Below are positions 1 to 64,000 of a stretch of DNA of 64,000 nt, one piece after another. A model generated the notes under the pieces. That model saw only the letters and a list, made by a program, of their open reading frames with translations. It had not been told where the DNA came from and ran no database searches. Positions within the stretch are counted from its first letter, which is position 1. Every line of letters starts with the position of its first letter. The DNA lies in the sequence record NC_054922.1; one strand, written 5' to 3'. Made by a program: the position numbers and the translations under genes. The stretch is from Escherichia phage vB_EcoM_KAW1E185.

Positions 1-2178
1 TTAGGCCGCAAGGGCCTTCATAGTTTTAGCGATTTGGGAAACTTCATCATCACTTAAAGAATTGCGATAACCGATGAAGTCGGAAACAATACGGAATTTC
101 TTGGTAAACTCAGCAACCATTTTATCACTGTTTTTTGAAGCATTACGTGATAATTCATCAAAAAGATTAGTTACGGTCCAGATGTCATGACCGATGGTAT
201 CTTTTCCACCATTGAAATATACACCCCGCAATGAACTAACCATATTACCAAGGCGAGTATATTCTTCGGAAACTTCATCTGTACTGAAATATTTCATCAT
301 AAAATCAAGTTCAGGATACTTAATAATTTTATCAATATATCGCTGAGCTGAACTTGAATAACCTACATACTTATCATAATCTACATCGTCAAAAGCATCT
401 ACATATAAATCACGTAGAGTTTCAAAAATACATTGGCACTGACCAAGTTCTTTTACCTTTTTCTGTAAAAGCGGACGAATAACATAAAACTCATTAATGC
501 CAATAAGATTAGCCATACGAATCAAAATACTCGTAGACGGATTACAAAGAGATGTAGTACCATCCATAGAGAAAATATCAGAACGATGCATGTATGCTAC
601 ATAGCCAGTAATTTCATCTGCTTCTGATGTGAGAGTAAACAGTTCCTCTTTTTCCCAGCGCCCGTCTTTAATTTCAAACTTAAATGCAGTAGCAGCTTTA
701 GGACGAGGAGCTGCACTTTTTACTACCTTTGGAATATAACTTTTAACTAAAGCTTCGATTTCTGACAAATAATGTATGTTAACTTCATCACTTTCAAACA
801 TTGCCATAATATCAGGAAGCAAATCAATCTGCGATTCTACTTCCGGATTAATAAACAGAAGACGCTCATTATGATGAATATTCAAAGTGTTATTAAATTC
901 ACTATCATCTAATGCACGTGCTAATCCACGGACAATATTAACACGATTTTTAATATCATCAATAACGATATTAATTTTTGTTGTATTAATACCAAACAGA
1001 CGATAACTTGATGCAACGGCTGAAGTTTCATGACTTTGCTTAATACGTTTCAGTCGAGGGTCAAGATTTACTTCATACACCACGCCTGCATTACATAACT
1101 TACTGTCAGGTTCAAACATGCTCTGCATCTTTTTATATGACAGATTTTTAGTCGTAAATTTGACTGAATTGCTAATCATATAATCTCGAGCAGAATATCC
1201 CATCTTCATCAATTCACGGTATGTATGACGAGGAGATGTAGATTCTTTAAATCGTTTTACATCTTCATTAAATGCCTGCTCACTGAGCTCTTTAACACGC
1301 TCAATAATATTTTTACGAGTGCGATCATCTAGTGAAAGAGCTTCGCGTGATGGAGCAATATCAAGTGAACCCATTGGAAACTTAATGTAATTCACTTCAT
1401 TGCGAATGCTTAGCCAGTTACGGTCTCTAATAACACCATCAATAGGATAAACAATACCACCGTAGATAGCATACAATCCACCACGATCTGGCCAATATCT
1501 TTCTGGATTTACGCCGTAATAGTCATCAAAATCCGGAAAATAATCAATTTCACGGTCAAGACCATTAATGATAGCCAAATCTTTGAATGGTCGCATGATA
1601 TAAGAAACTTCATAAGCAAAGTTTCTAAAGTCTTTTTCTTCAACTGGAACTACGATTTCAATACCAGTTTTATCATCTGGACCCATTTCTTTTACGAATG
1701 TAGGTTTAATCTGTGGGCCATCACCATCCATGTAAGCTACATAACCACGAATTTCACCTTTATGATACGAAGTAATACTAAATGTATCAGTATAACTAAA
1801 CGGAGATTTAGAACCTAAACCAAATCCACCAATGAAATCATTAGATTCAGCCTTAGATGAACTAAAGTATGAATTATACAACCCAGGAGAATTATCATCA
1901 CCCTGAATATCAAAATCACTCATACCCGGACCAAAATCTCGGCAAACAAATCGTGGATCTAATCGTCCTGGAACTTGAATGATAAATTTTTCAGGATTTC
2001 CATTAAGAGCATGGGCATCAATCATGTTGGTAATCAATTCACGAACAACTGCGCGAATTTTGTTTGTATACAAATCAGATGACAGAATTTTAAATACTTT
2101 AGGAGATGCTGTGATGCTAAATGCTTTTGATTTAGAACCATTGCCAAGAATAGTTTCTTTTTCAGTGGTGATAATCAT
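1..2178 (-). CDS. rIIA: rIIA protein (rapid-lysis locus, membrane-associated)
   Basis: 725-aa ORF, same length as T4 rIIA; window begins at its stop codon; followed by rIIA.1 and gene 39 as in T-even phages. Confidence 0.85.
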
Positions 2179-2188
2179 AATTTCCTCA

Positions 2189-2392
2189 TTAATTCATATT
2201 GCGTTTAATAACTTCAGCAACTTCTAGTAGTTCGTCTTTAGTTGCGGTGTCGGATTGAATTTTATCTCTAATATCTTTAAAGCGGTTTTTAAATTCTTCG
2301 GCTTCTCCCATATCGAAAAAGCGTTGAATGATTCTATATTCTCGATGAACTGCTTTATCAAAAAGTTCTAAATTTACTTTATATGATTTCAT
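2189..2392 (-). CDS. rIIA.1: rIIA.1-like small protein (67 aa)
   Basis: 67-aa ORF immediately upstream of rIIA in transcription order; position matches T4 rIIA.1. Confidence 0.5.
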
Positions 2393-2417
2393 TCCAATAT
2401 CCTCATTTGCCCAATTA

Positions 2418-2447
2418 ATTATACCACATCCTTGTGGTAAAGTAAAC
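2418..2447 (-). promoter_or_regulatory. T4-type early promoter (-35 GTTTAC, 18-bp spacer, -10 TATAAT)
   Basis: plus strand shows gtaaac at 2442-2447 and attata at 2418-2423; sits upstream of rIIA.1. Confidence 0.55.
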
Positions 2448-4267
2448 TACTGGCTCATCCATTCTTTGCGAAGGTCAGCATTATCTCCCATGAGCATTTC
2501 AAAAAGCTCTTTCCAGTTCTCAGGAAGTTTAACAACATCATATACTGGATTTTGAATCATCTCACGATATTCAGATTTTTCCAAAGAGCCAAGTCCTTTA
2601 ATATAACGGATGCTATGTTTAGGTAGAGCATCTTTGGCACTCTCATATTCAGCGACTGTATAAAACCATTCTTGTTTTTTACCGACCTGAGCGATGATTA
2701 CAGGAGTTTTGACAAAGCGAATTCGTCCTTGCTCAAACAGTTCTGGCCAATTACTAAAAAATCCAAGAAGAGAAGGATAAATGCTTCCTAGACCATCATG
2801 GTCAGCATCAGTCATAATAGCAATATTATGATAATTCAAGTTTTCAGCTTTTTCACCAAGAACTAATCCAGTGATTGCGCAAATATCAAATAGTTCTTTG
2901 TTTTTAAGCATATCAGCATATGACATACCCCAACTGTTGAGAACTTTACCACGCAATGGATAACCACCATGAAGTTCTTTATCACGAACATCAATAAGAT
3001 ATCCGATAGCAGAATCACCCTCAGTCAAGAAAAGAGTAGTATCAGCATCTTTACCGCAAAGATTCGCTTTGATATGTTTATGAACTTTAGCTTTAGAAGC
3101 CTTTTTAGCTGCTTTAGTTTCAGCTGCTTTTTCTGCTGCCAATTTACGAGCTAGTGCAGCTTCAATAATTGGCATCAGAATTGCTTCATTATTTAGAATA
3201 GCGCGTGAAATCTTTTTAGCGTCAAGTTGAATATGACTACGGATTTCACCAAATGGAGAAGTCAAACGCTCTTTAGTTTGAGAATCAAATCGCATGTTTT
3301 TCATATCACGGACAAACATAACGATAGTCAAACATTCTTTGACACGTGCTTTAGTTACATCAATTTTGAACTTACGTTTGATTTGTGGAATAAGGTCTTC
3401 ACAAATATCATCCATAACACAGTCAATGTGATGGCCACCATTCTTAGTGTGAATGTTATTCACATAAGTTAATTGGCGAAATCCATCCGGTGAACGACCA
3501 ACCGCAATAGAACAATTTTCTTGTTCTTGAACAATAGCATGTTCATCATACTGTCGTGCATATTTCTTAAAATTGCCCTGAACCTTTTTACCATTAAAGG
3601 TAAATTGAATATCAGGATAAACTACTGCAAGTGTCTGGAGACGATCCAGTGTAATGTCAAGATAAACTTGGGACAGCTCATTAGTTTCAAATGACATAAA
3701 ATCTGGAATGAAAGTAACACGAGTTCCTTTCCATTTTCCAGGAATAGTTTCCCAGGATTTATTTTCCATGCCATTTGAACAACGAACTACAATATTATTT
3801 TGACCATCGCCAGTTTCACCGACAAACATCACAGAAAAAATGTTAGTTAAACTAGAACCAACACCATTCATACCACCGGTGACACGTTCTTTATCATCAC
3901 CAAAGTTACCACCTGCTTTTGGAATAGTCCATGCAGCAACAGGACCAGGAATTTCTTCACCGGTAGGTGTTTTAACCATCGCTTGTGGAATACCACGACC
4001 GTTATCTTCAACTGTTACTTGATTGTTTTTGATAGTAACATTAATTTTATTTGCGAATTTAAACTTAGTACGAATACCTTCATCTACTGAGTTATCGATA
4101 ATTTCATCAATAAGCTTAACAAGACCAGGTACATACTGAACACTTTCCCATTTACCAAACAGAAAGCGCTCATGCATTTCATTAGCAGAAGAGCCAATAT
4201 ACATGCCGCTACGCTTTTTGATATGTTCAATATCGCTCAGAATTTTAATTTCATTCTTAATCATCAC
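2447..4267 (-). CDS. 39: DNA topoisomerase II large (ATPase) subunit, continuous gene 39 including the part that is gene 60 in T4
   Basis: 606-aa ORF; GyrB-like N-terminus and TOPRIM-like DADHDG near the C-terminus; uninterrupted reading frame. Confidence 0.85.
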   Translation of the reverse strand: MMIKNEIKILSDIEHIKKRSGMYIGSSANEMHERFLFGKWESVQYVPGLVKLIDEIIDNSVDEGIRTKFKFANKINVTIKNNQVTVEDNGRGIPQAMVKTPTGEEIPGPVAAWTIPKAGGNFGDDKERVTGGMNGVGSSLTNIFSVMFVGETGDGQNNIVVRCSNGMENKSWETIPGKWKGTRVTFIPDFMSFETNELSQVYLDITLDRLQTLAVVYPDIQFTFNGKKVQGNFKKYARQYDEHAIVQEQENCSIAVGRSPDGFRQLTYVNNIHTKNGGHHIDCVMDDICEDLIPQIKRKFKIDVTKARVKECLTIVMFVRDMKNMRFDSQTKERLTSPFGEIRSHIQLDAKKISRAILNNEAILMPIIEAALARKLAAEKAAETKAAKKASKAKVHKHIKANLCGKDADTTLFLTEGDSAIGYLIDVRDKELHGGYPLRGKVLNSWGMSYADMLKNKELFDICAITGLVLGEKAENLNYHNIAIMTDADHDGLGSIYPSLLGFFSNWPELFEQGRIRFVKTPVIIAQVGKKQEWFYTVAEYESAKDALPKHSIRYIKGLGSLEKSEYREMIQNPVYDVVKLPENWKELFEMLMGDNADLRKEWMSQ

Positions 4268-4316
4268 TTATCCTCGTTTGGTTTCGGGAATATTATACTC
4301 CGGTAATCATAAAGCT

Positions 4317-4334
4317 AAAGGCCCGAAGGCCTTT
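4317..4334 (-). terminator. stem-loop (7-bp stem, UUCG loop in minus-strand RNA) after the lipoprotein gene stop
   Basis: plus strand aaaggcc cgaa ggccttt; U-rich flank. Confidence 0.5.
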
Positions 4335-4603
4335 TATTTAAAACGAATAGTTGAATCCTTAAAGAACAGCCCAGAACATACTGTTCCTTCTACTTTCTGC
4401 CCAGTAGGTCCAACAGCACGAAATCCAGTATGTTGGAAATCATTTTCAGAGCAACCGAACCAGTTATATCCAGTGATTTCAATATTCGTAAAACCACTTG
4501 ATGATAAAATTTTAGTTGCATTATCAGCATCAGTGCATCCTACTAAAGATACTGCTAATACTAATGCTGCGATAGAACGATTAACATATTTCATAATTTT
4601 CAC
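4334..4603 (-). CDS. predicted lipoprotein (89 aa)
   Basis: N-terminal signal peptide with LVGC lipobox. Confidence 0.5.
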   Translation of the reverse strand: MKIMKYVNRSIAALVLAVSLVGCTDADNATKILSSSGFTNIEITGYNWFGCSENDFQHTGFRAVGPTGQKVEGTVCSGLFFKDSTIRFK

Positions 4604-4971
4604 TTAAATTTAATGGCTTGAAGGAGACTAATAATTCTTAAACGGCTTCTTTCATCTTTAACTGTAAAAGAAAGAGGGTCGCCAGATTTCATAGTAATAG
4701 TGCATTCAAAATCAAAATCTTCTGTGACTTCTTCGAAGAAGTCAAATTCTTCATCATAAATTAGAACACTACTTTGCAGACTGTGGAGAGTTTTTCCAGC
4801 ATTTCCAGATGCTGTACCAATCATTGTAACATTATGACCTTTCATATCTTCAACGATAAATTCGTTTGTCAATATTACAGCATTAATAGAACTATTCCTA
4901 TTACTAACAGAAAGTAGAAATTTCTGTTCTTCACCTTCACGAATACGATATTTCTTACCAATTTTAAACAT
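4600..4971 (-). CDS. hypothetical protein (123 aa)
   Basis: ORF coupled to the downstream gene by a 4-nt overlap. Confidence 0.45.
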   Translation of the reverse strand: MFKIGKKYRIREGEEQKFLLSVSNRNSSINAVILTNEFIVEDMKGHNVTMIGTASGNAGKTLHSLQSSVLIYDEEFDFFEEVTEDFDFECTITMKSGDPLSFTVKDERSRLRIISLLQAIKFK

Positions 4972-4973
4972 AA

Positions 4974-5150
4974 TTACCCTTTAAGTAAGTCGTAAAAACC
5001 ACCATTCACATGCTTAGGAGCAGAAGGCCGACGAGTAGACAGACGATGACATTTAGGGCAAACATCATTTTCTCGTTCAGAAATCTTTTTAATTTTTTCA
5101 TATTCATGCCCGCAATCTTCGGATTGGCATTTATAATCATACATTGGCAT
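4974..5150 (-). CDS. small zinc-ribbon protein (58 aa, CxxC...CxxC); below the ORF-track size cut-off
   Basis: own translation MPMYDYKCQSEDCGHEYEKIKKISERENDVCPKCHRLSTRRPSAPKHVNGGFYDLLKG; fills the gap between two ORFs exactly. Confidence 0.4.
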   Translation of the reverse strand: MPMYDYKCQSEDCGHEYEKIKKISERENDVCPKCHRLSTRRPSAPKHVNGGFYDLLKG

Positions 5151-5152
5151 AA

Positions 5153-5578
5153 TTATTCCTTAAAATGTGCTTTCAACATCTGATACAAGGACCATGCATG
5201 TTCATTATTTTCAATAGTAACTTTCATGACCGGGAATTCTGTGAAATCTTCTATTTGTTCTTGCTCTTTCTCTTCCTGCTCTTGCTCTTCGGCTGCCTGG
5301 TATGGATTTTCCACTTCATCAAAGAACACAGCTTCGCTCGTTGAAAGCCAGATAAAATCTTCATCCAAAATATCTTTACCAGAAGATAACGCCAATTTTC
5401 CACTAGATGTCACAAGTTTAGTAGGACGACCAAGATAGTCAATATCTGTAACTCTAAAAGGTTCCATACCAAGACGACGTGCATAAATTCCGTTTTCAGT
5501 ATGGTCTTTAATAAAAGCTTCTTGAGCTTGTTTATTTTTAAATTGATACCATTTATTAACTTCAAATCTAATAGCCAT
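5153..5578 (-). CDS. goF: goF-like protein (141 aa)
   Basis: 141 aa, same length and position as T4 goF (between gene 39 and cef); acidic [12 protein letters not shown] stretch. Confidence 0.45.
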
Positions 5579-5793
5579 TAATAAATTTCCTTCCAGTAAG
5601 TTGTACCGTCTTCAGTGATTTCACGGAATACACCGTAAATCGGTTGTTTATCACCAACCTTTTCATACACATAAACCGAAGTCAAGTGAGTAAACTTGAT
5701 GGTGTGTTCCTTTTGAACTACTACCAAATTTGGATCGAATAATACATCTTCAAATTCGTCATTAGTGCAGTTCTGAACAATTTTACGTTTCAT
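5578..5793 (-). CDS. cef: cef-like protein (71 aa)
   Basis: 71 aa, same length and position as T4 cef. Confidence 0.4.
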
Positions 5794-5806
5794 TACAATT
5801 TCCTCA

Positions 5807-6088
5807 TTAATTGAACAGTGGAGCGATGCGTTTCAGAAGAGTAGCAGCACCTTTGGCAAATTTTACATCATGAAAAACAGTTTCTTCTTCCGTTACAACA
5901 CGAGCTTTAATGTTTTCACAATCCCAATTTTTGCGAACAATCTTCAAAAGCTGCAGTAAATCTTTACATTCAGCAATATCGATAACACATCCACGAGAAT
6001 CTTCCATTATCGCACGATAACCGTAAGCCATACCATAATCGTTAAAAGATTGCTCGATGATAATTAAGTTTTCCATTTTATTCTCCAA
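5807..6088 (-). CDS. hypothetical protein (93 aa)
   Basis: ORF; promoter-like region upstream. Confidence 0.4.
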   Translation of the reverse strand: MENKMENLIIIEQSFNDYGMAYGYRAIMEDSRGCVIDIAECKDLLQLLKIVRKNWDCENIKARVVTEEETVFHDVKFAKGAATLLKRIAPLFN

Positions 6089-6175
6089 GTTGTTTTCTGT
6101 ATCAGTAGTTGATATTGATATAGTACCATAATCAACTACTGATGTATATAGTTTTATGAAAAAAAAATTTAAACT

Positions 6176-6667
6176 TTATGCATAGCGAGCTTTACTGTAG
6201 TGTTTAATCCAACTTTCAGGAATGACTTTGTATGTTCCTAAAAATACCGCGTTGTATAACTTAACGCCATCTTCTACCCATTGATCAGTAATGTATGCAC
6301 ACATAGCGCGAGTACGGTTAACAACACCTTCCTCACCTTCAGTAAATTCAAACTCATAAGGAGCAACGAACTTGATAGCTTGACCGAGTTTCCACTTAAA
6401 GTCTACACCTACATGCGAAGTATCAATCGTTTCAATTCCTTTAGCGGGAACAGCTTTCAAAAACGCAGGCTCAAGAAATTTCCATCGAACATAACCAAAC
6501 TGAGGTTTAGACATTCCATCTTTAGGAATGATACGCACTTTTACTTCAGAATCTTCATCTTTAACACCATGTTTAAGCTGAATGCTTACGACTTCAACCA
6601 ATTTTCCTGCTGCTTTAGAACGGGATTTATCAGATACACGAGCAATTTCACCGATATTAATATTCAT
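6176..6667 (-). CDS. motB: MotB-like protein (163 aa)
   Basis: size and position match T4 motB; C-terminus related to the neighbouring 145-aa ORF. Confidence 0.45.
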   Translation of the reverse strand: MNINIGEIARVSDKSRSKAAGKLVEVVSIQLKHGVKDEDSEVKVRIIPKDGMSKPQFGYVRWKFLEPAFLKAVPAKGIETIDTSHVGVDFKWKLGQAIKFVAPYEFEFTEGEEGVVNRTRAMCAYITDQWVEDGVKLYNAVFLGTYKVIPESWIKHYSKARYA

Positions 6668-6711
6668 AATTATCTCTCACTTGTTAAAAAGATTTTATAC
6701 TCCGCAGGACC

Positions 6712-6741
6712 ATTATACTCTGGTCCCAAGAGTTTGTAAAC
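6712..6741 (-). promoter_or_regulatory. T4-type early promoter
   Basis: gtaaac 6736-6741 and attata 6712-6717 on plus strand; 18-bp spacer; upstream of motB. Confidence 0.55.
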
Positions 6742-7178
6742 TAGCTTACACGAACATTAATCACTGCGCTGCGAGGAACTACAGAGTACTCTCCAGCATG
6801 AACTACGTTCAGAAGTTCAACACCATCTTCAATCCACTGATCAGTCACCCATCCACCCACAGGATTCGCGAATGGACGACGAATATAAACTGCCTTACAC
6901 AGCAGATCAGTTGGATCTTCAGGTTTTTCAATTTCTGTCAATAGACTAAAATCTTTTTCATAAATAATAAGCGGTGATACCATTCCATAATAGTTTCTAA
7001 TTTCAATATACATCATACCGATAAGAATTCCGCTATTAACACTAATAACAGTAAAAGGATATCCGCCAGTTAAACCAAGAAGTTCACAAAACTTATTATG
7101 AGCTGTATTAGACAGTACCGAAAAATTCTTAATTTCATCAAATTTTTTCAATTGATAAACAGCATTATTTTTAATCAT
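6741..7178 (-). CDS. MotB-family paralog (145 aa)
   Basis: C-terminal VTDQWIEDGVELLNVVHAGEYSVVP resembles ITDQWVEDGVKLYNAVFLGTYKVIP of the 163-aa neighbour. Confidence 0.45.
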   Translation of the reverse strand: MIKNNAVYQLKKFDEIKNFSVLSNTAHNKFCELLGLTGGYPFTVISVNSGILIGMMYIEIRNYYGMVSPLIIYEKDFSLLTEIEKPEDPTDLLCKAVYIRRPFANPVGGWVTDQWIEDGVELLNVVHAGEYSVVPRSAVINVRVS

Positions 7179-7188
7179 AATTTTCTCT

Positions 7189-7692
7189 TTAATCTAAGGT
7201 AATAAAGCCTTTTAATTCGGCATGGGATTTACGGAACATTACTTGATGCCCACCAATGATAACTTTATCTTCAGGAACTTCATATATAGCGAGATAAAAT
7301 CCTTTAGAAGATAATTCTTCACGCTCTTCTCGTGTGAACCATCTCATCATATCATATTCACTAGCAAAAGCAAAATGATAAAGAGCTATAAACCATCCTG
7401 GAATATAGTGATCTACGCCTACATATTCTTCTTTCTCAAAATTAGTATTAATTGCTATATTAGCATTTTTAACTAATAGTTTGTCTTCGTGCGGAAGAGG
7501 AATTCTTTTATTATCATTACTATGATGCATAAAATTAGGTCTGTCATAACCTACGTGTAATAACCACTCTTCGCTCCATGAATCCATTATACTCCTGTAC
7601 GGCGTTATTTGAACACAAAGATCTCGACGTATTGTTATAGCATCTTCATAATTAAGAATACTAAATGATGATTCAACACGATAAATTTTCAT
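7189..7692 (-). CDS. hypothetical protein (167 aa)
   Basis: ORF with early promoter upstream. Confidence 0.45.
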   Translation of the reverse strand: MKIYRVESSFSILNYEDAITIRRDLCVQITPYRSIMDSWSEEWLLHVGYDRPNFMHHSNDNKRIPLPHEDKLLVKNANIAINTNFEKEEYVGVDHYIPGWFIALYHFAFASEYDMMRWFTREEREELSSKGFYLAIYEVPEDKVIIGGHQVMFRKSHAELKGFITLD

Positions 7693-7719
7693 TTTATTAT
7701 CCTCAGTAGCTATGGTGTT

Positions 7720-7749
7720 ATAATACCACAGCTAACCGAGGAAGTAAAC
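7720..7749 (-). promoter_or_regulatory. T4-type early promoter (extended -10)
   Basis: gtaaac 7744-7749; -10 TATTAT preceded by TG; 18-bp spacer. Confidence 0.5.
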
Positions 7750-7754
7750 AACTT

Positions 7755-8438
7755 TTATCGTTTAGTTGGAAGAGATAGAGGATCGCATTCTTCCTCTGAT
7801 GGAGCGTCTTCAAGACCCATAGCATAGCGCAAAGCATACTTCATCATCAGGATGTCTTTCGCACAGTCATGAATGGAATCATGCGCAACGAATCCATCTA
7901 AAGTTCCTTTTGGAAGAGGACATGTGGTCATATCACGAACAAGCAGAAGTGCTTCAATTCTGGTACGAATATCACGCTGATTCCAGAATTTACAAGGTTC
8001 TAACTTAAACGTATCAAGCTCATTCTCGGAAACGCCGTTAAGACGTTGAATATCGCGAATGAGATCGACTAAAATTGGAAAATCAAACGACATTCCACGG
8101 CACCAACCTTGAGATTTCCAAGGATCGATATTATGCGCATTGATATAATCATTAAATTTTGCAATACCATCGATAGTGCTTACATCTTCATCTGATGGCG
8201 CAATATTTTTTCGAGCTTCAGGAGATTGATTCTTCCACCATTCGATAGTGCTTTTAGTAAAAAGACGATGTCCTTTTTGACTTTTTAAGTCAAATTTAAT
8301 TTTAATCCCACGTGAAACTAGTTCATCGAATGTTTCAACAACTTCTGGGTTAGGGTCAAAAGCAATTACAGCCAAATCAATAACAGCTGCTTTTTCACCG
8401 CTTCCCATTGTTTCAAAATCTATAATAAAATCAAACAT
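7755..8438 (-). CDS. dexA: exonuclease A (DnaQ-like 3'-5' exonuclease)
   Basis: 227 aa as in T4 DexA; N-terminal FIIDFET acidic motif. Confidence 0.8.
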   Translation of the reverse strand: MFDFIIDFETMGSGEKAAVIDLAVIAFDPNPEVVETFDELVSRGIKIKFDLKSQKGHRLFTKSTIEWWKNQSPEARKNIAPSDEDVSTIDGIAKFNDYINAHNIDPWKSQGWCRGMSFDFPILVDLIRDIQRLNGVSENELDTFKLEPCKFWNQRDIRTRIEALLLVRDMTTCPLPKGTLDGFVAHDSIHDCAKDILMMKYALRYAMGLEDAPSEEECDPLSLPTKR

Positions 8439-8713
8439 TAAATTTTCCTTGCTAAATCGCGAATTTGACCTACAGTATAATCTTGGATATAAACTTTATT
8501 AATAGGCTCATCAATAAATTTTGCCATAGATTCAATATCTTTTTGTATCTCTTCAAGACTGTATACTATCTTTAAAGCTTTTTCGCGAATAGTAATATTT
8601 TCAGGACTAGAATTTTCCTCAATGACAGCTTTAACATTTGTCATAAGAGATTTAAACTGATGCAAACTTAATTCAATCATTAATAACCGCCTTATAAAGA
8701 TGGCTAATTTCAC
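8438..8713 (-). CDS. hypothetical protein (91 aa), dexA.1 position
   Basis: ORF coupled to dexA. Confidence 0.4.
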   Translation of the reverse strand: MKLAIFIRRLLMIELSLHQFKSLMTNVKAVIEENSSPENITIREKALKIVYSLEEIQKDIESMAKFIDEPINKVYIQDYTVGQIRDLARKI

Positions 8714-8933
8714 CTAAAACATAATCACTGATTGTGACAGTTTTCACTTCACCACAAAAGAATTCTAACGCAATTAAATCTCGTTCAATTTCTTCTAATT
8801 GAAGCATTAACTTGCCAGATTCAATTTTTACATTTCTACGATTTTTACTATAAGCTAATTCATAAATTTCGCTAACTTTATCCTGAAGAAGATAAAACTG
8901 ATCTTTAGTTATTTCCACGAATAGCTTCCTCAA
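8673..8933 (-). CDS. hypothetical protein (86 aa)
   Basis: ORF; shares KxxxEIxxxQxxLxxxE-like pattern with its neighbours. Confidence 0.4.
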   Translation of the reverse strand: MRKLFVEITKDQFYLLQDKVSEIYELAYSKNRRNVKIESGKLMLQLEEIERDLIALEFFCGEVKTVTISDYVLGEISHLYKAVIND

Positions 8934-9165
8934 ATTTAATTAGTAATTTACAGACACTTTCATCTAGTGTAATTACCGTATCTGTATTACTGTGATATGA
9001 TTGTTTTTCAATTCGTTTAATTGCTAATATAGTATCACTTATAAGATAAAGCTTATGAAGGAGCTCAGCTCCTGTTACCATAACATCGAGATTATCTTGC
9101 TTATTAGTATGCTTCCTTATACCATCTATTAGACGATTTAAATATTTTGAATTGATGTTAATCAT
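8905..9165 (-). CDS. hypothetical protein (86 aa)
   Basis: ORF. Confidence 0.4.
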   Translation of the reverse strand: MININSKYLNRLIDGIRKHTNKQDNLDVMVTGAELLHKLYLISDTILAIKRIEKQSYHSNTDTVITLDESVCKLLIKFEEAIRGNN

Positions 9166-9171
9166 ATAGCC

Positions 9172-10491
9172 TCACACATAAAACACATCATAACGACCAC
9201 GTGTTACACCAACATAAAGAAGCTGCTGAGCTAGTTCAGCATCTGCATAATGAATACAAGGCGTATAAATGAAAGCACGGTCTACAGACATACCCTGAGC
9301 TTTATGGAATGTTGATGCAGGAAGTGCTTTCACTTTACTGAACTGCGATTTAGCATCCCAAAAATCACTCCATGGAGCTTTTCCGCCTTTATTCCAATTT
9401 TTATAAGTTTCTGCCGTTTTACCTAAAAATAGGTTAAACTTATATAGCTCTTCATCAGATGAAATTATTTTAATCTTTTCACGATAATATTCATCATCGC
9501 CATAAGTTTCTACTGTTAAATCCCAATGACGAATTAGATATTCTCCAGGAACACCACGAGCTTTAACAAATGTTGATGTATACTCTGCTTCTATAATACG
9601 AACTAATTGTCCGTTATTAAAAATAATTTCTGATACCGGTTTTCCGTCAATTTTATACGTTTTAATTAACGGTTCTTGCATTACAATAATTTCACCGACA
9701 ATAAAATCTTTATCAGTTTCAAAAATCTTTTTACGAATAATGCTATTTAACTTGTCAACAGATTTATTCGTAAATGCCATTACGCGATTTTCAAACAAAT
9801 CATCTAATGATTTGACGATTGAAAAATAATTTACCATAAAATCGCGTAAAGCGGTATCACCAGTAAATCCACGTACTCCATGCCCGTCAACAACTTTATC
9901 ATAAATCCACTTACCGTTACGAACGTCAGTAGCTACATCAATAATAGGAGCATTACTGCGTTTAACTTCAGTGAGTTCACACTGATAAAAATCTTTGTGT
10001 GTAAAGAATGGACTGATATAAGCAGTATTTTCTCCTGGATCAACAGGTCTAATTTGCTTATTATCACCTATTCCAATTATAGTACACCAAGGTGGAATAG
10101 TTGAAAGCAGAATTTTAAATAGCTTTCTATCATACATTGACACTTCGTCGCAGATTAATACCCTGCATTTAGCTAAATCTGGTACTTCCTTCTGTTCAAA
10201 AAGAACGTTTTCTTCATACGTAACTGGGTTAATTTTAAGAATACTGTGAATAGTACTCGCTTCTTTCCCCGACAGTTTTGAAAGAATCTTTTTAGCTGCA
10301 TGTGTAGGAGCTGCCAAAATGATACCAGTTTCGCCCGTAGATATTAAAGCTTCAATGATGAACTTAGTAAGAGTAGTCTTACCAGTACCAGCAGGTCCAT
10401 TAATAGTTACATGATGTTTCTTTTCTTTAATAGCCCTCATAACGATGTTAAAGGCATTTTTCTGGCCTTCAGTCAAATCATCAAATGTCAT
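9172..10491 (-). CDS. dda: Dda DNA helicase (SF1B)
   Basis: 439 aa as in T4 Dda; Walker A GPAGTGKTT. Confidence 0.9.
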   Translation of the reverse strand: MTFDDLTEGQKNAFNIVMRAIKEKKHHVTINGPAGTGKTTLTKFIIEALISTGETGIILAAPTHAAKKILSKLSGKEASTIHSILKINPVTYEENVLFEQKEVPDLAKCRVLICDEVSMYDRKLFKILLSTIPPWCTIIGIGDNKQIRPVDPGENTAYISPFFTHKDFYQCELTEVKRSNAPIIDVATDVRNGKWIYDKVVDGHGVRGFTGDTALRDFMVNYFSIVKSLDDLFENRVMAFTNKSVDKLNSIIRKKIFETDKDFIVGEIIVMQEPLIKTYKIDGKPVSEIIFNNGQLVRIIEAEYTSTFVKARGVPGEYLIRHWDLTVETYGDDEYYREKIKIISSDEELYKFNLFLGKTAETYKNWNKGGKAPWSDFWDAKSQFSKVKALPASTFHKAQGMSVDRAFIYTPCIHYADAELAQQLLYVGVTRGRYDVFYV

Positions 10492-10799
10492 CGTAAATTC
10501 CCTGCAATTGGTATACTAACAATACGCCCAGTATCTAGAATTCGTTGATATAATCTTTGTGTATCTACATCAGGCTTAACATGTTTAACTTCTATTTTAT
10601 TAAACCAAAACTTGCGTGGAGTCTCAACTAGTCTTGGAATTCCCATACCTAAAGCTAGTCGATACTGCTCTTTAAGAGTAGTAAATACTTTATCAGCAAT
10701 ATTCCATTCAAAAAATACAGCAGGACGATGTTCATCAAGTGGAACTGGCGCTGTAAATCCGTCTTTGTCTCGGTAAACTATCGCATATACATAAACCAT
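10488..10799 (-). CDS. hypothetical protein (103 aa), dda.1 position
   Basis: ORF overlapping the dda start by 4 nt. Confidence 0.45.
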   Translation of the reverse strand: MVYVYAIVYRDKDGFTAPVPLDEHRPAVFFEWNIADKVFTTLKEQYRLALGMGIPRLVETPRKFWFNKIEVKHVKPDVDTQRLYQRILDTGRIVSIPIAGNLR

Positions 10800-10800
10800 A

Positions 10801-11547
10801 TTATCCTCGGATAAGTTTAAAAATTGAACAATTTAGCGGGTATCCTCTTTTCAGTTTAAGTTTATCAATAAAAGACAAATTTTGATACCGCTCTACACCT
10901 TGAATAATTTTATCACACATATCATATTGCATTTCTGCTTCTGACAGCTTTTTCACAATTTTCCAATCCGAGCCTTTAAGAAGAACGTTCAATTTAACAA
11001 CTTCAGCGCCTTCTGCTATGCGAGAACCATCAATACGTGCTTTAAGTGCTATAATCCTTAGCTTAATGTCAGAGGTCTGTTTTGATTTAGAAAGCTGAGA
11101 AATGTGTTCAATTCGGTTTTCACGTTTTTTCTGTATAGCTTTAATTTGATTATAAGTCTTTTTGATTTTAGCCCATTTCTTTTCATCTAAATTTAGTTTA
11201 TGAACTTTTTTCGCAGATGAACGACCAATTCGCAAAGCAAATAAATCACGCTTTTCAATCAACTCTTCTAAAGTATAATCAGAACGAAATGTATTATACT
11301 TTTTCTTTACTGCAATAACATTCCCTTTAATGTATCCAACGTTATTATCAAAACGTTCTAATGATAATTTCTCTCCTTCAACACGATTATCAAAAGGTTC
11401 TCCTGAGTAAGCACAAACTTTCTGATCTAAAATGTTCTTAATGTAATTGAAGTCTAAGTTAAAATCTTTAGAACGTCTTTTTGCAGATGCCTGGGTATGC
11501 TCTAGACGACGTTTAATTTTACGAATTTGGTTATTAGACAGCTTCAT
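10801..11547 (-). CDS. srd: Srd-like protein (248 aa); identity by position only
   Basis: 248-aa basic protein at the T4 srd position between dda.1 and modA; early promoter upstream. Confidence 0.4.
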   Translation of the reverse strand: MKLSNNQIRKIKRRLEHTQASAKRRSKDFNLDFNYIKNILDQKVCAYSGEPFDNRVEGEKLSLERFDNNVGYIKGNVIAVKKKYNTFRSDYTLEELIEKRDLFALRIGRSSAKKVHKLNLDEKKWAKIKKTYNQIKAIQKKRENRIEHISQLSKSKQTSDIKLRIIALKARIDGSRIAEGAEVVKLNVLLKGSDWKIVKKLSEAEMQYDMCDKIIQGVERYQNLSFIDKLKLKRGYPLNCSIFKLIRG

Positions 11548-11583
11548 ATTTTTCTCACATCTTACGGACGGTTAACTACTTAT

Positions 11584-11613
11584 ACTATAACATTTTTACT
11601 TTAACTTGTAAAC
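11584..11613 (-). promoter_or_regulatory. T4-type early promoter
   Basis: gtaaac 11608-11613; -10 TATAGT (plus strand actata 11584-11589); 18-bp spacer. Confidence 0.55.
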
Positions 11614-11627
11614 AACTTTATGAAAAA

Positions 11628-11652
11628 TGCTTTAAAACTTTCATGGTATAAT
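11628..11652 (+). promoter_or_regulatory. MotA-box middle-promoter-like element on the plus strand (TGCTTTA, 12 bp, TATAAT)
   Basis: tgcttta 11628-11634, tataat 11647-11652; would drive transcription antisense to modA. Confidence 0.3.
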
Positions 11653-11669
11653 GAATCTAAGTCCTTCCA

Positions 11670-12272
11670 TTATAGATTAAATCCTTCAAAATCAAGAGTA
11701 TAGATAGTGTATGTTGAATACTTTTTGTACTCATATCTATCTGCAATTCTAAATACACTTCCAGCTGGTATCATTACTTCTTGTTCATCTGAAACTAATT
11801 CCATATTACGATAACGATGGCTATCCGGAAACTTAAAGTTTGGATTGTATTCTTTACAGCGTAGAGCTTTTATAGCATACTCCTGGAAATTGAATACCAT
11901 AGGAGCTTTGAATTCAAAAATAACTTGTGTGTTATATTCTAAACCAGAAGCAAAATGTAGAGCTATATTTTTATCATATGAAGCTGATACTACTTTATCA
12001 AATGTAATAATATCAATTCCTTGATTTAATACTTGTTTAGTCTCAGCTGGAACACCTCTCCAAAGAGGTTTATCGTTTGGAACCAAACGAGATTTGATTA
12101 TTTCATTTAACCAAGTATGGTCATCTGGTTTGTTGGTAATACAATGAATTAAAAGTTCAATTTCAGATAAATTAAACCCTTCAGAAAGCAATTCTTCACG
12201 AATAGAAGCACGCACCGATGCATCCATTGATTTTATTTTAAAATCTTTTAGTTGCATTACTGAGTATTTCAT
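11670..12272 (-). CDS. modA: ADP-ribosyltransferase ModA
   Basis: 200 aa as in T4 ModA; R (LWRGV), S-x-S (SAS) and E-x-E (EQEVMIP) motifs. Confidence 0.75.
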   Translation of the reverse strand: MKYSVMQLKDFKIKSMDASVRASIREELLSEGFNLSEIELLIHCITNKPDDHTWLNEIIKSRLVPNDKPLWRGVPAETKQVLNQGIDIITFDKVVSASYDKNIALHFASGLEYNTQVIFEFKAPMVFNFQEYAIKALRCKEYNPNFKFPDSHRYRNMELVSDEQEVMIPAGSVFRIADRYEYKKYSTYTIYTLDFEGFNL

Positions 12273-12892
12273 TCAACTACCTCAATATCATAAACTTTAA
12301 ATGTTCCAAATGAATCGTGTAATTTTTCTTTTGAAATAGAAGTTATTTTATACTTTCCAATTGGAATCATCCATTCTTGTTCATGCACAATCATCATTAA
12401 GTTATCAGTACGCTCTGAATCTAATCCATCAGTATCTTCATATGTATACTTAAACTCAGTATTAGGAGAAGAAAGTATAATATCGCTGATATGGTCAGAA
12501 TAATTAAAAGCTTTATCAGTTTTTAAACGAAGTATTGTTTCAGTGAAATATTCAGCATAAGAAAAAGAACACGCTGTGTGTAAACTAGTAGTAAATGAAT
12601 CTACCCTGTTCGTTGAAAACACTTCTCCAACCTGTAAATCTTTAATAAGTTCTTTTGTCGATTTTGATATACCACGATATAATTGATAAGGCGATTTAGT
12701 TAAATGCTTTTTAATGATTTTATTCAACTGTCTGTGAAGAGCTTCATTCTTTTTGGCTTCCATACATTGCCAAAGAACAGACTGCTCGAAGTCAGTAAAT
12801 TTTTCACAGACTTTTTTATACATATCATATTGAAAATCAACGCTTTCAGCTTTTATAGATAACTGTTCAACATCTGCAGGATTAATAATCAT
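12269..12892 (-). CDS. modB: ADP-ribosyltransferase ModB
   Basis: 207 aa as in T4 ModB; paralog of ModA; 4-nt overlap with modA. Confidence 0.75.
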   Translation of the reverse strand: MIINPADVEQLSIKAESVDFQYDMYKKVCEKFTDFEQSVLWQCMEAKKNEALHRQLNKIIKKHLTKSPYQLYRGISKSTKELIKDLQVGEVFSTNRVDSFTTSLHTACSFSYAEYFTETILRLKTDKAFNYSDHISDIILSSPNTEFKYTYEDTDGLDSERTDNLMMIVHEQEWMIPIGKYKITSISKEKLHDSFGTFKVYDIEVVE

Positions 12893-12918
12893 GATAGCCT
12901 CCGTATACTTCAGAAGCT

Positions 12919-12948
12919 ATCATATCATCGTTAGAAAGGAAAGTAAAC
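12919..12948 (-). promoter_or_regulatory. T4-type early promoter
   Basis: gtaaac 12943-12948; -10 TATGAT; 18-bp spacer; upstream of modB. Confidence 0.5.
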
Positions 12949-12959
12949 AACTTTTTGAA

Positions 12960-13142
12960 TTATTTTGCCCAGGGAGCCCAAGGCGGAGGGTCAAGATGGT
13001 ATGAAGCTAGTTCTTCTAGAAGAGCATCTGGGGCTTCAATTCCATAATTCTGTAATACTATACGGTATTCTTTCTTATAATCACTAGAATCATTCTGGAT
13101 ATTCGTAGAATGATTATCTTCTAACATCTCAAATAAATCCAT
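12960..13142 (-). CDS. hypothetical protein (60 aa)
   Basis: ORF. Confidence 0.35.
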   Translation of the reverse strand: MDLFEMLEDNHSTNIQNDSSDYKKEYRIVLQNYGIEAPDALLEELASYHLDPPPWAPWAK

Positions 13143-13150
13143 ACTAATTC

Positions 13151-13621
13151 CTAGCGATAAAAACCAAATTGACGATTAGCTTCAATAATCTTTCTTTCTT
13201 CTTCGGACATTCTCCAACGTAGTCCAACATCAAAATGAGCCCAGACCATCTTAACAAATGCATTTATATCTTTAATATCTTCAATAATGAATGTTTTACT
13301 TTTAGAAGGTTGACTCGCTAATTTAACTTTATCGTCTTCAAACATGTCAAAAAGACCATATTCATGAGCTCTTTTATAGCCTTTAATAGTTAAAGCTTCG
13401 GAAGAAGAAAACGGTGAATCAGTATTCTGCAAAATATCTTCAGTATGCTTTATAATTAGAATAACATTTTCTGGATATTTTCTTTCTTTTATATCTTTAA
13501 TTAAAAAATCCGGATTTTCTGCTAAAGGAATAATTAATGAGCATTTTTTATCAAGTGTATTTACTGATTTACCTTCTTTGGACATAAATTCTATTGAATA
13601 TAATTTTGCTACTTCAATCAT
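13151..13621 (-). CDS. hypothetical protein (156 aa), mrh region
   Basis: ORF. Confidence 0.4.
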
Positions 13622-13778
13622 GTGATTTCCTTTTGCCTACTAATGGACCGTCAGGAATTTTATTTTCCTGGATATACTTCTCATTTTCTTCCATCATTTT
13701 ACTGCCAATTTTAAGAAGCAAATCCAAGGCTTCATTTGCTTTAGCCTTTGCCTCTTCTAACGTCATATCTTTGCTCAT
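13614..13778 (-). CDS. small protein (54 aa), coupled at both ends; below ORF-track cut-off
   Basis: own translation [54 protein letters not shown]; ATGA overlap with the upstream ORF. Confidence 0.4.
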
Positions 13779-13978
13779 GATTTATCACCATAGATGTCTC
13801 TCATCAATTTAAGCGCTGAGAGTTCTAATTTCTTTTCTTTCTCAGCACTAATCATTGATTTCATCCATTCTTCCGATTCGTTCTGCATTTCTTTATTTGC
13901 TTGTTCAACCCAACCATCATCAATATACATTGAGTTTGGTCTATTGAACCATTCAAGAATCTTCTTGAGAGCTTTCAT
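13775..13978 (-). CDS. hypothetical protein (67 aa)
   Basis: ORF. Confidence 0.4.
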
Positions 13979-14450
13979 TTATTTTACCTAAAACAATAGT
14001 AGGAGCATTGTCAAATTTATGAATTTTTAGCAAATTTGGATTTAAATTATTCCATAAAGAGGTAATAAAATATGATAGCGCACTTTCGTCCGTAATTATA
14101 AATTTATTTCCTTTATCTATTTTCCAATCATATATTGAATCATATGAATAGAAGGATAACGGTTTATTATTATAATATGCTTCAGCAACATCAATATAGT
14201 TAGATTTAGTAAATGCTTGAATTGCCATAAATGGAGAATTTTGTACAGTTTCAATAATTCCGATCTTTTTAAGTTTTATTTCAACATCTTCTGGAATTGG
14301 CATTGAAATAAAATCTTCTACTAGATACATGTTATTGTCATATCTTTTATCAATCATTACTGCTACGGTAATTGGAACATCCTTGACAAACGCCATACTA
14401 ATGCTATTGATAGACATTTCAAACAAAATTGCTTCCATAATTTTCCTCAA
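13953..14450 (-). CDS. hypothetical protein (165 aa)
   Basis: ORF. Confidence 0.45.
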
Positions 14451-14788
14451 TCACAAGATGTAGATGAACAACTAGAATCACAAGAACTTCCACATGAATC
14501 GCCCGTCCATACATGAACAGGAACATTTGTATCATATGAATCAGAACTAGACTGTGTTTTCTGTGCATTAGATGATGTAGTAGGTGTTGACCAGCGCCAA
14601 GGATTTTTATAATATTCTTGGGCTTCTTCATAAGTCATAGTAACTGCTTCTACTGTTCCATCTCCCATATAAACATACTCAACTACAGTTAAAGGAAGGT
14701 AGTCATTTGAAATAGGAACTACACCTTCTCCGGGAGTTGTAGAGAAAAAATCTGTAAAGAAACTTTTAAACCAATTAAAGATAAACAT
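14447..14788 (-). CDS. hypothetical protein (113 aa) with Cys/Ser-rich C-terminal tail
   Basis: ORF ends ...[17 protein letters not shown]. Confidence 0.45.
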
Positions 14789-14994
14789 TACAAAAAGCCT
14801 CTCTTGAATTCGACTTGCTTTTCGCCATAATCATATCGAATTTCTGCATTAAATTCGACAGAACCATCTGCGTACATCATAAATGAATGAACAACAACTT
14901 CTGTAGACCATGGTTGCAGTTCATATTTCTTCATTACATGCCGTGAAATGATAATATCTAAATCTTCATTTGGTTTAATCCAACGATTTAACAT
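14788..14994 (-). CDS. hypothetical protein (68 aa)
   Basis: ORF. Confidence 0.4.
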   Translation of the reverse strand: MLNRWIKPNEDLDIIISRHVMKKYELQPWSTEVVVHSFMMYADGSVEFNAEIRYDYGEKQVEFKRGFL

Positions 14995-15064
14995 AGTGCT
15001 CTCCTCTATAAGATAATTCTATTATACCATACTCATTTTGATATGTAAACTGCAAAAACGAAAA

Positions 15065-15086
15065 AAGGAACCCCGAAGGATTCCTT
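15065..15086 (-). terminator. stem-loop downstream of soc
   Basis: aaggaacc ccgaa ggattcctt; imperfect stem with CGAA loop on plus strand. Confidence 0.4.
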
Positions 15087-15091
15087 AAATT

Positions 15092-15349
15092 TTAACCACC
15101 AATACCTGGAGTTGGCGTAACAGTCCAAAGACCTTCATTAGCAGTGATCCATTCAGTACGCTGATTTTCTTCATATACTGTAGAATATGCTGCTTTTTCA
15201 GAAGGGAATGTCTGATAATGAGCACCAGAAATTTTGTGAACATCAGAATAAAGAGGGAAAGCTACAGAAATTTCTTTACCCTGAATTGTACCACCATCAA
15301 CTGCTTGGTCAAATGTTTTGATATTAACATAACCGCGAGTACTAGCCAT
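15092..15349 (-). CDS. soc: small outer capsid protein Soc
   Basis: starts MASTRGYVNIKTF and contains EISVAFPLYSDVHKISGAHYQTFPSEKAAYSTVYEENQRTEWI as in T4 Soc. Confidence 0.85.
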   Translation of the reverse strand: MASTRGYVNIKTFDQAVDGGTIQGKEISVAFPLYSDVHKISGAHYQTFPSEKAAYSTVYEENQRTEWITANEGLWTVTPTPGIGG

Positions 15350-15365
15350 GTAATTCTCCTTTTAT

Positions 15366-15575
15366 TTAAATTACATGATTATTTATAATAAATTCTCGCG
15401 GAACGTTAAAATATCCGATTTTAGTTAATATAACAACATCACCGTTAATAATTACCGGAGAATAATCTTCTGGAGCATTAAATTTCCAATGGGCTCTAAT
15501 ATTATATCCATCAGAACCAAATGCTCGAGTAGCCGGTCTCCCGGCTTTTTGCCACGCGTAGAAATCAAATTTCAT
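15366..15575 (-). CDS. hypothetical protein (69 aa)
   Basis: ORF. Confidence 0.4.
   Translation of the reverse strand: MKFDFYAWQKAGRPATRAFGSDGYNIRAHWKFNAPEDYSPVIINGDVVILTKIGYFNVPREFIINNHVI
15380..15387 (-). promoter_or_regulatory. late promoter TATAAATA upstream of soc
   Basis: plus strand tatttata about 30 nt upstream of the soc start; soc is a late gene. Confidence 0.5.
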
Positions 15576-15766
15576 TTTGAATGCTCTATAATTAATTTTA
15601 AAGCTTCTTCACTGACAAAAATTTCGTCAGGACCTTCTATAACTTCAACCGTACGAAGTTGATTAGTTAAGAGCTCACATACGAGCTCCTTGTTATAATC
15701 TTTAAATAGCTGGTCAATACGTTTCTTATGGGCTTTCTTAAGCTGACGCTTATTTAAACGAGCCAT
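15572..15766 (-). CDS. hypothetical protein (64 aa)
   Basis: ORF. Confidence 0.4.
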   Translation of the reverse strand: MARLNKRQLKKAHKKRIDQLFKDYNKELVCELLTNQLRTVEVIEGPDEIFVSEEALKLIIEHSK

Positions 15767-16284
15767 TAATAACCTCGGTCTTGACGGGCGAAATTTTCGG
15801 CATTTTTCAGATAATAAAGTTTAAAGATTTCTTCAGCTGACATTCCAAGAGCAATAAATTTATTCATGAAAAAGTGAAATTGGTCAATCAGTTCAAATTT
15901 AATTTCAAGCTGATCTTCGGGAGATAAATCTTGAATTTTCTTGGATTGCATTTCAGAATAACGTTTCTTCCAAGGTTTCCATACAGCAGAAGCTTCTTTT
16001 TCACCATTACTCATACCACCAAGAGAAGTATATAGTTCGCGAGTTTCATCTGCGATATAATCGTCTTGGTTTCGCAACCAAGCAAGAACTTCTCCTGCGG
16101 TTTCAAGTGAATCAGGATGACGATTTGTTTCTGGTTTATCATTAGCCAAACGAATCTGTAAATGCCGCTGCATATCAAGCATAACCTGCAGTGGGTCAAT
16201 ATTGTGCATAATATTCTCAGCATATGCACGATTTGCTTTATCAACACCTTCGATCAAATGAGCACATTCATTAAAGTAAGCCAT
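15766..16284 (-). CDS. 56: dCTP pyrophosphatase (gene 56, MazG-like)
   Basis: 172 aa from the internal ATG with AAGGA Shine-Dalgarno (T4 gp56 is 171 aa); the ORF-track N-terminal extension looks non-coding. Confidence 0.7.
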   Translation of the reverse strand: MAYFNECAHLIEGVDKANRAYAENIMHNIDPLQVMLDMQRHLQIRLANDKPETNRHPDSLETAGEVLAWLRNQDDYIADETRELYTSLGGMSNGEKEASAVWKPWKKRYSEMQSKKIQDLSPEDQLEIKFELIDQFHFFMNKFIALGMSAEEIFKLYYLKNAENFARQDRGY

Positions 16285-16355
16285 TATTTTTCCTTTCAAT
16301 TCATGGGTTAGTAGATTAATTATACAATAAATATATAAAGCAATAAGGAGGACAT

Positions 16356-16556
16356 ATGGTACAAAAATTAATGGCACTTGTTGATGCCATAAAAGGTAAT
16401 AAAAAACGTATAGCTTTTACTATTTCTGCTATGGTAGGAATTTTACTCTGGAACTTTATTTTATCACCTGTTGCAATTGCACATGGTATTAATATTCCAG
16501 TAGTTACTCTTGATACATTCGTAGATTTAGCATTTGCTTTAGTTGGGTTAATTTAA
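16356..16556 (+). CDS. candidate plus-strand small hydrophobic protein (66 aa)
   Basis: ATG preceded by AAGGAGGA Shine-Dalgarno; product has two hydrophobic segments; sits between gene 56 and the gene 61 stop. Confidence 0.3.
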   Translation: MVQKLMALVDAIKGNKKRIAFTISAMVGILLWNFILSPVAIAHGINIPVVTLDTFVDLAFALVGLI

Positions 16557-17581
16557 GTCTTAGCATATTTAGATAGCCGCATTTTAGCCATCAACCCCTG
16601 GGCAATATTATTTTTCATATATTCCATAATTTGTTCAGGGGTTGCACCTTCCTTTCTAATCATATCATTAACATCTTTTGATTTCCAGGGAGATTTATCC
16701 CAAAACATAACCCTTTCTCCTGCATCAACTAATTTAGTCATTCGCTTGATAGTGTCAGGGTGACGAGGTTCATTATCTAAAACCCACACTCGTCTATCTT
16801 TAAATGGAACAACTTCTAGGTCTAATTGACCACCCGTAATAGCTATACCATTTTCAATAAAAAGCGAATCTATAGGTCCTTCTAGAACATATACATCACC
16901 ATCTTTAACTCGTTCGACTCCATATATTTTTGTTGCCTCAGGATAAGCTTTAATGGTGATATATTTTTGAGGAGCATCTTTCTTTAATGCACGTCCTTGA
17001 AAAGACTCAGCTTTTCCGTTAGCATTATAAATTGGAATAACAAGACGAGGCTCAGAAATTTCCTTTTTGTATGTTCCTGGTGCTATGCTATTAACTAATT
17101 TAGGCCATTCGGTTGTAAACCAAAGATATTTCCATTTATCCTTTGGAATACAACGAGCTTTTACATATTTTATAATTGGATGGTCTTCCGCCAGTTTATC
17201 TAATCTAACACATGACGGAAGAGATTTAATTATTTTCTTCTCAGGTCGCTTAGGAAGTTCTTTAGGTTTTTCTACTGGACGACTTTTACCTTTTTCTTTT
17301 CTTATTTCAAAGATATACTCACGATATAAATCAGGTTCAAACTCCTTTAAATATATTCCGATTGGTGCATGATAGTTACAGTTATAACAATGAATATTTC
17401 CTTCATTATTATCACCATAATACCATCCACGGGCTTTATTTTGGTCGGTTTTTGAATCTCCGCAAACAGGGCATCTAAACCGCAATTTAAAAGTTGAACT
17501 ATTATTTACTTGTGTGAATTTAGGTAAATGAGCTAATGCACGATACGCAAACTCATTATCAATCCAAGGTATTGATGACAT
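16553..17581 (-). CDS. 61: DNA primase (gene 61)
   Basis: 342 aa as in T4 gp61; zinc ribbon CPVCGD...CYNC; TOPRIM EGPIDSLF. Confidence 0.9.
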   Translation of the reverse strand: MSSIPWIDNEFAYRALAHLPKFTQVNNSSTFKLRFRCPVCGDSKTDQNKARGWYYGDNNEGNIHCYNCNYHAPIGIYLKEFEPDLYREYIFEIRKEKGKSRPVEKPKELPKRPEKKIIKSLPSCVRLDKLAEDHPIIKYVKARCIPKDKWKYLWFTTEWPKLVNSIAPGTYKKEISEPRLVIPIYNANGKAESFQGRALKKDAPQKYITIKAYPEATKIYGVERVKDGDVYVLEGPIDSLFIENGIAITGGQLDLEVVPFKDRRVWVLDNEPRHPDTIKRMTKLVDAGERVMFWDKSPWKSKDVNDMIRKEGATPEQIMEYMKNNIAQGLMAKMRLSKYAKT

Positions 17582-17583
17582 TT

Positions 17584-17748
17584 TTACTCTTCTTTTTCTT
17601 TAGATTCCTCTTTCTTCTTTTTAGGAATCTGTTCAGGACCTTTATTTACTACAGCACCTGACGTTGTTCCAGTAGAGATATTTTCAGGATTACCACCTGA
17701 ATCTCCAGCGACCATATCTTCTTTAATAAATTCTTTATATGTTTTCAT
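17584..17748 (-). CDS. small protein (54 aa) with capsid-targeting-sequence-like N-terminus; 61.1 position
   Basis: own translation MKTYKEFIKEDMVAGDSGGNPENISTGTTSGAVVNKGPEQIPKKKKEESKEKEE; resembles the internal-protein CTS MKTYQEFIAE. Confidence 0.4.
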   Translation of the reverse strand: MKTYKEFIKEDMVAGDSGGNPENISTGTTSGAVVNKGPEQIPKKKKEESKEKEE

Positions 17749-17749
17749 A

Positions 17750-17794
17750 TTAACCTCTATTCATAAAAGCATTAAAAATTTGGTCATCAATAGA
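17750..17794. repeat. 45-bp direct repeat, copy A (3' end of the 118-aa gene)
   Basis: ttaacctctattcataaaagcattaaaaatttggtcatcaataga; one mismatch to copy B. Confidence 0.8.
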
Positions 17795-18106
17795 TGGCGC
17801 AGTAATATTTTCTGCATCATTTAGCAAATCATTAATTTCATCAGATAGCATAACACATGTACCTTTATTTCCTGTAATTGTTACTGCACAATTACGAACG
17901 TTTTCTTTATCAAATTTTAGGTTAATATTTTCGTAGTGAAAATCCTTTAATGCTGAATATATTTTTAAAATGAAATTGTCTTTTACTACAATAAACCCAA
18001 CCTCACTATTAAAACGCGGTTCATGGAAACTGTAATAAACCTTTTCATCTATAAAATCGTATGAAATTTTTTCCATTTTTAAATATGAAAATTCAGAACT
18101 ATACAT
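17750..18106 (-). CDS. hypothetical protein (118 aa) sharing its C-terminus with the adjacent 208-aa protein
   Basis: ends SIDDQIFNAFMNRG. Confidence 0.45.
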   Translation of the reverse strand: MYSSEFSYLKMEKISYDFIDEKVYYSFHEPRFNSEVGFIVVKDNFILKIYSALKDFHYENINLKFDKENVRNCAVTITGNKGTCVMLSDEINDLLNDAENITAPSIDDQIFNAFMNRG

Positions 18107-18107
18107 A

Positions 18108-18152
18108 TTAATCTCTATTCATAAAAGCATTAAAAATTTGGTCATCAATAGA
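18108..18152. repeat. 45-bp direct repeat, copy B (3' end of the 208-aa gene)
   Basis: ttaatctctattcataaaagcattaaaaatttggtcatcaataga. Confidence 0.8.
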
Positions 18153-18734
18153 AACATTTGCTTTAGACTGTTTTTCTGATGGTAATTCATATCCACATAT
18201 TACAATTTTGTGATCAATATCAAAATACACAGAAGCAATATGATTAATGTTGTTTTCAGTAAAGTCTAAATCAACATCAATATCTTTTTGACCACAGCCC
18301 AAAGGATAAATAATGCGAGTAATTCGATTATCTTTAACAAATATTCCACCGACATACTCTGTGCTGCGTTTAAAGTCTACACGCCGACGAAATGAAAAAT
18401 ATTCAGGCTCTCTATGAGCTCGGCTCATAGGACACAACGAGTAACTAGAATAAGAGATGTCAAATCCTACGCCTTCGATATGAGCCAAAGTGTCATGATT
18501 AAACCAATTATAATCGTACGCCAAATCCATTAGATTATAATATGTAAAAGGCACCGGATTAACATCATTAGTCACAAGCATGTAATTAGCAACTGCTATA
18601 ATTTCATTGTTTTTAACGAATACAAACCGTGATTGATGCGAATGACCTGGACCCGCGTTTTCACGATTAATGATATAACACTGGGCACCTTTATATTTGT
18701 ATGTATCTTTGCACTTGTGCATTTGATAAAGCAT
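18108..18734 (-). CDS. hypothetical protein (208 aa), 61.2 position
   Basis: ends SIDDQIFNAFMNRD. Confidence 0.5.
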   Translation of the reverse strand: MLYQMHKCKDTYKYKGAQCYIINRENAGPGHSHQSRFVFVKNNEIIAVANYMLVTNDVNPVPFTYYNLMDLAYDYNWFNHDTLAHIEGVGFDISYSSYSLCPMSRAHREPEYFSFRRRVDFKRSTEYVGGIFVKDNRITRIIYPLGCGQKDIDVDLDFTENNINHIASVYFDIDHKIVICGYELPSEKQSKANVSIDDQIFNAFMNRD

Positions 18735-19027
18735 TATTCACCTATCACTTCAGCGATGATATTTTTATTATTAAAGTTTTTATCGCAATACAGAACATAA
18801 TTATACTGCATTACACCACCAGACTTAAGCTGTTTTTGCACTTCGGCTTTCATTTCAGGACGATCGCGCTCAACGATATTCATAATATCTGCTTCAATTT
18901 GAGTTTCAACCTCAGTCTGATCCGCAGTCATAGACCATTCACACAAATCTTTATCATATCCTGCCATAGCAGGCTGAGCAGCACAAGAAGCCAAAGTAAA
19001 AATTGTAGCAAAGATAAATTTTTTCAT
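18734..19027 (-). CDS. sp: spackle periplasmic protein (Sp)
   Basis: 97 aa with N-terminal signal peptide; size and position match T4 sp (61.3). Confidence 0.7.
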   Translation of the reverse strand: MKKFIFATIFTLASCAAQPAMAGYDKDLCEWSMTADQTEVETQIEADIMNIVERDRPEMKAEVQKQLKSGGVMQYNYVLYCDKNFNNKNIIAEVIGE

Positions 19028-19055
19028 GATAATCTCCTCAGTAGTTTATGTTTAT

Positions 19056-19085
19056 ATAGTATCTCAATTTCCAATAAAAGTAAAC
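19056..19085 (-). promoter_or_regulatory. T4-type early promoter
   Basis: gtaaac 19080-19085; -10 TACTAT; 18-bp spacer; upstream of sp. Confidence 0.55.
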
Positions 19086-19087
19086 AG

Positions 19088-19345
19088 TTATTTTAAAATT
19101 TCTGCGTAATCACATGTTACAAACTGTTTCTCTAGCTTAACGATCTTACGAAAATACCTTTTACACTGACGAATCTGCCTCTTCGTAGGGCGAACAGCAA
19201 ACTTAATAAATTCCACTCGACCAAATGGAGGGTTTTCTTCTGCTGGAATATCTAACACCAATTCCCACGTATCTGCAATAAGTGCTTTGAATTGCGTATT
19301 TTTCCTGACGTTATACGGAGTAGGTTTAAATAAAACAATATGCAT
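19088..19345 (-). CDS. hypothetical protein (about 85 aa), 61.4 position
   Basis: ORF track 19088..19387; internal ATG just after the dmd stop is the likelier start. Confidence 0.4.
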   Translation of the reverse strand: MHIVLFKPTPYNVRKNTQFKALIADTWELVLDIPAEENPPFGRVEFIKFAVRPTKRQIRQCKRYFRKIVKLEKQFVTCDYAEILK

Positions 19346-19346
19346 A

Positions 19347-19529
19347 TTATCCTCGGCAATCCACTTCACACACTTTCTTGTCATCAATGAAAGCTTTAAC
19401 TAATGCTTTATTAACTTCAGCATATTGAGTAGTAGCCCATTGAACATCATCTTTCATCATTGTGATTTCTTTAGTAAACATGCTTTCATTCTTAAACCAC
19501 CCCATAAAAACTACCTTTACCAATTCCAT
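19347..19529 (-). CDS. dmd: Dmd (discriminator of mRNA degradation; antitoxin against RnlA/LsoA)
   Basis: 60-aa ORF MELVKVVFMGWFKNESMF..., matches T4 Dmd as recalled. Confidence 0.75.
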   Translation of the reverse strand: MELVKVVFMGWFKNESMFTKEITMMKDDVQWATTQYAEVNKALVKAFIDDKKVCEVDCRG

Positions 19530-19558
19530 AACAATCTCCTCATTTAACCAACAAGACT

Positions 19559-19588
19559 ACTATACCATAGTCTTGTCAGCTTGTAAAC
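19559..19588 (-). promoter_or_regulatory. T4-type early promoter
   Basis: gtaaac 19583-19588; -10 TATAGT; 18-bp spacer; upstream of dmd. Confidence 0.55.
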
Positions 19589-21015
19589 TAAAATTTTAAT
19601 TCATTTGCCAAAGCATCTAACTGAGCTCGAGTGGATTCATTTCTTTGATAACGATTCTGCTCAGCCTGAATCTGTTGTGAACCTGCTACTTCACTCACTT
19701 CAGTTGGAGTAGAATCTTGTTCAATTTCTACCCATTTCTGATTTCCCTTTTGAACACCCATCAAAAACTTATTCCATTTGTTCTTATCACCATATCGTGA
19801 TTTGATTTGCTTAATGAGTTGTTGTTCAGCAGCTGCTAGCTCCTCGGTTTCAATGACCGCAAGCATAAAATCGGCTGTTGCTGGAAGACCAGCAGATTCT
19901 GCAATATCGCTCATGTTAACATCAGAAGAATCCCAAGCTTGTTTACCAACCTGTGCTGCAGTCCAAAGAACAGTTTCGGTTTCAACAGCAAGAGCACGCA
20001 ATTCCTCTGCAATAGCTTTAACAGTTGTGTAACTATTTTCTGAATAAACTCTGATGCGACAAGATTTACAAATACCTAGATAGTCGACAATAATGATTGT
20101 TGGAACAAAATTCTTTTTGAGCTTCAATTCATTCAAGAGAGACCTGAATGTGTTAGCATCTGCTCCGCCAGTAGGATACTGTTTAACGATTAAACGGCCG
20201 AGAGTAGATTTCTCACGCCATTTTTCCATTTTTCCTTTATACTCAGCGTAAGAAATATGTCCATCATCAATGTCATCAAGAGAAACATCGAGCATGTTAG
20301 CATCAATACGTTTAGCACAGACTTCTTCTGCCATTTCCATGGAGATATAAAGAACGTTATGACCAAGCTGCAAATAATCTGCTGCTAATGAACACAGACC
20401 TAATGACTTACCAACGTTAACGCCAGCCATTAAAACGTTCAGTGTTCCAGTCTCAGCTCCGCCTTTAGTAATTTTGTTTAGAATTCTGAGTTTAAATGGA
20501 ACCTTACGAGCTTTATTCATATAAGATAGCCAACGCGCTTCATAGTCATCCATCCAATCATGACCAACGTAGCTATCAAATGAAATTGATAATGCTTGGC
20601 GCATGATGTCAGGAATAGCACCTACATCTGGCATTTTCTTATTTCGTTTTTCCGGAGGAAGCTCAGCATTAGTTTGAATTTCGATTATTTTAGACGTAGC
20701 ATTAAACATCGCCCTTTGCTGAACATATTTTTCTGTTTCTTTTATTAACCAACTGTGGTCTTCCGGAGAATCAGCCAGTTTTGAAATAAGTGTTTTTACA
20801 CCAGAATATTCTGTTTCAGTAAATGAACTATTTTCTAATGCAACATTTAACGCATTAATAGATGGAACGCTATGATACTCATTGACATGAGATTTAATTA
20901 ATTTGAATGTATTTTTAGCTGGACCACTTTCAAAATATTCTGAATCCATATATGGCCAAACTTTTGAAAAATAAGTTTGATCAAATATGAGATGAGAAAG
21001 AATAATTTCTACCAC
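19588..21015 (-). CDS. 41: replicative DNA helicase (gene 41, DnaB-like)
   Basis: 475 aa as in T4 gp41; Walker A GVNVGKS. Confidence 0.9.
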   Translation of the reverse strand: MVEIILSHLIFDQTYFSKVWPYMDSEYFESGPAKNTFKLIKSHVNEYHSVPSINALNVALENSSFTETEYSGVKTLISKLADSPEDHSWLIKETEKYVQQRAMFNATSKIIEIQTNAELPPEKRNKKMPDVGAIPDIMRQALSISFDSYVGHDWMDDYEARWLSYMNKARKVPFKLRILNKITKGGAETGTLNVLMAGVNVGKSLGLCSLAADYLQLGHNVLYISMEMAEEVCAKRIDANMLDVSLDDIDDGHISYAEYKGKMEKWREKSTLGRLIVKQYPTGGADANTFRSLLNELKLKKNFVPTIIIVDYLGICKSCRIRVYSENSYTTVKAIAEELRALAVETETVLWTAAQVGKQAWDSSDVNMSDIAESAGLPATADFMLAVIETEELAAAEQQLIKQIKSRYGDKNKWNKFLMGVQKGNQKWVEIEQDSTPTEVSEVAGSQQIQAEQNRYQRNESTRAQLDALANELKF

Positions 21016-21024
21016 ACTTACTCC

Positions 21025-21387
21025 TTAAAAGAATTTAAATTTTTTCTTTGACCTTTTATTAAATGCATCTTGCAGTTGCATTGTAATACATTTTTCTACA
21101 TGAGGAGCTAACTCAGCTTTTCTTTCTTGGTCAAGAACAGCAAAGTCCATTACAACCTTTCCATCAACCCAATCCAGTTTAGTTACATACACTATATGTG
21201 TAGAACCATCTTCTAGTTTAATGACAATCTCCTGGATAACATTTTCCATAGCAGATTTAATTATCTTAAGAGACTCATTAAAAAGACGTTCTTTTCTTTC
21301 TTCTTCCCCCTCCGAAGAGGGGGATTCATCGATAATTTCTAGATCTAAATCTAAATCATCTTTATTCATTAAATTCTTCCATATCAC
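21025..21387 (-). CDS. 40: gene 40 protein (head assembly)
   Basis: 120 aa; position between uvsX and 41 as in T4. Confidence 0.5.
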   Translation of the reverse strand: MIWKNLMNKDDLDLDLEIIDESPSSEGEEERKERLFNESLKIIKSAMENVIQEIVIKLEDGSTHIVYVTKLDWVDGKVVMDFAVLDQERKAELAPHVEKCITMQLQDAFNKRSKKKFKFF

Positions 21388-22543
21388 TTAACTGCTCGAG
21401 GTCAGTTTCTAAATCAGCAGCTGATTTACTTTTACTTTCTGGAGATTTAAATTTTTCAACCTTTGAGTTAATCAATTCATCAACTTCAGCTTCAACAATT
21501 TCATTGCTATCAATAGCACCTAACTGATAAGCACGTTTAATAGCATCTCGGAATGGTTGATGCTTAAATAAAGGACCCCAGAATGTAGTGCAGTTGGTAT
21601 CTTTTGCACGCCAAGATTTTTCTTCGCGAATCATCTCACCGGTTTCTTCATCAAGAAATTCACGGGCATACCAGCCATTTTTAGGTTTTACTACAAATCC
21701 TAATTCTAGAGCCATATCTAACAATCCAGAATAAGGATCGATACCACCGTCAAATTTAACATCAATAAAGAATTTACTTTTTTCTTTAACGGTACGAGAT
21801 TTTTCTACATTTAGAACAAATTGATACCCCTGAAGATCAGAACCATCTTTAATCTGGCGTTTACCGATAATGAATACGGTATCAGCCGAATACATTACGC
21901 CTGTACCACCTGTCATCACGGTTTTACTAAACATTTCAATTGTTTCAATTGTATGGTTAACCGCAACGCACGGAATATTTTTAATGCTAAAATAAGGAGT
22001 AACAATACGGAATAATGACTTCAGTGATTTAGCACGAGTCATATCTGCCACAGATTTTTCATTCAAGGCATCTTCCGTTTCTTTCTTAGAAGCCATATTA
22101 CCAATTGAGTCGATGAATACAATAACCTTTTCACCACGCTCAATAGCTTCAAGCTGGTTCACCATATCAATTTTCAGCTGTTCAACTGACTGGATTGGCG
22201 TATGAATTACACGTTCCGGGTCAACTCCCATGGATCGCAAATAAGCTGGAGTAATACCAAATTCGCTATCATAGAATAGACAAACCGCGTCAGGATATTT
22301 GTTCAAATATGCCGCAACCATAGTCAAAGACATATTTGATTTAAAGTGTTTAGAAGGCCCTGCGAAAATAGTTAAACCAGACTGCATACCACCATCAATC
22401 GCGCCAGAAATAGCAATATTAAGCATTGGGATTTTTGTACGGATTACATCCTTTTCATTAAAGAATTTAGATGTAGTCAGTTCAGCAGTCATTTTAGAAG
22501 TGGAAGCTTTAATCAAACGGGATTTTAAATCTGCAATAGACAT
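21362..22543 (-). CDS. uvsX: UvsX recombinase (RecA-like)
   Basis: 393 aa; Walker A GPSKHFKS; acidic C-terminus; T4 UvsX is about 391 aa. Confidence 0.9.
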   Translation of the reverse strand: MSIADLKSRLIKASTSKMTAELTTSKFFNEKDVIRTKIPMLNIAISGAIDGGMQSGLTIFAGPSKHFKSNMSLTMVAAYLNKYPDAVCLFYDSEFGITPAYLRSMGVDPERVIHTPIQSVEQLKIDMVNQLEAIERGEKVIVFIDSIGNMASKKETEDALNEKSVADMTRAKSLKSLFRIVTPYFSIKNIPCVAVNHTIETIEMFSKTVMTGGTGVMYSADTVFIIGKRQIKDGSDLQGYQFVLNVEKSRTVKEKSKFFIDVKFDGGIDPYSGLLDMALELGFVVKPKNGWYAREFLDEETGEMIREEKSWRAKDTNCTTFWGPLFKHQPFRDAIKRAYQLGAIDSNEIVEAEVDELINSKVEKFKSPESKSKSAADLETDLEQLSDMEEFNE

Positions 22544-22620
22544 TCATTTTTTCCATAGGCATCATTATATTTTCCTCACTGGTTAAAGATAGAGTAATTA
22601 TAACACAATAAATTTAGGCA

Positions 22621-23469
22621 TTAATCAACTGCTATTGGATGAATAGCATTAAACTTATGAAATGCTTCTGATTTTTCTTTACGCGAAACACACATGCGAA
22701 GAACCTTTAGTGGTTCATCTTCTTCACCCAACGATTTTCGTTTTTCAATATTAGAAGTTTTCCAACGAGCTTGCTCTGGAAACTCTCTATTGATTTGCTC
22801 AAGCGCTCTATTATGTTTAGAATTACTGCGAATTGAACTACACCCACCAGGAGCTTGTGCTTTTCCAGATACAACCAGATATTTGAACAAGGCCAAATGC
22901 GGATAACCTTGATTAATTAAATTGAGAAATGCATACATATCTTCGCACAAATCAATTTTTCCATACCCAATTTGTTCTGTTGTAAGTTTTCCAAGGTCAT
23001 ACCATGTATTCGTGAATCCATATGAATTTTCACGATAATTACCCCAAGATGAAGTAATTTTAAAAATAGGTAGACGAGCATGACCATGATAATACCCACA
23101 ATCCATGGCATCCTCAACATATTGAATCAATTCATAGAACTGTTCACGAGTCAATTGATTGACTTTATCTACGCAACGACGATCATCTCTTTTTCGCATT
23201 GAACTCATACGAATAGTAGTATCATCGTCAATCATCCAGATTCGTTGACCTGCATACATATCAGTAATTGCTTTACGAGTACCGGCAATTCCGTTTACAT
23301 CATCAGGAATAGTTATAATTTTAGCTCTAGACCCATAGGCGTCATAATAAGCTTTTTCTTCATGTTCACGTACTACGATATGAGGTTCATAATCAGTCGG
23401 AAACATATCAAGGGCAGAAACTGCCCCTACACGTTGATAGCTCGGAATTACGAATTGAATCATTTCCAC
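22621..23469 (-). CDS. glycosyltransferase at the beta-gt locus; candidate beta-glucosyl-HMC alpha-glucosyltransferase as in T2/T6
   Basis: 282 aa (T4 beta-gt is 351 aa); DxD-like IWMIDDDTT; sits between uvsX and gene 42. Confidence 0.45.
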   Translation of the reverse strand: MEMIQFVIPSYQRVGAVSALDMFPTDYEPHIVVREHEEKAYYDAYGSRAKIITIPDDVNGIAGTRKAITDMYAGQRIWMIDDDTTIRMSSMRKRDDRRCVDKVNQLTREQFYELIQYVEDAMDCGYYHGHARLPIFKITSSWGNYRENSYGFTNTWYDLGKLTTEQIGYGKIDLCEDMYAFLNLINQGYPHLALFKYLVVSGKAQAPGGCSSIRSNSKHNRALEQINREFPEQARWKTSNIEKRKSLGEEDEPLKVLRMCVSRKEKSEAFHKFNAIHPIAVD

Positions 23470-24200
23470 TCACCGTTATAATCTTTTTTCACAATATGAG
23501 TTTCGCCAGTATTCCACCAATGATCAACCAAGTAAAAATGACGAGAATATACATGAAGACTTCCAACATTCCATATAATAGAACCTGCTTTATACTGACG
23601 AGTTGAATCGCCTGCATTCAAATCAGATACTAATTTATCTAATACGTATTTTTGCCATGCATAATCATTACGGAATCCGAAGACCACGTCATTTGAGCGC
23701 ATGCTTACTACTGCATTGACTTTCTTGTCACGAATCAGATACTGTACGGTATTCGTACACATGAAATCTGACATACCATCTTTATTATAGTCAAACTGCA
23801 TAGATGGACGAGTATAAATCATGATACCACGTCGAGAATCAGGATTTTGACCAAGTTCAGCTAAACACATATCATACTGGGCATAGTTATCTTCTGACCA
23901 AATAGCCCAACCATAATTCGAGTTAATTTCGCCTTTAGAAGATGCTACCTGCTGCCAAATCTTTGGTGTTTCACCTGGAATATCTTTAACAAACAAGCTT
24001 TTAGATTTATACCATTCAAGTTCACGCTGAATGTATTCATCATTAAGAGCGCCAAAAATAAACGGTTCATCTGCTACAAATGATGCGCCAATAATTTCAA
24101 TAGTTTTAACACCAGTTTTATCAACTACGAAATCTTTTTCCTTTAATGCAAGCCCCAAATGAAGACGGATTTCTTCAACTGTCATAGAGTCACTAATCAT
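23460..24200 (-). CDS. 42: dCMP hydroxymethylase (gene 42)
   Basis: 246 aa as in T4 gp42; thymidylate-synthase-like fold motifs. Confidence 0.9.
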   Translation of the reverse strand: MISDSMTVEEIRLHLGLALKEKDFVVDKTGVKTIEIIGASFVADEPFIFGALNDEYIQRELEWYKSKSLFVKDIPGETPKIWQQVASSKGEINSNYGWAIWSEDNYAQYDMCLAELGQNPDSRRGIMIYTRPSMQFDYNKDGMSDFMCTNTVQYLIRDKKVNAVVSMRSNDVVFGFRNDYAWQKYVLDKLVSDLNAGDSTRQYKAGSIIWNVGSLHVYSRHFYLVDHWWNTGETHIVKKDYNGEWK

Positions 24201-24207
24201 TTAAACC

Positions 24208-24357
24208 TCAATTGATGCATTCATATTTAAATTGTAACAGTAATAAGCTCCAACTTAAAATAATAGTTGGAATCATAAGAGGAACCGTTACACTATAGTA
24301 TATACTTATTATAATCATCAAGATTAAAAGCAACACTGCTATAATTTTGCTTTTCAT
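24208..24357 (-). CDS. hydrophobic peptide (49 aa), ATGA-coupled to imm; below ORF-track cut-off
   Basis: own translation MKSKIIAVLLLILMIIISIYYSVTVPLMIPTIILSWSLLLLQFKYECIN. Confidence 0.35.
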   Translation of the reverse strand: MKSKIIAVLLLILMIIISIYYSVTVPLMIPTIILSWSLLLLQFKYECIN

Positions 24358-24605
24358 TCCTTCTCTCTGATGATAATTACCTGATTTGGTTGTGCAGACT
24401 TTTTGGTTTCACCCGCAATTGACCAAATAAATGTAATAAACCAACCAATAATTGACCAGTTAAACAGTAAAGATGTGAAAAAGATTCCTACTGTCGATTT
24501 TGACCCACGCATCAAGGCGATGAACCATGGAAGCATGTATATAATAATAGCCAACACACCTGAAACTAAAACCATAAAAATTGAACCTGCTACTAAAGTT
24601 TCCAT
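24354..24605 (-). CDS. imm: Imm superinfection immunity membrane protein
   Basis: 83 aa, two transmembrane segments; same length and position as T4 Imm. Confidence 0.7.
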   Translation of the reverse strand: METLVAGSIFMVLVSGVLAIIIYMLPWFIALMRGSKSTVGIFFTSLLFNWSIIGWFITFIWSIAGETKKSAQPNQVIIIREKE

Positions 24606-24612
24606 CTTTTCC

Positions 24613-24993
24613 TCACTTAGTCAAATTTTTTACGCATGAATTATAAGAATTCACTACATACTCCATCGGAGCATTTTTACCTGTGCGCCATTGGTAATTA
24701 TTAGCCCAATTTGTCCAAATTTCGGCGCAGTAGTTTTCAATTTTTTCTTCGCGTGTAATTACATCAGAATTACGATATGCTTGAGCAGATTCATCTGGAC
24801 GAATAGCTTCGTCAAAATTCGCCTGCATTTGTTCTACTGTCTGTTTTGGAGCTTCTTTATAACACTTGACATTAGGATTATAAAACTTGCTTGAACAGTT
24901 TACAATTTTTCCTGCATCAGACTGATTTACTACCGGTCCTTGAGCTACACAACCAGTAAGACCTAATGCAATAACCAAAATAGCGATTTTCAT
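24613..24993 (-). CDS. predicted lipoprotein (126 aa)
   Basis: signal peptide with LGLTGC lipobox. Confidence 0.45.
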   Translation of the reverse strand: MKIAILVIALGLTGCVAQGPVVNQSDAGKIVNCSSKFYNPNVKCYKEAPKQTVEQMQANFDEAIRPDESAQAYRNSDVITREEKIENYCAEIWTNWANNYQWRTGKNAPMEYVVNSYNSCVKNLTK

Positions 24994-25003
24994 AATAATT
25001 TCC

Positions 25004-25252
25004 TCAAATGCAAGTAGTAATTACTCCAGTAGTGCTTATGCAGGTATTACCCATTTGCACACCTAAAGATCCATTTGTATTCACATGAAGATTATCATCA
25101 ATTTTAACTGATATTTTACCATTAGTGTGAATAACGGTGCTAGATTCAATCACAGGTTGAGTATCATTTTCAACACTAACAAATGGAACTGCTGCTAATG
25201 CAACTAAACAAACTGCTAAGCATCCCATAACAATTTTCATTTTATTCTCCAA
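25004..25252 (-). CDS. secreted small protein (82 aa)
   Basis: N-terminal signal peptide. Confidence 0.4.
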   Translation of the reverse strand: MENKMKIVMGCLAVCLVALAAVPFVSVENDTQPVIESSTVIHTNGKISVKIDDNLHVNTNGSLGVQMGNTCISTTGVITTCI

Positions 25253-25277
25253 ATCTGTATCAGTAGTTGATAGTTGT

Positions 25278-25307
25278 ATAGTACCATGGAAGAACAGTCT
25301 TGTAAAC
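25278..25307 (-). promoter_or_regulatory. T4-type early promoter
   Basis: gtaaac 25302-25307; -10 TACTAT; 18-bp spacer. Confidence 0.5.
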
Positions 25308-25393
25308 AGTTTTGTGAAAATTTTTTAGGGAATTCTAAATGTCCAGAATCATCTGTTTTTCATAAGTATAGATTTATATTACTTGTATGAAAA

Positions 25394-25411
25394 AGGGACC
25401 CGGAGGTCCCT
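25394..25411 (-). terminator. rho-independent terminator-like hairpin downstream of gene 43
   Basis: agggacc cgga ggtccct, perfect 7-bp stem, followed by a U-run in minus-strand RNA. Confidence 0.6.
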
Positions 25412-25423
25412 AGATTTATTTTA

Positions 25424-28120
25424 TCAGCCAAACAGGAAGTCTAACGAAGCTTTTTCTTCATAGTCCATACCAGCCGATTCACACATGCCTGCAAGCGGTT
25501 TAACAAACGATTTTTGGAACAAAGTTGAGTAGTCAATCCAAGACAGTACGTCAGAACGAATTTCTTTTGGAAGTTCTGTACCCGACGGCCAAGCAATGCA
25601 TTTGTCACCAAATGGATTTCCTTCACGCAATGGAAGAACCATTACTTTATTTCCATCCAAAATTGGAGCTACACCTAAACCGCTAACAGCTCGACGATAA
25701 GTTAGCACACCACGAATATGGAACGGACATTTAAATCCTGGCCAACCTTTATCATCATATTTCGCTATATCGTTCGCAGTTTTTACTTCAGCAATAACTT
25801 TATAGTCAAGTTGACGATATTCTTTCTCGAAGTTCTTGTAATATTCTTGGACAGACTCTTCACCTTCCTGAAGAATACGACGAATACTTTCTTCGAGAGC
25901 TTCTTGGACCGCTTTAGGCGTTGAACTCTGCTGAGTTTCCATACCCATGATTTTTAGATGCGGTTCAGCAAATCGCTTATCTTCCATATCATATACGTTC
26001 AGAGCATAACGCTTTTTCGCTTTCCAAAATCCACCAACGCCCTTTGAACCAAGTGGAGGGCAAGAAATAGCTTCACGGTCCATATGCATCAGATGCTCGC
26101 GGTTATTCATATAATCACATAACTCACGATATGCAACATCAATCATAGGTTCCATCTTTTTCTTACCGAACTGATTCATGAATTCAACTAAATCGTTCTG
26201 CTCTTTGAATCGGTCAAGACCAACTTTTTCAATAACTTTATCTACACAAACATATACCGAATCAGTATCACCTGCTGCGATGAAATCTTCGCCATTAGTT
26301 CCACATACTTTATTCAGATACTCATTAATTTTACGAGCAATCCACTGAATACCGACTTGACCAAAAATTGTAATAGCAGTAGCATTTCGCAAATCATAGT
26401 AGCGGAAATGAATATTACCAAGAGCACCGTAAAGGCTGTTAATAAGAATTTTACGGTTCAGCTGATTTGTATTAGCAAGTGTAGCCGCTTTTTCACATTC
26501 TTCAATCAAACTATTGAGAACAGATTCAGTATAATTCGATAGTTCATTTAAGAAATCATCACTGAACTTAACATATCGTTCAACTTCCGGTTTAGTTGAA
26601 CAAGACCCTGCGCCTTTCATAATAATCTTTTTAATAGCTTCGGCATTCATTTCTTCAGCGAACATTTTCTTTTTCCAATCTTTACGCTGGAAAAATACTT
26701 TAGCGATTTCCTTTGGAATGATACCTTCTTGATGCTTATCATACATCCATCCGTTCGGAGAACAAGAATATTCATCACTCGGTTTAGGAGCTGTTCCTGC
26801 GATATATTCATGAATTGGATGAACTTTAAACTGACCACGAATAGTCTCAGGACTAATGTTAACCTGACGAATAATGCTCGGATACAGAGACGTCAAGTCA
26901 AAACTCATAATATATCGACGAGCAATTGGTTTAGGTTCAAATACAAATGCACCCGGAAAACTTTGTTTAACGTGCGAACCTTGTTGAGGAATAACCTTGT
27001 GTTCACCTTTCAATGAGTTAAAAATAATAGCATCCCAAGTTTTAATAGGACTCATTACACCAGAAAAAGGCATTTTAGCGTAATAAGACATACTTAAAAC
27101 TAGATCGATAAACCCGCGAATTTTATCAATTGCTTGAACTGATTCTACGTCAATGATGTTATAACTAATGTATCGTTGATGATTAGTCTCACGAAGTTTA
27201 TTAATAGGACCGTCGTATGGTAATTTACCTTTTTTGGTTTCATGTTGAGCAACTGATTCCAAAGAGAATGACGGCAAATTAGTAAAAGCAAATTTCTTGT
27301 ACAAATCTAAATAATCAAGAATAGATACACCATCAATAGAATAAATTTCTTTGCTGCCGTACATATTTTGAATTAGTTTAGATTTTACTCGACCGATTGG
27401 AGAGAAGCGTTTCATACTACGTTCACCGAGAACCATTTTAACGCGATTCATGATATACGGAACGTCAAATCCCTCAATATTCCAACCAGTAAAAATAGCA
27501 GGTCGTTTCTGTTCCCAGAGATTGATATATTCCATGAGCATATCACGCTCATTATCGAATGGCATATAAATTACTCGGTCAAGAATTTCTTGAGGAACTT
27601 CATCACCACCTTCACAGTCAAGCTTAGCAGCTAACTTTGCATCCCATTTTGATACTGAACCATACATTGAATTCAAAAGGTCGAAAACATAAAAACGATC
27701 ATCAATTGAATCGTAATGAGTGATAGCATCAATTTCATATTCAGCTTTCATTGGGTCAGGAAATTTATCACCAGTAACCTCAATGTCACAGTTAGCTACA
27801 CGAACAAATTTTCGGTCATAAACAATTTCTGAACCGTATGTATCACTGATATAAGCGAGTTTAAAATCGTTCATACCGAGAGCTTCGAGACCGATGTCTT
27901 CCATTCGTTTCATCCAATCTCGAGCATCTTTCATTGATGGAAATTTTTGAGGAGCGCAGTTTTTACCATAGATGTCTTTGTACTTTGACTCTTCCTTACA
28001 ATGCCTAAACATAGTTGGAAGATATTCTACTTCACGAGTACGTTCCTTTCCATTTTCATCAATATAACGTTCAACAATATTATTTCCGACTGTTTCAATA
28101 GAGATATAAAATTCTTTCAT
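25424..28120 (-). CDS. 43: DNA polymerase (gene 43, family B)
   Basis: 898 aa as in T4 gp43; exonuclease and polymerase motifs (YGDTDS-like GDTDSVY). Confidence 0.95.
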   Translation of the reverse strand: MKEFYISIETVGNNIVERYIDENGKERTREVEYLPTMFRHCKEESKYKDIYGKNCAPQKFPSMKDARDWMKRMEDIGLEALGMNDFKLAYISDTYGSEIVYDRKFVRVANCDIEVTGDKFPDPMKAEYEIDAITHYDSIDDRFYVFDLLNSMYGSVSKWDAKLAAKLDCEGGDEVPQEILDRVIYMPFDNERDMLMEYINLWEQKRPAIFTGWNIEGFDVPYIMNRVKMVLGERSMKRFSPIGRVKSKLIQNMYGSKEIYSIDGVSILDYLDLYKKFAFTNLPSFSLESVAQHETKKGKLPYDGPINKLRETNHQRYISYNIIDVESVQAIDKIRGFIDLVLSMSYYAKMPFSGVMSPIKTWDAIIFNSLKGEHKVIPQQGSHVKQSFPGAFVFEPKPIARRYIMSFDLTSLYPSIIRQVNISPETIRGQFKVHPIHEYIAGTAPKPSDEYSCSPNGWMYDKHQEGIIPKEIAKVFFQRKDWKKKMFAEEMNAEAIKKIIMKGAGSCSTKPEVERYVKFSDDFLNELSNYTESVLNSLIEECEKAATLANTNQLNRKILINSLYGALGNIHFRYYDLRNATAITIFGQVGIQWIARKINEYLNKVCGTNGEDFIAAGDTDSVYVCVDKVIEKVGLDRFKEQNDLVEFMNQFGKKKMEPMIDVAYRELCDYMNNREHLMHMDREAISCPPLGSKGVGGFWKAKKRYALNVYDMEDKRFAEPHLKIMGMETQQSSTPKAVQEALEESIRRILQEGEESVQEYYKNFEKEYRQLDYKVIAEVKTANDIAKYDDKGWPGFKCPFHIRGVLTYRRAVSGLGVAPILDGNKVMVLPLREGNPFGDKCIAWPSGTELPKEIRSDVLSWIDYSTLFQKSFVKPLAGMCESAGMDYEEKASLDFLFG

Positions 28121-28158
28121 AGATATTCCTTAGTTTATAGCCCGAGTTATTAGGCTCT
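28121..28158 (-). promoter_or_regulatory. gene 43 translational operator (autoregulatory hairpin plus RBS)
   Basis: minus-strand reads GAGCCTAATAACTCGGGCTATAAACTAAGGAATATCTATG, matching the T4 gp43 operator as recalled. Confidence 0.65.
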
Positions 28159-28179
28159 TGATATATTATACTCCAAATA

Positions 28180-28195
28180 AGGGGCCGAAGCCCCT
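28180..28195 (-). terminator. stem-loop (GGGGC UUCG GCCCC type)
   Basis: aggggc cgaa gcccct on plus strand. Confidence 0.5.
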
Positions 28196-28200
28196 TTGCT

Positions 28201-28437
28201 TTAAATTTCTATTGTACGACGCGATATAACGGACTTGCCATCTGTATTTGTGGTTTTGATAATCGCATGAAATGCGCGTTGGCGTGGGTAAACTAATCGT
28301 TGGAATTCTTTTTGGAATTCTATTTGTTTATCTTCCGGGAGGTCAAAAACCAGTTGGGTAGAAGACAGACCATATGTTTGTTTTAGATTTTCGAATATTA
28401 GAAAAGCTTCGGTAAACTGAATCTCTGATTGTGTCAT
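28201..28437 (-). CDS. hypothetical protein (78 aa)
   Basis: ORF track 28201..28488; internal ATG avoids the overlap with regA. Confidence 0.35.
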   Translation of the reverse strand: MTQSEIQFTEAFLIFENLKQTYGLSSTQLVFDLPEDKQIEFQKEFQRLVYPRQRAFHAIIKTTNTDGKSVISRRTIEI

Positions 28438-28447
28438 ATAATTTACC

Positions 28448-28816
28448 TTAATTACCAATCGTATATTTAGGAACGAGTTTCCATTCATGTTTTTGTTTAA
28501 AAGAAATAACTCGGAAGTTATTAGTTAAATCTTTCATAAAAGTTCTTTGACCAGGAACGATTTCAATCAGTCCCCAATCTTCTAATAGCCATGCAATCGA
28601 ATCACGACGAACTTCATCTTCTTCTGTCATTTCAACTTGACGGCCATCCATACGAAGCATTTCTTTAAAATGAACGATATAGTATAGTCCTTTTTTCTGA
28701 AGAATATGACAGGACTGATACAGAACTTTATCTTTATTATTAGCAATTCCCATACGAGTCAAAGTTTCTTTTACTTTCAGAAAATCTTCAGGTTTTTTAA
28801 GAGTAATTTCAATCAT
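28448..28816 (-). CDS. regA: RegA translational repressor
   Basis: 122 aa as in T4 RegA; sits between 62 and 43. Confidence 0.85.
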   Translation of the reverse strand: MIEITLKKPEDFLKVKETLTRMGIANNKDKVLYQSCHILQKKGLYYIVHFKEMLRMDGRQVEMTEEDEVRRDSIAWLLEDWGLIEIVPGQRTFMKDLTNNFRVISFKQKHEWKLVPKYTIGN

Positions 28817-28817
28817 T

Positions 28818-29381
28818 TTACCATTCCAATGCTAGTTTTTTGAGTTGTTTCTGTTCTTTTACGTTCTTAGTCACTTCTTTCAAAAAATCATCCGTGACTA
28901 AACCTTTTAGTTCTTTTAATACTAAAGGAAGTTTTCCATTTTTAGTAAGAATTGATTTATAGTTAATTGCATCATTTGTATTAACTTGATACCGCTTAGC
29001 AAGTAACTTAATAATCAATACTTCGGTGGAATCTTCAACTAGTTTTGCCCATTTACCATATCTTTTACCACGAGGAACTGCAGCCATTAGATAATTAAAA
29101 TGGGCTTCATCACTTAAGCCTGATCCAATTAAATTCATAGCATATACAGCTGGCATGCACTCTGGAAATTGTGACAATGCATTTTCAACCATGAATTTTG
29201 AATAATCTTTTTGAACAATAGAGCATTTAGTTTTATTATTAATAGCTCCAATTATTTCAAAAAATTCATTTTCAGCTTTTTCTTTAAAAGAATCAGCAGC
29301 GGATTGGACAGCTGTCCAATCTTTTGAATACCAAGCAACTTGATGCTCGTTTAATTGAATATCATCTTCAAATAAGCTCAT
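28818..29381 (-). CDS. 62: clamp-loader subunit gp62
   Basis: 187 aa as in T4 gp62. Confidence 0.8.
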
Positions 29382-29382
29382 A

Positions 29383-30357
29383 TCACTTCCACTGCATTTC
29401 GCATGCTAATTGAATGAAAAGATAAGCTAAATGCAATTCAGTATTAGCTGCAATACCATGATACTGATTATTTTCGCCGACAATTTCGTACATACGAATA
29501 ATACTCTGTGGAGTTACACGTGAATAGATTTCTTCGGCAAGTTTACCTACGAACCACGAATAATCGGCTGCATATTTTGGTGCTAAAGCTCTGAGTTGTT
29601 TAACATCTTTATTTTTGAGAGACTCAAGAACATCATCAATAGCACCACGATCGTTAGTAACCAGTGATAAAATACCAGCATCCAAAACACCTTTAGATGA
29701 ATAACTATCGAGCTCGCCAATAGTTTTACGAAAATCAGGAAAATTCTTTTTAACCAAAGCTGCTACAACTTTCATATCAGCTATAGCAATACCTTCATGT
29801 TTACAGATTTCGGTCAACCGACGAATCATCTGCTTCATCATTTCAATTTTATCTTCATCGGTCGGTTGACCGAATGTGATAACTCGGCAGCGTGACTGAA
29901 GCGGTTTAATAATACCATCAATATTGTTAGCAGTAATAATAATACTACAGTTTGAGCTGTAAGCTTCCATAAAGGAACGAAGATGTCGCTGAGATTCTGC
30001 TAAACCTGAACGGTCAAATTCATCAATAACGATTACTTTTTGACGACCATCAAATGAAGCGGCGCTGGCAAAATTAGTCAAAGGACCACGAACGAAATCA
30101 ATTTTACAATCTGACCCATTCACAAACATCATATCAGCATTTACATCATGACACAATGCTTTTGCTACAGTTGTTTTACCTGTTCCTGGAGAAGGAGAAT
30201 GAAGAATAATATGTGGAATCTTACCTTTACTTGTAATAGATTTAAAGGTTTCTTTATCAAAGGCGGGAAGAATACATTCATCGATAGTAGATGGACGATA
30301 TTTCTGTTCAAGAATGTGTTCTTTTTCATTTACGGTAATCATAATTTCCTCATTCAA
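29383..30357 (-). CDS. 44: clamp-loader ATPase gp44 (AAA+)
   Basis: 324 aa; Walker A GTGKTT; DEFD Walker B. Confidence 0.9.
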
Positions 30358-30376
30358 GTTTTAGTGTAAATTATAA

Positions 30377-30390
30377 AGGGCCGAAGCCCT
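30377..30390 (-). terminator. stem-loop between genes 45 and 44
   Basis: agggc cgaa gccct. Confidence 0.45.
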
Positions 30391-30393
30391 CTA

Positions 30394-31080
30394 TTAAAAA
30401 TCGTGGGTAGAATCAGCTTCAAGAGCTACTACATAATTCGCATGTTCACCTTCAAATTTAGCAGCGCCTTGTTTACCTTTTGCCCAGAGCAGAAGTTTAT
30501 AATTTCCTGGTTGCATTTTCATATTTGCCATATTGATAATGAAATTAAATGTGTTTTCACCATCATAATCACCAAGAGTCAAAGAATATTTAACACGAGT
30601 CAAAGCAGAATCTTCTACTTTATTAAAACCGTTAATTACGATTTTACCTTCTTTTACTGTGATAGCAATTGTATCAATCTGCAGACCGCGAGATACACGC
30701 AACAGCTGTTGAAGGTCTTCAGCTTTAATTTCGGTAACAACAGATGCTACCGGGAATGGAATTGGTTTATTAGGAGCAACTACTGTACTCGGATCGGCTG
30801 CTGGCCAAAAAATTGTTGAACGGGCATCAGCAATTTTAATATTTCCATCTTCTGACTGGGAAATTTCTGCATCATCATTAACTAGAGACAGAATACCGAG
30901 AAAACCGTTCAAATCGTAAATTGCTACATCAAAATCAATAGTGTCAGAAATATTTGCTTCCGCGTAAGTTGTACCATTAACTGCGCGAGTCATAATAAAT
31001 TGACCGGATTTAAGCATAATACCAGAGTTAATAGTAGCGAAATTTTTGAGCAGAGCAGTAGTATCTTTAGACAGTTTCAT
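30394..31080 (-). CDS. 45: sliding clamp gp45
   Basis: 228 aa as in T4 gp45. Confidence 0.85.
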   Translation of the reverse strand: MKLSKDTTALLKNFATINSGIMLKSGQFIMTRAVNGTTYAEANISDTIDFDVAIYDLNGFLGILSLVNDDAEISQSEDGNIKIADARSTIFWPAADPSTVVAPNKPIPFPVASVVTEIKAEDLQQLLRVSRGLQIDTIAITVKEGKIVINGFNKVEDSALTRVKYSLTLGDYDGENTFNFIINMANMKMQPGNYKLLLWAKGKQGAAKFEGEHANYVVALEADSTHDF

Positions 31081-31109
31081 GTAATTTCCTTCAATTCAAA
31101 TGAGATTTA

Positions 31110-31134
31110 ATTTTATAACTAATTTAATAAAGCA
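31110..31134 (-). promoter_or_regulatory. MotA-dependent middle promoter upstream of gene 45
   Basis: minus-strand TTGCTTTA, 11-nt spacer, TAAAAT. Confidence 0.5.
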
Positions 31135-31135
31135 A

Positions 31136-31525
31136 TTAACGATTAAAATCAGCCGCAATTGTTTCCGCAACAATTTGAGCAGCAACAATTAGACGTTCAT
31201 CTGCATTACCGCAATAATCATCTTCAAGACGTTCACCACATGAAGTCATAATAAATTTAGCACCGGCGTTTAGGGATTCTGTAGTATGTTTGCGCATTAG
31301 TTCAATCCATTTATTACTTACTTCACGATCGATAGCTTCATAATACGCATGACGAGCAGGTGCAGATTTAATTTTGTTCTGAATAACTTCCATTGCGTTA
31401 TCAGAAAGAGACAAAACCCATGCTCGACGAATTTTATTTTGGTTTTGTGGATTTGATTCAGAACGCACGTGTTTTGGCTGAATATCTTTTACATCAACAG
31501 TATAATTCACAGTAATTTTAGTCAT
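31136..31525 (-). CDS. rpbA: RNA polymerase-binding protein RpbA
   Basis: 129 aa, same length and position as T4 rpbA. Confidence 0.5.
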
Positions 31526-31534
31526 AATACACCT

Positions 31535-31723
31535 TTAGTCATAATAATCAGTAACAGTCCAAGCTTCATTTCTATTGGACATTATTTTTGTATATTCTGC
31601 TTTAAATGCATTCCTAAGCATAGATTCAGTAACTATATGCTCTTCATTAGAAAAATTATTTCTCAGAATATATCGTTTTATTTCAGGAATAGTTAATAGA
31701 TGCTGTCCGGTTGAATATTCCAT
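31535..31723 (-). CDS. hypothetical protein (62 aa)
   Basis: ORF. Confidence 0.4.
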   Translation of the reverse strand: MEYSTGQHLLTIPEIKRYILRNNFSNEEHIVTESMLRNAFKAEYTKIMSNRNEAWTVTDYYD

Positions 31724-31778
31724 GTTTTTCCTCCATAGAGATTATACTCTAATAAATTAAAGCATAATCTCTTATAAA

Positions 31779-33461
31779 TTAAACCATTACAGTAAATCGA
31801 CCAACTTTCTTCATTTGAAGATGCTGACCGTATGCTTGTGGGTCATGGTCTCTATGCGAAATAACAAAAACATTAGTATTTTTTAAACTATCTAAAATAG
31901 TTGAAATAGCTTTTACACCTTCAACGTCGGTCGCTGAATCAAAAACTTCATCAAGAATTAGTGTGTTTATTTTAACACCTGAAACTTTTTCAGCAATATC
32001 ACGCCAAGTAAATAAAAGAGCAATATCAATTCGTGCTTTTTCACCTTGACTGAATGAAGCATAACTAAAATCTTCACGACCACGGGATTTAATTGTCTCA
32101 TTAAATTCTTCATCTAATGTAAACACATAATCCGCTTCCATTATTTTAAGATAATAGTTAATCTGCTTATTAAATAATGGAATGTACTTTTTAATAATAG
32201 CACCTTTAATACCAGAATCTTTGAGCATATCAGTCAAAATTCCTCGGTGGTATTTTTCCATTACTAAATTAGTTTTTGTCTTAACAATTTTATCAAGTTC
32301 TTCTTGAAGCAGTGCTATTTCATCAGCATGGTCAATAAACTCAGAAGATGCTTTTTCTATAGCCGCTTTAACTTTTTTAGCTTTATCTACCGTCGTGATT
32401 AGAGATTGCTTTTTATTGCGAATATCATTTGCCAACGACTGCTGGGTTTTAATATTATCTCGGTATTCATCAACAAGAACTTTTAAATTATCACGATGTG
32501 TTGAAAGCTGTTCAAACGAATGCGTGCATTCAGAAACTTTATCTTTAATTTTAGAAACAACTTTATCACCGGAACTTAATTGTGACAAACAGGTTGGACA
32601 TAATCCACCTTCGTGATACATATTAATGACTTTATTATATGAGTCAATTTTTGATTTAATTAAAACTGCTTCTTGACCGATTTTATTAAATGCATCAGTC
32701 GGGTCTTCATCCAAAACAATATTAACTAATCTTTCATTAGCTTCTTCTATTTCCGATTTTAGCGTTCTAGCTTCTTTTGCCAAATCATCGTACATATTTT
32801 GCAGACGAGTAAGGTTGTCACCCGTTAATTTTTTCTGGCGTTCAACGTTATCATTATATATTTTAATTTGTTGGATAATACTATCTTTTTTAACATCAAG
32901 CACTTGGTTCTGCGAATTTAATTCACGTATTAGTGCTTTATTAAGCTTATCCATTTCAGCTAATGTTCCTACCTCGAGCAGGTCTTCCACAAGCTTTCTT
33001 CGCGCAGGGGTCGACAAACCCATGAAAGGGGTATACCCTGCTGTACCAAGGACAACAATCTGCTTGAAACTGGCATATGACATTCCGATAAGCTGTTCAA
33101 ATTCTGCTTGGAAATCTTTACTGCTGGCAGATTCATTAAGACGTGTACCGTTAACGGTGATTTCGAAAACGTTTGGTTTTTGTCCTCTTTTGATATAGTA
33201 TTTTTTCTCATCATATTCCATCCACAGTTCAACTAAAAGTTCTTTCTTATTTGTGCTGTTTATTAATTGACCTTTCTTTACATCACGAAATGGCTTACCA
33301 AAAAGCCCAAATGTGATGGCTTCTAGCATAGTAGACTTACCACCGCCATTTCGGCCAGTAATAAGAGTTTTTTGAACCTTATCTAATTGAATGTCAATAG
33401 GATTTCCACCTACTGACATTATATTTTGATACCTAACTCGGTTTAGTTTAAAATTCTTCAC
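31779..33461 (-). CDS. 46: recombination endonuclease subunit gp46 (Rad50/SbcC-like)
   Basis: 560 aa as in T4 gp46; Walker A GRNGGGKST; long coiled coil; CPTC zinc hook. Confidence 0.9.
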   Translation of the reverse strand: MKNFKLNRVRYQNIMSVGGNPIDIQLDKVQKTLITGRNGGGKSTMLEAITFGLFGKPFRDVKKGQLINSTNKKELLVELWMEYDEKKYYIKRGQKPNVFEITVNGTRLNESASSKDFQAEFEQLIGMSYASFKQIVVLGTAGYTPFMGLSTPARRKLVEDLLEVGTLAEMDKLNKALIRELNSQNQVLDVKKDSIIQQIKIYNDNVERQKKLTGDNLTRLQNMYDDLAKEARTLKSEIEEANERLVNIVLDEDPTDAFNKIGQEAVLIKSKIDSYNKVINMYHEGGLCPTCLSQLSSGDKVVSKIKDKVSECTHSFEQLSTHRDNLKVLVDEYRDNIKTQQSLANDIRNKKQSLITTVDKAKKVKAAIEKASSEFIDHADEIALLQEELDKIVKTKTNLVMEKYHRGILTDMLKDSGIKGAIIKKYIPLFNKQINYYLKIMEADYVFTLDEEFNETIKSRGREDFSYASFSQGEKARIDIALLFTWRDIAEKVSGVKINTLILDEVFDSATDVEGVKAISTILDSLKNTNVFVISHRDHDPQAYGQHLQMKKVGRFTVMV

Positions 33462-33721
33462 AAAAGATTCCTTTTAATGTATCTTTTAGACCATTCTATC
33501 ATATCATCATAATCTAAAAAGTATTCATCAAATTCAGCCATGCAAACAACACCTTGTGCTGTTTTTGATGTAATATAAATTATTCCAACATATCTAGAAT
33601 CTTCTTCGGTATAATCAATATTTGCTATGAATTCATCATTAATGTCAAATGTCGAAAACTTCACAGTATGCATCCTTAATACAAGATACAGCCATATCTC
33701 GCAATGATTTAGGTGTGTCAT
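33458..33721 (-). CDS. hypothetical protein (87 aa or shorter)
   Basis: ORF overlapping the next ORF; start uncertain. Confidence 0.35.
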   Translation of the reverse strand: MTHLNHCEIWLYLVLRMHTVKFSTFDINDEFIANIDYTEEDSRYVGIIYITSKTAQGVVCMAEFDEYFLDYDDMIEWSKRYIKRNLL

Positions 33722-33908
33722 TATCTAAAATGTTGAAGTTAAAAGATACAGCCCAGTCAGTGCAGACCGTAACCTTTTTAATACAATTATCTTCAACCTC
33801 TAGCGGTTCAAACCAGTATTCAATAATTTCTTTATGCCCAATATCATCTTTTACTTCGCATTCAAAATGCTGACTCATCATAACATTTTTAAATTCATCA
33901 AAAGTCAT
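33645..33908 (-). CDS. hypothetical protein (87 aa)
   Basis: ORF coupled to gene 47. Confidence 0.4.
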   Translation of the reverse strand: MTFDEFKNVMMSQHFECEVKDDIGHKEIIEYWFEPLEVEDNCIKKVTVCTDWAVSFNFNILDNDTPKSLRDMAVSCIKDAYCEVFDI

Positions 33909-34924
33909 TGTGTTGCCTCTACATATAACTGATTTGCATATTGAATAAGTGCTTCACGGTCAGAATCAGTGATGTCTGGAATTGCATTAATATACTCTTC
34001 CATTAATGTCTGAAGCGATTGAACTTCAACTTCTTCACTGTCATCTGACTCGACAGAGTTATCAATCTTTGACACAACTCGTAATGAATGCACAACTTTT
34101 TCTAGTTCAGATTCGAACTTCGTTAGATTTTTATCTACTTCAGTTACTATAACACGTACTGATAGATTTGTAAAATCTTTATAGTCAATTTTTCCTTTAA
34201 ATGGATAATGAATTCTACGATGCCAGGTAGTATTGTTTGGAATAAATTCCATTCGTTCTGTTTCTGTATCAAACATCCAGAACCCACGAGGGTCATTCTC
34301 GTCACCTGCAGTTAGTGTCCATGGTGTCCCAATATATCTGACGTTAGCAGCCTCAGAGATAGTATGGAAGTGACCAGACCACACCTCTTTATAAGTCTTA
34401 AGGAAATCAGGTTCAAGACCGTGAGATTTCATTCCTTTATAAAAATAAAATCCATTCAGCTCCCAGTGACCAACACAAAAAGAAGCAGATGAAGTTTTGA
34501 TGTGTTCAAGAATTTCACCAGTATTTTCTTCACACATCCAAGGAATTAAATCAATCAAACATCCGTCAAAATCTACTGTAGTAGGCTTATCATATACTTT
34601 AACATTATGATATTTAGCCAAAAGCTCAGTAGAGGCATTTGGAGTTAAAGTATTTTTAAAGTGCATATCATGGTTTCCTACAACAGTATGTAGGGTAATA
34701 CCAGCATCATCAAGCATTTGAACTATTTCACGAGCGAACTCCATAGTTTTATGCGTGATTGCTTTTCGCACATCAAAAATATCGCCGTATTGAATCCATG
34801 TAGTAATTCCATTTTTCTTAGAATATTCTATTGCTTGTTTAATTCCATCCAACTGAATGGATTGAACCCACTCATCATCGGCTTTAACGCCTAAATGCCA
34901 ATCACCTAAATTTAAAATTTTCAT
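33905..34924 (-). CDS. 47: recombination endonuclease subunit gp47 (Mre11/SbcD-like)
   Basis: 339 aa as in T4 gp47; phosphoesterase motifs GDWH, GNHD. Confidence 0.9.
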   Translation of the reverse strand: MKILNLGDWHLGVKADDEWVQSIQLDGIKQAIEYSKKNGITTWIQYGDIFDVRKAITHKTMEFAREIVQMLDDAGITLHTVVGNHDMHFKNTLTPNASTELLAKYHNVKVYDKPTTVDFDGCLIDLIPWMCEENTGEILEHIKTSSASFCVGHWELNGFYFYKGMKSHGLEPDFLKTYKEVWSGHFHTISEAANVRYIGTPWTLTAGDENDPRGFWMFDTETERMEFIPNNTTWHRRIHYPFKGKIDYKDFTNLSVRVIVTEVDKNLTKFESELEKVVHSLRVVSKIDNSVESDDSEEVEVQSLQTLMEEYINAIPDITDSDREALIQYANQLYVEATQ

Positions 34925-35061
34925 ATATCAAGAACCGTCATTGAAATGCAAAATAAAATTATTGAAATAAATCCATCTGGAGTGCTAAAGAACCCAATCC
35001 AACATGCTCTAGTGAATAGATAAAATGCAAGAAAAAGTATCACATATCCAAGAAATATCAT
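34921..35061 (-). CDS. hydrophobic peptide (46 aa), ATGA-coupled to gene 47; below ORF-track cut-off
   Basis: own translation MIFLGYVILFLAFYLFTRACWIGFFSTPDGFISIILFCISMTVLDI. Confidence 0.35.
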   Translation of the reverse strand: MIFLGYVILFLAFYLFTRACWIGFFSTPDGFISIILFCISMTVLDI

Positions 35062-35084
35062 TATATCAAACTCCGTATAAAGCT

Positions 35085-35102
35085 AAAGGGCCGAAGCCCT
35101 TT
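35085..35102 (-). terminator. stem-loop overlapping the agt stop codon
   Basis: aaagggc cgaa gcccttt. Confidence 0.5.
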
Positions 35103-36303
35103 ATTTTGTAATAATGTCAAACTGTTCTTTAAAGCAGAAGCTTGAATCTTGATGCTGATACAAAAATTCATATGCTTTTTCACGCTCACGGTCATAAAGA
35201 GCTCGGTCAGATGACAGTTCTTTAATACGTTCAAATGTTGATTCCATATCATTTTCATCAAACCAAATGATACCGCTATCATGCGAGGTCAAAGGAGTAT
35301 TATCAACACGGAATTTTAAATTTTCGCCAGTAGATTTCCAAAATACCGGAATTGTTCCACATGCACCAAGCTCGAGATGAGTATATTCTAAAGAGCGCTG
35401 TAGATATTTTTTATCCAACTTACTCAACTGATAACCAAATCCGGATTTACTCATACGTTCAAGCATTTCGTTATTTACATAACGATCGAGAATTTGCGTT
35501 GGTAAATTAGGAGCAATTTTAATTTGGTCTACTTGATGAAGACGATAATACTCGTATGGAATTCCTTTTTCTTTAATAGGAATGAACGCTGGAGAACGTT
35601 CCAGACCTTCCATAATAGTACTTAGTCCTGCAGGTTTAAGATGTTTTTCATGAAAATCAAACATCTGATAAAAACCTTTCCATGTAGTCGTACGACCAAT
35701 CCAACGGTTGATATTCATGTTAATTTCAGAAACATCTTTCCAGTAGGTTGACCGAACCTTCGCAATATCCATAGGAGGCTGAAAGTTATATACTGTCGGT
35801 GCTTCTTCAATATCATCAAACAGAGAAACTGTTTCAGGATACCATTCTTTCATCAGAACTTTATTAAAATCACCATTATCAGAATGGCTAAAAATAACAT
35901 CAGCTCGACGAACAGTTTCTTCTAATCCCAAATTTCGGCGCAAAGAAAGAGAAGAATGGTCATGTTGATAAACTACAACACGAACAGAAGGTTTAATGTT
36001 ATCAATAATTTTTTTATAGTTATTAATAGTGTCTTCTTCAACCGAAGTAGCAGGAACTGAATTGATAATTAGAATATCACAATCATTTACCAGCTTAAGT
36101 GTTTTATCGTATTCTTTTGCCAATAAAACCGGAATTGAAAATGATTTATAATCATGTGCACAGTTACGAGTAAATGATTTATCTTTAGCATAAACCAAAG
36201 TTACTTCATGACCATTTTTAATAAACCAATCACGTTGCTCGAGCGAGAATTTTGTTACACCACAACCTTCAAGACCTCGAGCCATAAAAATACATACTTT
36301 CAT
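35101..36303 (-). CDS. agt: alpha-glucosyltransferase
   Basis: 400 aa as in T4 alpha-gt. Confidence 0.85.
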   Translation of the reverse strand: MKVCIFMARGLEGCGVTKFSLEQRDWFIKNGHEVTLVYAKDKSFTRNCAHDYKSFSIPVLLAKEYDKTLKLVNDCDILIINSVPATSVEEDTINNYKKIIDNIKPSVRVVVYQHDHSSLSLRRNLGLEETVRRADVIFSHSDNGDFNKVLMKEWYPETVSLFDDIEEAPTVYNFQPPMDIAKVRSTYWKDVSEINMNINRWIGRTTTWKGFYQMFDFHEKHLKPAGLSTIMEGLERSPAFIPIKEKGIPYEYYRLHQVDQIKIAPNLPTQILDRYVNNEMLERMSKSGFGYQLSKLDKKYLQRSLEYTHLELGACGTIPVFWKSTGENLKFRVDNTPLTSHDSGIIWFDENDMESTFERIKELSSDRALYDREREKAYEFLYQHQDSSFCFKEQFDIITK

Positions 36304-36327
36304 TTAATATCCTCATTGTTTTGGTTT

Positions 36328-36351
36328 ATTTTACCAAAAATTTATAAAGCA
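36328..36351 (-). promoter_or_regulatory. MotA-dependent middle promoter upstream of agt
   Basis: minus-strand TTGCTTTA, 11-nt spacer, TAAAAT; overlapping TATAAATT late-promoter-like element. Confidence 0.5.
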
Positions 36352-36354
36352 ATA

Positions 36355-36372
36355 TAGGAGCCGAAGCTCCTA
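36355..36372 (-). terminator. stem-loop
   Basis: taggagc cgaa gctccta. Confidence 0.45.
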
Positions 36373-36486
36373 TCCGCATAATACGCCATACAAAGGCTCG
36401 TTAGAACTTTTAAATTTTATGCGCTTATATTTTATAGTTCCTTCTGCTTTAGCTTTATCATGAGACGCTTTAAAGAGTCTCATCAT
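36370..36486 (-). CDS. candidate small basic protein (38 aa)
   Basis: AAGAGGAAA Shine-Dalgarno before ATGATG; own translation MMRLFKASHDKAKAEGTIKYKRIKFKSSNEPLYGVLCG. Confidence 0.25.
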   Translation of the reverse strand: MMRLFKASHDKAKAEGTIKYKRIKFKSSNEPLYGVLCG

Positions 36487-36546
36487 TTCCTCTTTAGAGG
36501 AACGAATTTTATTATAATCTATTTCAGAAGTCTGGGTGTTCATCTT

Positions 36547-36753
36547 TCATAACTGCCACCATTTTTTGACTTGATAAGAATCAACCCACACTTTCATATT
36601 AGGGTCTGCTCTTACAATAGGAGGATTAACTTCTTTAATTGAACTATCATGGTATTCTTTTTCAGAAATTTTCACACAAAGATGACCATTCAAAGATTCA
36701 GTAAATCCTGCATTAATTTTAAGACGCTTGAATTTTACGTGTGTAAGCATCAA
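36547..36753 (-). CDS. hypothetical protein (68 aa)
   Basis: ORF. Confidence 0.35.
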   Translation of the reverse strand: MMLTHVKFKRLKINAGFTESLNGHLCVKISEKEYHDSSIKEVNPPIVRADPNMKVWVDSYQVKKWWQL

Positions 36754-37036
36754 TCATATCCTCAATCTGCGATCTAGTAGTCTTCCAAAGAATACTGATG
36801 AGTTCATCGTTATATGGCTGTTTTAGAATATCCCGACTTTTCTTGATAGCATATTCGTATTGAGCAAAATTATTATTTTCAGCTGCGATCTGAGCGTGCT
36901 TATAAAGACGATTCAGTTCGCGTTTATTTTTAGACAATAACTTATTTGCTTTTCTTTCTGCTTCAAGACGGTTCTTTTCTTCAATAGAAGAAATAAGCTT
37001 TTCCACTTCATCATTAATTTCGGGTTTATCAGTCAT
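36719..37036 (-). CDS. hypothetical protein (105 aa)
   Basis: ORF. Confidence 0.4.
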   Translation of the reverse strand: MTDKPEINDEVEKLISSIEEKNRLEAERKANKLLSKNKRELNRLYKHAQIAAENNNFAQYEYAIKKSRDILKQPYNDELISILWKTTRSQIEDMIDAYTRKIQAS

Positions 37037-37037
37037 A

Positions 37038-37256
37038 TTATTTCTCTAATATAAAATAAAAATCATCATCTGTTAAATGATACCTGTAATTTAATTCTAC
37101 ACCATTAGATTTAAAAGCGGTATCATACGGATTTTCTGGATCAATATCAATGTCAAGAGCTAAAACTTCCCTGAGATACATTTTAAGTAAATAGGGAATA
37201 GCTTCAACTTCAGGTATTTCTTCCAAGAATCCGGAGAGGTTAATCGTTAGCCTCAT
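37038..37256 (-). CDS. hypothetical protein (72 aa)
   Basis: ORF. Confidence 0.4.
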
Positions 37257-37803
37257 ATAAAAAATCCAAACTAGGAGAATCGTCTACAACACTTTTCTTT
37301 TCAGCCCCCGGTGTTCTATAGGTTGATTCTTCGTAATGCGTCATTTTATCGTAGATGTCTTGAATAAAAGTTTCATCTACTAACGCAACCATATCGTCGT
37401 CACGACTGTCATAGACATTGTGAACGAAGTAACTATATTTCTTTGCAACTTCCTTACGTTCTTTTTTAATACGCTGGACGAATGCATTAAAACAAGCTTG
37501 AGTTATATACGCATGTGGGTTTTTATATTTCGTTTCATCAAAATTATGAAGCCCCTTAATAGAAGCTTCTATACCATCTGCAATCATTTCTTGTTTCCAA
37601 GACTGGGTGTATCCTGAAAAGTTGAAACGTTTAGATAAGCCTTCTGCAATAAGCATAATGGCTAATCCAATAGTATCATTTTGACGAACTACTTTATTTG
37701 GGTCTTTATTATTTGCTAATTCTGTTTTCCAATCAATAATAGCTTGTAAAAGCTCTTTATTGTTTACGTAATTATATTTAGGCTTAGTTTCTGACATTTT
37801 CAC
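37240..37803 (-). CDS. 55: late sigma factor gp55
   Basis: 187 aa (T4 gp55 185 aa); position between agt and the nrd genes. Confidence 0.85.
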
Positions 37804-37871
37804 CTCTTAGCTCAATTCATAGATCTATTATATCATAATATTTGAAGATCTATCTTAAAGCATAGAGGATA

Positions 37872-38144
37872 TCAGTTATCTAAGTAAACAGTATGCTTGG
37901 AATACTTTTCCATCATCTTTTTAAATTCATGAATATCTATATAATGACTAGTTAAATCAGCATGATATAAAAAGTCTAAAAACTTTTCATGTGTACTAAC
38001 ATATTCACTTTCATTTAATTCAGAAACATGACTTTCCCAATATCCAACACCAGTTTTATTTGGGAAAAATGAAATTTTCATGTATTGGTCAACATAGAAA
38101 ATGCCATAATTTTCAATAGTAATAGAAATATTAATAAATTTCAT
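37872..38144 (-). CDS. hypothetical protein (90 aa)
   Basis: ORF. Confidence 0.4.
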   Translation of the reverse strand: MKFINISITIENYGIFYVDQYMKISFFPNKTGVGYWESHVSELNESEYVSTHEKFLDFLYHADLTSHYIDIHEFKKMMEKYSKHTVYLDN

Positions 38145-38356
38145 ACATTCATCAACTTAGCCGCTTCAAGAGCTGCATCTAGTGAATCAAATTGGTCAAC
38201 ATATTCAATCAATTCGCCATAATTGGCATATAACCACCATTGGCTAAATTCATACTCAAGGATGAATCCATTTCCTTCAATTTGAGTTAAACCATTGCCG
38301 TTTGTATTTACTTCATATCCGGCAAGACGCAAATCGTTAATAAGAGCTTCGTTCAT
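38141..38356 (-). CDS. hypothetical protein (71 aa)
   Basis: ORF. Confidence 0.4.
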   Translation of the reverse strand: MNEALINDLRLAGYEVNTNGNGLTQIEGNGFILEYEFSQWWLYANYGELIEYVDQFDSLDAALEAAKLMNV

Positions 38357-38358
38357 AA

Positions 38359-38685
38359 TTATACCTTAGTAATTTTCAGGTCTGCAAATTTTTTCTTGCG
38401 TTGATTTTTCATGCGACGAATAGTTTTATCGGAAATTTCATGCTTTTGATAAGCTTTAGATTCTACACCAAAAGCTTTAACATCAAATTCTGACAAGATA
38501 TATTGAACCAACAATTCACGGACAGTATTGCGTCCAATCTTCTGATCATTCTGTTTCATCGTCTGATGAAGCTCTTTTTCCCATTTATCCAAAATTTGAG
38601 GAGTTACAATATCGCCTTTTTCTAGCAAAGAAACTACTTTATCATATGCGTAAGAATTAATGACGTTTTTAATTTGAATAGTCAT
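38359..38685 (-). CDS. hypothetical protein (108 aa)
   Basis: ORF. Confidence 0.4.
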   Translation of the reverse strand: MTIQIKNVINSYAYDKVVSLLEKGDIVTPQILDKWEKELHQTMKQNDQKIGRNTVRELLVQYILSEFDVKAFGVESKAYQKHEISDKTIRRMKNQRKKKFADLKITKV

Positions 38686-38723
38686 ACATTATCCTCAATT
38701 ACGTTAAAATTTTATTATCCAAA

Positions 38724-38739
38724 AAGGGCCGAAGCCCTT
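38724..38739 (-). terminator. stem-loop
   Basis: aagggc cgaa gccctt. Confidence 0.45.
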
Positions 38740-38938
38740 AGCTAAACTTTTTGGCACCCTTCCAGCCTTCATACATCATTGCGGCTGATATTAATATTGC
38801 TCCTGAGCAACTTGAATATTTGTGATTCCAAAACCAGTTTAGAAAAACTTCATCATCAATACCTTGGGCTATCATATTTTCAAAGAACTGACGACGAGAT
38901 TCGGCAATTCGTTGTGATAATTTAGATTCAGGATTCAT
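38738..38938 (-). CDS. hypothetical protein (66 aa)
   Basis: ORF. Confidence 0.4.
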   Translation of the reverse strand: MNPESKLSQRIAESRRQFFENMIAQGIDDEVFLNWFWNHKYSSCSGAILISAAMMYEGWKGAKKFS

Positions 38939-39070
38939 TTAAATTTTCCAGTTACCGTTTTCATCAATAAATTTAATCCAGTCATTTACTGACCACTTAG
39001 TTGTATCACCTTTTGGAGTAACATTTAAAGTGTATAACCCCTGCTTAAAAAGCATTCGTTTGATATTCAT
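38939..39070 (-). CDS. hypothetical small protein (43 aa from internal ATG)
   Basis: ORF track 38939..39154; internal ATG has a GAGGA Shine-Dalgarno. Confidence 0.3.
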   Translation of the reverse strand: MNIKRMLFKQGLYTLNVTPKGDTTKWSVNDWIKFIDENGNWKI

Positions 39071-39077
39071 AATTTCC

Positions 39078-39371
39078 TCAGCTGTAACGATAACACTCGT
39101 TTGATTTACGTTTAGCAACTCGTTGAGAAGTATTATAATCAAAATCATCATCAATGTAAACAGATTTTTTCAACTTTCTTACTTCACCACGTAATTGACG
39201 ATTTAACTCATCTTTAACTTCTGAATCAATGCCTTTCATTCTACGCCATTTATCTGAGCGAAAAATGTTTTCAACCATATCTTTATGACTTACACCATCA
39301 GGAGCTTTACGCTTTCCAAAATAGTCATAATCACGAACTTTTAAGTCTTTACGACGATACGTTTTACCCAT
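39078..39371 (-). CDS. hypothetical basic protein (97 aa)
   Basis: ORF track 39078..39416; ATG with AAGGAAA Shine-Dalgarno at 39371. Confidence 0.4.
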   Translation of the reverse strand: MGKTYRRKDLKVRDYDYFGKRKAPDGVSHKDMVENIFRSDKWRRMKGIDSEVKDELNRQLRGEVRKLKKSVYIDDDFDYNTSQRVAKRKSNECYRYS

Positions 39372-39540
39372 GGAGTTTAATTTCCTTAGCAACTGAACTA
39401 AATACAGCACGATCACAAATCATACGTTTGTTCCATTTAATCACAGTATAATGAACATCTAGATCATCGACTGCTGTAACAATAACGATATGTCCGTTAA
39501 CACGATAATACTGGTCAATTTTAATCTCTTTATCAACCAT
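39364..39540 (-). CDS. small protein (58 aa); below ORF-track cut-off
   Basis: own translation MVDKEIKIDQYYRVNGHIVIVTAVDDLDVHYTVIKWNKRMICDRAVFSSVAKEIKLHG; GAGGA Shine-Dalgarno. Confidence 0.35.
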   Translation of the reverse strand: MVDKEIKIDQYYRVNGHIVIVTAVDDLDVHYTVIKWNKRMICDRAVFSSVAKEIKLHG

Positions 39541-39570
39541 ATCAATTCCTCAAAGGTAATTCATATGTTA

Positions 39571-39600
39571 ATAATACCATAGTTTGAACTTGTTGTAAAC
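39571..39600 (-). promoter_or_regulatory. T4-type early promoter
   Basis: gtaaac 39595-39600; -10 TATTAT; 18-bp spacer. Confidence 0.5.
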
Positions 39601-39698
39601 AACTTTGTGAAAAATATTTTAGGGAATGATAAGAAAGGAACGATAGCTTAGAATGGTAATATACAGAATGTGAGAAAGAAAGGCCCAGAGGGCCCGTC

Positions 39699-40019
39699 TT
39701 AATCTTCTATGATATCTCTATCATATCCAAGTGAAATGAGAGTTTCTTTGAAGTGTTTAATGTTCTTTTGTCTAGAATCATTAATGAAAATGACTGGATA
39801 ACGAATGTTAAGAGATGTGAATCCAGCGCGTTTAGCAAGAGATACAATCAGCGGACGATCATACTCAATCTTACCATTATTTGTAAGAACTTTATAGAAA
39901 GTAAAAGGAGCATTGAGCTCCTTTAGAAGTTTTGTAACTGATTGACATCCAGGACAACGACCTACTTCATCTGGAATTCCATAGACTTCAATCTTATTCT
40001 TTAAGTTCGAGTTTTGTTC
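39699..40019 (-). CDS. nrdH: NrdH-like glutaredoxin (CPGC active site), probable GTG start
   Basis: CPGC redox motif; no in-frame ATG before it; GTG at 40019 with AAGGA 10 nt upstream. Confidence 0.5.
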   Translation of the reverse strand, partial: EQNSNLKNKIEVYGIPDEVGRCPGCQSVTKLLKELNAPFTFYKVLTNNGKIEYDRPLIVSLAKRAGFTSLNIRYPVIFINDSRQKNIKHFKETLISLGYDRDIIED

Positions 40020-40305
40020 CACGAGAAATAATTCCTTGGTAAGCCCAATAAGGAGGATTAACAGAATCCTCGCCAGAGTTTTCTTCAGGAAAATAAACCT
40101 GGATAACAAATCCAGATGCATCAAAGGTAAAATAAACCGTAGGCAGTTCACCTAACAATTCGGCACGAGCATTAATTTCTTCGAGATCTCGTTCACGTCC
40201 AGCCCAAAAACTAGGATTTAGACTACATTCGTAAAAATAATAGTCATTACCGAACATATCAAAACCCTTCCAACTCTCTACCACATACCGCTCAAAACTA
40301 ATCAT
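39994..40305 (-). CDS. hypothetical protein (103 aa)
   Basis: ORF. Confidence 0.4.
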   Translation of the reverse strand: MISFERYVVESWKGFDMFGNDYYFYECSLNPSFWAGRERDLEEINARAELLGELPTVYFTFDASGFVIQVYFPEENSGEDSVNPPYWAYQGIISRGTKLELKE

Positions 40306-40307
40306 AA

Positions 40308-40523
40308 TTAAGCCTTTTTATCAAGAACAGAATTCAGCTTGTTAGTAATTTTATCCAGACGCTCATTGAACTCACTAGAAGATAAGCCCTTTTCTGGAGA
40401 AATTAAACTAATCACGAAAAATACAACAATAAAAGGAATAAGAAAAATAGCTCCAACTGCCATAAACAGAAAGAACGTTACAGTTGTAAGAAAATCAGCT
40501 AAACCTTTACGAAATTTATACAT
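40308..40523 (-). CDS. small membrane protein (71 aa)
   Basis: central hydrophobic segment. Confidence 0.4.
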   Translation of the reverse strand: MYKFRKGLADFLTTVTFFLFMAVGAIFLIPFIVVFFVISLISPEKGLSSSEFNERLDKITNKLNSVLDKKA

Positions 40524-40638
40524 ATTTTACCCTTAATTGATTAACCAAGCATTGATAAGCACTAAACTATATTGCGAATAAAATTCTGGACCAAAATGAA
40601 AAATCATATCATTTATAGTGTCCATAATATAATTCAAT

Positions 40639-41109
40639 TTAATCATGTTTCCACACCCCATCGGTATTTGACCAAAGTCGCTGATTATCTGATCCTCGCC
40701 ACAGCTTTTTAGTCGGAAGATTTTTCTCATACTTCCCATCAATAATAACATCAACATATTTAAGCATTTCTAGTTGTTTAATATCTTCAAACTTATATCC
40801 TGTCCACAACCAAATGCTTTTATTGGGATAAAGATTTTTTACTGTTTGAACAATGCAATGAATAACATCTTGGTTATCAGGATAGAGAGGGTCACCTCCG
40901 GTTATAGTTAATCCTTCTATATAATCATTATTCAAACATTCAATTAATTGTTCTAGTGTTTCACCAGTGAATGGAATACCATTTCTAGCATTCCATGTTG
41001 ATTTATTATAACACCCTTCGCATTTATGCAAACAACCTGTAACGAAAAGAACGACCCTGCATCCAGGGCCATTCACAAAATCGCAAGGATAAAATCTATC
41101 ATAATTCAT
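40639..41109 (-). CDS. nrdG: anaerobic ribonucleotide reductase activating protein
   Basis: 156 aa as in T4 NrdG; radical-SAM CxxxCxxC (GCLHKCEGC). Confidence 0.85.
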   Translation of the reverse strand: MNYDRFYPCDFVNGPGCRVVLFVTGCLHKCEGCYNKSTWNARNGIPFTGETLEQLIECLNNDYIEGLTITGGDPLYPDNQDVIHCIVQTVKNLYPNKSIWLWTGYKFEDIKQLEMLKYVDVIIDGKYEKNLPTKKLWRGSDNQRLWSNTDGVWKHD

Positions 41110-42923
41110 TGGTGTTTAACCCTATGCATGATTTCTTTATTTTTACCGAGATTAAATCCGCGTTCGTTCGGATTTCCCAAATAACCACATGTTCTTCTTA
41201 TTGTGTTCATCTTTTTAGGGTCAGTTTCTCCACAAATAGAACAAACAAATCCGTTTTCAGTAGGAGTCATTTCATGGGTACTTCCACACGTAAAACATTT
41301 ATCTACTGGCATATTAACACCAAAATAATCTAAATGTTGTGCAGCATAATCCCATACGGCCTCAAGACCTTTTAAGTTATTTTTCATATCAGGAAGTTCA
41401 ACATAAGAAATGTGGCCGCCTGTCGCAATGAAATGATATGGTGCTTCGCGAGAAATCTTTTCAAACGGAGTAATATTTTCTTCTACTGAAACATGGAAAC
41501 TGTTAGTGTACCAACCTTTATCGGTAACATCCTTTACACTTCCATATTTTTCGGTATCGAGTTTACAGAAGCGATAACAAAGGTTTTCAGCAGGAGTAGA
41601 ATACAAGCTAAAAGCAAAACCGGTTATTTCAGTCCACTGTTTAAGATGAGCATTCATTTTAGTTAAAATTTCTCGTCCAATATCACGACCGACAAGAATA
41701 TTCAATTCGTGAATACCAATGTATCCCAAAGACACTGAACTTCTACCGTTTTTAAATAACTCAATTATGTCGTCATCAGGTTTAAGACGAACCCCGAATG
41801 CACCTTCTTGGTAAAGAATAGGAGCAACAGTAGCTTTAACTCCTTTTAAGGAACTAATTCTACACATCAAAGCTTCAAAACATAAATCCATTCGTTCATT
41901 GAATAATTCAACAAATTTCTGTTCATTGAATTGTGTTCCAATATAAGAATCTAACGCAATGCGAGGAAGATTCAGTGTTACAACACCAAGATTATTACGT
42001 CCATCAAGAATTTCATTACCAGTCGAATCTTTCCATACGCTCAAGAAGCTGCGGCAACCCATTGGAGAAACAGGAATAGATGAACCAGTGATAGCTTTAT
42101 TGTTCTTAGCTGAAATAATATCAGGATACATCCTTTTGCTTGCACACTCTAGAGCAAGCTGTTTAATATCATAGTTCGGATCGTCTTTATAAAGATTAAC
42201 ACCTTCTTCAACAAACATAACAAGCTTAGGGAAAATAGGAGTTATCCCATCACGACCAAGACCTTTAATACGATTTTTCAGAATTGCTTTCTGAATCATT
42301 CGTTCAGTCCAGTCAGTTCCCGTACCAAATGTAATTGTTACAAAAGGAGTCTGTCCGTTTGAACTAAAGAGAGTGTTTACTTCATATTCGTAAGCTTGAA
42401 ATGCATCGTATACGTCTTTTTCTGTTTTAGATTGAGCATAATTCAACGCATCAGCGATTTGCCATTTTTCTGCATCCTCAATATGTTTTGCATAGGTGCG
42501 TTTAACATAAGGAGAAAGTACTTTATCTACATTCGCAAAAGTCGTTCCGCCGTATTGGTGAGAAGCAACCTGTGCAGTAATTTGTGCCATAATTGCAGTA
42601 GCAACGCCAATTGATTTAGGAGTTTCAATCTGTGCATTACCAAGCTTAAATCCGTTCTCAAGCATTCCTTTTAAATCTACTAAACAACAATTAGTAAATG
42701 GAAGAGCAGGGGAATAATCAATATCGTGGAAATGGATAATTCCGCTTTCATGCGCTTTCATAATAAAAGACGGGACCATATTTTTGGCAATGTGTTTAGA
42801 CACAATACCAGCCATAAGGTCCCGTTGAGTTGGAAAAACACGAGAATCTTTATTAGCATTCTCGTTTAAAAGGTCTTTATTAGTTTTATGAATCAATCCT
42901 TCAATTTCTTTTTCAATTGTCAT
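41106..42923 (-). CDS. nrdD: anaerobic ribonucleoside-triphosphate reductase
   Basis: 605 aa as in T4 NrdD; C-terminal glycyl-radical motif RTCGYLG and zinc ribbon; uninterrupted. Confidence 0.95.
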   Translation of the reverse strand: MTIEKEIEGLIHKTNKDLLNENANKDSRVFPTQRDLMAGIVSKHIAKNMVPSFIMKAHESGIIHFHDIDYSPALPFTNCCLVDLKGMLENGFKLGNAQIETPKSIGVATAIMAQITAQVASHQYGGTTFANVDKVLSPYVKRTYAKHIEDAEKWQIADALNYAQSKTEKDVYDAFQAYEYEVNTLFSSNGQTPFVTITFGTGTDWTERMIQKAILKNRIKGLGRDGITPIFPKLVMFVEEGVNLYKDDPNYDIKQLALECASKRMYPDIISAKNNKAITGSSIPVSPMGCRSFLSVWKDSTGNEILDGRNNLGVVTLNLPRIALDSYIGTQFNEQKFVELFNERMDLCFEALMCRISSLKGVKATVAPILYQEGAFGVRLKPDDDIIELFKNGRSSVSLGYIGIHELNILVGRDIGREILTKMNAHLKQWTEITGFAFSLYSTPAENLCYRFCKLDTEKYGSVKDVTDKGWYTNSFHVSVEENITPFEKISREAPYHFIATGGHISYVELPDMKNNLKGLEAVWDYAAQHLDYFGVNMPVDKCFTCGSTHEMTPTENGFVCSICGETDPKKMNTIRRTCGYLGNPNERGFNLGKNKEIMHRVKHQ

Positions 42924-43393
42924 TTTAAACTCTTTCTAAGCTGCTTCTTAAATGAAGCTATTAACTGTGTTTTGGTGTCAGATTCATTATATTCAAATCC
43001 TCTTTGAAGCATCTCGGCCATCATTTCCTCTTTTCCTAAACGAGAAAATTCCTTTGATTTATCTCCAACAAAGTTAGGGTGAATATTATTTTGGGTGTAA
43101 TCGGATTTTAAATAAGTAAGTAAATTTTCTAACCATTCAAGATAATCAACACCTTGTCCCTTTAAGCCAGAACGATTAAATTTATGCTTCATTTGACCTT
43201 CTGCGGCATTACAGAGATTACAAAGCAATCCACGTACCTTTCCTGCTTTTGGTCCATTTAATTCATGGTCATGGTCGAGGTGATTAGCTTGAACATCAGG
43301 ATTTAGTTCTCGTTGGCAAATTAAGCATTTACCGTTTTGTGCATTATAAAATTTTTGTTTTTCTTCTTTGTATAATTTGCCAGTCAATAACAT
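42920..43393 (-). CDS. 49: endonuclease VII (Holliday junction resolvase, gene 49)
   Basis: 157 aa as in T4 gp49; N-terminal Cys cluster CLICQ...HLDHDH. Confidence 0.8.
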   Translation of the reverse strand: MLLTGKLYKEEKQKFYNAQNGKCLICQRELNPDVQANHLDHDHELNGPKAGKVRGLLCNLCNAAEGQMKHKFNRSGLKGQGVDYLEWLENLLTYLKSDYTQNNIHPNFVGDKSKEFSRLGKEEMMAEMLQRGFEYNESDTKTQLIASFKKQLRKSLK

Positions 43394-43441
43394 AATAAAC
43401 CCTTACCTTAAATAGATAAGGGTATTTATTATTTTCAAGTA

Positions 43442-43888
43442 TTAAAATGCTCGGTCAGAAAAAGAAATTTGAGTTTCAAGCCATTCAATATATTCTGCCG
43501 CAGCTTGCATCAAATTTCCTTCGTAATCATCAATATCTTTTTTCAACGCCGATTTAGCTAATGCGTATGAAATACGTTCACCTTGAAAACCGGCTTTAGG
43601 CTTCTGAACAACTTGATTAGTTCGCTCTACAACTTCTTCAATTTCGCCATTTTCGACTGATTCAGTATTCCACAAACACCAATACGTAATTGGCTTATCG
43701 TAGATGTTAATAATCTTTCCATCAGAAAGTTCAATTTCAATAATTCCAGTATCAGGTTCTATATCATCTTCACATTCTTTTGCAAGTTCACGAACTTTAA
43801 AGACAGTACCTGCACTAAGTTCCGGCCAGTAATTACACAGCCCTGTATCAGCACGATTAATTCTAAACCACTTATCTACTATAATCAT
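43442..43888 (-). CDS. hypothetical protein (about 148 aa), pin region
   Basis: ORF track 43442..43906 starts at TTG; the first in-frame ATG is at 43888. Confidence 0.4.
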   Translation of the reverse strand: MIIVDKWFRINRADTGLCNYWPELSAGTVFKVRELAKECEDDIEPDTGIIEIELSDGKIINIYDKPITYWCLWNTESVENGEIEEVVERTNQVVQKPKAGFQGERISYALAKSALKKDIDDYEGNLMQAAAEYIEWLETQISFSDRAF

Positions 43889-43928
43889 GTCCCATCTCCA
43901 TATCAATTAAGTCATTTATCGTTGGTTC

Positions 43929-43958
43929 ATTATATACTGTTTCTTCATCAGTGTAAAC
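43929..43958 (-). promoter_or_regulatory. T4-type early promoter
   Basis: gtaaac 43953-43958; -10 TATAAT; 18-bp spacer. Confidence 0.55.
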
Positions 43959-44011
43959 CGGTTCTTCCGGCTCTGGCTCTACAGTTTCCCATCTAGCCGC
44001 CCACCAAGGTT

Positions 44012-44332
44012 TTATAGCGTAATCCATTCTCTTACTGTCTGAGTTACTACACGTTCTCGAAGCTCAACCAGTTCAACGGTAGGAACTGCATAATACCAGT
44101 CAGAATGGTAAGAACCTGAGCGAGATTCATTTACAGAAACATATACGTAGTGTTTTGGGCTAAAGTAAATTACTTGACGATATTGGCATTTGCCTTGTTG
44201 AGTCCATTCTTCGGATTCAATCGGAATAAGATAGTCGGAAAAATCGAAATCATAGTTTTCTGAAAATGCATCATGGTCTTCGATGATTTCACTCAGAACT
44301 GCATCAACATCTAATTTATTTTCAGTATTCAT
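44012..44332 (-). CDS. hypothetical protein (106 aa)
   Basis: ORF. Confidence 0.4.
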   Translation of the reverse strand: MNTENKLDVDAVLSEIIEDHDAFSENYDFDFSDYLIPIESEEWTQQGKCQYRQVIYFSPKHYVYVSVNESRSGSYHSDWYYAVPTVELVELRERVVTQTVREWITL

Positions 44333-44343
44333 TTTTTCACCAA

Positions 44344-44553
44344 TTAGTTTCGCAATTTATTAAGTTCTTCATAATCAATCCAGGATTCTAGTCCTGATGG
44401 CAAATCAGATTCAATTTCCCAAAGAAGTTCTTCAATTTTATGAAGACGATCTAATTCTTCAGCTGGAATAGTAACCATTGATGGAGCTCTTGCTGCACTA
44501 ATATCGTAAATCATATTTACCCCAGTTTGACCATGCAATCGCCGTATTTCCAC
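44344..44553 (-). CDS. hypothetical protein (69 aa or shorter)
   Basis: ORF; start uncertain (GTG at 44553 or ATG at 44514). Confidence 0.35.
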   Translation of the reverse strand: MEIRRLHGQTGVNMIYDISAARAPSMVTIPAEELDRLHKIEELLWEIESDLPSGLESWIDYEELNKLRN

Positions 44554-44732
44554 TTAGAAATAGACTTTTCACCATTAGAATAATAAACTTCGAGTTTAGC
44601 ACGATTATTTTTAATTTGAATAACCTTGGCTGTCATCAAAGTTCCATACCCATAATAAACTGCAACTTCATCACCTACATATACCGCGCTTCCGCGGTAG
44701 TCATGGATATAATCAGTTCCTTCGAGCATCAT
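44517..44732 (-). CDS. hypothetical protein (71 aa)
   Basis: ORF. Confidence 0.4.
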   Translation of the reverse strand: MMLEGTDYIHDYRGSAVYVGDEVAVYYGYGTLMTAKVIQIKNNRAKLEVYYSNGEKSISKWKYGDCMVKLG

Positions 44733-44992
44733 TTAAAGTATTCCCGCAATTGGTCAAATCCACCAATATGACTTCCATCAGGAGCAAATACCTGAGGCAT
44801 CGTCAGTCCAATTTGAGTATCACGACCTAGTTTCGTCAGAAGCTCAGCAATTTTCTCATCATCAAAAACACCTTTTTCCGGCATAATGTTGATAAATTCA
44901 AACGGCTGTTTCTTCACAGTCAAAAGACGTTTTGCATTATCGCAATACACACATTTATGGATGTTGCTATCATAACCATATACTTTAAACAT
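44729..44992 (-). CDS. nrdC: thioredoxin/glutaredoxin NrdC
   Basis: 87 aa as in T4 NrdC; CVYC active site. Confidence 0.8.
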   Translation of the reverse strand: MFKVYGYDSNIHKCVYCDNAKRLLTVKKQPFEFINIMPEKGVFDDEKIAELLTKLGRDTQIGLTMPQVFAPDGSHIGGFDQLREYFK

Positions 44993-44993
44993 A

Positions 44994-45236
44994 TTATTCC
45001 TTAATTCCTAGTACTTGTTTAAAAGTCTCGTCGTAATCAAGACTTTGGCCCGTTTGTTCTTTATGTTTGTATATAATATCACTTACTTCTGATAGCATAT
45101 TTTTGTATGAACGAGTTACAGCAGATTTAAGCACGCTGTATCTATCAGGAAATTTACCATGTTCATTATAATAAGCTATTGCTAATTCACGGACTGCCTT
45201 TTCAGCAGTCTCCATATATTCTTTACGCTTGGTCAT
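44994..45236 (-). CDS. hypothetical protein (80 aa)
   Basis: ORF. Confidence 0.4.
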
Positions 45237-45238
45237 TT

Positions 45239-45628
45239 TTAATCCAAAATATTATTAGGCATTGGTTGAACACTCACAAGTTCTTTAAAGAACTCAGTAG
45301 AGTCAGGCAATTTAACCATTTCCGGAGCATGCTTATTAAATTTATGTTTACAATGACGGCATTTATATTCAAGCTCTGGTTTACGCCAGTTAATCAATTG
45401 AACTTGTTCAGTACCGCATTCAGGGCAATTAGGAACGTTTTTAGAAGCTCTTTCACGTCGTTCAACCATAGCCATAATAGCATCCCATGCTGGAGGTTTA
45501 AAATCTAAATCGTTGCAGCCGTGAATCTTTCCACGCATTTCCAGATCGTCTTCTTCACCAGCCATAATAATTTTAATTAGACTAGAATTACTTGAAGCTG
45601 CAATGTCTTCTAATAGACGCTTTTTCAT
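45239..45628 (-). CDS. zinc-ribbon protein (129 aa)
   Basis: CPECG...CRHC motif. Confidence 0.45.
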
Positions 45629-46551
45629 TTCAATACCCCAATAGCATTACGTAAACCATTTGCTTTGGCGGTTAAAGCCTTAAGAACTTTAGTATGCTCT
45701 TCAATTTGTTTTTCAACTTCAATCAAACGAGCATTGAGATATTCGCGTTCTTCTTTCATAGTATCATTTCCATGATTGGATTTTGGTGTAGGTTTAAATT
45801 CACTAGGGTCCTTTAATTTAATAACAAATTTAGTTTCAAACAGTGAAAGACCATAATTCGTATTATCATCAAAGGATTTGACTACATCCATATCAGATAA
45901 TAACACGCGCAAATTATAAGCCAAAGAACTAATAGTTTCATTGTGTTTATTAGCTTCGCGTGGTTTCATATACGGAAGATTTTTATATATCTCATGCGGA
46001 GCGCAAACGATAATTGACAATTCAAATTGTCCATTCTGGGACGATGGAATGAATTTAGCCGTAACCCAGTCTTTTACATTCACATTAATAGTACGGTTAT
46101 CACCATGACAAAACAGTCTACGAGAATGCTTAAAAAGCATATTCACGTTATTATTGAATTCGTGTGAAAATTCACTAGCAAATTTTTCTTTACTATCTTT
46201 AGAAAACCATTCTTCTAAATAAGTTCTTTTCACGTCGTTAATAATATTAAATGTAACAACACTAGCATTTGATACATTAGTCTTAATGTAGCTTGGATAC
46301 ATAAATTTTTTAACATTATTAACAGCTATCACAGAAGATAATAATCGGGAACGTTTGAACCACTCGAGCAAAGAACCAAGAGAATGTGAATACGCATTTT
46401 GTGTATCTTTACAAATATGGTTTTCCCATCCAATATAGTCTAAAAAATCACGAAGAATATTATTGATTACTGCTCTGTGTCCTATCTGATAATTACGATG
46501 TTTAGTAATAAGACTGTCAAAATAATCAATATAATGTTTACGAGTTTTCAT
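45625..46551 (-). CDS. coiled-coil paralog family member 1 (308 aa)
   Basis: starts MKTRKHY; central SRLLSSV motif; C-terminal heptad-rich region. Confidence 0.5.
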   Translation of the reverse strand: MKTRKHYIDYFDSLITKHRNYQIGHRAVINNILRDFLDYIGWENHICKDTQNAYSHSLGSLLEWFKRSRLLSSVIAVNNVKKFMYPSYIKTNVSNASVVTFNIINDVKRTYLEEWFSKDSKEKFASEFSHEFNNNVNMLFKHSRRLFCHGDNRTINVNVKDWVTAKFIPSSQNGQFELSIIVCAPHEIYKNLPYMKPREANKHNETISSLAYNLRVLLSDMDVVKSFDDNTNYGLSLFETKFVIKLKDPSEFKPTPKSNHGNDTMKEEREYLNARLIEVEKQIEEHTKVLKALTAKANGLRNAIGVLK

Positions 46552-46605
46552 GTTCTTCTCACTTGGTTAATGATTTATACTCCGAGCCATCCTTGGCTTT
46601 AAATT

Positions 46606-47607
46606 TTACTTAATTAACTGTAAAGCCTGTTCTAAACGATCAAGACGATTAACAGATTCTTCCCAAATCCTTTTAGCCTGCTCATATTCTTTCTGCGCTT
46701 TATTAGAAATTTCTAGAACTTCTTTATAAGCTTTTTCTAATGCAATAACTTCTGGACGAATTTCTACCGGTTCAGGTGAATCATCAAGATTATCCATTAG
46801 TTCCTCAAGGGTAGTTTCTTCTTTAGGAGTATTCACAATTTCATCACATTTTTGTTGGTAAATTTCTTTATCAGTAGGTGAATAAGCACATTTCACTTCA
46901 CGAAGACTAACTACAATTTTATATCCTTCCCAACCGCATATATTTTTAAAAGGATATGTATGAATATTTTCTACTGTTTCCATACAAAGTAATGCGGTCT
47001 CTAATTGACGAGTTATAGTGCTAGCAATTGAGAAAAATTTATTAATATTCTTTTGGCTAGTTTCTGGTGTAAAAAATCCATAATTCACAAAAATAGCTAC
47101 TTTATTTTTATCAAGTTCATATTCTTTTATGATAATCATATCAGAAGCCAAAGGATGAATTTGACGATAATCGCCATAACATAATTTAGAAGCTGATTTT
47201 AAAATTTGCTTTTTGAAAAGTCTGAAATTACTGATCCAACGACGAGTAAAAATATTCTCAGGGTCTTCTTTATTATTAAGATGATAAGAATTAACATCAC
47301 CGAACCAATTATATCCTACTACATCTTTGGTTCGTTTAATTTCTTTCCCAAAATTACCAAGAATATCCCGATTAACCAAATATGAAAGAAGACGAGACTC
47401 TTTAAAGGTTTTCTTGATAACATCTTTATCTACACGGCTAGAAATTTTACGAATTTCATGAATAAATTTAGCAGAAGAAACAATACTTGCATCAACACTA
47501 TTGAGCCACTGATTGATAATAGAAAGAACGCTATTTTGGCCAAACATCGGTATAGCTTTATCATCAATAACTCTATTGAATGATTTGATATATTCGTTAC
47601 GAGTCAT
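46606..47607 (-). CDS. coiled-coil paralog family member 2 (333 aa from internal ATG)
   Basis: ORF track 46606..47637; ATG at 47607 has TGAGGAG Shine-Dalgarno; starts MTRNEY; motif SRLLSYL. Confidence 0.5.
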   Translation of the reverse strand: MTRNEYIKSFNRVIDDKAIPMFGQNSVLSIINQWLNSVDASIVSSAKFIHEIRKISSRVDKDVIKKTFKESRLLSYLVNRDILGNFGKEIKRTKDVVGYNWFGDVNSYHLNNKEDPENIFTRRWISNFRLFKKQILKSASKLCYGDYRQIHPLASDMIIIKEYELDKNKVAIFVNYGFFTPETSQKNINKFFSIASTITRQLETALLCMETVENIHTYPFKNICGWEGYKIVVSLREVKCAYSPTDKEIYQQKCDEIVNTPKEETTLEELMDNLDDSPEPVEIRPEVIALEKAYKEVLEISNKAQKEYEQAKRIWEESVNRLDRLEQALQLIK

Positions 47608-47635
47608 AATAATCTCCTCAGTAGAAAGTAAGAAC

Positions 47636-47665
47636 ATTATACCACATCCTTGTGGCGAAGTAAAC
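47636..47665 (-). promoter_or_regulatory. T4-type early promoter
   Basis: gtaaac 47660-47665; -10 TATAAT; 18-bp spacer. Confidence 0.55.
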
Positions 47666-48669
47666 TAGTTTAGTGCATTTAGTGCGTTGTTCAATTTAGA
47701 ACGTTGCTTCGTGAGATTTTTTACTTTTTCTTGAGCTTTTTCTAGCATCTTTTCAGCTTCTAACACTTCATTAATTGCTTTAACGAGTTCATCATCTACT
47801 GCCTTGATAGACTTCTCAATCGCATCCGCGTGCCATTTTTCAACAGGTTTAAGACTCGGATTTTCAACAGGAAGAAAATTCACTTTATTGAATTTCCATG
47901 CATCATTATTACCTGAACTATACATCCAAAATTTAGGATCGTTTGATGAGTAATTAGTTTGGGGTTCAGGTTTTTTCTCTTGTGTAACTTCGTCCTTTCT
48001 CAAAAAATCATATTTAAATGAAACAATCATGTCAAGTTCATATGTTGTCGTATCTAATTTAAATCGTTCGAAATGCTGCGAAATCTTAGATTGAACAGCA
48101 GCAACAACATCCATATACTTAAATGCTTCTGTCAGCTGTGATTTAAGACATTCACAAATTGAAAGAGAATTTTTTGTATTAGGTTTAAAGCTAATTCGTG
48201 CAGTTCTATTATTTTCTTTTAATGGTCTTACTTCCATCTGAAGAGTATAACCATCAAATTTCAGATTCTTTAAGTTAATATCAGAGCCTTTTAATCGACT
48301 AGCAGTAGACAAAATTTGCTTTAATTGTTTACGAAATAGAGCAATAAATCTCCATTCAAGACGATAATGATTTGGATTAAAAAATCCTGTTGATAAATCA
48401 ACCTTACTCTGACCAACGCCTTGAACAAATAGAGGATTTTTATAATCAATAGTTTTACAGAAATCGGTGAGCTGCTCACGAGCAGTCATTTGTGTAATAT
48501 ATCCCGCTTTACTAAAATGACGTAACCATTCACTGCTATTCATATACTTAAAGTGAATGGAACTATTAACTCTATCAGGGTCTAAATTATTTTGGCACAA
48601 AAATGTCATAACATCACGAGTATAGCTGGCATTACGAACCATATCTTCAATTTGAGAACGAGTTTTCAT
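47665..48669 (-). CDS. coiled-coil paralog family member 3 (334 aa)
   Basis: starts MKTRSQ; C-terminal coiled coil. Confidence 0.5.
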   Translation of the reverse strand: MKTRSQIEDMVRNASYTRDVMTFLCQNNLDPDRVNSSIHFKYMNSSEWLRHFSKAGYITQMTAREQLTDFCKTIDYKNPLFVQGVGQSKVDLSTGFFNPNHYRLEWRFIALFRKQLKQILSTASRLKGSDINLKNLKFDGYTLQMEVRPLKENNRTARISFKPNTKNSLSICECLKSQLTEAFKYMDVVAAVQSKISQHFERFKLDTTTYELDMIVSFKYDFLRKDEVTQEKKPEPQTNYSSNDPKFWMYSSGNNDAWKFNKVNFLPVENPSLKPVEKWHADAIEKSIKAVDDELVKAINEVLEAEKMLEKAQEKVKNLTKQRSKLNNALNALN

Positions 48670-48677
48670 GGTGTTCC

Positions 48678-49586
48678 TTAAGATTTAAGTAAATCAACAA
48701 TTTTAATTAACTTTTCACGCTCAGATTTAGCTTTACTACTCAATCCAGATAGTCTGAAAATTTCATCATCATATTGTTGAATAGAAATATTCAGCTCTTC
48801 AATTTGCTTATTAAAATAATCAATTTGCTCAGAATGTTTTTCGTTACTACGAACTGGTACAGGTTTTGTAGGCAATTTAGTTGAACTGGATTCATCCGGG
48901 CGATAAATTAAAATACAACTTGAACCAATTGGACATTTTGCACCAGATGAATATTCTAATGTTCCGGCTTCTTTTAAAACTTCAAAAGCTAAACAGAGAT
49001 GATGCCCCATATTAACATAATCTGTAGAGCGAGCTCTGATATAATAATCATCGCCCCGAATACTAAATTTAAAGCATTTAAGGTCTTCTGTATTATTGGT
49101 CTTAAAAATCATTTGTTTATCTAGACCTTTAGCTAATCGAGCGCCTAATGCTAATAATCGTCGTTGATTTTCCCACAAATCTGCGATCATTTGGTCAAAT
49201 GATAATTTCGGCATTAGTCGACCGTAAAGATCATAGCCTTTATTATAATTGCGAAGAATTTCACTTGCATTAATACGAGACAATGCTCCAATTTTATTAA
49301 GGGCTTTCATAATGCGATTAGATAAACCCATTCCAGACCCGTTTGTTCGCTGTAAATGTTTTTCTAATCCAAATCCAATATCAACTTTAAACTTATCTAA
49401 AATTTCTGCATGAACATCTCTGTCAATAACATTCAAATCCAAAGTTGGGTTAAATCTATGAAAAAATTTATCTGGCTCTCCACGACGAAGTACAGTCCAT
49501 TCATTCAATTTTTTATTAACTAAAGATTTAATTACTGCATTGACATTATTAATTACTACTGACATATTTTCCTCACTCAATTTCAA
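48678..49586 (-). CDS. coiled-coil paralog family member 4 (302 aa)
   Basis: similar size and architecture; C-terminal coiled coil. Confidence 0.45.
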   Translation of the reverse strand: MKLSEENMSVVINNVNAVIKSLVNKKLNEWTVLRRGEPDKFFHRFNPTLDLNVIDRDVHAEILDKFKVDIGFGLEKHLQRTNGSGMGLSNRIMKALNKIGALSRINASEILRNYNKGYDLYGRLMPKLSFDQMIADLWENQRRLLALGARLAKGLDKQMIFKTNNTEDLKCFKFSIRGDDYYIRARSTDYVNMGHHLCLAFEVLKEAGTLEYSSGAKCPIGSSCILIYRPDESSSTKLPTKPVPVRSNEKHSEQIDYFNKQIEELNISIQQYDDEIFRLSGLSSKAKSEREKLIKIVDLLKS

Positions 49587-49980
49587 TTTTACTAAATACG
49601 CAGAATATGATGGAAAAGACTATATAAGCACCGCATACAGATTGAACTAATACCATTCCAAAGAACCAAACAATATTATCAAACAATGTCTGTTTTACGT
49701 CGAAAGGACGTAAACTTACAGTAATATTATCGCCTTTTTCTATTGATGAATACATCTCTGGGGAAATATATTCGCTAAATCTATAACCGTCTTTGAGTTC
49801 ATATACGGCAATAAACGATAAACTAGACCCCTTTCCTTGTGTTCCTGTAAAGGTATTAACTATAGTAACATCATAATCTTTATAATGCATATAATCATTA
49901 ATTGCGTAATAACCATATGCAATTACTATGCATAAACAACATATCAATAAATTCAATCTTTTAATTATCAACTGTTTCAT
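49573..49980 (-). CDS. membrane protein (135 aa)
   Basis: hydrophobic segments at both ends. Confidence 0.45.
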   Translation of the reverse strand: MKQLIIKRLNLLICCLCIVIAYGYYAINDYMHYKDYDVTIVNTFTGTQGKGSSLSFIAVYELKDGYRFSEYISPEMYSSIEKGDNITVSLRPFDVKQTLFDNIVWFFGMVLVQSVCGAYIVFSIIFCVFSKIEIE

Positions 49981-50035
49981 AATAATCTCAATTAAAAGGG
50001 CTTAGAACCATTATACCATCCTTGGTATAAAGCGG

Positions 50036-50563
50036 TTATGCGAGTACCGTCTTTAACCGTTCTTCAAATTTCCGAAGAGTGTTCTGGCGTTCAGCTCTTT
50101 GCTTTTTGTAAGTTTCAATACGCTCTGAAATGAGAGTGTATCGTTCATTTACTGATTCTTTCATAAAATCAGGAATTTCACGAGAAGCTTTAATCTCGTC
50201 AAATTTATCAATAACAGCTTGCTCTTCAGCAATTAAGTTATCATACATCAAAATATCTTTCTTGATGAACTCAATATCTTCTTGAGTTACACGAGATAAT
50301 TTAGATGCTTTATCCTTTTTGTACTGTTCGTTAGTATCACGAGACCAGTGTAATGTACGATTTTTATTCGTATTCTTGTAAATTTCTACAATACCAATCT
50401 CATCGATAATAACGATCCAATTCCAACGGGATTTGTAAATTTGTCCTCCATCAACCGTGATTTCACCACCGATTGAGACATCATTAAAGAACTTGCTTTG
50501 AGCTTCAGATTTAAATTTACCATCATTGTAGTTTACCAAGTTGAAAATATCTTTAGCATTCAT
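50036..50563 (-). CDS. hypothetical protein with C-terminal coiled coil (175 aa)
   Basis: ORF track 50036..50623; ATG at 50563 has GGAGGA Shine-Dalgarno. Confidence 0.45.
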   Translation of the reverse strand: MNAKDIFNLVNYNDGKFKSEAQSKFFNDVSIGGEITVDGGQIYKSRWNWIVIIDEIGIVEIYKNTNKNRTLHWSRDTNEQYKKDKASKLSRVTQEDIEFIKKDILMYDNLIAEEQAVIDKFDEIKASREIPDFMKESVNERYTLISERIETYKKQRAERQNTLRKFEERLKTVLA

Positions 50564-50591
50564 TTTCTGTTCCTCCGTAGTTGATAGTTGT

Positions 50592-50621
50592 ATAATACCA
50601 CAGAGGAACAGTCTTGTAAAC
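50592..50621 (-). promoter_or_regulatory. T4-type early promoter
   Basis: gtaaac 50616-50621; -10 TATTAT; 18-bp spacer. Confidence 0.5.
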
Positions 50622-50623
50622 AA

Positions 50624-50926
50624 CTAAAAGAAACTTCTTTCACAATTTTTTCCACTGAACCAAGCGCTCACTGCTTTCTTAGTCTCAGGAGCAGTGTTAT
50701 CCATAAACCATTCAAAGGCAGCCTTTTTATGATTCTGGAGGGCTTCTCGGGCTTTAATCTGCTCACGGTCTATTAACACTAACATATGAGCCTTTCTTGT
50801 CACCAAGGGCTTCTTATGATTTTTTGAATACTCCCAATCATTTGTCCAACGCATTGTCGTTGCGAACTGAAATACTGCTTCTTTAATTTTAGTTTCGTAA
50901 ATTTCACGAGCCTTTGAGTATAACAT
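50624..50926 (-). CDS. hypothetical protein (about 100 aa)
   Basis: ORF track 50624..50938; GGAGG lies inside the first codons so a later ATG is the likelier start. Confidence 0.4.
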   Translation of the reverse strand: MLYSKAREIYETKIKEAVFQFATTMRWTNDWEYSKNHKKPLVTRKAHMLVLIDREQIKAREALQNHKKAAFEWFMDNTAPETKKAVSAWFSGKNCERSFF

Positions 50927-51027
50927 CATTACCTCCATTTACCAGTTTAATTCTAGTCATCTTTTTGATGGCAGTCCATATAATCTATTTCTGAACTGCC
51001 TTTTTGTCATAGAAGGCCTCTTATGAA

Positions 51028-51996
51028 TTATTTCAGAAGAGTAACCTCAGCGATTTCTTCCCAACCATTTTTGTCGGTCATAATAAAGTCAGCAAGATAA
51101 AGAGCAGTACGCAGTGAAACATTGCGTAAACGATTAACATTGACTTTCATCCATGATAATGCTTTATAAGTTTCTTCATCAGAAAGACCGCGCTTTTGCA
51201 TCATGTCAGTTGAAAGAATAACATCTTCAACCCTGACCATAATTTCTTCATTAGTGTGAACACCCAAATCCAAATAAACTGAGCGGGACACTAATGCTTG
51301 TAAATGTGGAGCAAGTTTAGTACCACGGTCTAATTCGCGGTCAATGTCAACGTTTGTGATAAAAACAATCGTTCCTTTAAATTCAAACTCACGCTCAATG
51401 CCTTTTTCTTCCAAGTAAGAAGATGCAGTGCTCCAGCAGACTTTACGGGTCTCTCCGGTGTCCAGAGCAGCTTTCAGAAGATTAAGAATGTCCATATCAG
51501 AGAAAACATCCACATCATCAATCAAAAGGACAGAATTCTCTTCACGATTATTCCAAAGCTGTTCATAAAGACCGATACCGGAGATTTTACCGTTAATGCT
51601 TTTATATTCAATGTATCCAATATCATTTGCTTTATTTAAAGCTTTATCTAAAGAATACGTTTTACCAATACCCGCCGCACCAGAGATAATTAATGAACGA
51701 ATATTTCCATTAATAATACCATTCGTCATCATTCCCATAACATTAAATCTTTTATTAATGCGGGTTTTCATATCTTCATACGATTCTTTAACTTCTTCAA
51801 CTTTTACACCATCATATGAAATGTCTGATTTGTAAACCCAAACACCGCGACGTTTACCGTCAATTTCAACAAAAACTTTACCATCTCCTTGTGCATCTAC
51901 CGGAGCATTATCTGGGAACCATTCGCCTAAGAGCTCAAAAGTTCCAGAGATTTCTTTACCGAAGTAGATACCCTTATTGATAGTTACAGTTTTCAT
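51028..51996 (-). CDS. P-loop (AAA+-like) ATPase with about 100-aa N-terminal domain (322 aa)
   Basis: Walker A GAAGIGKT, Walker B VLLIDDVD; AGGAG Shine-Dalgarno. Confidence 0.6.
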   Translation of the reverse strand: MKTVTINKGIYFGKEISGTFELLGEWFPDNAPVDAQGDGKVFVEIDGKRRGVWVYKSDISYDGVKVEEVKESYEDMKTRINKRFNVMGMMTNGIINGNIRSLIISGAAGIGKTYSLDKALNKANDIGYIEYKSINGKISGIGLYEQLWNNREENSVLLIDDVDVFSDMDILNLLKAALDTGETRKVCWSTASSYLEEKGIEREFEFKGTIVFITNVDIDRELDRGTKLAPHLQALVSRSVYLDLGVHTNEEIMVRVEDVILSTDMMQKRGLSDEETYKALSWMKVNVNRLRNVSLRTALYLADFIMTDKNGWEEIAEVTLLK

Positions 51997-52053
51997 TTTA
52001 TTCTCCTTTGATTTGATAGGACTACTATAACATAGTCCTATCAGTTTGTATAC

Positions 52054-52254
52054 TTATTTTGACATTTCTTCGATGTCACGACGATACCCGTCACGAACTT
52101 CACGAAGAGCTTCAAGGCCACACATAGGCTCGATACCAGTAATGTGAACTTGATTAATCTGATACTCTACATCTTCTAACTGAGCGAAAACATAACGACG
52201 TTCAGCTGCACACCCAGATTTAGCTTTACCGAAACGTTTATTCAAAGTAGTCAT
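52054..52254 (-). CDS. hypothetical protein (66 aa)
   Basis: ORF with early promoter upstream. Confidence 0.4.
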   Translation of the reverse strand: MTTLNKRFGKAKSGCAAERRYVFAQLEDVEYQINQVHITGIEPMCGLEALREVRDGYRRDIEEMSK

Positions 52255-52292
52255 TTTGTATCTCCAATTTACTCATTTGTTTTGATAGTTGT

Positions 52293-52322
52293 ATAATACC
52301 ATAAAGCTTTATGCTTGTAAAC
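52293..52322 (-). promoter_or_regulatory. T4-type early promoter
   Basis: gtaaac 52317-52322; -10 TATTAT; 18-bp spacer. Confidence 0.5.
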
Positions 52323-52353
52323 AGTTTTGTGAAAAAATTTTTGAAATAAAAAA

Positions 52354-52371
52354 GGGAGCCCGAAGGCTCCC
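52354..52371 (-). terminator. stem-loop after the nucleotidyltransferase gene
   Basis: gggagcc cgaa ggctccc, perfect 7-bp stem. Confidence 0.55.
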
Positions 52372-52373
52372 TA

Positions 52374-53387
52374 TCATTTATAATAACTTCGGTGGTTTTC
52401 AAGATAGACCTTCTCAAGGAAGTCATCCCAGAAACTCATGTCTACTGTTTTAGGCATACCGTTCTTAGAAGCTTCAGTAGATGCTGCTTCTACTTGATCG
52501 ACCACATCTTCCAAAAACTCTTGAACCGTTTTAAATGGATGTTTACCCAACTTCACGTCGAGAATAAATGGAGCATCTTGGAGTGGATAAACCAAGTCAC
52601 CAGTTTTGTAAATTTCCAATAGTTGGAGTCCACCACGGCAAGCATGACTCAGAGCTTTCCAGTCAATACCTTCATTGGCTTCGGCCTTACGAGCACGTTC
52701 ACCATATTCAGCATCTAATTTGTTCAGTGACTGCTTAAGCTCAATAAGAGAAAGCGTTGTCTGATATTTACGACCCAACACAGTGTAGAACGTTTGTGGG
52801 CCTGTTTTCTCATGATTATGGAACACCCATTCACAGAATTCGTTTTCTGGAAGACGATGCTTAATATCTTCAACTTTAGTGCGACGCTGCTTAATAGAAC
52901 CATCTTCTTGGTAATCAATCCACTGCTCAGGGATTTGATTAACTACTTTCAATACATCACGTAATGCAGCCAAACGAGAACCCTTGACACCGTATTTAGA
53001 AGCTTGCTTGCGGACATATCCTAAATAGGATTTCATGTTAGTCGTATAAAAACGAGAACGGTTGTCTTGAATAAACTTCCACACATCAGGCAAATCAGAT
53101 TTAACCACTAGTTCAGGTGGAGTGTGAAGCATATCCAATGCTACAGTTTCACCATCTGTTGCTAATTTAAAGAAATATTTAAGACTGTATAGTTCATGGT
53201 CAATATCATCTTTAGTGTTTTTAGATGATGTGTTGTTAGTGTTTTTACTCATGTGCTCTTTGACATTTCCGATAAGAATATCACGAGCAGGAGGAACAAA
53301 AATTTCTTTAAAATCTACATCAGATTCTGGAGTAGAAGTTCCATAAAGATGACTACCAAAATAGCTTTTCATTACTGTTTTCATCAT
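52374..53387 (-). CDS. predicted Pol-beta-superfamily nucleotidyltransferase (337 aa)
   Basis: N-terminal FGSHLYGTSTPESDVDF (G-S...D-x-D) and a downstream LDMLH acidic motif. Confidence 0.5.
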   Translation of the reverse strand: MMKTVMKSYFGSHLYGTSTPESDVDFKEIFVPPARDILIGNVKEHMSKNTNNTSSKNTKDDIDHELYSLKYFFKLATDGETVALDMLHTPPELVVKSDLPDVWKFIQDNRSRFYTTNMKSYLGYVRKQASKYGVKGSRLAALRDVLKVVNQIPEQWIDYQEDGSIKQRRTKVEDIKHRLPENEFCEWVFHNHEKTGPQTFYTVLGRKYQTTLSLIELKQSLNKLDAEYGERARKAEANEGIDWKALSHACRGGLQLLEIYKTGDLVYPLQDAPFILDVKLGKHPFKTVQEFLEDVVDQVEAASTEASKNGMPKTVDMSFWDDFLEKVYLENHRSYYK

Positions 53388-53845
53388 TCAGCCTTATATT
53401 CAATAACAGGACATACTTTAGCTTTACGAGCTTTTAAAAATTCAACGATAATCGATTTCTTGGGTTGAATAGGAGGTAAACCTTTATACGCCCTATCAAT
53501 ATTTTCTATGTGTAAAGCATAATCCTTTTTCCATTTATAATCTTTATATTTTTCATGCAAATGTGCAGGAATAACAAATGAACCGATAATAAGTAAAACA
53601 ACCAAAAGCGCAAGTATAAATGCTGATGGAAGAAGAGTCCATAAACTACCAAAAATAAGCCAACGTTGTAGGCTTTCTGCACAAATAATTGTTAGCCCTA
53701 CGAGTATAGCACATCCAAAAATAGAAACGAAAAATGTAGGAATGGCAATAGACCAAAAATATGCGCATAGTGTCTTAGGTCGTTGCCATTCATCGTTAAA
53801 CAATTTGAATAATTTATAGTGCCAAGAGTTTTCATTAATAATCAT
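53384..53845 (-). CDS. membrane protein (153 aa, about three transmembrane segments)
   Basis: hydrophobic segments; coupled to the nucleotidyltransferase gene. Confidence 0.5.
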   Translation of the reverse strand: MIINENSWHYKLFKLFNDEWQRPKTLCAYFWSIAIPTFFVSIFGCAILVGLTIICAESLQRWLIFGSLWTLLPSAFILALLVVLLIIGSFVIPAHLHEKYKDYKWKKDYALHIENIDRAYKGLPPIQPKKSIIVEFLKARKAKVCPVIEYKAE

Positions 53846-53847
53846 AA

Positions 53848-54369
53848 TTATCCTTTCATTGAAGGCGTAACAGTTGTTAAATACTTAATCATAGCTTCAG
53901 CTTCTGATTTTGATAATGAAATTTCTCCATTGTTTTGACGAATAGAAATAAAATCCGGATGACGGTCACCACCAGCTTTTAAAACACACATATAAGTATC
54001 AACTTCATCTTCAATATTTGAAATGATTGAAGCAGTTCCACATGAATGCGGTTTTTGATAAATCAATGCAGCTTTTCTTCCGCCATTTGACTGTTCATAA
54101 ACTTTTAATACATCAAACAAATCACTTCTTTTATCAATAGCTAAAATGTTATTTTCATCTTCAATGTTAAATCCTTCGGATACTTCATAAAGTGTCACCC
54201 ATAAATCGCCAATATCAATAACAGCGTTCACTTTTCCATGACTTTCAAGAGCATGACAAATTTTCTTGATTTCGTCATAACTCATTTTAATAATATCATC
54301 TCCTTGAATAAGAAAGATGTCATTTTTAAATTCAACACGAATTAAACCACTTCCACTTGAAATAAACAT
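53848..54369 (-). CDS. hypothetical protein (173 aa), paralog of the next gene
   Basis: shares GFNIEDE and C-terminal EAEAMIKYLTTVTPSM with the 181-aa neighbour. Confidence 0.45.
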   Translation of the reverse strand: MFISSGSGLIRVEFKNDIFLIQGDDIIKMSYDEIKKICHALESHGKVNAVIDIGDLWVTLYEVSEGFNIEDENNILAIDKRSDLFDVLKVYEQSNGGRKAALIYQKPHSCGTASIISNIEDEVDTYMCVLKAGGDRHPDFISIRQNNGEISLSKSEAEAMIKYLTTVTPSMKG

Positions 54370-54375
54370 ATTTCC

Positions 54376-54921
54376 TCACTTTGAAATCATAGTTGGAATA
54401 ACAGAATCAAGATAAGTCTTTAGTGCAATAGCTTCGTCTTTGGTAAATGTGACAATATGTGCTCGAAAATCATCAATTTGACGAATAGTTAAGACATCTC
54501 CATCTTCATAACATTTTGATACGTTTAAAACAGTTTCATCATTCTGATTGCAAGCGTTAGTAATAATAGCATTGCAATTTTTAAACCATTTTAAACTATG
54601 TTTTCTTTCATTAGAATAATAAAAATATTTAATCTTATCTATAAAACTATCCCAATGGATAACTGATAAGCATATTGACTCGCTTTCAATATTAAATCCT
54701 GGGCATGAAGAATAAAAATGAATTTTATGCTCATCATTAATGCTTACAATTTTATCAGTATAAGGATTTTCAATTTTGGTTAAATGAATGATTTCACTAG
54801 GCGTAAAATACAGCATATCGTCTTCTTGTGTCAAACGATACATATTATTTACTTTTTCTATAGCTAATTCACCAAAAAGTGAACTAACTTCTAATACTAA
54901 TCGTTTCGCCGCTACCGTCAT
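54376..54921 (-). CDS. hypothetical protein (181 aa), paralog of the previous gene
   Basis: GFNIESE and C-terminal EAIALKTYLDSVIPTM. Confidence 0.45.
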   Translation of the reverse strand: MTVAAKRLVLEVSSLFGELAIEKVNNMYRLTQEDDMLYFTPSEIIHLTKIENPYTDKIVSINDEHKIHFYSSCPGFNIESESICLSVIHWDSFIDKIKYFYYSNERKHSLKWFKNCNAIITNACNQNDETVLNVSKCYEDGDVLTIRQIDDFRAHIVTFTKDEAIALKTYLDSVIPTMISK

Positions 54922-55053
54922 TACATACTCCTCTGAATCATATCAATAATGTTGTTCACCAGATTATAAGTAAACATTGGGTAATTATATTGAATCATTA
55001 CATACACAACAAACAAAACTTTCATTCTCTTCTCCTTGGCAGTTGACAAGATT

Positions 55054-55083
55054 ACTATACCATAACCTTGCCAACTTGTAAAC
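55054..55083 (-). promoter_or_regulatory. T4-type early promoter
   Basis: gtaaac 55078-55083; -10 TATAGT; 18-bp spacer. Confidence 0.5.
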
Positions 55084-55085
55084 CA

Positions 55086-55259
55086 TTAAATGACGTTTTC
55101 AATAAAATTCTGAAGCTTTGTGTGAGCATCAACCATGATTTTCATTTCTTCTTTTGCGAAAGCTGTACCTCTTTCCCGAGCAGAATACTCATAGTCAGAA
55201 ACTGCATTAGCATATTCTTCAATTAGCTTCATTAAAAACATCTGCTTTTCAGTTTTCAT
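55086..55259 (-). CDS. small helical protein (57 aa); below ORF-track cut-off
   Basis: own translation MKTEKQMFLMKLIEEYANAVSDYEYSARERGTAFAKEEMKIMVDAHTKLQNFIENVI. Confidence 0.35.
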   Translation of the reverse strand: MKTEKQMFLMKLIEEYANAVSDYEYSARERGTAFAKEEMKIMVDAHTKLQNFIENVI

Positions 55260-55443
55260 TATTCCACCTAATCATTTCAAGATATTGAACTAACTTAGCT
55301 TTGGATTTATCCAAATCTCTTTTAGCTGCTTCTATACCGTCGTATGAATATCCTTCACAATGCTCAACTGCTAATTGATATGAATCTATTTCAATATCAC
55401 GTGCTAATTTAATGATTTTTTCAAACTGTTCACGTGTTAGCAT
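55249..55443 (-). CDS. small helical protein (64 aa)
   Basis: ORF; starts MLTREQ like the small ORFs next to tk. Confidence 0.4.
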   Translation of the reverse strand: MLTREQFEKIIKLARDIEIDSYQLAVEHCEGYSYDGIEAAKRDLDKSKAKLVQYLEMIRWNNEN

Positions 55444-55445
55444 AA

Positions 55446-55649
55446 TTAAACTCTCGTATTATGATCGATAATTTCATCAAGAAACATATCTAACGCTTCT
55501 AAAGCATTATCAACTTTAGCTTCAAGTTCTTCAATACCTTTATTTGCAATGCCTGACGAAAACCAAGCAAAGTCACTAAATTCCTCATCTGCTTTACGAA
55601 TTAAAGCTACCAGTTCCTTAATTTTATCCGCTTGTTCGATACTAATCAT
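55446..55649 (-). CDS. small helical protein (67 aa from internal ATG)
   Basis: ORF track 55446..55685; TAATG overlap with the upstream ORF at 55649. Confidence 0.4.
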   Translation of the reverse strand: MISIEQADKIKELVALIRKADEEFSDFAWFSSGIANKGIEELEAKVDNALEALDMFLDEIIDHNTRV

Positions 55650-55882
55650 TATTCCACCACATATGAAAGAGAGAATATTGCACACGCCATGTGAGTTGCA
55701 ACTTCATCACACATATTATAACGTTTCTTAAGAAGTTCTACAAGTTCTTCACTAGTAACTTCATCCATGTCGACGAAAAAATCACCATTAATGATGACGT
55801 AGATATTTCCTTCTTGATTGAGTGCTTCAATTTTCATGATGTTCTCCTCTTTATCCGATAGTTGTATAGTACCACAGCTCAA
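55649..55882 (-). CDS. hypothetical protein (77 aa)
   Basis: ORF. Confidence 0.4.
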
Positions 55883-55895
55883 ACGGAAAGTAAAC
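55866..55895 (-). promoter_or_regulatory. T4-type early promoter
   Basis: gtaaac 55890-55895; -10 TACTAT; 18-bp spacer. Confidence 0.5.
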
Positions 55896-55910
55896 CGGTA
55901 AAATGAAAAA

Positions 55911-55928
55911 AGTCTCCCGAAGGAGACT
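55911..55928 (-). terminator. stem-loop
   Basis: agtctcc cgaa ggagact. Confidence 0.5.
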
Positions 55929-55932
55929 AATG

Positions 55933-56319
55933 TTATTCGAGGGAAAGAAGATACTTACTCTGGTAAAACATTCCAGTAATATCATCTATCGTACTTTGAA
56001 TGGCTGGAGGCATTTCTTTATAAATGCTGTTAGATTGGTCTAGTATGCGATCAATCATTTTAATTGTGTCGGTAGGAAGTTTACTGGCATCTGGAATTGA
56101 AGGTGTGTATTTTCTACCAGAATACCCCAAATATTGCTCACCAAATTTATCAATCAAATCTGGCAACTCGGAAAAAATAAAATCGTATGCTTTGTGTCTA
56201 GCATAACTTTTAGTTTCAAAATGTGCAGAATGAAAATAAGCTTGTGCAGCCATTAATAAACCTAAGTATTCATCTGCCTTTGAAGGTTTTCCACTTTGTG
56301 AAAAGTCGCTGAATTTCAT
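55933..56319 (-). CDS. hypothetical protein (128 aa)
   Basis: ORF coupled to rI. Confidence 0.4.
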
Positions 56320-56611
56320 TCAGTCTCCAATTTAATGTTCATAATTCTAGCGTATGAATGTGCCATCTCCGCGCCTCGTTCTATACATTCAAAATCAGAA
56401 GAGCACGGGTCATTTTTATAGGTCGTTCTCATAAAACTATAGAATTGTTCAGACGATTCTACGCTTTTATTTTCAAAAAGCATATAAACATGTCTAATAC
56501 CAGATTCCATAAATTTATCAAAATGAGGATCGACATTCGCTTCAATCGGTGGAGATAAAGCAAACGCTAATCCTAAGCATGGCAAATAGTGCCGTTGCTT
56601 TTAAGGCCATA
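56316..56611 (-). pseudogene. rI: rI lysis-inhibition regulator with apparent +1 frameshift in the N-terminal signal-anchor region
   Basis: ORF 56316..56585 encodes the RI body (LSPPIEANVDPHFDKFMESG...) from a TTG; the AGGAGG-preceded ATG near 56611 encodes MALKATALFAM then terminates out of frame. Confidence 0.5.
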
Positions 56612-56622
56612 AAGGCCTCCTA

Positions 56623-56835
56623 TCATTTTTGTCCTGTATTTACTTTATGCCGATGCACGGCCTTAACTTTATCAAGGTATTTTTCAAAATTTCGCAATCT
56701 AGTATAGTCTGCCGGAGATTGGTTGAGTGATACTTCTCGACGCAAAGCTGAAATGATATTTCCAACTTCCCTACGAATTTCATCTAATTGAAGAACAGTA
56801 AGATTGCGAAGTTGCTTTTCAGTTAATTGTAGCAT
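56623..56835 (-). CDS. hypothetical protein (70 aa)
   Basis: ORF. Confidence 0.4.
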
Positions 56836-56877
56836 ATATACCCCTTTAGTTAGATAAACCTATTTATAACTTTTGCA

Positions 56878-57459
56878 CTAACCGAGCTTTTTAGTTAATT
56901 CATTCCAATGTTTTCTGCACAAAGAAACATAAATTTCATCACCAATACAGATTTGATTACCTTCTTTAACTGGTGTTCCATCTTCCATTAATCGAGCTGT
57001 CATAATCGCTTTTTTACCACAATGACAAACTGCCTTTAGTTCAATAAGTTTATCTGCAATCGCTAAAAGTTCTTTAGAACCTTCAAATAATTTTCCAGCG
57101 AAATCAGTCCTTAATCCATAAGCCATAACAGGAACATTATATGTATCAACAATTCGACTCAATTGATGTACTTGTTCAGTTTTTAAAAACTGGGCTTCAT
57201 CTACAAATACGCAATGAATATCTTTTTGTGCTTCAGCCCATTTATAGAACTCGAAAATATCCATATCATCTGTAATAATATTCGCTTCCTGCTTAATTCC
57301 AATGCGAGAAACGACTTCACAGACAGAATCGCGAGTATCAATAGCAGGCTTAAGAACTAATACACTCATTCCACGTTCTTTATAATTATGCGCAGCAGTC
57401 AAAAGAGAAGCAGATTTTCCAGCATTCATTGCTGCATAAGTAAAAATTAAACTCGCCAT
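56878..57459 (-). CDS. tk: thymidine kinase
   Basis: 193 aa as in T4 Tk; P-loop AAMNAGKS; C-terminal zinc-binding cysteines. Confidence 0.85.
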   Translation of the reverse strand: MASLIFTYAAMNAGKSASLLTAAHNYKERGMSVLVLKPAIDTRDSVCEVVSRIGIKQEANIITDDMDIFEFYKWAEAQKDIHCVFVDEAQFLKTEQVHQLSRIVDTYNVPVMAYGLRTDFAGKLFEGSKELLAIADKLIELKAVCHCGKKAIMTARLMEDGTPVKEGNQICIGDEIYVSLCRKHWNELTKKLG

Positions 57460-57460
57460 C

Positions 57461-57649
57461 TTAGTCCTTAGTTAAATTTTCTAAATATGTTTCTAAATCA
57501 TTTTCAGCTTTATCGATAGATTTTACTAATTCGTAATATGTTTCGGCATCTCCATATTCAGAAGATATTTCAAAAGACAAATCCTTTTCTAAACTAATAA
57601 TTTCACCAACTAAAAATAATATTTCGTTCTTTTGTTCGCGAGTAATCAT
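57461..57649 (-). CDS. small helical protein (62 aa)
   Basis: ORF; MITREQ start. Confidence 0.4.
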   Translation of the reverse strand: MITREQKNEILFLVGEIISLEKDLSFEISSEYGDAETYYELVKSIDKAENDLETYLENLTKD

Positions 57650-57831
57650 AAGGAATTTATATAATTAATAAGTTCTTGTTCTTTATTATCGAATTCTTTA
57701 GAAAGTTCTTCGTACTCGTTTGCACTAAAAGGACCGCATTCATTACAAACTTTTTCCAATTCGCTATTTTTATCCATAACTTCGTGGATAAGAGAAAAGA
57801 GTTTGTCTTTTTGTTCTTTGCTTAGGCTCAT
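57646..57831 (-). CDS. small protein (61 aa)
   Basis: ORF; MSLSKEQ start; 4-nt overlap with the next ORF. Confidence 0.4.
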   Translation of the reverse strand: MSLSKEQKDKLFSLIHEVMDKNSELEKVCNECGPFSANEYEELSKEFDNKEQELINYINSL

Positions 57832-58001
57832 ATATTAATTTCCAGAAGTTTTAAAATAATTCGCTTTTGCTTAAATATTTCCATAGTTAAATGATCAGTA
57901 TCTTTTTGACCAATTCCAATGGCAAAACCTTTATTAGCAGCGAGTTCAATTAAATTATCAAGTTCACGTAACACTTCGTACTGTAACTCAGAACTATTCA
58001 T
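57828..58001 (-). CDS. small protein (57 aa); below ORF-track cut-off
   Basis: own translation MNSSELQYEVLRELDNLIELAANKGFAIGIGQKDTDHLTMEIFKQKRIILKLLEINI; ATGA overlaps at both ends. Confidence 0.4.
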   Translation of the reverse strand: MNSSELQYEVLRELDNLIELAANKGFAIGIGQKDTDHLTMEIFKQKRIILKLLEINI

Positions 58002-58210
58002 TTCGGTTTACCTTCTTTAACGAAATCTGGATAAGGATAAAATCCCGAATAAAATCCTTCACCTTTATGATTGACGCATCCTTTATTAGAACAATAGCAC
58101 CAATAATCGAAATCACAAGCCATTTCATCGTTGCATAAAGCAAAAACAACCGGCCACTTACACTTTTCACAATGGGCATTTTTAAGAATACTAGTTTGGC
58201 TCATAACCAT
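57998..58210 (-). CDS. Cys-rich small protein (70 aa), likely zinc-binding
   Basis: eight Cys residues in CEKCKW...CNDEMACDFDYWCYCSNKGC. Confidence 0.45.
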   Translation of the reverse strand: MVMSQTSILKNAHCEKCKWPVVFALCNDEMACDFDYWCYCSNKGCVNHKGEGFYSGFYPYPDFVKEGKPK

Positions 58211-58413
58211 GTCACCTTTAAGCAGTATTCTTCTACATGCTGTTTACGACCTTTCTTATCAATAAAGGTATATTCAACGAATGTTCCAATGTAGTCTTTA
58301 TCTACATCATGTGGACTATTAATTGGACATTTAGTACGGCAAATGCGTTCCCATTGACGAATAATTACTGCCTTATTCTTTGGGTCATACGGATGTGGAT
58401 AATGTATATTCAT
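58201..58413 (-). CDS. hypothetical protein (about 70 aa)
   Basis: ORF track 58201..58428; ATG immediately after the macrodomain stop is the likelier start. Confidence 0.4.
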   Translation of the reverse strand: MNIHYPHPYDPKNKAVIIRQWERICRTKCPINSPHDVDKDYIGTFVEYTFIDKKGRKQHVEEYCLKVTWL

Positions 58414-58877
58414 AATAACGGTTCCCAATCAACAATCACAATTTCTAATTTAGAGGAATATGTATCTAAAATCCCCTCAATAATATCCCAGTTCCCTTTA
58501 CCTATGCCTGCACCAATCCTAGGCATATAGATTGTAGGTTTAATCAGTTTATTTTCACCAAACTCATTTAATTCTAACATACAATTCATTAAAGCGGAAT
58601 ACTCAAAATTTGGCCCCGGTTGAAATTGAGTATAAAGATTGAAGCAGTAAGCTTTATGAGTCCTAAAGTATTTTTCATAGACTGAGTAAGAACCGAGTTT
58701 AGTTACATCGCCCCATTCTGTCTGTAATTTATCAGCTTCCAAAATCTTAGGAAAAGCTTTAGCTAATTGACCAGCTACTCCTGATCCCATCGTGTGGAAA
58801 CAGTTACAGCCATGAGCGATATTTTTACCTTCAGCGAAAAGGGCGACAATATCGCCCTTGATATATTTTACAATCAT
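58410..58877 (-). CDS. macrodomain protein (ADP-ribose binding/processing, MacroD/YmdB-like)
   Basis: GDIVALFAEGKNIAHGCNC, GSGVAGQLAK and C-terminal IGAGIGKG motifs typical of macrodomains. Confidence 0.65.
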   Translation of the reverse strand: MIVKYIKGDIVALFAEGKNIAHGCNCFHTMGSGVAGQLAKAFPKILEADKLQTEWGDVTKLGSYSVYEKYFRTHKAYCFNLYTQFQPGPNFEYSALMNCMLELNEFGENKLIKPTIYMPRIGAGIGKGNWDIIEGILDTYSSKLEIVIVDWEPLL

Positions 58878-59221
58878 CTAGTACTCAATCCTCGATTATA
58901 AGAATCTACTAAACGGTCAACCATTGAATGACAAGCGGCTTTATCTTTCTCCTCCGCAACTGAACATTCTAAGGTATTCCACTTTTTAGCATATCGTTTT
59001 AATAATGTATCATTTTTGTATCTGCTTGATTTATCTCTTTCTCCGTCTTTATATGCATATATTAATTTCTGTGCAAATTCAGCTTGGCATGCTTTATTTT
59101 TCCCACAATAATCTGCCGCAGTGCGGTTTACATATTCTCTAATTTCAGTATATGATGTATCTGCTGATGCAGAAGCAGAAAATGAAATTAATCCTATACA
59201 TAAAACCAAAATTTTAGTCAT
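58874..59221 (-). CDS. vs: Vs (valyl-tRNA synthetase modifier)-like protein
   Basis: 115 aa with N-terminal signal-like segment; size and position match T4 vs. Confidence 0.5.
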   Translation of the reverse strand: MTKILVLCIGLISFSASASADTSYTEIREYVNRTAADYCGKNKACQAEFAQKLIYAYKDGERDKSSRYKNDTLLKRYAKKWNTLECSVAEEKDKAACHSMVDRLVDSYNRGLSTR

Positions 59222-59759
59222 TTACTATTTCCAAAAGTTTATTATTTTTAAGGTAATTAGCCTTTTCTAGGACTTCAGAAGCATATTTAGAACCAGCTTT
59301 AACATTCCATCCCGAATTATAAGAGGATATTGCTTTTCTTATATCGCCCTTATGTATATTTAACCAATAAGAAAGTTCAATGTACGCCCATGAAGCTGAA
59401 TTGGATCGTTTATTCAACATTCTTTTTATTTCAGCATCGGTCATATTATAACCAAGTTCCTTAACTCTTGCTCGCATAGTAGGCAAATAATTTTGGAACA
59501 TTCCATAGGCGTGATGCTTTGGTTTAGATTTTAAATTAACTCCGCCAGAGCTTTCTTGCCATAAAATGGCTGCCATTATATGACCTAATCCGCTCTTGTG
59601 GATATTTTTATGTGTTTTATATTTTCCATCCTTAGAAAATTGTTCCCCGAATTGATACGCGTAACGCATGTTATCGAGTTGGACATTACTGAAAGTATGC
59701 TCGGAGCTATGTGCCATCATTGAAATGGCCAATAGACCAGCGAGTAGTGCTTTTCTCAT
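59214..59759 (-). CDS. lytic transglycosylase-like protein (vs.1 position)
   Basis: signal peptide; QESSGG...GMFQ catalytic-region motif. Confidence 0.55.
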   Translation of the reverse strand: MRKALLAGLLAISMMAHSSEHTFSNVQLDNMRYAYQFGEQFSKDGKYKTHKNIHKSGLGHIMAAILWQESSGGVNLKSKPKHHAYGMFQNYLPTMRARVKELGYNMTDAEIKRMLNKRSNSASWAYIELSYWLNIHKGDIRKAISSYNSGWNVKAGSKYASEVLEKANYLKNNKLLEIVND

Positions 59760-59766
59760 GCTTACC

Positions 59767-60228
59767 TCATTGAGTTTTAATTACTGCTTTAGAAGCCTTT
59801 CCTGGTAAACGACGACTGTTAATAATTGCCATCCTACATTGAAGTGACGGGTCTTTGAACTTCTCATTAGGTTTACAAACTGTAAATCCAAGCCAAAGAT
59901 TTCCATCTGTGATTTCTAAACGTCCAGGACGATATTCAACCCCATCAATAAAATCCTCGTCAATGTCAGGACGCGGAGGCATACTCAGGAATTCATTAAC
60001 TTCTAAAACATGGTCTTTTATTTTATGGAATAATTCAAAAACATATGTCTCATCAATCTCCCGCTGAATTGCGCGATCAAGAAGATGCTGAGAATATTTT
60101 AGATGAAACGATGAGACCCCTGCTGCTTTTGATGCCTCACGAATCTCATTGTTAATTTGACGAAACTCCGACTCAAAGTGACGACGAAGCTTATTTCGAC
60201 GGATAAAAACTTCTGTATTGATAGTCAT
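59767..60228 (-). CDS. regB: RegB endoribonuclease
   Basis: 153 aa as in T4 RegB; position after vs. Confidence 0.7.
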   Translation of the reverse strand: MTINTEVFIRRNKLRRHFESEFRQINNEIREASKAAGVSSFHLKYSQHLLDRAIQREIDETYVFELFHKIKDHVLEVNEFLSMPPRPDIDEDFIDGVEYRPGRLEITDGNLWLGFTVCKPNEKFKDPSLQCRMAIINSRRLPGKASKAVIKTQ

Positions 60229-60255
60229 GTTGTTCTCCTCTTAACTGATAGAAAA

Positions 60256-60285
60256 ATTATACCACAGTCAAGAGGAAAAGTAAAC
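60256..60285 (-). promoter_or_regulatory. T4-type early promoter
   Basis: gtaaac 60280-60285; -10 TATAAT; 18-bp spacer; upstream of regB. Confidence 0.55.
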
Positions 60286-60287
60286 AG

Positions 60288-60566
60288 TTATTCTTTAAAT
60301 CTAATCAATTTATTCATAGACTTTGAAACTTCTGCACGAACCTCATGTAGATTTTTGAGCTGTTCAAGACGCTGCGTATAGTAAGCAATTTCATCTTCTT
60401 CGAGACAGTCCTGCGAATCTTCTTTAAGATAACGTGCATAGTCCTGGAAAGCGTTACGGACTACTTCCTGGAAGTCATCAAGACTTTGAATTTTCTTAGG
60501 AGCAGCAGACACACGACGAGGGGCAGTATAATACTCATAACCAAACCCTGCGCTTAATTGAGCCAT
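60288..60566 (-). CDS. hypothetical protein (about 92 aa)
   Basis: ORF track 60288..60608; internal ATG abuts the upstream stop. Confidence 0.4.
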
Positions 60567-60832
60567 TAGTATTTTTCCTCTGGTTGGAACACAGCACGAC
60601 AAGCCCACATACTGGCTTCTTTGAGTTTCGTTTTAGCAATAGCTAACTGATCGAGGCTTTCAGCATAATTCTTCGCGAGTTCAAAGTCTTCGCAATCGTC
60701 CCACGCTTCCCAGAATTCATCGTATAAAGCGTCAAAGATAAGTCCTAAACGAACTTCAGCGTCTTTGATAGCATTCACTTTACCGATTTTCTCTTCAGTA
60801 TGTGGTTTATAACCCTTAATATCTTCAATCAT
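60566..60832 (-). CDS. hypothetical acidic protein (about 88 aa)
   Basis: ORF track 60566..60868. Confidence 0.4.
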
Positions 60833-61046
60833 ATTTGACTTCCTCACCAGTACATAAATCATATTCAACTAAACGAATGGGTTCATGAATGCCATATCCC
60901 TGAACAGAAATTTCTGTCGTAGGATAAATTCCATCAATATCACCCATATTCCACGCTTCATTAAATTGCTGTTCACCTGAATTACTAAACCACTCGGCGA
61001 AAGCATTTAGCACATCTTTAGAACCTTCAATAATTATCTTTGCCAT
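60825..61046 (-). CDS. hypothetical protein (73 aa)
   Basis: ORF. Confidence 0.4.
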   Translation of the reverse strand: MAKIIIEGSKDVLNAFAEWFSNSGEQQFNEAWNMGDIDGIYPTTEISVQGYGIHEPIRLVEYDLCTGEEVKYD

Positions 61047-61408
61047 TACAAACTCTCGGTGAAGGTACGAGCGATAACGTCGCGCTGCTGTTCCGGAGTC
61101 AGAGAGTTAAAGCGAACTGCATAACCGGATACACGGATGGTCAGCTGCGGATATTTTTCCGGATGCTTAACTGCATCTTCCAGAGTTTCACGACGCAAAA
61201 CGTTAACGTTCAGGTGTTGACCACCTTCAATTTTAACTGTAGGTTGTGGCTCAATTTCAATTTCACGGGCATGCAAACCATAGAAAATTTCTGGGTCTAC
61301 AAAAGAGTCCTCTTTAAAGGTTTTAGAGACAATAATTCGTGCTTGAATACCATCTTCAAAATAAATAGTACCTTTATGTGTGCCTTCAAGAATTTGATAT
61401 GCTTTCAT
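61046..61408 (-). CDS. GrcA/YfiD-like autonomous glycyl-radical cofactor
   Basis: C-terminal ...[59 protein letters not shown] with RVSGY glycyl-radical motif. Confidence 0.7.
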
Positions 61409-61415
61409 ATAAACC

Positions 61416-61745
61416 TCAATTAGAAAATAAATTTATCCAAGATTGTTCTTTAATTAAAAATGGCTCAGAATCATATGCCATTAAACTTTGCGTAATTAAT
61501 CCTTTAAAAGGTCCATCAATAAATTCCATGGTAAAATATGGAATTTTATTCATTAGCCGTGCATTAGGAGCAGTGCACAAAACTCTGCATCCTTTGAATA
61601 CGCCTTTTTGTAATTTGTATTGCTTAGGATAAAATTCACTTAAAATGTTATTTTTTGCCAAAATTTCAAAATGATTCACCAATTTATTTTTAATAGTTTT
61701 TGGTGAAAAATAAAGATATTCAAAAAGTTGCGCATCTGTCATCAT
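61416..61745 (-). CDS. hypothetical protein (about 109 aa)
   Basis: ORF track 61416..61796; ATG just after the upstream stop. Confidence 0.4.
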
Positions 61746-62281
61746 TGCATTCCGATTACGAAAAACTGTGGACGAGTAATACCACCAATGCAACATTTAC
61801 TATTACAGCAGTAGTGTACAGTGTCAATATGGACACTATAAATCTTATCCATATCAGGAGATTTGACAGGCTCATCAATTATATACAAAATTCGCGAAAG
61901 CGATAAACCTCTGAACTTGCTTCCTTTATTACCAATAAAACTGCGCACAGAATCAGTAAATAAACGAAAACGTATATCATCATTAGAATAACGCGAAAAT
62001 TCCTTTTTGATGTTATTTGCAGAAATTTTAGCGTAAGCTGAAGTATTAGAAAGAACAATAACTGTTCCGCCATCATACAACCAATTAGCAGCAAAGTTAG
62101 TCACAGCAATTGATTTACCAGATTGACGTCCACCGTCTAGTCGAAGTGTGCAGTACTGTTTAAGTAATTCTTCAAATGGCGGGATATATTCGTTTTTACA
62201 AATTTCTTCTACTCTAGCATCAGAATGGTGTGTAAAAGCATTCATCAGGGATAGATAAGGACCAGTTAAAAATGTTCTCAT
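61742..62281 (-). CDS. P-loop NTPase (179 aa)
   Basis: Walker A GGRQSGKS and Walker B ILYIIDEP. Confidence 0.5.
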   Translation of the reverse strand: MRTFLTGPYLSLMNAFTHHSDARVEEICKNEYIPPFEELLKQYCTLRLDGGRQSGKSIAVTNFAANWLYDGGTVIVLSNTSAYAKISANNIKKEFSRYSNDDIRFRLFTDSVRSFIGNKGSKFRGLSLSRILYIIDEPVKSPDMDKIYSVHIDTVHYCCNSKCCIGGITRPQFFVIGMQ

Positions 62282-62421
62282 TTCTTCTCTCTAAGTTTGG
62301 GCCATTCCATGGCGCATGAATTGTCCATTTCTGTATTTACCCATTACCGCACTTGGGCTCGACCTTATTACAGGTTGGCGGGAATCCCTCATAGAATCAT
62401 GAGGTCCAGGTTGTTCCCATG

Positions 62422-62895
62422 TTATTTGAACGATTTAACGTACTGAATAGAACCTTTACTATTCACAAAGGCAATTTTACCATTTTTGTTATACATGGTA
62501 GCAGTACGTTGATAGCCATAAGTTTGTTTACCAGATTGATAACCAACTAATGCGAAATTATCTTCACCCATTTTATTCTGCTTAGCACGAATGCGTTCAT
62601 GACCATGTGCCATAAGAACCTTAGCATCACCAGTTGCAATGGATCTACGAGTTTTTTCATCTTCAACTGTATTAACAAAGTCGTCAAATGAATCAAATTT
62701 AGCATGAGATTTATTATACAGTTTTCCATCTACTGCATAATTATATCCTTGTACATCCATCTCAACTTCTGTACCATCATCCAGTACAGCAGTGATTTTC
62801 TGTCCTTTTTTAAATTTCAAAAGATCAGTAAAAGATTCAGCAATAATTTGAGAATTAATAGCTGCTTCAGTAATAAATTCTTGATATGTTTTCAT
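62422..62895 (-). CDS. internal protein (IP) with capsid-targeting sequence
   Basis: starts MKTYQEFITEA (T4 IP CTS is MKTYQEFIAE); located just before gene e as the ip genes are. Confidence 0.7.
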   Translation of the reverse strand: MKTYQEFITEAAINSQIIAESFTDLLKFKKGQKITAVLDDGTEVEMDVQGYNYAVDGKLYNKSHAKFDSFDDFVNTVEDEKTRRSIATGDAKVLMAHGHERIRAKQNKMGEDNFALVGYQSGKQTYGYQRTATMYNKNGKIAFVNSKGSIQYVKSFK

Positions 62896-62955
62896 GTGTA
62901 TCCTTTAAATGTAAATATTTTAATTAATAATTTATCTCTTCAAGTAACTGTGAAT

Positions 62956-62985
62956 ATACTATCACAATTCTAGGAGAAAGTAAAC
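62956..62985 (-). promoter_or_regulatory. T4-type early promoter upstream of the IP gene
   Basis: gtaaac 62980-62985; -10 TAGTAT; 18-bp spacer. Confidence 0.5.
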
Positions 62986-62989
62986 AACT

Positions 62990-63520
<531 letters not shown>

Positions 63521-63976
63521 TTAAAAGAGGTTGTTCATTATTCGGTAAAGTGAAGGACCCATCACATATTGCCACTGAGTACGAGGAATAAGAGCAAAAG
63601 CGTCCATCTCTGGAATCATAACGCCATCTTTATTTTCAAAATAAGACTCGCAATGGCAATTTCTGAACATCTCATGCTCTACTGGAATCGTATAATAAAA
63701 TAACTGTAAGTCTTTATTACTAGAATATTTAAATACACCTAGGTCTTCTAGAAGGTCTGGATTATAATTGCTAAAACCGGTCTCTTCTAAACATTCTCTT
63801 CGTGCTGCATCTAATGCGCTCAAATCAGAACATTCTACACGACCTTTTGGAATATCCCAGCGATGTGCCATCATTCCAGGCTTACGAGAACCAGTAACTC
63901 GTCCCATAAATAAATCTTTATCTTCTGTCATAAAGATAATACCAGCTGATAATGTTTTCATTTTAATTTCCTGCAT
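63521..63976 (-). CDS. nudE: Nudix hydrolase NudE
   Basis: 151 aa; Nudix box GRVECSDLSALDAARRECLEETG; adjacent to e as in T4. Confidence 0.8.
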   Translation of the reverse strand: MQEIKMKTLSAGIIFMTEDKDLFMGRVTGSRKPGMMAHRWDIPKGRVECSDLSALDAARRECLEETGFSNYNPDLLEDLGVFKYSSNKDLQLFYYTIPVEHEMFRNCHCESYFENKDGVMIPEMDAFALIPRTQWQYVMGPSLYRIMNNLF

Positions 63977-64000
63977 TCAGTGATAAAGCTATTTAAATTT

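Follow-up and report, generated by a model that had tools for sequence, protein, structure and literature searches.

A private single-base insertion in the antiholin gene rI of a T4-like phage, probably a recent r-type mutation

In the T4-like phage analysed here, an additional T in codon 12 interrupts the antiholin gene rI. Taken as it stands, the sequence describes a pseudogene or null allele of rI rather than a functional member of the family, and the locus is to be annotated as frameshifted. We consider it likely that the extra base is a genuine, recent r-type mutation in rI. All positions refer to the window, i.e., the whole 64-kb stretch of DNA that was analysed. It is the opening 64 kb of a Tequatrovirus (T4-like) genome, covers the rIIA-to-e segment and is collinear with wV7 and T2. 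The nearest deposited genomes are ~96–97% identical to the phage, and the best relative reaches 97.6% over 24 kb. The rI antiholin gene of the T-even phages and the r mutation as a type of event are known; r mutation in rI has reportedly been textbook material since Hershey (1946). What is new is this null allele, which was previously unrecorded.

The gene neighbourhood tk – rI.1 – rI – rI.-1 is present in the window and matches that of annotated relatives (Table 1). The late-promoter consensus TATAAATA occurs in only four copies within the window, and the other three precede the late genes soc and e. In the annotation of phage Lutter, a "promoter" and a terminator stand at the same places as this copy and the hairpin found here. 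The rI.1 gene, which is an accessory gene for lysis inhibition (PMC2962797), ends with a TGA at 56625-56623 on the minus strand, and the AGGAGG of rI follows it. Translational coupling of rI.-1, which has a GGAG of its own, may be reduced by the rI frameshift.

Table 1. Features of the rI locus in the window and rI-null alleles in other public assemblies
Feature	Position	Strand	Remarks
T4 late-promoter consensus TATAAATA	56861..56868	-	Upstream of rI.1
rI.1, 70 aa, intact	56623..56835	-	Full-length match to wV7 rI.1
rI Shine-Dalgarno sequence AGGAGG	56616..56621	-	Anti-SD duplex -10.2 kcal/mol; 5-nt spacer to ATG
Truncated rI frame from ATG 56610-56608	56542..56610	-	RI residues 1-12 MALKATALFAML followed by RISVCFISTD (10 residues, out of frame) and TGA
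Putative shift heptamer CUU_AGG_A made by the insertion	56571..56577	-	+1 slip would read M-L-G-L as in wild-type RI; function speculative
Lesion, TT for a single T (codon 12 CTA to CTT+A, +1 insertion)	56575..56576	-	From alignments with relatives
rI remainder, codons 13-97 and stop, +1 frame	56316..56573	-	Free of further disruption
rI codon 84, CAT (His) for CAA (Gln) of relatives and T4	56358..56360	-	Private Q84H substitution, in the out-of-frame part
rI.-1, 128 aa, DUF5856, intact	55933..56319	-	ATG overlaps the rI stop (ATGA); own GGAG
Intrinsic terminator, hairpin and T-run	55911..55928	-	Closes the rI.1-rI-rI.-1 unit
Other assemblies: rI 1-bp deletion at codon 41/42, TATATG>TAATG	L013:1376-1668, L015:1376-1668		ENA 166,904-bp scaffold and Logan contig seen in 5 samples
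Other assemblies: rI nonsense mutation TTA>TGA, codon 18	L014:1375-1668		ENA scaffold
Other assemblies: RI(1-33)::RI.-1 fusion	L019:1501-1809		Arose by deletion between direct repeats of 11 bp; an NCBI "Shigella sonnei" record has it too

The sequence-only reading of this locus had described a strong ribosome-binding site followed by an ATG near 56611, a stop in that frame after 22 codons, and the rest of RI in the +1 frame, with a TTG as its start and an in-frame TAA upstream. All of this was seen. AGGAGG occupies 56621-56616, and the ATG lies exactly at 56610-56608, after a spacer of 5 nt. The ORF 56610..56542 (minus strand) encodes the 22-codon product MALKATALFAMLRISVCFISTD and ends with the TGA at 56544-56542. 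The +1-frame ORF 56585..56316 (minus strand), with the TAA at 56603-56601, encodes 89 aa from the TTG, (M)PCLGLAFALSPPIEANVDPHF...KLETE; its translation reads PCLGLAFALSPPIEANVDPHFDKFMESG...NIKLETE. The stretch 56316..56573 on the same strand keeps the remainder of the signal peptide, the cleavage site between IEA and N, all interface-1 residues and C69/C75, out of frame with the authentic start.

It had also been proposed that removal of one T restores a continuous RI ORF. The alignments place a single extra T at 56575/56576, where the window reads ATGCTTAGG and the relatives read ATGCTAGG (ATGC-TAGG), and the product repaired in this way is a full-length PF24205 protein. Written in codons, the relatives have GCC ATG CTA GGA TTA (A-M-L-G-L), and the window has GCC ATG CTT AGG ATT A. 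Two sets of sequences were aligned, the first consisting of vB_Eco_CP, IsaacDaniel, RB27 and Lutter, and the second of 303Ecol101PP and three metagenomic contigs; a single length difference emerged. An alignment with the rI of T4, T2 and T6 had been suggested before, and the extra T is absent from every relative aligned here. The T4 rI primer printed in PMC8385771 likewise reads ...GCC ATG CTA GGA TTG. The description of the site as a homopolymer did not stand: the wild type has a single T in the context C-T-A, and the extra T is a single-base duplication, not a change in the length of a homopolymer run.

The identification of the gene as rI holds. After removal of the T, the 97-aa protein matches the Pfam family PF24205 (Antiholin) over residues 1-96 with E = 4.5e-23 and 81.3 bits against a cut-off of 27, and the +1-frame ORF alone scores 73.8 bits against the same cut-off. 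RI residues 25-97 are identical at 72 of 73 positions to the crystallised periplasmic domain of T4 RI (PDB 6PSK chain R, 6PSH), and the gene order is that of the relatives. It has been shown that RI residues 1-24 are a Sec signal peptide with slow cleavage after A24, and that RI acts through interface 1 on the periplasmic domain of holin T, both as the membrane-tethered precursor and in its mature form (PMC8385771, PMC11413866). The N-terminus of RI, which the sequence-only reading called a signal-anchor, is thus now regarded as a slowly cleaved Sec signal peptide and not as a SAR sequence (PMC8385771, PMC11413866). Interface 1 of RI consists of F30, M34, Y42, S53/E54, F56 and Y57 (PMC11413866). 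Comparing our translation with that work, we found that F30, M34, Y42, S53, E54, F56, Y57 and the C69/C75 pair are all encoded. However, no single ORF joins the start and the signal peptide (1-24) to the periplasmic domain, as the frame breaks after codon 12 and stops at codon 23. The Q84H substitution is probably neutral: it is not part of the T-binding interface 1, and mutation of the neighbouring Y86 was without effect (PMC11413866). The 24-mer carrying Q84H is absent from IMG/VR, where the wild-type string is found in 5 contigs only.

We determined how private the insertion is. The 701-bp rI region matches 501 deposited phage genomes, and the best 60 of the 501 all span 700 bases. A 96-mer across the lesion had zero exact matches among deposited phage records. 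A 41-mer centred on the extra T gave no match in 50,697 phage records using megablast, whose 28-nt exact word cannot seed on this query unless the genome shares the insertion. The mutant string is also absent from IMG/VR, which carries little weight, since even the wild-type rI string occurs in only 5 IMG/VR contigs. Exact look-ups of the 89-aa product and of the altered 90-aa product of 37872-38144 in assembly collections returned no record. A scan of GTDB genomes with an 18-mer was uninformative: it returned 6 matches, in unrelated archaea and bacteria, against ~17 expected by chance (596 Gb, both strands). By these sequence comparisons, the insertion is a difference from ~500 homologous genomes and not a chance pattern.

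A private base can be a mutation or an error. The sequence-only reading had left three possibilities open: a real mutation, a sequencing error and a start of RI downstream of the break. We rank the real mutation as the most likely of the three; the error is less likely, and the downstream start is very unlikely. An audit of the assembly showed that 120 of the 128 annotated wV7 genes have a single full-length tblastn match without stops in the collinear 64 kb. The exceptions besides rI are vs.8, Pin and the absence of denV, which are natural alleles, three small ORFs that are divergent or absent, and a deletion at 37909. Compared with four full-length relatives (wV7, NIC06P2, HP3 and BCH953P4), the window has consistent indels of a length other than a multiple of three only at 7753, 46604, 52332, 37909 and 56575. 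The first three are intergenic or at a gene end, and they are T5>T4, +TT and an extra A in an A-run by a terminator. The coding share of the window is ~91–95%, and under random error the probability that at least three of five indels fall in non-coding DNA is ~1e-3 to 6e-3. Since three of the five lie in the 5–9% of DNA that is non-coding, the indels look filtered by selection and hence real. The assembly error rate within genes looks very low.

Nevertheless, codon 12 may be CTA and rI normal in the phage itself, the extra T being a consensus error of sequencing or assembly. We regard this as unlikely, although several observations agree with it. The insertion consists of one base, a copy of its neighbour, and no other genome has it. 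There is no decay in rI beyond the frameshift, as would be the case for a functional gene, and this fits a recent mutation equally well. With the second private 1-bp indel, at 37909, the assembly has one or more unusual single-base differences besides that in rI. T-even DNA carries heavy modification (glucosyl-hydroxymethylcytosine), which can degrade some basecalling. Against an artefact, the wild-type site is not a homopolymer, and there is no other gene-breaking indel in the ~58 kb of coding sequence of the window. The chance that an error lands in the 294-bp rI is ~0.5% per error. Moreover, real null mutations are expected in rI more than in any other gene, and public assemblies contain no fewer than three further null alleles of independent origin.

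These alleles come from public assemblies of T4-like phages, and with that of the window there are at least four (Table 1). The 11-bp repeat TTGATAAATTT behind the rI::rI.-1 fusion is present in the window as well, at 56521-56511 and 56153-56143. Two RI N-terminal fragments with foreign tails (P0007 and P0008) were not counted as rI alleles, since their tails match nothing T4-like; they are probably chimeric short metagenome contigs. The recurrence of rI-null alleles fits laboratory or bottleneck selection for r plaques. According to the statement of Hershey as cited in PMC6832632, r mutants appear with a frequency of 1e-3 to 1e-4, and they stand out by eye. They are also expected to lose to the wild type in broth competition (PMC6832632), and therefore their fixation needs a bottleneck such as plaque picking. 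Because the rest of rI is undamaged, the mutation appears to be recent. A reading of the site as a contingency locus was rejected, as the lesion site is no homopolymer tract; in a preprint (10.1101/2025.10.21.683753), the phage contingency loci are homopolymers of at least 6 nt in rIIA and other genes.

The comparison with relatives also revealed other differences in the window. In the minus-strand ORF at 37872-38144, the private 1-bp deletion at ~37909 gives ACTTTTCCATC in place of the ACTTTCTCCATC of 449 relatives (best matches 122 bases, query 121). The affected ORF, hypothetical and 90 aa long, lies between gene 55 and 55.1, and its last 9 residues alone are altered, from ...MMEKVFQAYCLLR to ...MMEKYSKHTVYLDN. 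The denV gene (endonuclease V) is absent at 62922-62930, where the window has 9 bases and wV7, NIC06P2 and BCH953P4 have ~400. The denV-less junction is 100% identical in 303Ecol101PP, SHBML-50-1, ESh17 and KMB22, so the absence of denV is natural variation shared with other phages rather than a deletion private to the window. At 43400-43450 (minus strand), between pin and gene 49, Pin ends in ...ISFSDRAF and a stop, as in the EcNP1-type natural allele. A 169-bp stretch, which codes for a 58-aa ORF in EcNP1, is missing from the window, and TTTTA(C)AAT is common to both endpoints of the deletion; phages of the wV7 type have the tail of this small ORF fused to Pin. The junction of the window may be private, the best database matches all being two-piece. 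At the N-terminus of vs.8 (62281), the window has AAA and wV7 has AAAA, and the first 16 Vs.8 codons of wV7 are out of frame. Many phages (JK38, PE37, Sf25 and others) match the version of the window at 100% identity, so that the exception is wV7, and the start of Vs.8 is probably the downstream Met (MRTFLTGPY...). In nrdC.11, a compensated +1/-1 pair of indels 7 nt apart (52447 and 52454) distinguishes the window from all four full-length relatives; ~2 residues are altered, and the frame is kept.

If the insertion in rI is real, as we think likely, the allele should be null for lysis inhibition (LIN), because the break lies inside the Sec signal peptide and the downstream starts are without a ribosome-binding site. 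The antiholin RI binds the periplasmic domain of holin T and delays lysis upon superinfection. The frameshift from the +1 T insertion in codon 12 falls after L12, in the hydrophobic core of the signal peptide. Ribosomes starting from the authentic ribosome-binding site and ATG would make the 22-residue peptide and then terminate, and the periplasmic T-binding domain would stay untranslated in frame. Rare internal initiation would give a cytoplasmic fragment unable to reach holin T. The phage is therefore predicted to be LIN-defective, with the classical r (rapid lysis) phenotype and large sharp-edged plaques. Most plausibly, the mutation would have arisen and been picked up in plaque purification or propagation.

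It is also conceivable that the mutation is real but leaky. In this case, the ribosome would slip by +1 from CUU to UUA at a slow AGG codon and then read GGA, some wild-type RI would be made, and LIN would be partly kept. We give this little chance. At the sequence level, a slippery P-site codon, a slow A-site codon and a functional +1 product are all found at CUU_AGG_A, and the shifted reading (...A-M-L-G-L-A...) restores wild-type RI without a substitution. AGG is among the rarest E. coli codons, and in the phage of the window it is also rare, at 1.84 per 1000 codons. The heptamer agrees at 6 of 7 positions with the Ty1/ABP140 site CUU_AGG_C, which alone gives ~40% +1 frameshifting in yeast (PMC5009743), and in E. 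coli a slow codon in the A site favours +1 shifting (PMC2790909, PMC5009743). However, the efficiency in yeast needs a special tRNA-Leu(UAG) with an unmodified U34 (PMC5009743), and the main CUU decoder of E. coli, tRNA-Leu(GAG), would be expected to mispair at the third position of UUA. No SD-like motif is present in GCACUAUUUGCCAUG, upstream of the heptamer, whereas prfB has such a stimulator ~3 nt upstream. In-frame CTT-AGG was observed once in the phage genes against 0.78 expected among 19,561 codons, a sample too small to judge by. The arrangement is present in none of the ~500 relatives, hence it is no conserved programmed feature. If an unstable antiholin were made at a yield of only a few percent, LIN would probably not be maintained. 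A literature search for tests of CUU_AGG in E. coli found nothing usable. If slippage does occur, the phage would be a leaky r mutant whose residual LIN would depend on the supply of tRNA-Arg(CCU), and the site would be a natural bacterial case of a Ty1-type shift site rescuing an indel. Rescue by transcriptional slippage was rejected, as the lesion site has no homopolymer.

That a functional RI with a shortened N-terminus is initiated at the TTG (56585) downstream or at one of the internal ATGs is so improbable as to be almost negligible: the 89-codon TTG ORF does hold the whole periplasmic domain and its cleavage site, but the TTG sits within an actively translated ORF and has no ribosome-binding site, the anti-SD duplex energy being -1.7 kcal/mol at the TTG and +0.6 to -2.8 kcal/mol at the in-frame ATGs M34, M43 and M60, against -10.2 kcal/mol at the authentic ATG. 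In the TTG product MPCLGLAFALSPPIEA, a positively charged n-region is lacking, the hydrophobic residues number only ~8 and half of the export-signal core is missing, and the products of the internal ATGs (64, 55 and 38 aa) are without any export signal. The long in-frame form with a strong ribosome-binding site is kept in ~500 relatives, as seen in the best 60 of 501 listed.

A genuine null mutation in rI thus remains the reading that we prefer. Its value lies in annotation, where the gene becomes a frameshifted rI pseudogene, and in strain characterisation; the understanding of the RI/T system is unchanged. The stock is expected to behave as r-type, with rapid lysis, larger and clearer plaques, no LIN and smaller bursts at high cell density. 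Such behaviour would be relevant to phage therapy, biocontrol and experiments on lysis timing.

Among known systems, the Ty1/ABP140 site CUU_AGG_C and the prfB site CUU_UGA_C share with the window a P-site CUU, a slow A-site codon and a +1 slip that leads to a productive frame (PMC5009743). The motif of the window differs from them in that it comes from a private mutation, is not conserved and lacks an SD-like stimulator, and the tRNAs of the host are unlike those of yeast. The null alleles in public assemblies resemble that of the window in that rI was disrupted independently in T4-like phages. They differ in position and type of mutation, and the +1 insertion at codon 12 was found in the window alone. 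A literature search for the molecular lesion of T4 r48 found nothing usable. As in the classical rI r mutants such as T4 r48, the gene appears inactivated, and the predicted phenotype is the same, i.e., loss of LIN and large sharp plaques (PMC6832632). In contrast to them, the phage of the window is another Tequatrovirus, ~96–97% identical to the nearest deposited genomes, and its phenotype is a prediction. The closest counterpart is T4 rI itself (PF24205; PDB 6PSH, 6PSK, 6PX4, 6PXE). The two genes share their genomic position from the late promoter to the terminator, the ribosome-binding site, the first 12 codons, the 72/73 identity over residues 25-97, and all interface-1 residues together with both cysteines. 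The window differs from T4 in the private Q84H, outside the holin-binding interface, and in the extra T in codon 12, which leaves the start codon and the initial half of the signal peptide in a different frame from the remainder of the protein.

Follow-up and report, generated by a model that had tools for sequence, protein, structure and literature searches.

The ALC1-like/TARG1-like class of macrodomains, which comprises TARG1, DarG, SCO6735 and Poa1p among others, has been assigned the reversal of thymidine ADP-ribosylation (thymidine-ADPr) as its 'unifying function' (PMC9411070). DarG (T. aquaticus 5M31/5M3E, M. tuberculosis 5M3I) has a catalytic lysine, Lys80, within an FPTK motif, as well as a C-terminal DarT-binding domain and an adjacent darT gene; human TARG1/OARD1 (4J5R/4J5S) has the catalytic dyad Lys84/Asp125; and yeast Poa1p (6LFQ) is an Appr1p phosphatase. 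Streptomyces coelicolor SCO6735 and Bacteroides BT1257 (PDB 5E3B, 2FG1/2AFC) are Gln-type members of the class. SCO6735, a cellular enzyme and not a phage counter-defence factor, differs from the lysine enzymes by a glutamine (Gln85), yet outpaces both DarG and TARG1 in cleaving dT-ADPr and relieves E. coli of DarT toxicity; it is inactive as Q85A and nearly inactive as N27S (PMC9411070). Specific to this subclass are a valine or isoleucine at position 25 of SCO6735 and a mobile loop that exceeds the one of DarG/TARG1 by five residues (PMC9411070).

Phage counterparts have come from two directions. In 2025, the HIDEN-SEQ study (bioRxiv 10.1101/2025.11.20.689424; a preprint, not yet peer reviewed) tested a transposon library of T4 on a host expressing DarTG2, obtained tk.4 as the single significant hit, and found that a clean deletion of the gene makes T4 sensitive to DarTG2. 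The authors renamed it adfM (anti-DarT factor, Macrodomain) and remarked on its structural similarity to M. tuberculosis DarG, going no further on enzymatic removal of ADP-ribose from DNA than that it 'seems likely'. The discovery filled an earlier gap, because T4 without adfA and adfN had stayed resistant to DarTG2 (PMC11825919). Independently, PhiKZ gp104 was also named AdfM, and was shown biochemically to strip ADP-ribose from DarT2-modified TNTC DNA (PMC13309987). The paper on CmdTAC (PMC11618068) offered no link between macrodomains and counter-defence, macrodomains appearing only in its reference list.

Here we describe a macrodomain gene in Escherichia phage vB_EcoM_KAW1E185, within a stretch of 64,000 nucleotides of record NC_054922.1 that was analysed as a whole and is called the window below. 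The gene and its immediate neighbours are as follows.

58874..59221, minus strand: vs (valyl-tRNA synthetase modifier), directly upstream of tk.4, identified from the ORF list and the 303Ecol101PP and T4 annotation
58410..58877, minus strand: tk.4/adfM macrodomain ORF, 155 aa, ATG start, a stand-alone domain of the ALC1-like/TARG1-like class
58201..58413, minus strand: tk.3 homologue with DUF7202, 70 aa with the ATG at 58413 as start, directly downstream of tk.4
57998..58210, minus strand: small ORF between the tk.2 and tk.3 homologues, 68-70 aa, 'Phage zinc binding domain' PF23895 (E 3.7e-29)
57828..58001, minus strand: small ORF between the tk.2 and tk.3 homologues, 57 aa

The macrodomain ORF is the orthologue of T4 tk.4, now adfM. 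In the T4 reference genome (NC_000866), tk.4 (NP_049723, 155 aa) occupies the same slot between tk.3 and vs, with equal length, strand, position and overlapping-codon arrangement, and the order tk-tk.1-tk.2-...-tk.3-tk.4-vs-vs.1-regB is shared. The two proteins agree at 154 of 155 residues, the single difference being A39T (Ala39 here, the family consensus, and Thr in T4). Across the 1.4 kb searched (57900-59300), the DNA matches that of the Tequatrovirus Escherichia phage 303Ecol101PP at 100% identity, and there the ORF is labelled 'macro domain-like containing protein' and placed between vs and the '8.5 kDa' tk-vs protein. The T4 reference describes NP_049723 as 'phosphatase; contains A1pp phosphatase motif', and the gene has been part of that annotation for more than 20 years. 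A first-pass annotation, made from the sequence alone, had called the 155-aa ORF at 58410-58877 a macrodomain protein, and every motif that it quoted is present; it had also taken canonical T4 to lack a macrodomain at this position, which was wrong, since tk.4 with its A1pp motif annotation fills the slot. An extra gene relative to T4 is therefore ruled out. The macrodomain is real, but both the gene and its anti-DarTG2 role were already known (T4 tk.4/adfM, 2025) and, with the T4 gene long annotated and that role reported in 2025, the locus carries little weight as a discovery.

Gene junctions on both sides of tk.4 are overlapping. Read directly from the sequence, an ATGA joins the TGA stop of vs to the tk.4 start codon, and a further ATGA joins the tk.4 stop to the tk.3 start codon; the vs/tk.4 overlap suggests co-transcription and translational coupling. 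In the HIDEN-SEQ preprint (bioRxiv 10.1101/2025.11.20.689424), vs is the T4 gene most strongly depleted in minimal medium relative to LB, and vs and tk.4 are therefore two conditionally essential genes lying back to back with overlapping codons. By domain, the neighbours of tk.4 are vs, vs.1 (SLT domain), tk.3 (DUF7202, Pfam E 2.1e-38; annotated in 303Ecol101PP as '8.5 kDa protein in tk-vs intergenic region') and a small zinc-binding protein, and no DarT domain was found among them. In T4, tk.3 follows directly after tk.2, without the two small ORFs at 57828..58001 and 57998..58210; matching ORFs seem to be present in T2 and many relatives.

The GC content of the macrodomain ORF (35.9%) is close to that of the window (34.3%) and thus gives no sign of recent foreign origin. 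Between 56 and 61.5 kb, promoter-like sites numbered 20 against 21.7 expected by chance, and the same scan returned no terminator on the minus, coding strand. Shortly past the start codon, codons 7-13 of tk.4 contain a GC-rich inverted repeat with perfect 8-bp arms, AAGGGCGA...TCGCCCTT (58839..58859), which was scored as terminator-like on the non-coding strand. The coding-strand RNA at 58839-58859 is not significantly more stable than its shuffles (z -1.6; 14/200 shuffles).

Tk.4 matches Pfam Macro (PF01661) over residues 22-132 with 27.9 bits against a gathering cut-off of 22 (E 2.5e-6), and PHROG 335 with E 2.5e-66. It has the three-layer alpha/beta/alpha macrodomain fold with glycine-rich phosphate-binding loops, G31-S-G-V-A-G36 and I121-G-A-G-I-G-K-G128. 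Its relatives rank in this order, with the score of each.

1: BT1257 (2AFC), 18.5
2: Poa1p, 17.8
3: M. tuberculosis DarG, 17.6
4: T. africanus DarTG, 17.0
5: TARG1, 16.9
6: first coronavirus/MacroD-type domain, 13.7

Foldseek returned the same set of relatives, and searches of PDB sequences with both the single sequence and the family profile agree with the ALC1-like set. Because its closest structural and sequence relatives all belong there, Tk.4 is an ALC1-like/TARG1-like macrodomain, in the class of TARG1, DarG, SCO6735 and Poa1p, and not one of the MacroD, viral Mac1 or PARG type. The comparison with MacroD and DarG macrodomains put forward in the first-pass annotation thus comes out on the side of the ALC1-like/TARG1-like set, DarG included, with the first coronavirus/MacroD-type domain in sixth place.

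The predicted active-site pair of Tk.4 is N25 and Q84. Aligned with hhalign, the Tk.4 family matches DarG with a probability of 98.9% (E 3.8e-17), placing N25 on DarG N22, Q84 on the catalytic K80 and LYTQ on FPTK; MAFFT likewise puts Q84 on K80. The match to BT1257/SCO6735 also has a probability of 98.9% (E 2.7e-17) and sets Q84 on SCO6735 Gln85, and N25 aligns with SCO6735 Asn27. By hhalign score, Tk.4 is equally far from the DarG and SCO6735 groups. Against TARG1, Q84 falls on K84 in the profile alignment, and Gly126 stands opposite the dyad partner D125 in the multiple alignment. Among 119 family members, with homologues down to 34% identity, glutamine occupies position 84 in every one and asparagine position 25 in all but one (118/119), and the glutamine is kept in the distant homologues of Felixounavirus CL1, Pakpunavirus PaGz-1, Kuttervirus ST-W77 and Streptomyces phage Gilson. 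Since SCO6735, an active thymidine-ADPr hydrolase, has the same substitution, the missing lysine in Tk.4 is not a loss of function. The possibility that catalytic residues might be missing on alignment, raised in the first-pass annotation, is thus borne out for the DarG/TARG1 lysine, which is replaced by glutamine, and not for the asparagine, which is kept, nor for the glutamine itself, which is that of an active enzyme.

This Q84/N25 pattern is the one point that goes beyond the literature, and on alignment it would link T4 AdfM mechanistically to SCO6735 and not to DarG or to PhiKZ AdfM. Membership of the DarG family proper is ruled out: the NCBIfam DarG equivalog (NF048014) scores Tk.4 at 29.9 bits, far below its cut-off of 250 and over profile positions 2-146 of 338 only, and Tk.4 has no catalytic lysine, no C-terminal domain and no neighbouring darT. 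PhiKZ gp104 (PMC13309987), in contrast, is a Lys-type homologue of DarG that matches the Mtb protein with E ~9e-25 to 1e-24 and retains K78, the lysine of FPTK. A single 23-residue, 21-bit BLASTP match connects gp104 to Tk.4 and, set against the strong DarG match of gp104, rules out a common family. T4 AdfM and PhiKZ AdfM thus appear to be separate recruitments from different subclades, with different predicted active-site chemistry.

Nor is Tk.4 simply an SCO6735 orthologue. It has the Gln and Asn pair in common with SCO6735 and BT1257, but identity to them is only 20-29%, and their mobile loop has 5-6 extra residues directly after the glutamine, where SCO6735 carries Lys89 and Lys94. SCO6735 Val25, proposed to position the catalytic water, corresponds to an invariant Gly23 in Tk.4, and SCO6735 Lys34 to Ser32. 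Because Val25 and the longer mobile loop are absent, the SCO6735 mechanism is not simply transferable to Tk.4.

Gene identity, fold, class and residue pattern were read from the locus itself, and the anti-DarTG2 phenotype is taken from the T4 literature. Together, they are consistent with the following model. The bacterial DarTG2 defence releases DarT2, which places ADP-ribose on thymidines in single-stranded DNA and so blocks replication. Tk.4, presumably expressed together with its neighbours (regB-vs.1-vs-tk.4-tk.3...), would target these marks on the single-stranded DNA of the phage and possibly of the host, binding ADP-ribose with the cleft of its macrodomain and hydrolysing the thymine-ribose bond, whereupon the DNA would be restored and replication could proceed. 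It would act as an 'orphan antitoxin' that does without the toxin-binding domain of DarG, using a putative lysine-independent Asn/Gln active site (N25, Q84) as in SCO6735 in place of the lysine type of DarG and TARG1. Judging by the T4 phenotype and the similarity of the active sites, Tk.4 itself probably hydrolyses dT-ADPr, with chemistry that may resemble that of SCO6735. We consider it likely that this account holds as a whole, with the tk.4/adfM orthologue as a single-domain, Asn/Gln-type ADP-ribosylglycohydrolase that undoes the DNA marks of DarT2. A role in countering DarT-type DNA ADP-ribosylation, which the first-pass annotation had suggested, matches the published genetics of the 99%-identical T4 Tk.4/AdfM (bioRxiv 10.1101/2025.11.20.689424).

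Three other explanations are each less likely than this hydrolase model. Tk.4 could be a non-catalytic inhibitor that binds DarT2 or shields ADP-ribosylated DNA without hydrolysis, as might be expected from the absent canonical lysine and from the phage anti-DarT factors AdfA and AdfB, which work through toxin binding (PMC11825919). The inactive mutants SCO6735 Q85A, DarG K80A and TARG1 K84A keep the capacity to inhibit DarT in vitro through interaction, SCO6735 most strongly (PMC9411070). Against this, Q84, N25 (itself in 118/119) and both phosphate-binding loops are invariant among the 119 homologues (identity as low as 34%) and in four other phage families, and an invariant pocket fits conserved catalysis better than it fits a toxin-specific binding surface. 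Furthermore, the C-terminal DarT-binding domain of DarG has no counterpart in the 155 residues of Tk.4, which align to positions 2-146 of the 338 in the NCBIfam DarG profile, and we regard pure inhibition as improbable. Slightly less credible still is the historical annotation of Tk.4 as a small-molecule enzyme, either an ADP-ribose-1''-phosphate phosphatase like Poa1p or an O-acetyl-ADP-ribose deacetylase, serving nucleotide housekeeping during infection. Homology is the sole basis of that phosphatase/esterase assignment, and Poa1p has a serine at the position of the invariant Tk.4 glutamine ('FTSS' versus 'YTQF'). Weak small-molecule activities in vitro are, as is generally known, common in this macrodomain class without being the role of its members. 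Moreover, the one phenotype that tk.4 has shown in T4 is specific to DarTG2 (bioRxiv 10.1101/2025.11.20.689424).

The remaining alternative starts from the ADP-ribosyltransferases of the phage itself, with Tk.4 erasing or tuning the marks that Alt, ModA or ModB set by protein ADP-ribosylation or RNAylation. As the first-pass annotation had it, the window includes genes for ModA (11670-12272, minus strand, 200 aa) and ModB (12269-12892, minus strand, 207 aa), which match PHROG 832, 'RNA polymerase ADP-ribosylase', with E 1e-33 and 6e-42, and SCO6735 and TARG1 can also remove Glu/Asp-linked ADP-ribose from proteins (PMC9411070). The functional link that it drew between these enzymes and the macrodomain finds no support: some 46 kb separate modA/modB from tk.4, and the genes are not inherited together as a module. 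The T4 enzymes (Alt, ModA, ModB) modify arginine, and TARG1-class macrodomains are not known to cleave the arginine linkage. Homologues of tk.4 are spread widely among phage families, with examples in Felixounavirus, Pakpunavirus, Kuttervirus and Streptomyces phages, and Alt/Mod are known as T4-type enzymes. As tk.4 was also dispensable in the T4 screen except under DarTG2 (bioRxiv 10.1101/2025.11.20.689424), we hold self-directed erasure to be very improbable. The reading or degradation of NAD-derived (Thoeris) signals, a further suggestion of the first-pass annotation, found no support either, and its interpretation is, overall, partly supported.

With hydrolysis of DarT2 marks as the preferred explanation, the remaining value of the locus is mechanistic, and lies in the glutamine of T4-type AdfM at the position of the catalytic lysine of DarG, TARG1 and PhiKZ AdfM. 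One name, AdfM, therefore covers two active-site solutions, the Gln type is shared by several phage families, and the DarG mechanism should not be carried over to T4 AdfM by homology alone. A wider proposal, which we put forward tentatively and think rather less probable than not, is that T4-type AdfM is an independently recruited, lysine-independent (Asn/Gln) macrodomain present in about 5% of sequenced phage records, as opposed to a stripped-down DarG, and that it may erase thymidine-ADPr on DNA, uridine-ADPr on RNA and Glu/Asp-ADPr on proteins, like SCO6735 and TARG1. If so, T4-type AdfM would serve as a broad eraser, effective against at least two defences based on ADP-ribosyltransferases, and its chemistry would differ from that of PhiKZ-type AdfM.

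Homologues of tk.4 were found by tblastn in 2849 of 50,697 phage records, from phages of Escherichia, Klebsiella, Salmonella, Pseudomonas, Vibrio, Acinetobacter, Aeromonas and other hosts. Cellular relatives beside DarT were also considered, and the two matches labelled as bacterial MAG proteins (P0085, P0086) were rejected as such. Both sit on contigs that carry Rnl1, a Dda-like helicase, PNK and spanin, a T4-like phage context only, and are thus uninformative on cellular origin. The proteins nearest to Tk.4 in the database, these two among them, come from contigs of T4-like phages. On two distant T4-like phage contigs assembled from metagenomes (L004, 69-371; L005, 41-343), the order is DUF4326, Rnl1 RNA ligase, a small ORF, the macrodomain and then a Dda-like helicase, so that the position of the gene next to vs is not fixed in the wider family. 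A gene for nicotinamide phosphoribosyltransferase, an enzyme of NAD salvage, adjoins a Gln-type macrodomain in some unrelated phages, Pseudomonas phage PaGz-1 (L008, 1-96) and Acinetobacter phage phi1_092033 (H53), an adjacency that hints at a link between modules for ADP-ribose erasure and NAD replenishment.

The window also holds a gene for an anti-DarT1 factor, together with a related stretch.

18114..18734, minus strand: adfA (T4 gene 61.2), encoding the anti-DarT1 factor, with 95.7% identity to its T4 counterpart over 207 aa
17753..18046, minus strand: stretch directly downstream of adfA, matching the C-terminal half of AdfA at 35% identity (tblastn E 1e-6)

Going by this similarity, the stretch at 17753..18046 could be a diverged AdfA-like paralogue in the 'anti-TA island'.

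Follow-up and report, generated by a model that had tools for sequence, protein, structure and literature searches.

The vs.6 gene of a T4-like coliphage is a mosaic with a glycyl-radical half derived from Escherichia coli grcA

Introduction

The closest described relatives of the gene treated here are T4 Y06I and E. coli YfiD (GrcA). In the account of Wagner et al. (2001) given in PMC8683613, both proteins receive a radical from the pyruvate formate-lyase (PFL) activating enzyme and restore PFL that oxygen has cleaved at Gly734. Residues 61-127 of YfiD are structured and adopt the same fold as PFL residues 693-759, while residues 1-60 are disordered, yet required for binding of cleaved PFL and for efficient radical installation (PMC8683613). 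Neither the gene nor its biochemical role is new.

T4, the standard example of a lytic phage, is generally described as having almost no sequence in common with E. coli. Reviews of T4-related genomes remark on how few clues exist to the route by which lateral transfer into such phages occurs (PMC2993671). In cyanophages and their hosts, psbA and psbD undergo intragenic recombination that produces mosaic genes (Sullivan et al. 2006, PMC1484495).

Here we analyse a 64,000-nucleotide stretch of Escherichia phage vB_EcoM_KAW1E185 (NC_054922.1; hereafter the window), in which vs.6 is a mosaic of phage and host sequence. It belongs with the intragenic recombination between phage auxiliary metabolic genes and their host copies, and psbA is its closest parallel: in both cases a metabolic gene of host origin resides in a lytic T4-like phage and segments of it are exchanged with the host copy. 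Unlike psbA, the vs.6 patch consists of a single short segment (~170-185 nt) whose end coincides with a protein-domain boundary, its donor species can be named almost exactly, and the same junction recurs in phages of two host genera; besides, the T4 and E. coli system makes host-to-phage recombination directly testable. Within the searchable literature, from which key older T4 papers fall outside, we found no description of the vs.6 nucleotide mosaic or of its Klebsiella parallel, though nucleotide identity between T4 and E. coli may have been noted in earlier work.

Results

Gene identity and layout

The features of the locus are listed below, with positions counted from the first letter of the window.

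61046..61408, minus strand: vs.6 / Y06I gene (120 aa, phage GrcA/YfiD homologue), from the list of open reading frames; ATG at 61408-61406, stop TAA at 61048-61046
61414..61417, minus strand: GAGG Shine-Dalgarno of vs.6, 6-9 nt 5' of the ATG, read from the sequence
61231..61408, minus strand: N-half (gene nt 1-178, aa 1-59), phage-lineage and AT-rich, no E. coli nucleotide match
61064..61230, minus strand: core of the host-derived tract (gene nt 179-345), glycyl-radical domain, close to the E. coli grcA allele
61124..61126, minus strand: codon of Gly95, predicted from its place in the RVSGY motif to bear the radical
61046..61063, minus strand: last 18 nt (F-T-E-S-L-stop), probable 3' edge of the tract, with synonymous changes
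61044..61048, minus strand: TAATG, in which the vs.6 stop and the ATG of the next gene have one base in common, read from the sequence

The source phage is a T4-like coliphage, and the best vs.6 matches among phage records are Tequatrovirus. A megablast search with the gene matched 755 phage records, 743 of them over at least 80% of its length. The gene is 100% identical to vs.6 of Escherichia phage 303Ecol101PP and 98.6-98.9% identical in nucleotides to the T4 reference gene, and a single residue change (R73 vs H73) separates its product from T4 Y06I. An earlier note on this DNA, made from the letters alone, had pointed to a T4 homologue of YfiD named Y06I; this was correct, the gene being vs.6/Y06I and its repair function being as reported in PMC8683613. 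The annotation vs.6 / GrcA is found in phage AR1 and in the T4 reference, whose protein is named "autonomous glycyl radical cofactor GrcA" in RefSeq.

In annotated relatives, vs.6 sits between vs.7 and a small vs.5-like ORF, inside the tk to e region. The window follows this layout: the Shine-Dalgarno GAGG of vs.6 overlaps the TGA stop of a vs.7-like gene upstream, and the 73-aa gene downstream, at the vs.5 position, is a homologue of ar1_122. The TAATG overlap suggests translational coupling of vs.6 with this 73-aa gene, and it also fixes the 3' limit of vs.6 homology to the host. A scan of 60500-62400 for sigma-70 promoters and terminators found no more sites than in shuffled sequence.

Protein family and predicted role

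The Pfam Gly_radical domain was found on aa 61-101 of the window protein (66.8 bits, cut-off 22.2). The protein matches a solved structure of YfiD/GrcA, PDB 6OWR, with E = 8.6e-42 and 6OWR residues 28-127 aligned, and it also aligns to PFL residues 697-759. Its Gly95 corresponds to G102 of E. coli GrcA and G734 of PflB, the glycine for which a radical role is described in PMC8683613. The architecture is that of GrcA/YfiD (TIGR04365), a small standalone protein of ~14 kDa with an RVSGY motif and a C-terminal glycyl-radical domain homologous to PFL residues 693-759, and the score lies below the NCBIfam GrcA equivalog cut-off of that model (153.3 bits vs 170) because the N-half of the vs.6 protein has diverged. 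On domain content and N-half homology, the predicted vs.6 protein groups with GrcA.

Since one residue separates the window protein from T4 Y06I, the literature on Y06I allows the same role to be assigned by analogy, that of a spare part for oxygen-damaged PFL. The host activase PflA would place the radical on Gly95, and the radical-bearing protein would dock on oxygen-cleaved host PFL, taking the place of the lost PflB C-terminus, as expected for Y06I and YfiD. The PFL activity restored in this way would sustain fermentative energy metabolism during infection at low oxygen. The vs.6 N-half differs from that of YfiD, being ~28% identical and 7 residues shorter, and because the YfiD N-half acts in PFL binding, the phage version may differ in binding or regulation.

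A sharp breakpoint within vs.6

Residues 61-120 of the window protein, RVSGY included, are identical to E. coli GrcA residues 68-127 (60 of 60), as the earlier note had claimed for the last ~60 residues. The agreement extends to the DNA: in a blastn search of 5,426 complete E. coli genomes, gene nt 179-363 matched grcA at 96.7-96.8% in every genome, whereas nt 1-178 had no match in any of them. When all 64 kb were compared with E. coli genomes by megablast, the sole matching segment was window 61042-61230, which also gave a weaker hit to pflB (80.6%).

The transition between the halves is abrupt. In a pairwise alignment to grcA, identity begins at TTGAAGGTGG, after which a single mismatch to E. 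coli occurs until 18 nt before the stop. Identity to E. coli reaches 99.4% over gene nt 181-345, the first 165 nt of the GrcA-identical module, and the window phage has a 136-nt exact run in common with a host grcA allele; the T4 reference shows 3 differences from E. coli over the whole 183-nt module. In a protein-guided codon alignment, identity is 46.1% left of the maximum chi-square breakpoint, which lies at gene nt 178, and 96.8% right of it (chi2 = 115; 0 of 2000 permutations reached this value and none exceeded 21.6). In terms of the protein, the tract corresponds to YfiD residues 67/68-127 and lies within the structured domain (YfiD 61-127), the sole part of the gene in which phage and host DNA still resemble each other.

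Base composition changes at the same place. From N-half to C-half, GC3 rises from 0.18 to 0.47, as against 0.42 and 0.43 in E. coli grcA, and codon choice switches at the junction, for example from ATT to ATC and from CCA/CCT to CCG, and toward CTG and CGT. The tract is the GC-richest 183-nt stretch in the window (0.49; mean 0.343, sd 0.04). The nucleotide alignment and the codon-usage comparison that the earlier note had suggested as checks both favour recombination, the first by placing a sharp breakpoint at nt 178 and the second by the difference in GC3, and the split of 46.1% vs 96.8% contradicts the uniform divergence that it had named as the opposing outcome.

At the other end, the last five sense codons of vs.6 in the window phage encode the host amino acids and are all synonymously different from E. 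coli. Sites in the last 18 nt are polymorphic among T4-like phages, and in the phages compared the last 18-27 nt are phage-like or polymorphic. Beyond the stop codon, the pairwise alignment contains no homology to host grcA. Retention of the last codons as a ribosome-binding site for the downstream gene (GAGAG/GAGG in the window phage and Nispero) was considered, and as a general reason for phage-specific last codons it is not supported, since G2285 has the E. coli-like GAAAG.

Ancestry of the N-half

The earlier note had described the N-half as divergent. This is right as far as its 46% nucleotide identity goes, with the adjustment that homology to the N-half of GrcA persists: a profile of phage N-halves, aligned by hhalign to one of host GrcA N-halves, gave a probability of 97% (E = 1.1e-10, 28% identity, 60 columns). 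The vs.6 N-half is conserved among T4-like phage genera, with 72% nucleotide identity to Jiaodavirus. To judge from these comparisons, the 5' half (nt 1-178) is probably an old phage-lineage descendant of a grcA-like gene, and its homology to GrcA makes vs.6 an old phage grcA homologue with a 3' half recently overwritten by the host.

Homology along the full length would also be expected if the whole host grcA had been captured recently, as a gene from a grcA-like ancestor, and the N-half had then diverged rapidly or been replaced separately. We regard this as very improbable. The N-half stands at 46% nucleotide identity with phage-like GC3, while the C-half is 1-3% different, which makes the halves of unequal age. 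One N-half family, at one position, is common to genera with C-halves from different hosts, and megablast searches with host grcA found no host-like N-half in any phage record.

Protein constraint and synonymous sites

The earlier note had offered strong constraint on the glycyl-radical module as an alternative to recombination. The constraint is real: the radical domain is very strongly conserved at the protein level across hosts and phages. For the same reason, amino-acid identity proves little, and it is the synonymous sites that decide. The window phage differs synonymously from E. coli at 6 of 61 codons and other T4-like phages at 2-6, whereas RB16, with the same 60 residues, differs at 29 of 61; the grcA of Salmonella differs from that of E. 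coli at 24 of 59 codons.

RB16, RB43 and KP15 likewise speak against constraint as the explanation, as their C-half proteins are identical or nearly identical and their nucleotide identity to any of 162 host alleles is 80-86%, with exact runs of at most 35 nt. Taken together, the unconverted phages (RB16, RB43, KP15, CC31, RB49-like, T5-like and jumbo) have C-halves 63-86% identical in nucleotides to hosts, and their longest exact runs reach at most 37 nt, as opposed to 136-152 nt in the T4 and Mosigvirus phages. A set of C-parts from 80 IMG/VR phage loci and 80 bacterial species, and then from 80 metagenomic grcA loci, was also compared, and in it only the T4 and Mosigvirus group came close to any host (96.7-98.9% to Escherichia). 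The unconverted homologues (RB16, RB43, KP15, CC31, T5-like, jumbo) resemble vs.6 in having a two-part protein with a conserved radical domain, and in the unconverted T4-like phages of which the neighbourhoods were examined the homologue occupies the equivalent genomic position; they differ in their AT-shifted codons and in being forms of the gene that have received no recent host patch.

An explanation by purifying selection alone, in which the radical domain must fit host PflA and PflB and no recombination took place, can appeal to the extreme conservation of the C-half protein in all hosts and phages, and to RB16, which retains 60 of 60 E. coli residues despite its diverged DNA. The same comparison refutes it at synonymous sites (6 of 61 codons here vs 29 of 61 in RB16), and it is further opposed by the 0-3 mismatches in the 167-nt core across phages, by the change of codon usage and GC3 at the junction, and by the K. 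pneumoniae-specific synonymous bases of Klebsiella phages described below. We consider it extremely improbable. Identity at synonymous sites points to recombination as its cause, protein constraint being real but insufficient. The recombination with the host gene envisaged in the earlier note is thus supported by the breakpoint, the host-identical synonymous sites and the GC3 switch, and its constraint holds for the protein and fails to yield nucleotide identity (RB16, 29 of 61).

Donor and direction of transfer

The donor species is E. coli, with 96.7-98.9% identity to the tract as against ~90-92% for the next best species. At sites that separate E. coli from K. pneumoniae, the window phage has the E. 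coli base in 20 of 20. Within the host, pflB was examined as a donor and set aside (80.6%, vs 96.3% for grcA), as was capture of a pflB/tdcE C-terminus, the tract being closer to grcA than to a pflB-type allele (L077, 78.7%).

The transfer ran from host to phage: codon usage in the tract is that of the host, and E. coli grcA shows equal divergence from its relatives in both halves (against Salmonella, for instance, 84.6% and 84.2%). Those same two observations oppose transfer from phage to E. coli, and an assembly or contamination artefact is opposed by the recurrence of the mosaic in hundreds of phages sequenced independently, as well as in the T4 reference. Neither has specific support, and we give the pair a negligible likelihood.

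A parallel event in Klebsiella phages

The C-half of Jiaodavirus, a genus of Klebsiella phages, reads LLDAVEH where E. coli has LEDAVKH. A metagenomic grcA locus (L168) encodes exactly the K. pneumoniae GrcA protein (GRCA_KLEP7), and a megablast of this locus against the phage collection matched 106 records at 95-98.2%, covering grcA nt 202-369/374. Among the matches listed are Klebsiella phages of ~165-168 kb, one phage labelled Salmonella and one 288-kb Klebsiella-phage record. The match is to the 3' half and starts at the junction seen in coliphages. Over the first 165 nt of the module, identities were as follows.

Nispero (Jiaodavirus): 97.6% to K. pneumoniae grcA; 87.3% to E. coli grcA
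KPV15 (Jiaodavirus): 98.2% to K. pneumoniae grcA; 87.3% to E. coli grcA
Window phage: 87.3% to K. pneumoniae grcA; 99.4% to E. coli grcA

At the 20 diagnostic sites, T4 and Mosigvirus phages have the E. coli base in 18-20, and Jiaodavirus phages have the K. pneumoniae base in 15-19. The composition of Nispero shows the same switch as that of the window phage, with GC3 of 0.23 in the N-half and 0.63 in the C-half (K. pneumoniae C-half, 0.67). In each of the two phage genera the allele is that of its own host, and conversion has therefore taken place independently at least twice. Jiaodavirus phages have three differences from K. pneumoniae grcA in common (sites 180, 306 and 339), and the changes in their more diverged members are mostly GC-to-AT, a pattern that fits one somewhat older event with later drift in the direction of phage base composition.

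Conversion is not general. Megablast searches of 50,697 phage records with Salmonella enterica grcA and with Enterobacter asburiae grcA gave nothing above 90%, leaving these hosts with no recently converted counterpart among those records, and the E. coli phages RB16, RB43 and T5-like are unconverted.

Timing and number of events in coliphages

Two types of N-half were distinguished among 16 aligned coliphage sequences, T4-like (n=9) and Mosigvirus-like (n=7). Fixed differences between the types number 12 in nt 1-178 and 0 in nt 179-345 (Fisher p = 4e-4), and cores that match the E. coli reference allele exactly occur in several phages of both types. With no fixed differences in the core against 12 upstream, the tract is younger than the split between N-half types. 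In the wider collection, phage records fell at >=99% (392), 95-99% (249), 90-95% (2) and 80-90% (107, Klebsiella phages) identity to the E. coli 167-nt core. For the 16 sequences, the candidate histories are repeated installation of the tract, its renewal from the host, and passage from one phage to another.

At polymorphic sites 195, 219 and 282, the phages match host allelic variants base for base, which is suggestive, at the level of these bases, of several E. coli donor alleles. As a sign of several donors, the overlap between phage and E. coli polymorphic sites fell short of significance (hypergeometric p = 0.23), and 204A, the most frequent alternative variant in the host, was present in 0 of the 16 phages examined.

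A history of one conversion per host species, followed by spread of the allele among co-infecting phages and with no continuing conversion, is somewhat improbable in our estimate, although a serious contender. T-even phages recombine freely among themselves. The coliphages examined (the 16 aligned sequences and VIPECOOM03) have one 5' junction in common, and the common differences and GC-to-AT drift of Jiaodavirus agree with such a history. It accords poorly with the 0 fixed core differences beside 12 just upstream between N-half types, and with about half of the ~750 matching records lying at 99% or higher identity to the E. coli allele; moreover, phage-to-phage exchange would need repeated breaks at one junction. 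Tentatively, and with a little less than even odds, we consider instead that the grcA of whichever enterobacterial species currently hosts the phage lineage overwrites the radical-domain half time after time, perhaps continually, so that a lytic phage and its host would undergo concerted evolution at this domain.

Discussion

A model of homology-limited gene conversion

We propose, at a probability of about 0.88, that vs.6 is a spare part of which the 3' part has been replaced by host grcA, probably through homology-limited gene conversion while the phage is infecting its host. In T4-type phages replication proceeds through recombination, and fragments of host DNA are present in infection. Pairing of the phage and host genes would take place in the radical-domain block, where they are similar enough; in unconverted phages this block stays ~75-85% identical to host grcA. 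A heteroduplex of vs.6 and host grcA would form in this block and end with the homology, upstream at codon 60/61 and downstream close to the stop codon and the start of the next phage gene. In Jiaodavirus, a separate replacement occurred at the same junction with K. pneumoniae grcA as donor, and in coliphages the replacement, or a refresh of it, followed the split between the Tequatrovirus-type and Mosigvirus-type lineages.

A heteroduplex limited by homology would explain the 5' junction common to both host-phage pairs, why phage records contain no host-like N-half, and why the last 18-27 nt are phage-like or polymorphic. We infer this mechanism, together with any benefit of matching the host: matching the host allele may be advantageous, or it may reflect neutral, homology-driven conversion.

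Two observations on the process itself weigh against the mechanism. The 5' junction lies at the edge of detectable homology, and a simple crossover wants flanking homology. T4 also degrades host DNA.

Biological meaning

In vs.6 the patch from host to phage is clean and datable, its donor species is known and its junction defined, and a second phage genus on another host has acquired a parallel one. It makes recombination between host and phage testable in the best genetic system available. The tract also offers a marker of host ancestry for T-even phages; phages labelled Pseudomonas, Hafnia or Yersinia, for example, carry the E. coli allele.

The patch divides the vs.6 protein into a host-identical radical domain, which has to fit PflA and PflB, and a phage-specific N-half. 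By analogy with the YfiD N-half, which governs the binding of damaged PFL, the latter is where the phage may have altered the regulation of repair.

If the radical-domain half is indeed overwritten again and again by the grcA of the current host, the tract would carry within it a record of past hosts, from which T-even phages could be assigned to hosts, and it would provide the first clear natural trace of homologous recombination between a T4-like phage and the host chromosome. Matching of the spare part to the host would then possibly be under selection.

The host-derived tract of vs.6, and the genes around it

By megablast against 5,426 complete E. coli genomes, the similarity of the window to host DNA is confined to the 3' part of vs.6, the gene encoding the GrcA/YfiD homologue; the rest of the 64,000 nucleotides gave zero matches.

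61042-61230: vs.6 tract, the sole window segment with a megablast match to E. coli genomes
61040-61423 (+): 127-aa ORF with a TTG start, antisense to vs.6 over the full length of that gene
62422-62895 (-): 157-aa ORF flanked by vs.8 and e (the lysozyme gene), compared with a second phage locus (L002) and with T4 (L251)

The antisense 127-aa ORF, itself unsupported, is most probably a shadow ORF. The vs.8-e interval represents a local difference in gene content between close relatives: where the window has the 157-aa ORF, T4 carries denV and then ipII after vs.8, while phage AR1 has such a 157-aa ORF between vs.8 and e too, annotated there as Ip4, an internal virion protein. In the Aeromonas T4-like phages PX29 and phiWae14 (matches H103/H104), the vs.6 homologue immediately adjoins nrdG, and the annotation beneath the match has the two genes overlapping. 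The nrdG product is the activase of anaerobic ribonucleotide reductase, a further glycyl-radical system.

Within the host-derived tract, the T4 reference (NC_000866.4) differs at codon 73 by a single G-to-A change, encoding His (LRHETL); Arg (LRRETL) stands at this codon in the window, in other phages and in E. coli GrcA.

Tract variation among phage records

Two Klebsiella phage records carry the K. pneumoniae-type tract.

KPV15 (L249, NC_055715.1), locus 322-683: vs.6, 362 nt
vB_Kpn_AM_K4 (L250, PP355766.1, 288,685 bp), locus 1324-1686: Jiaodavirus-type vs.6

In KPV15, one nucleotide is deleted within the N-terminal half, giving 362 instead of 363 nt, and two short CDSs are annotated for the gene, which is either a pseudogene or the product of a sequencing error; the host-like tract 3' of the deletion is undamaged and retains 98.2% identity to K. 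pneumoniae. The vs.6 of vB_Kpn_AM_K4, with its K. pneumoniae-type tract, adjoins tRNA genes. Because the 288-kb length of this record is atypical of its phage group, it may reflect a chimeric assembly or a differing genome organisation.

In RB16-type E. coli phages (RB16 itself, L016, with L014 and L015), the C-terminal half is 100% identical to E. coli GrcA in protein but only ~83% identical in DNA, and KP15-type Klebsiella phages (L019/L020) have the Klebsiella-type residues LLDAVEH at ~84% DNA identity. Either these C-terminal halves are the drifted remains of far older conversions, or host-matching residues are under selection.

In the set of IMG/VR contigs filed as viral that comprises L071-L081 and L031, several carry pflB, full-length or truncated, with a host-like GC3 of 0.5-0.6, and one, L031, has a Yersinia-like grcA of full length (91% identity to that of Yersinia artesiana). 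What these contigs carry is probably not phage genes but host DNA or stretches flanking prophages.

Among the matched phage records, the E. coli-type tract is also found in phages labelled Pseudomonas, Hafnia, Proteus, Serratia and Yersinia, while the K. pneumoniae-type tract is present in "Salmonella phage PSE-D1". The tract may therefore indicate the ancestral or main host better than the isolation label does.
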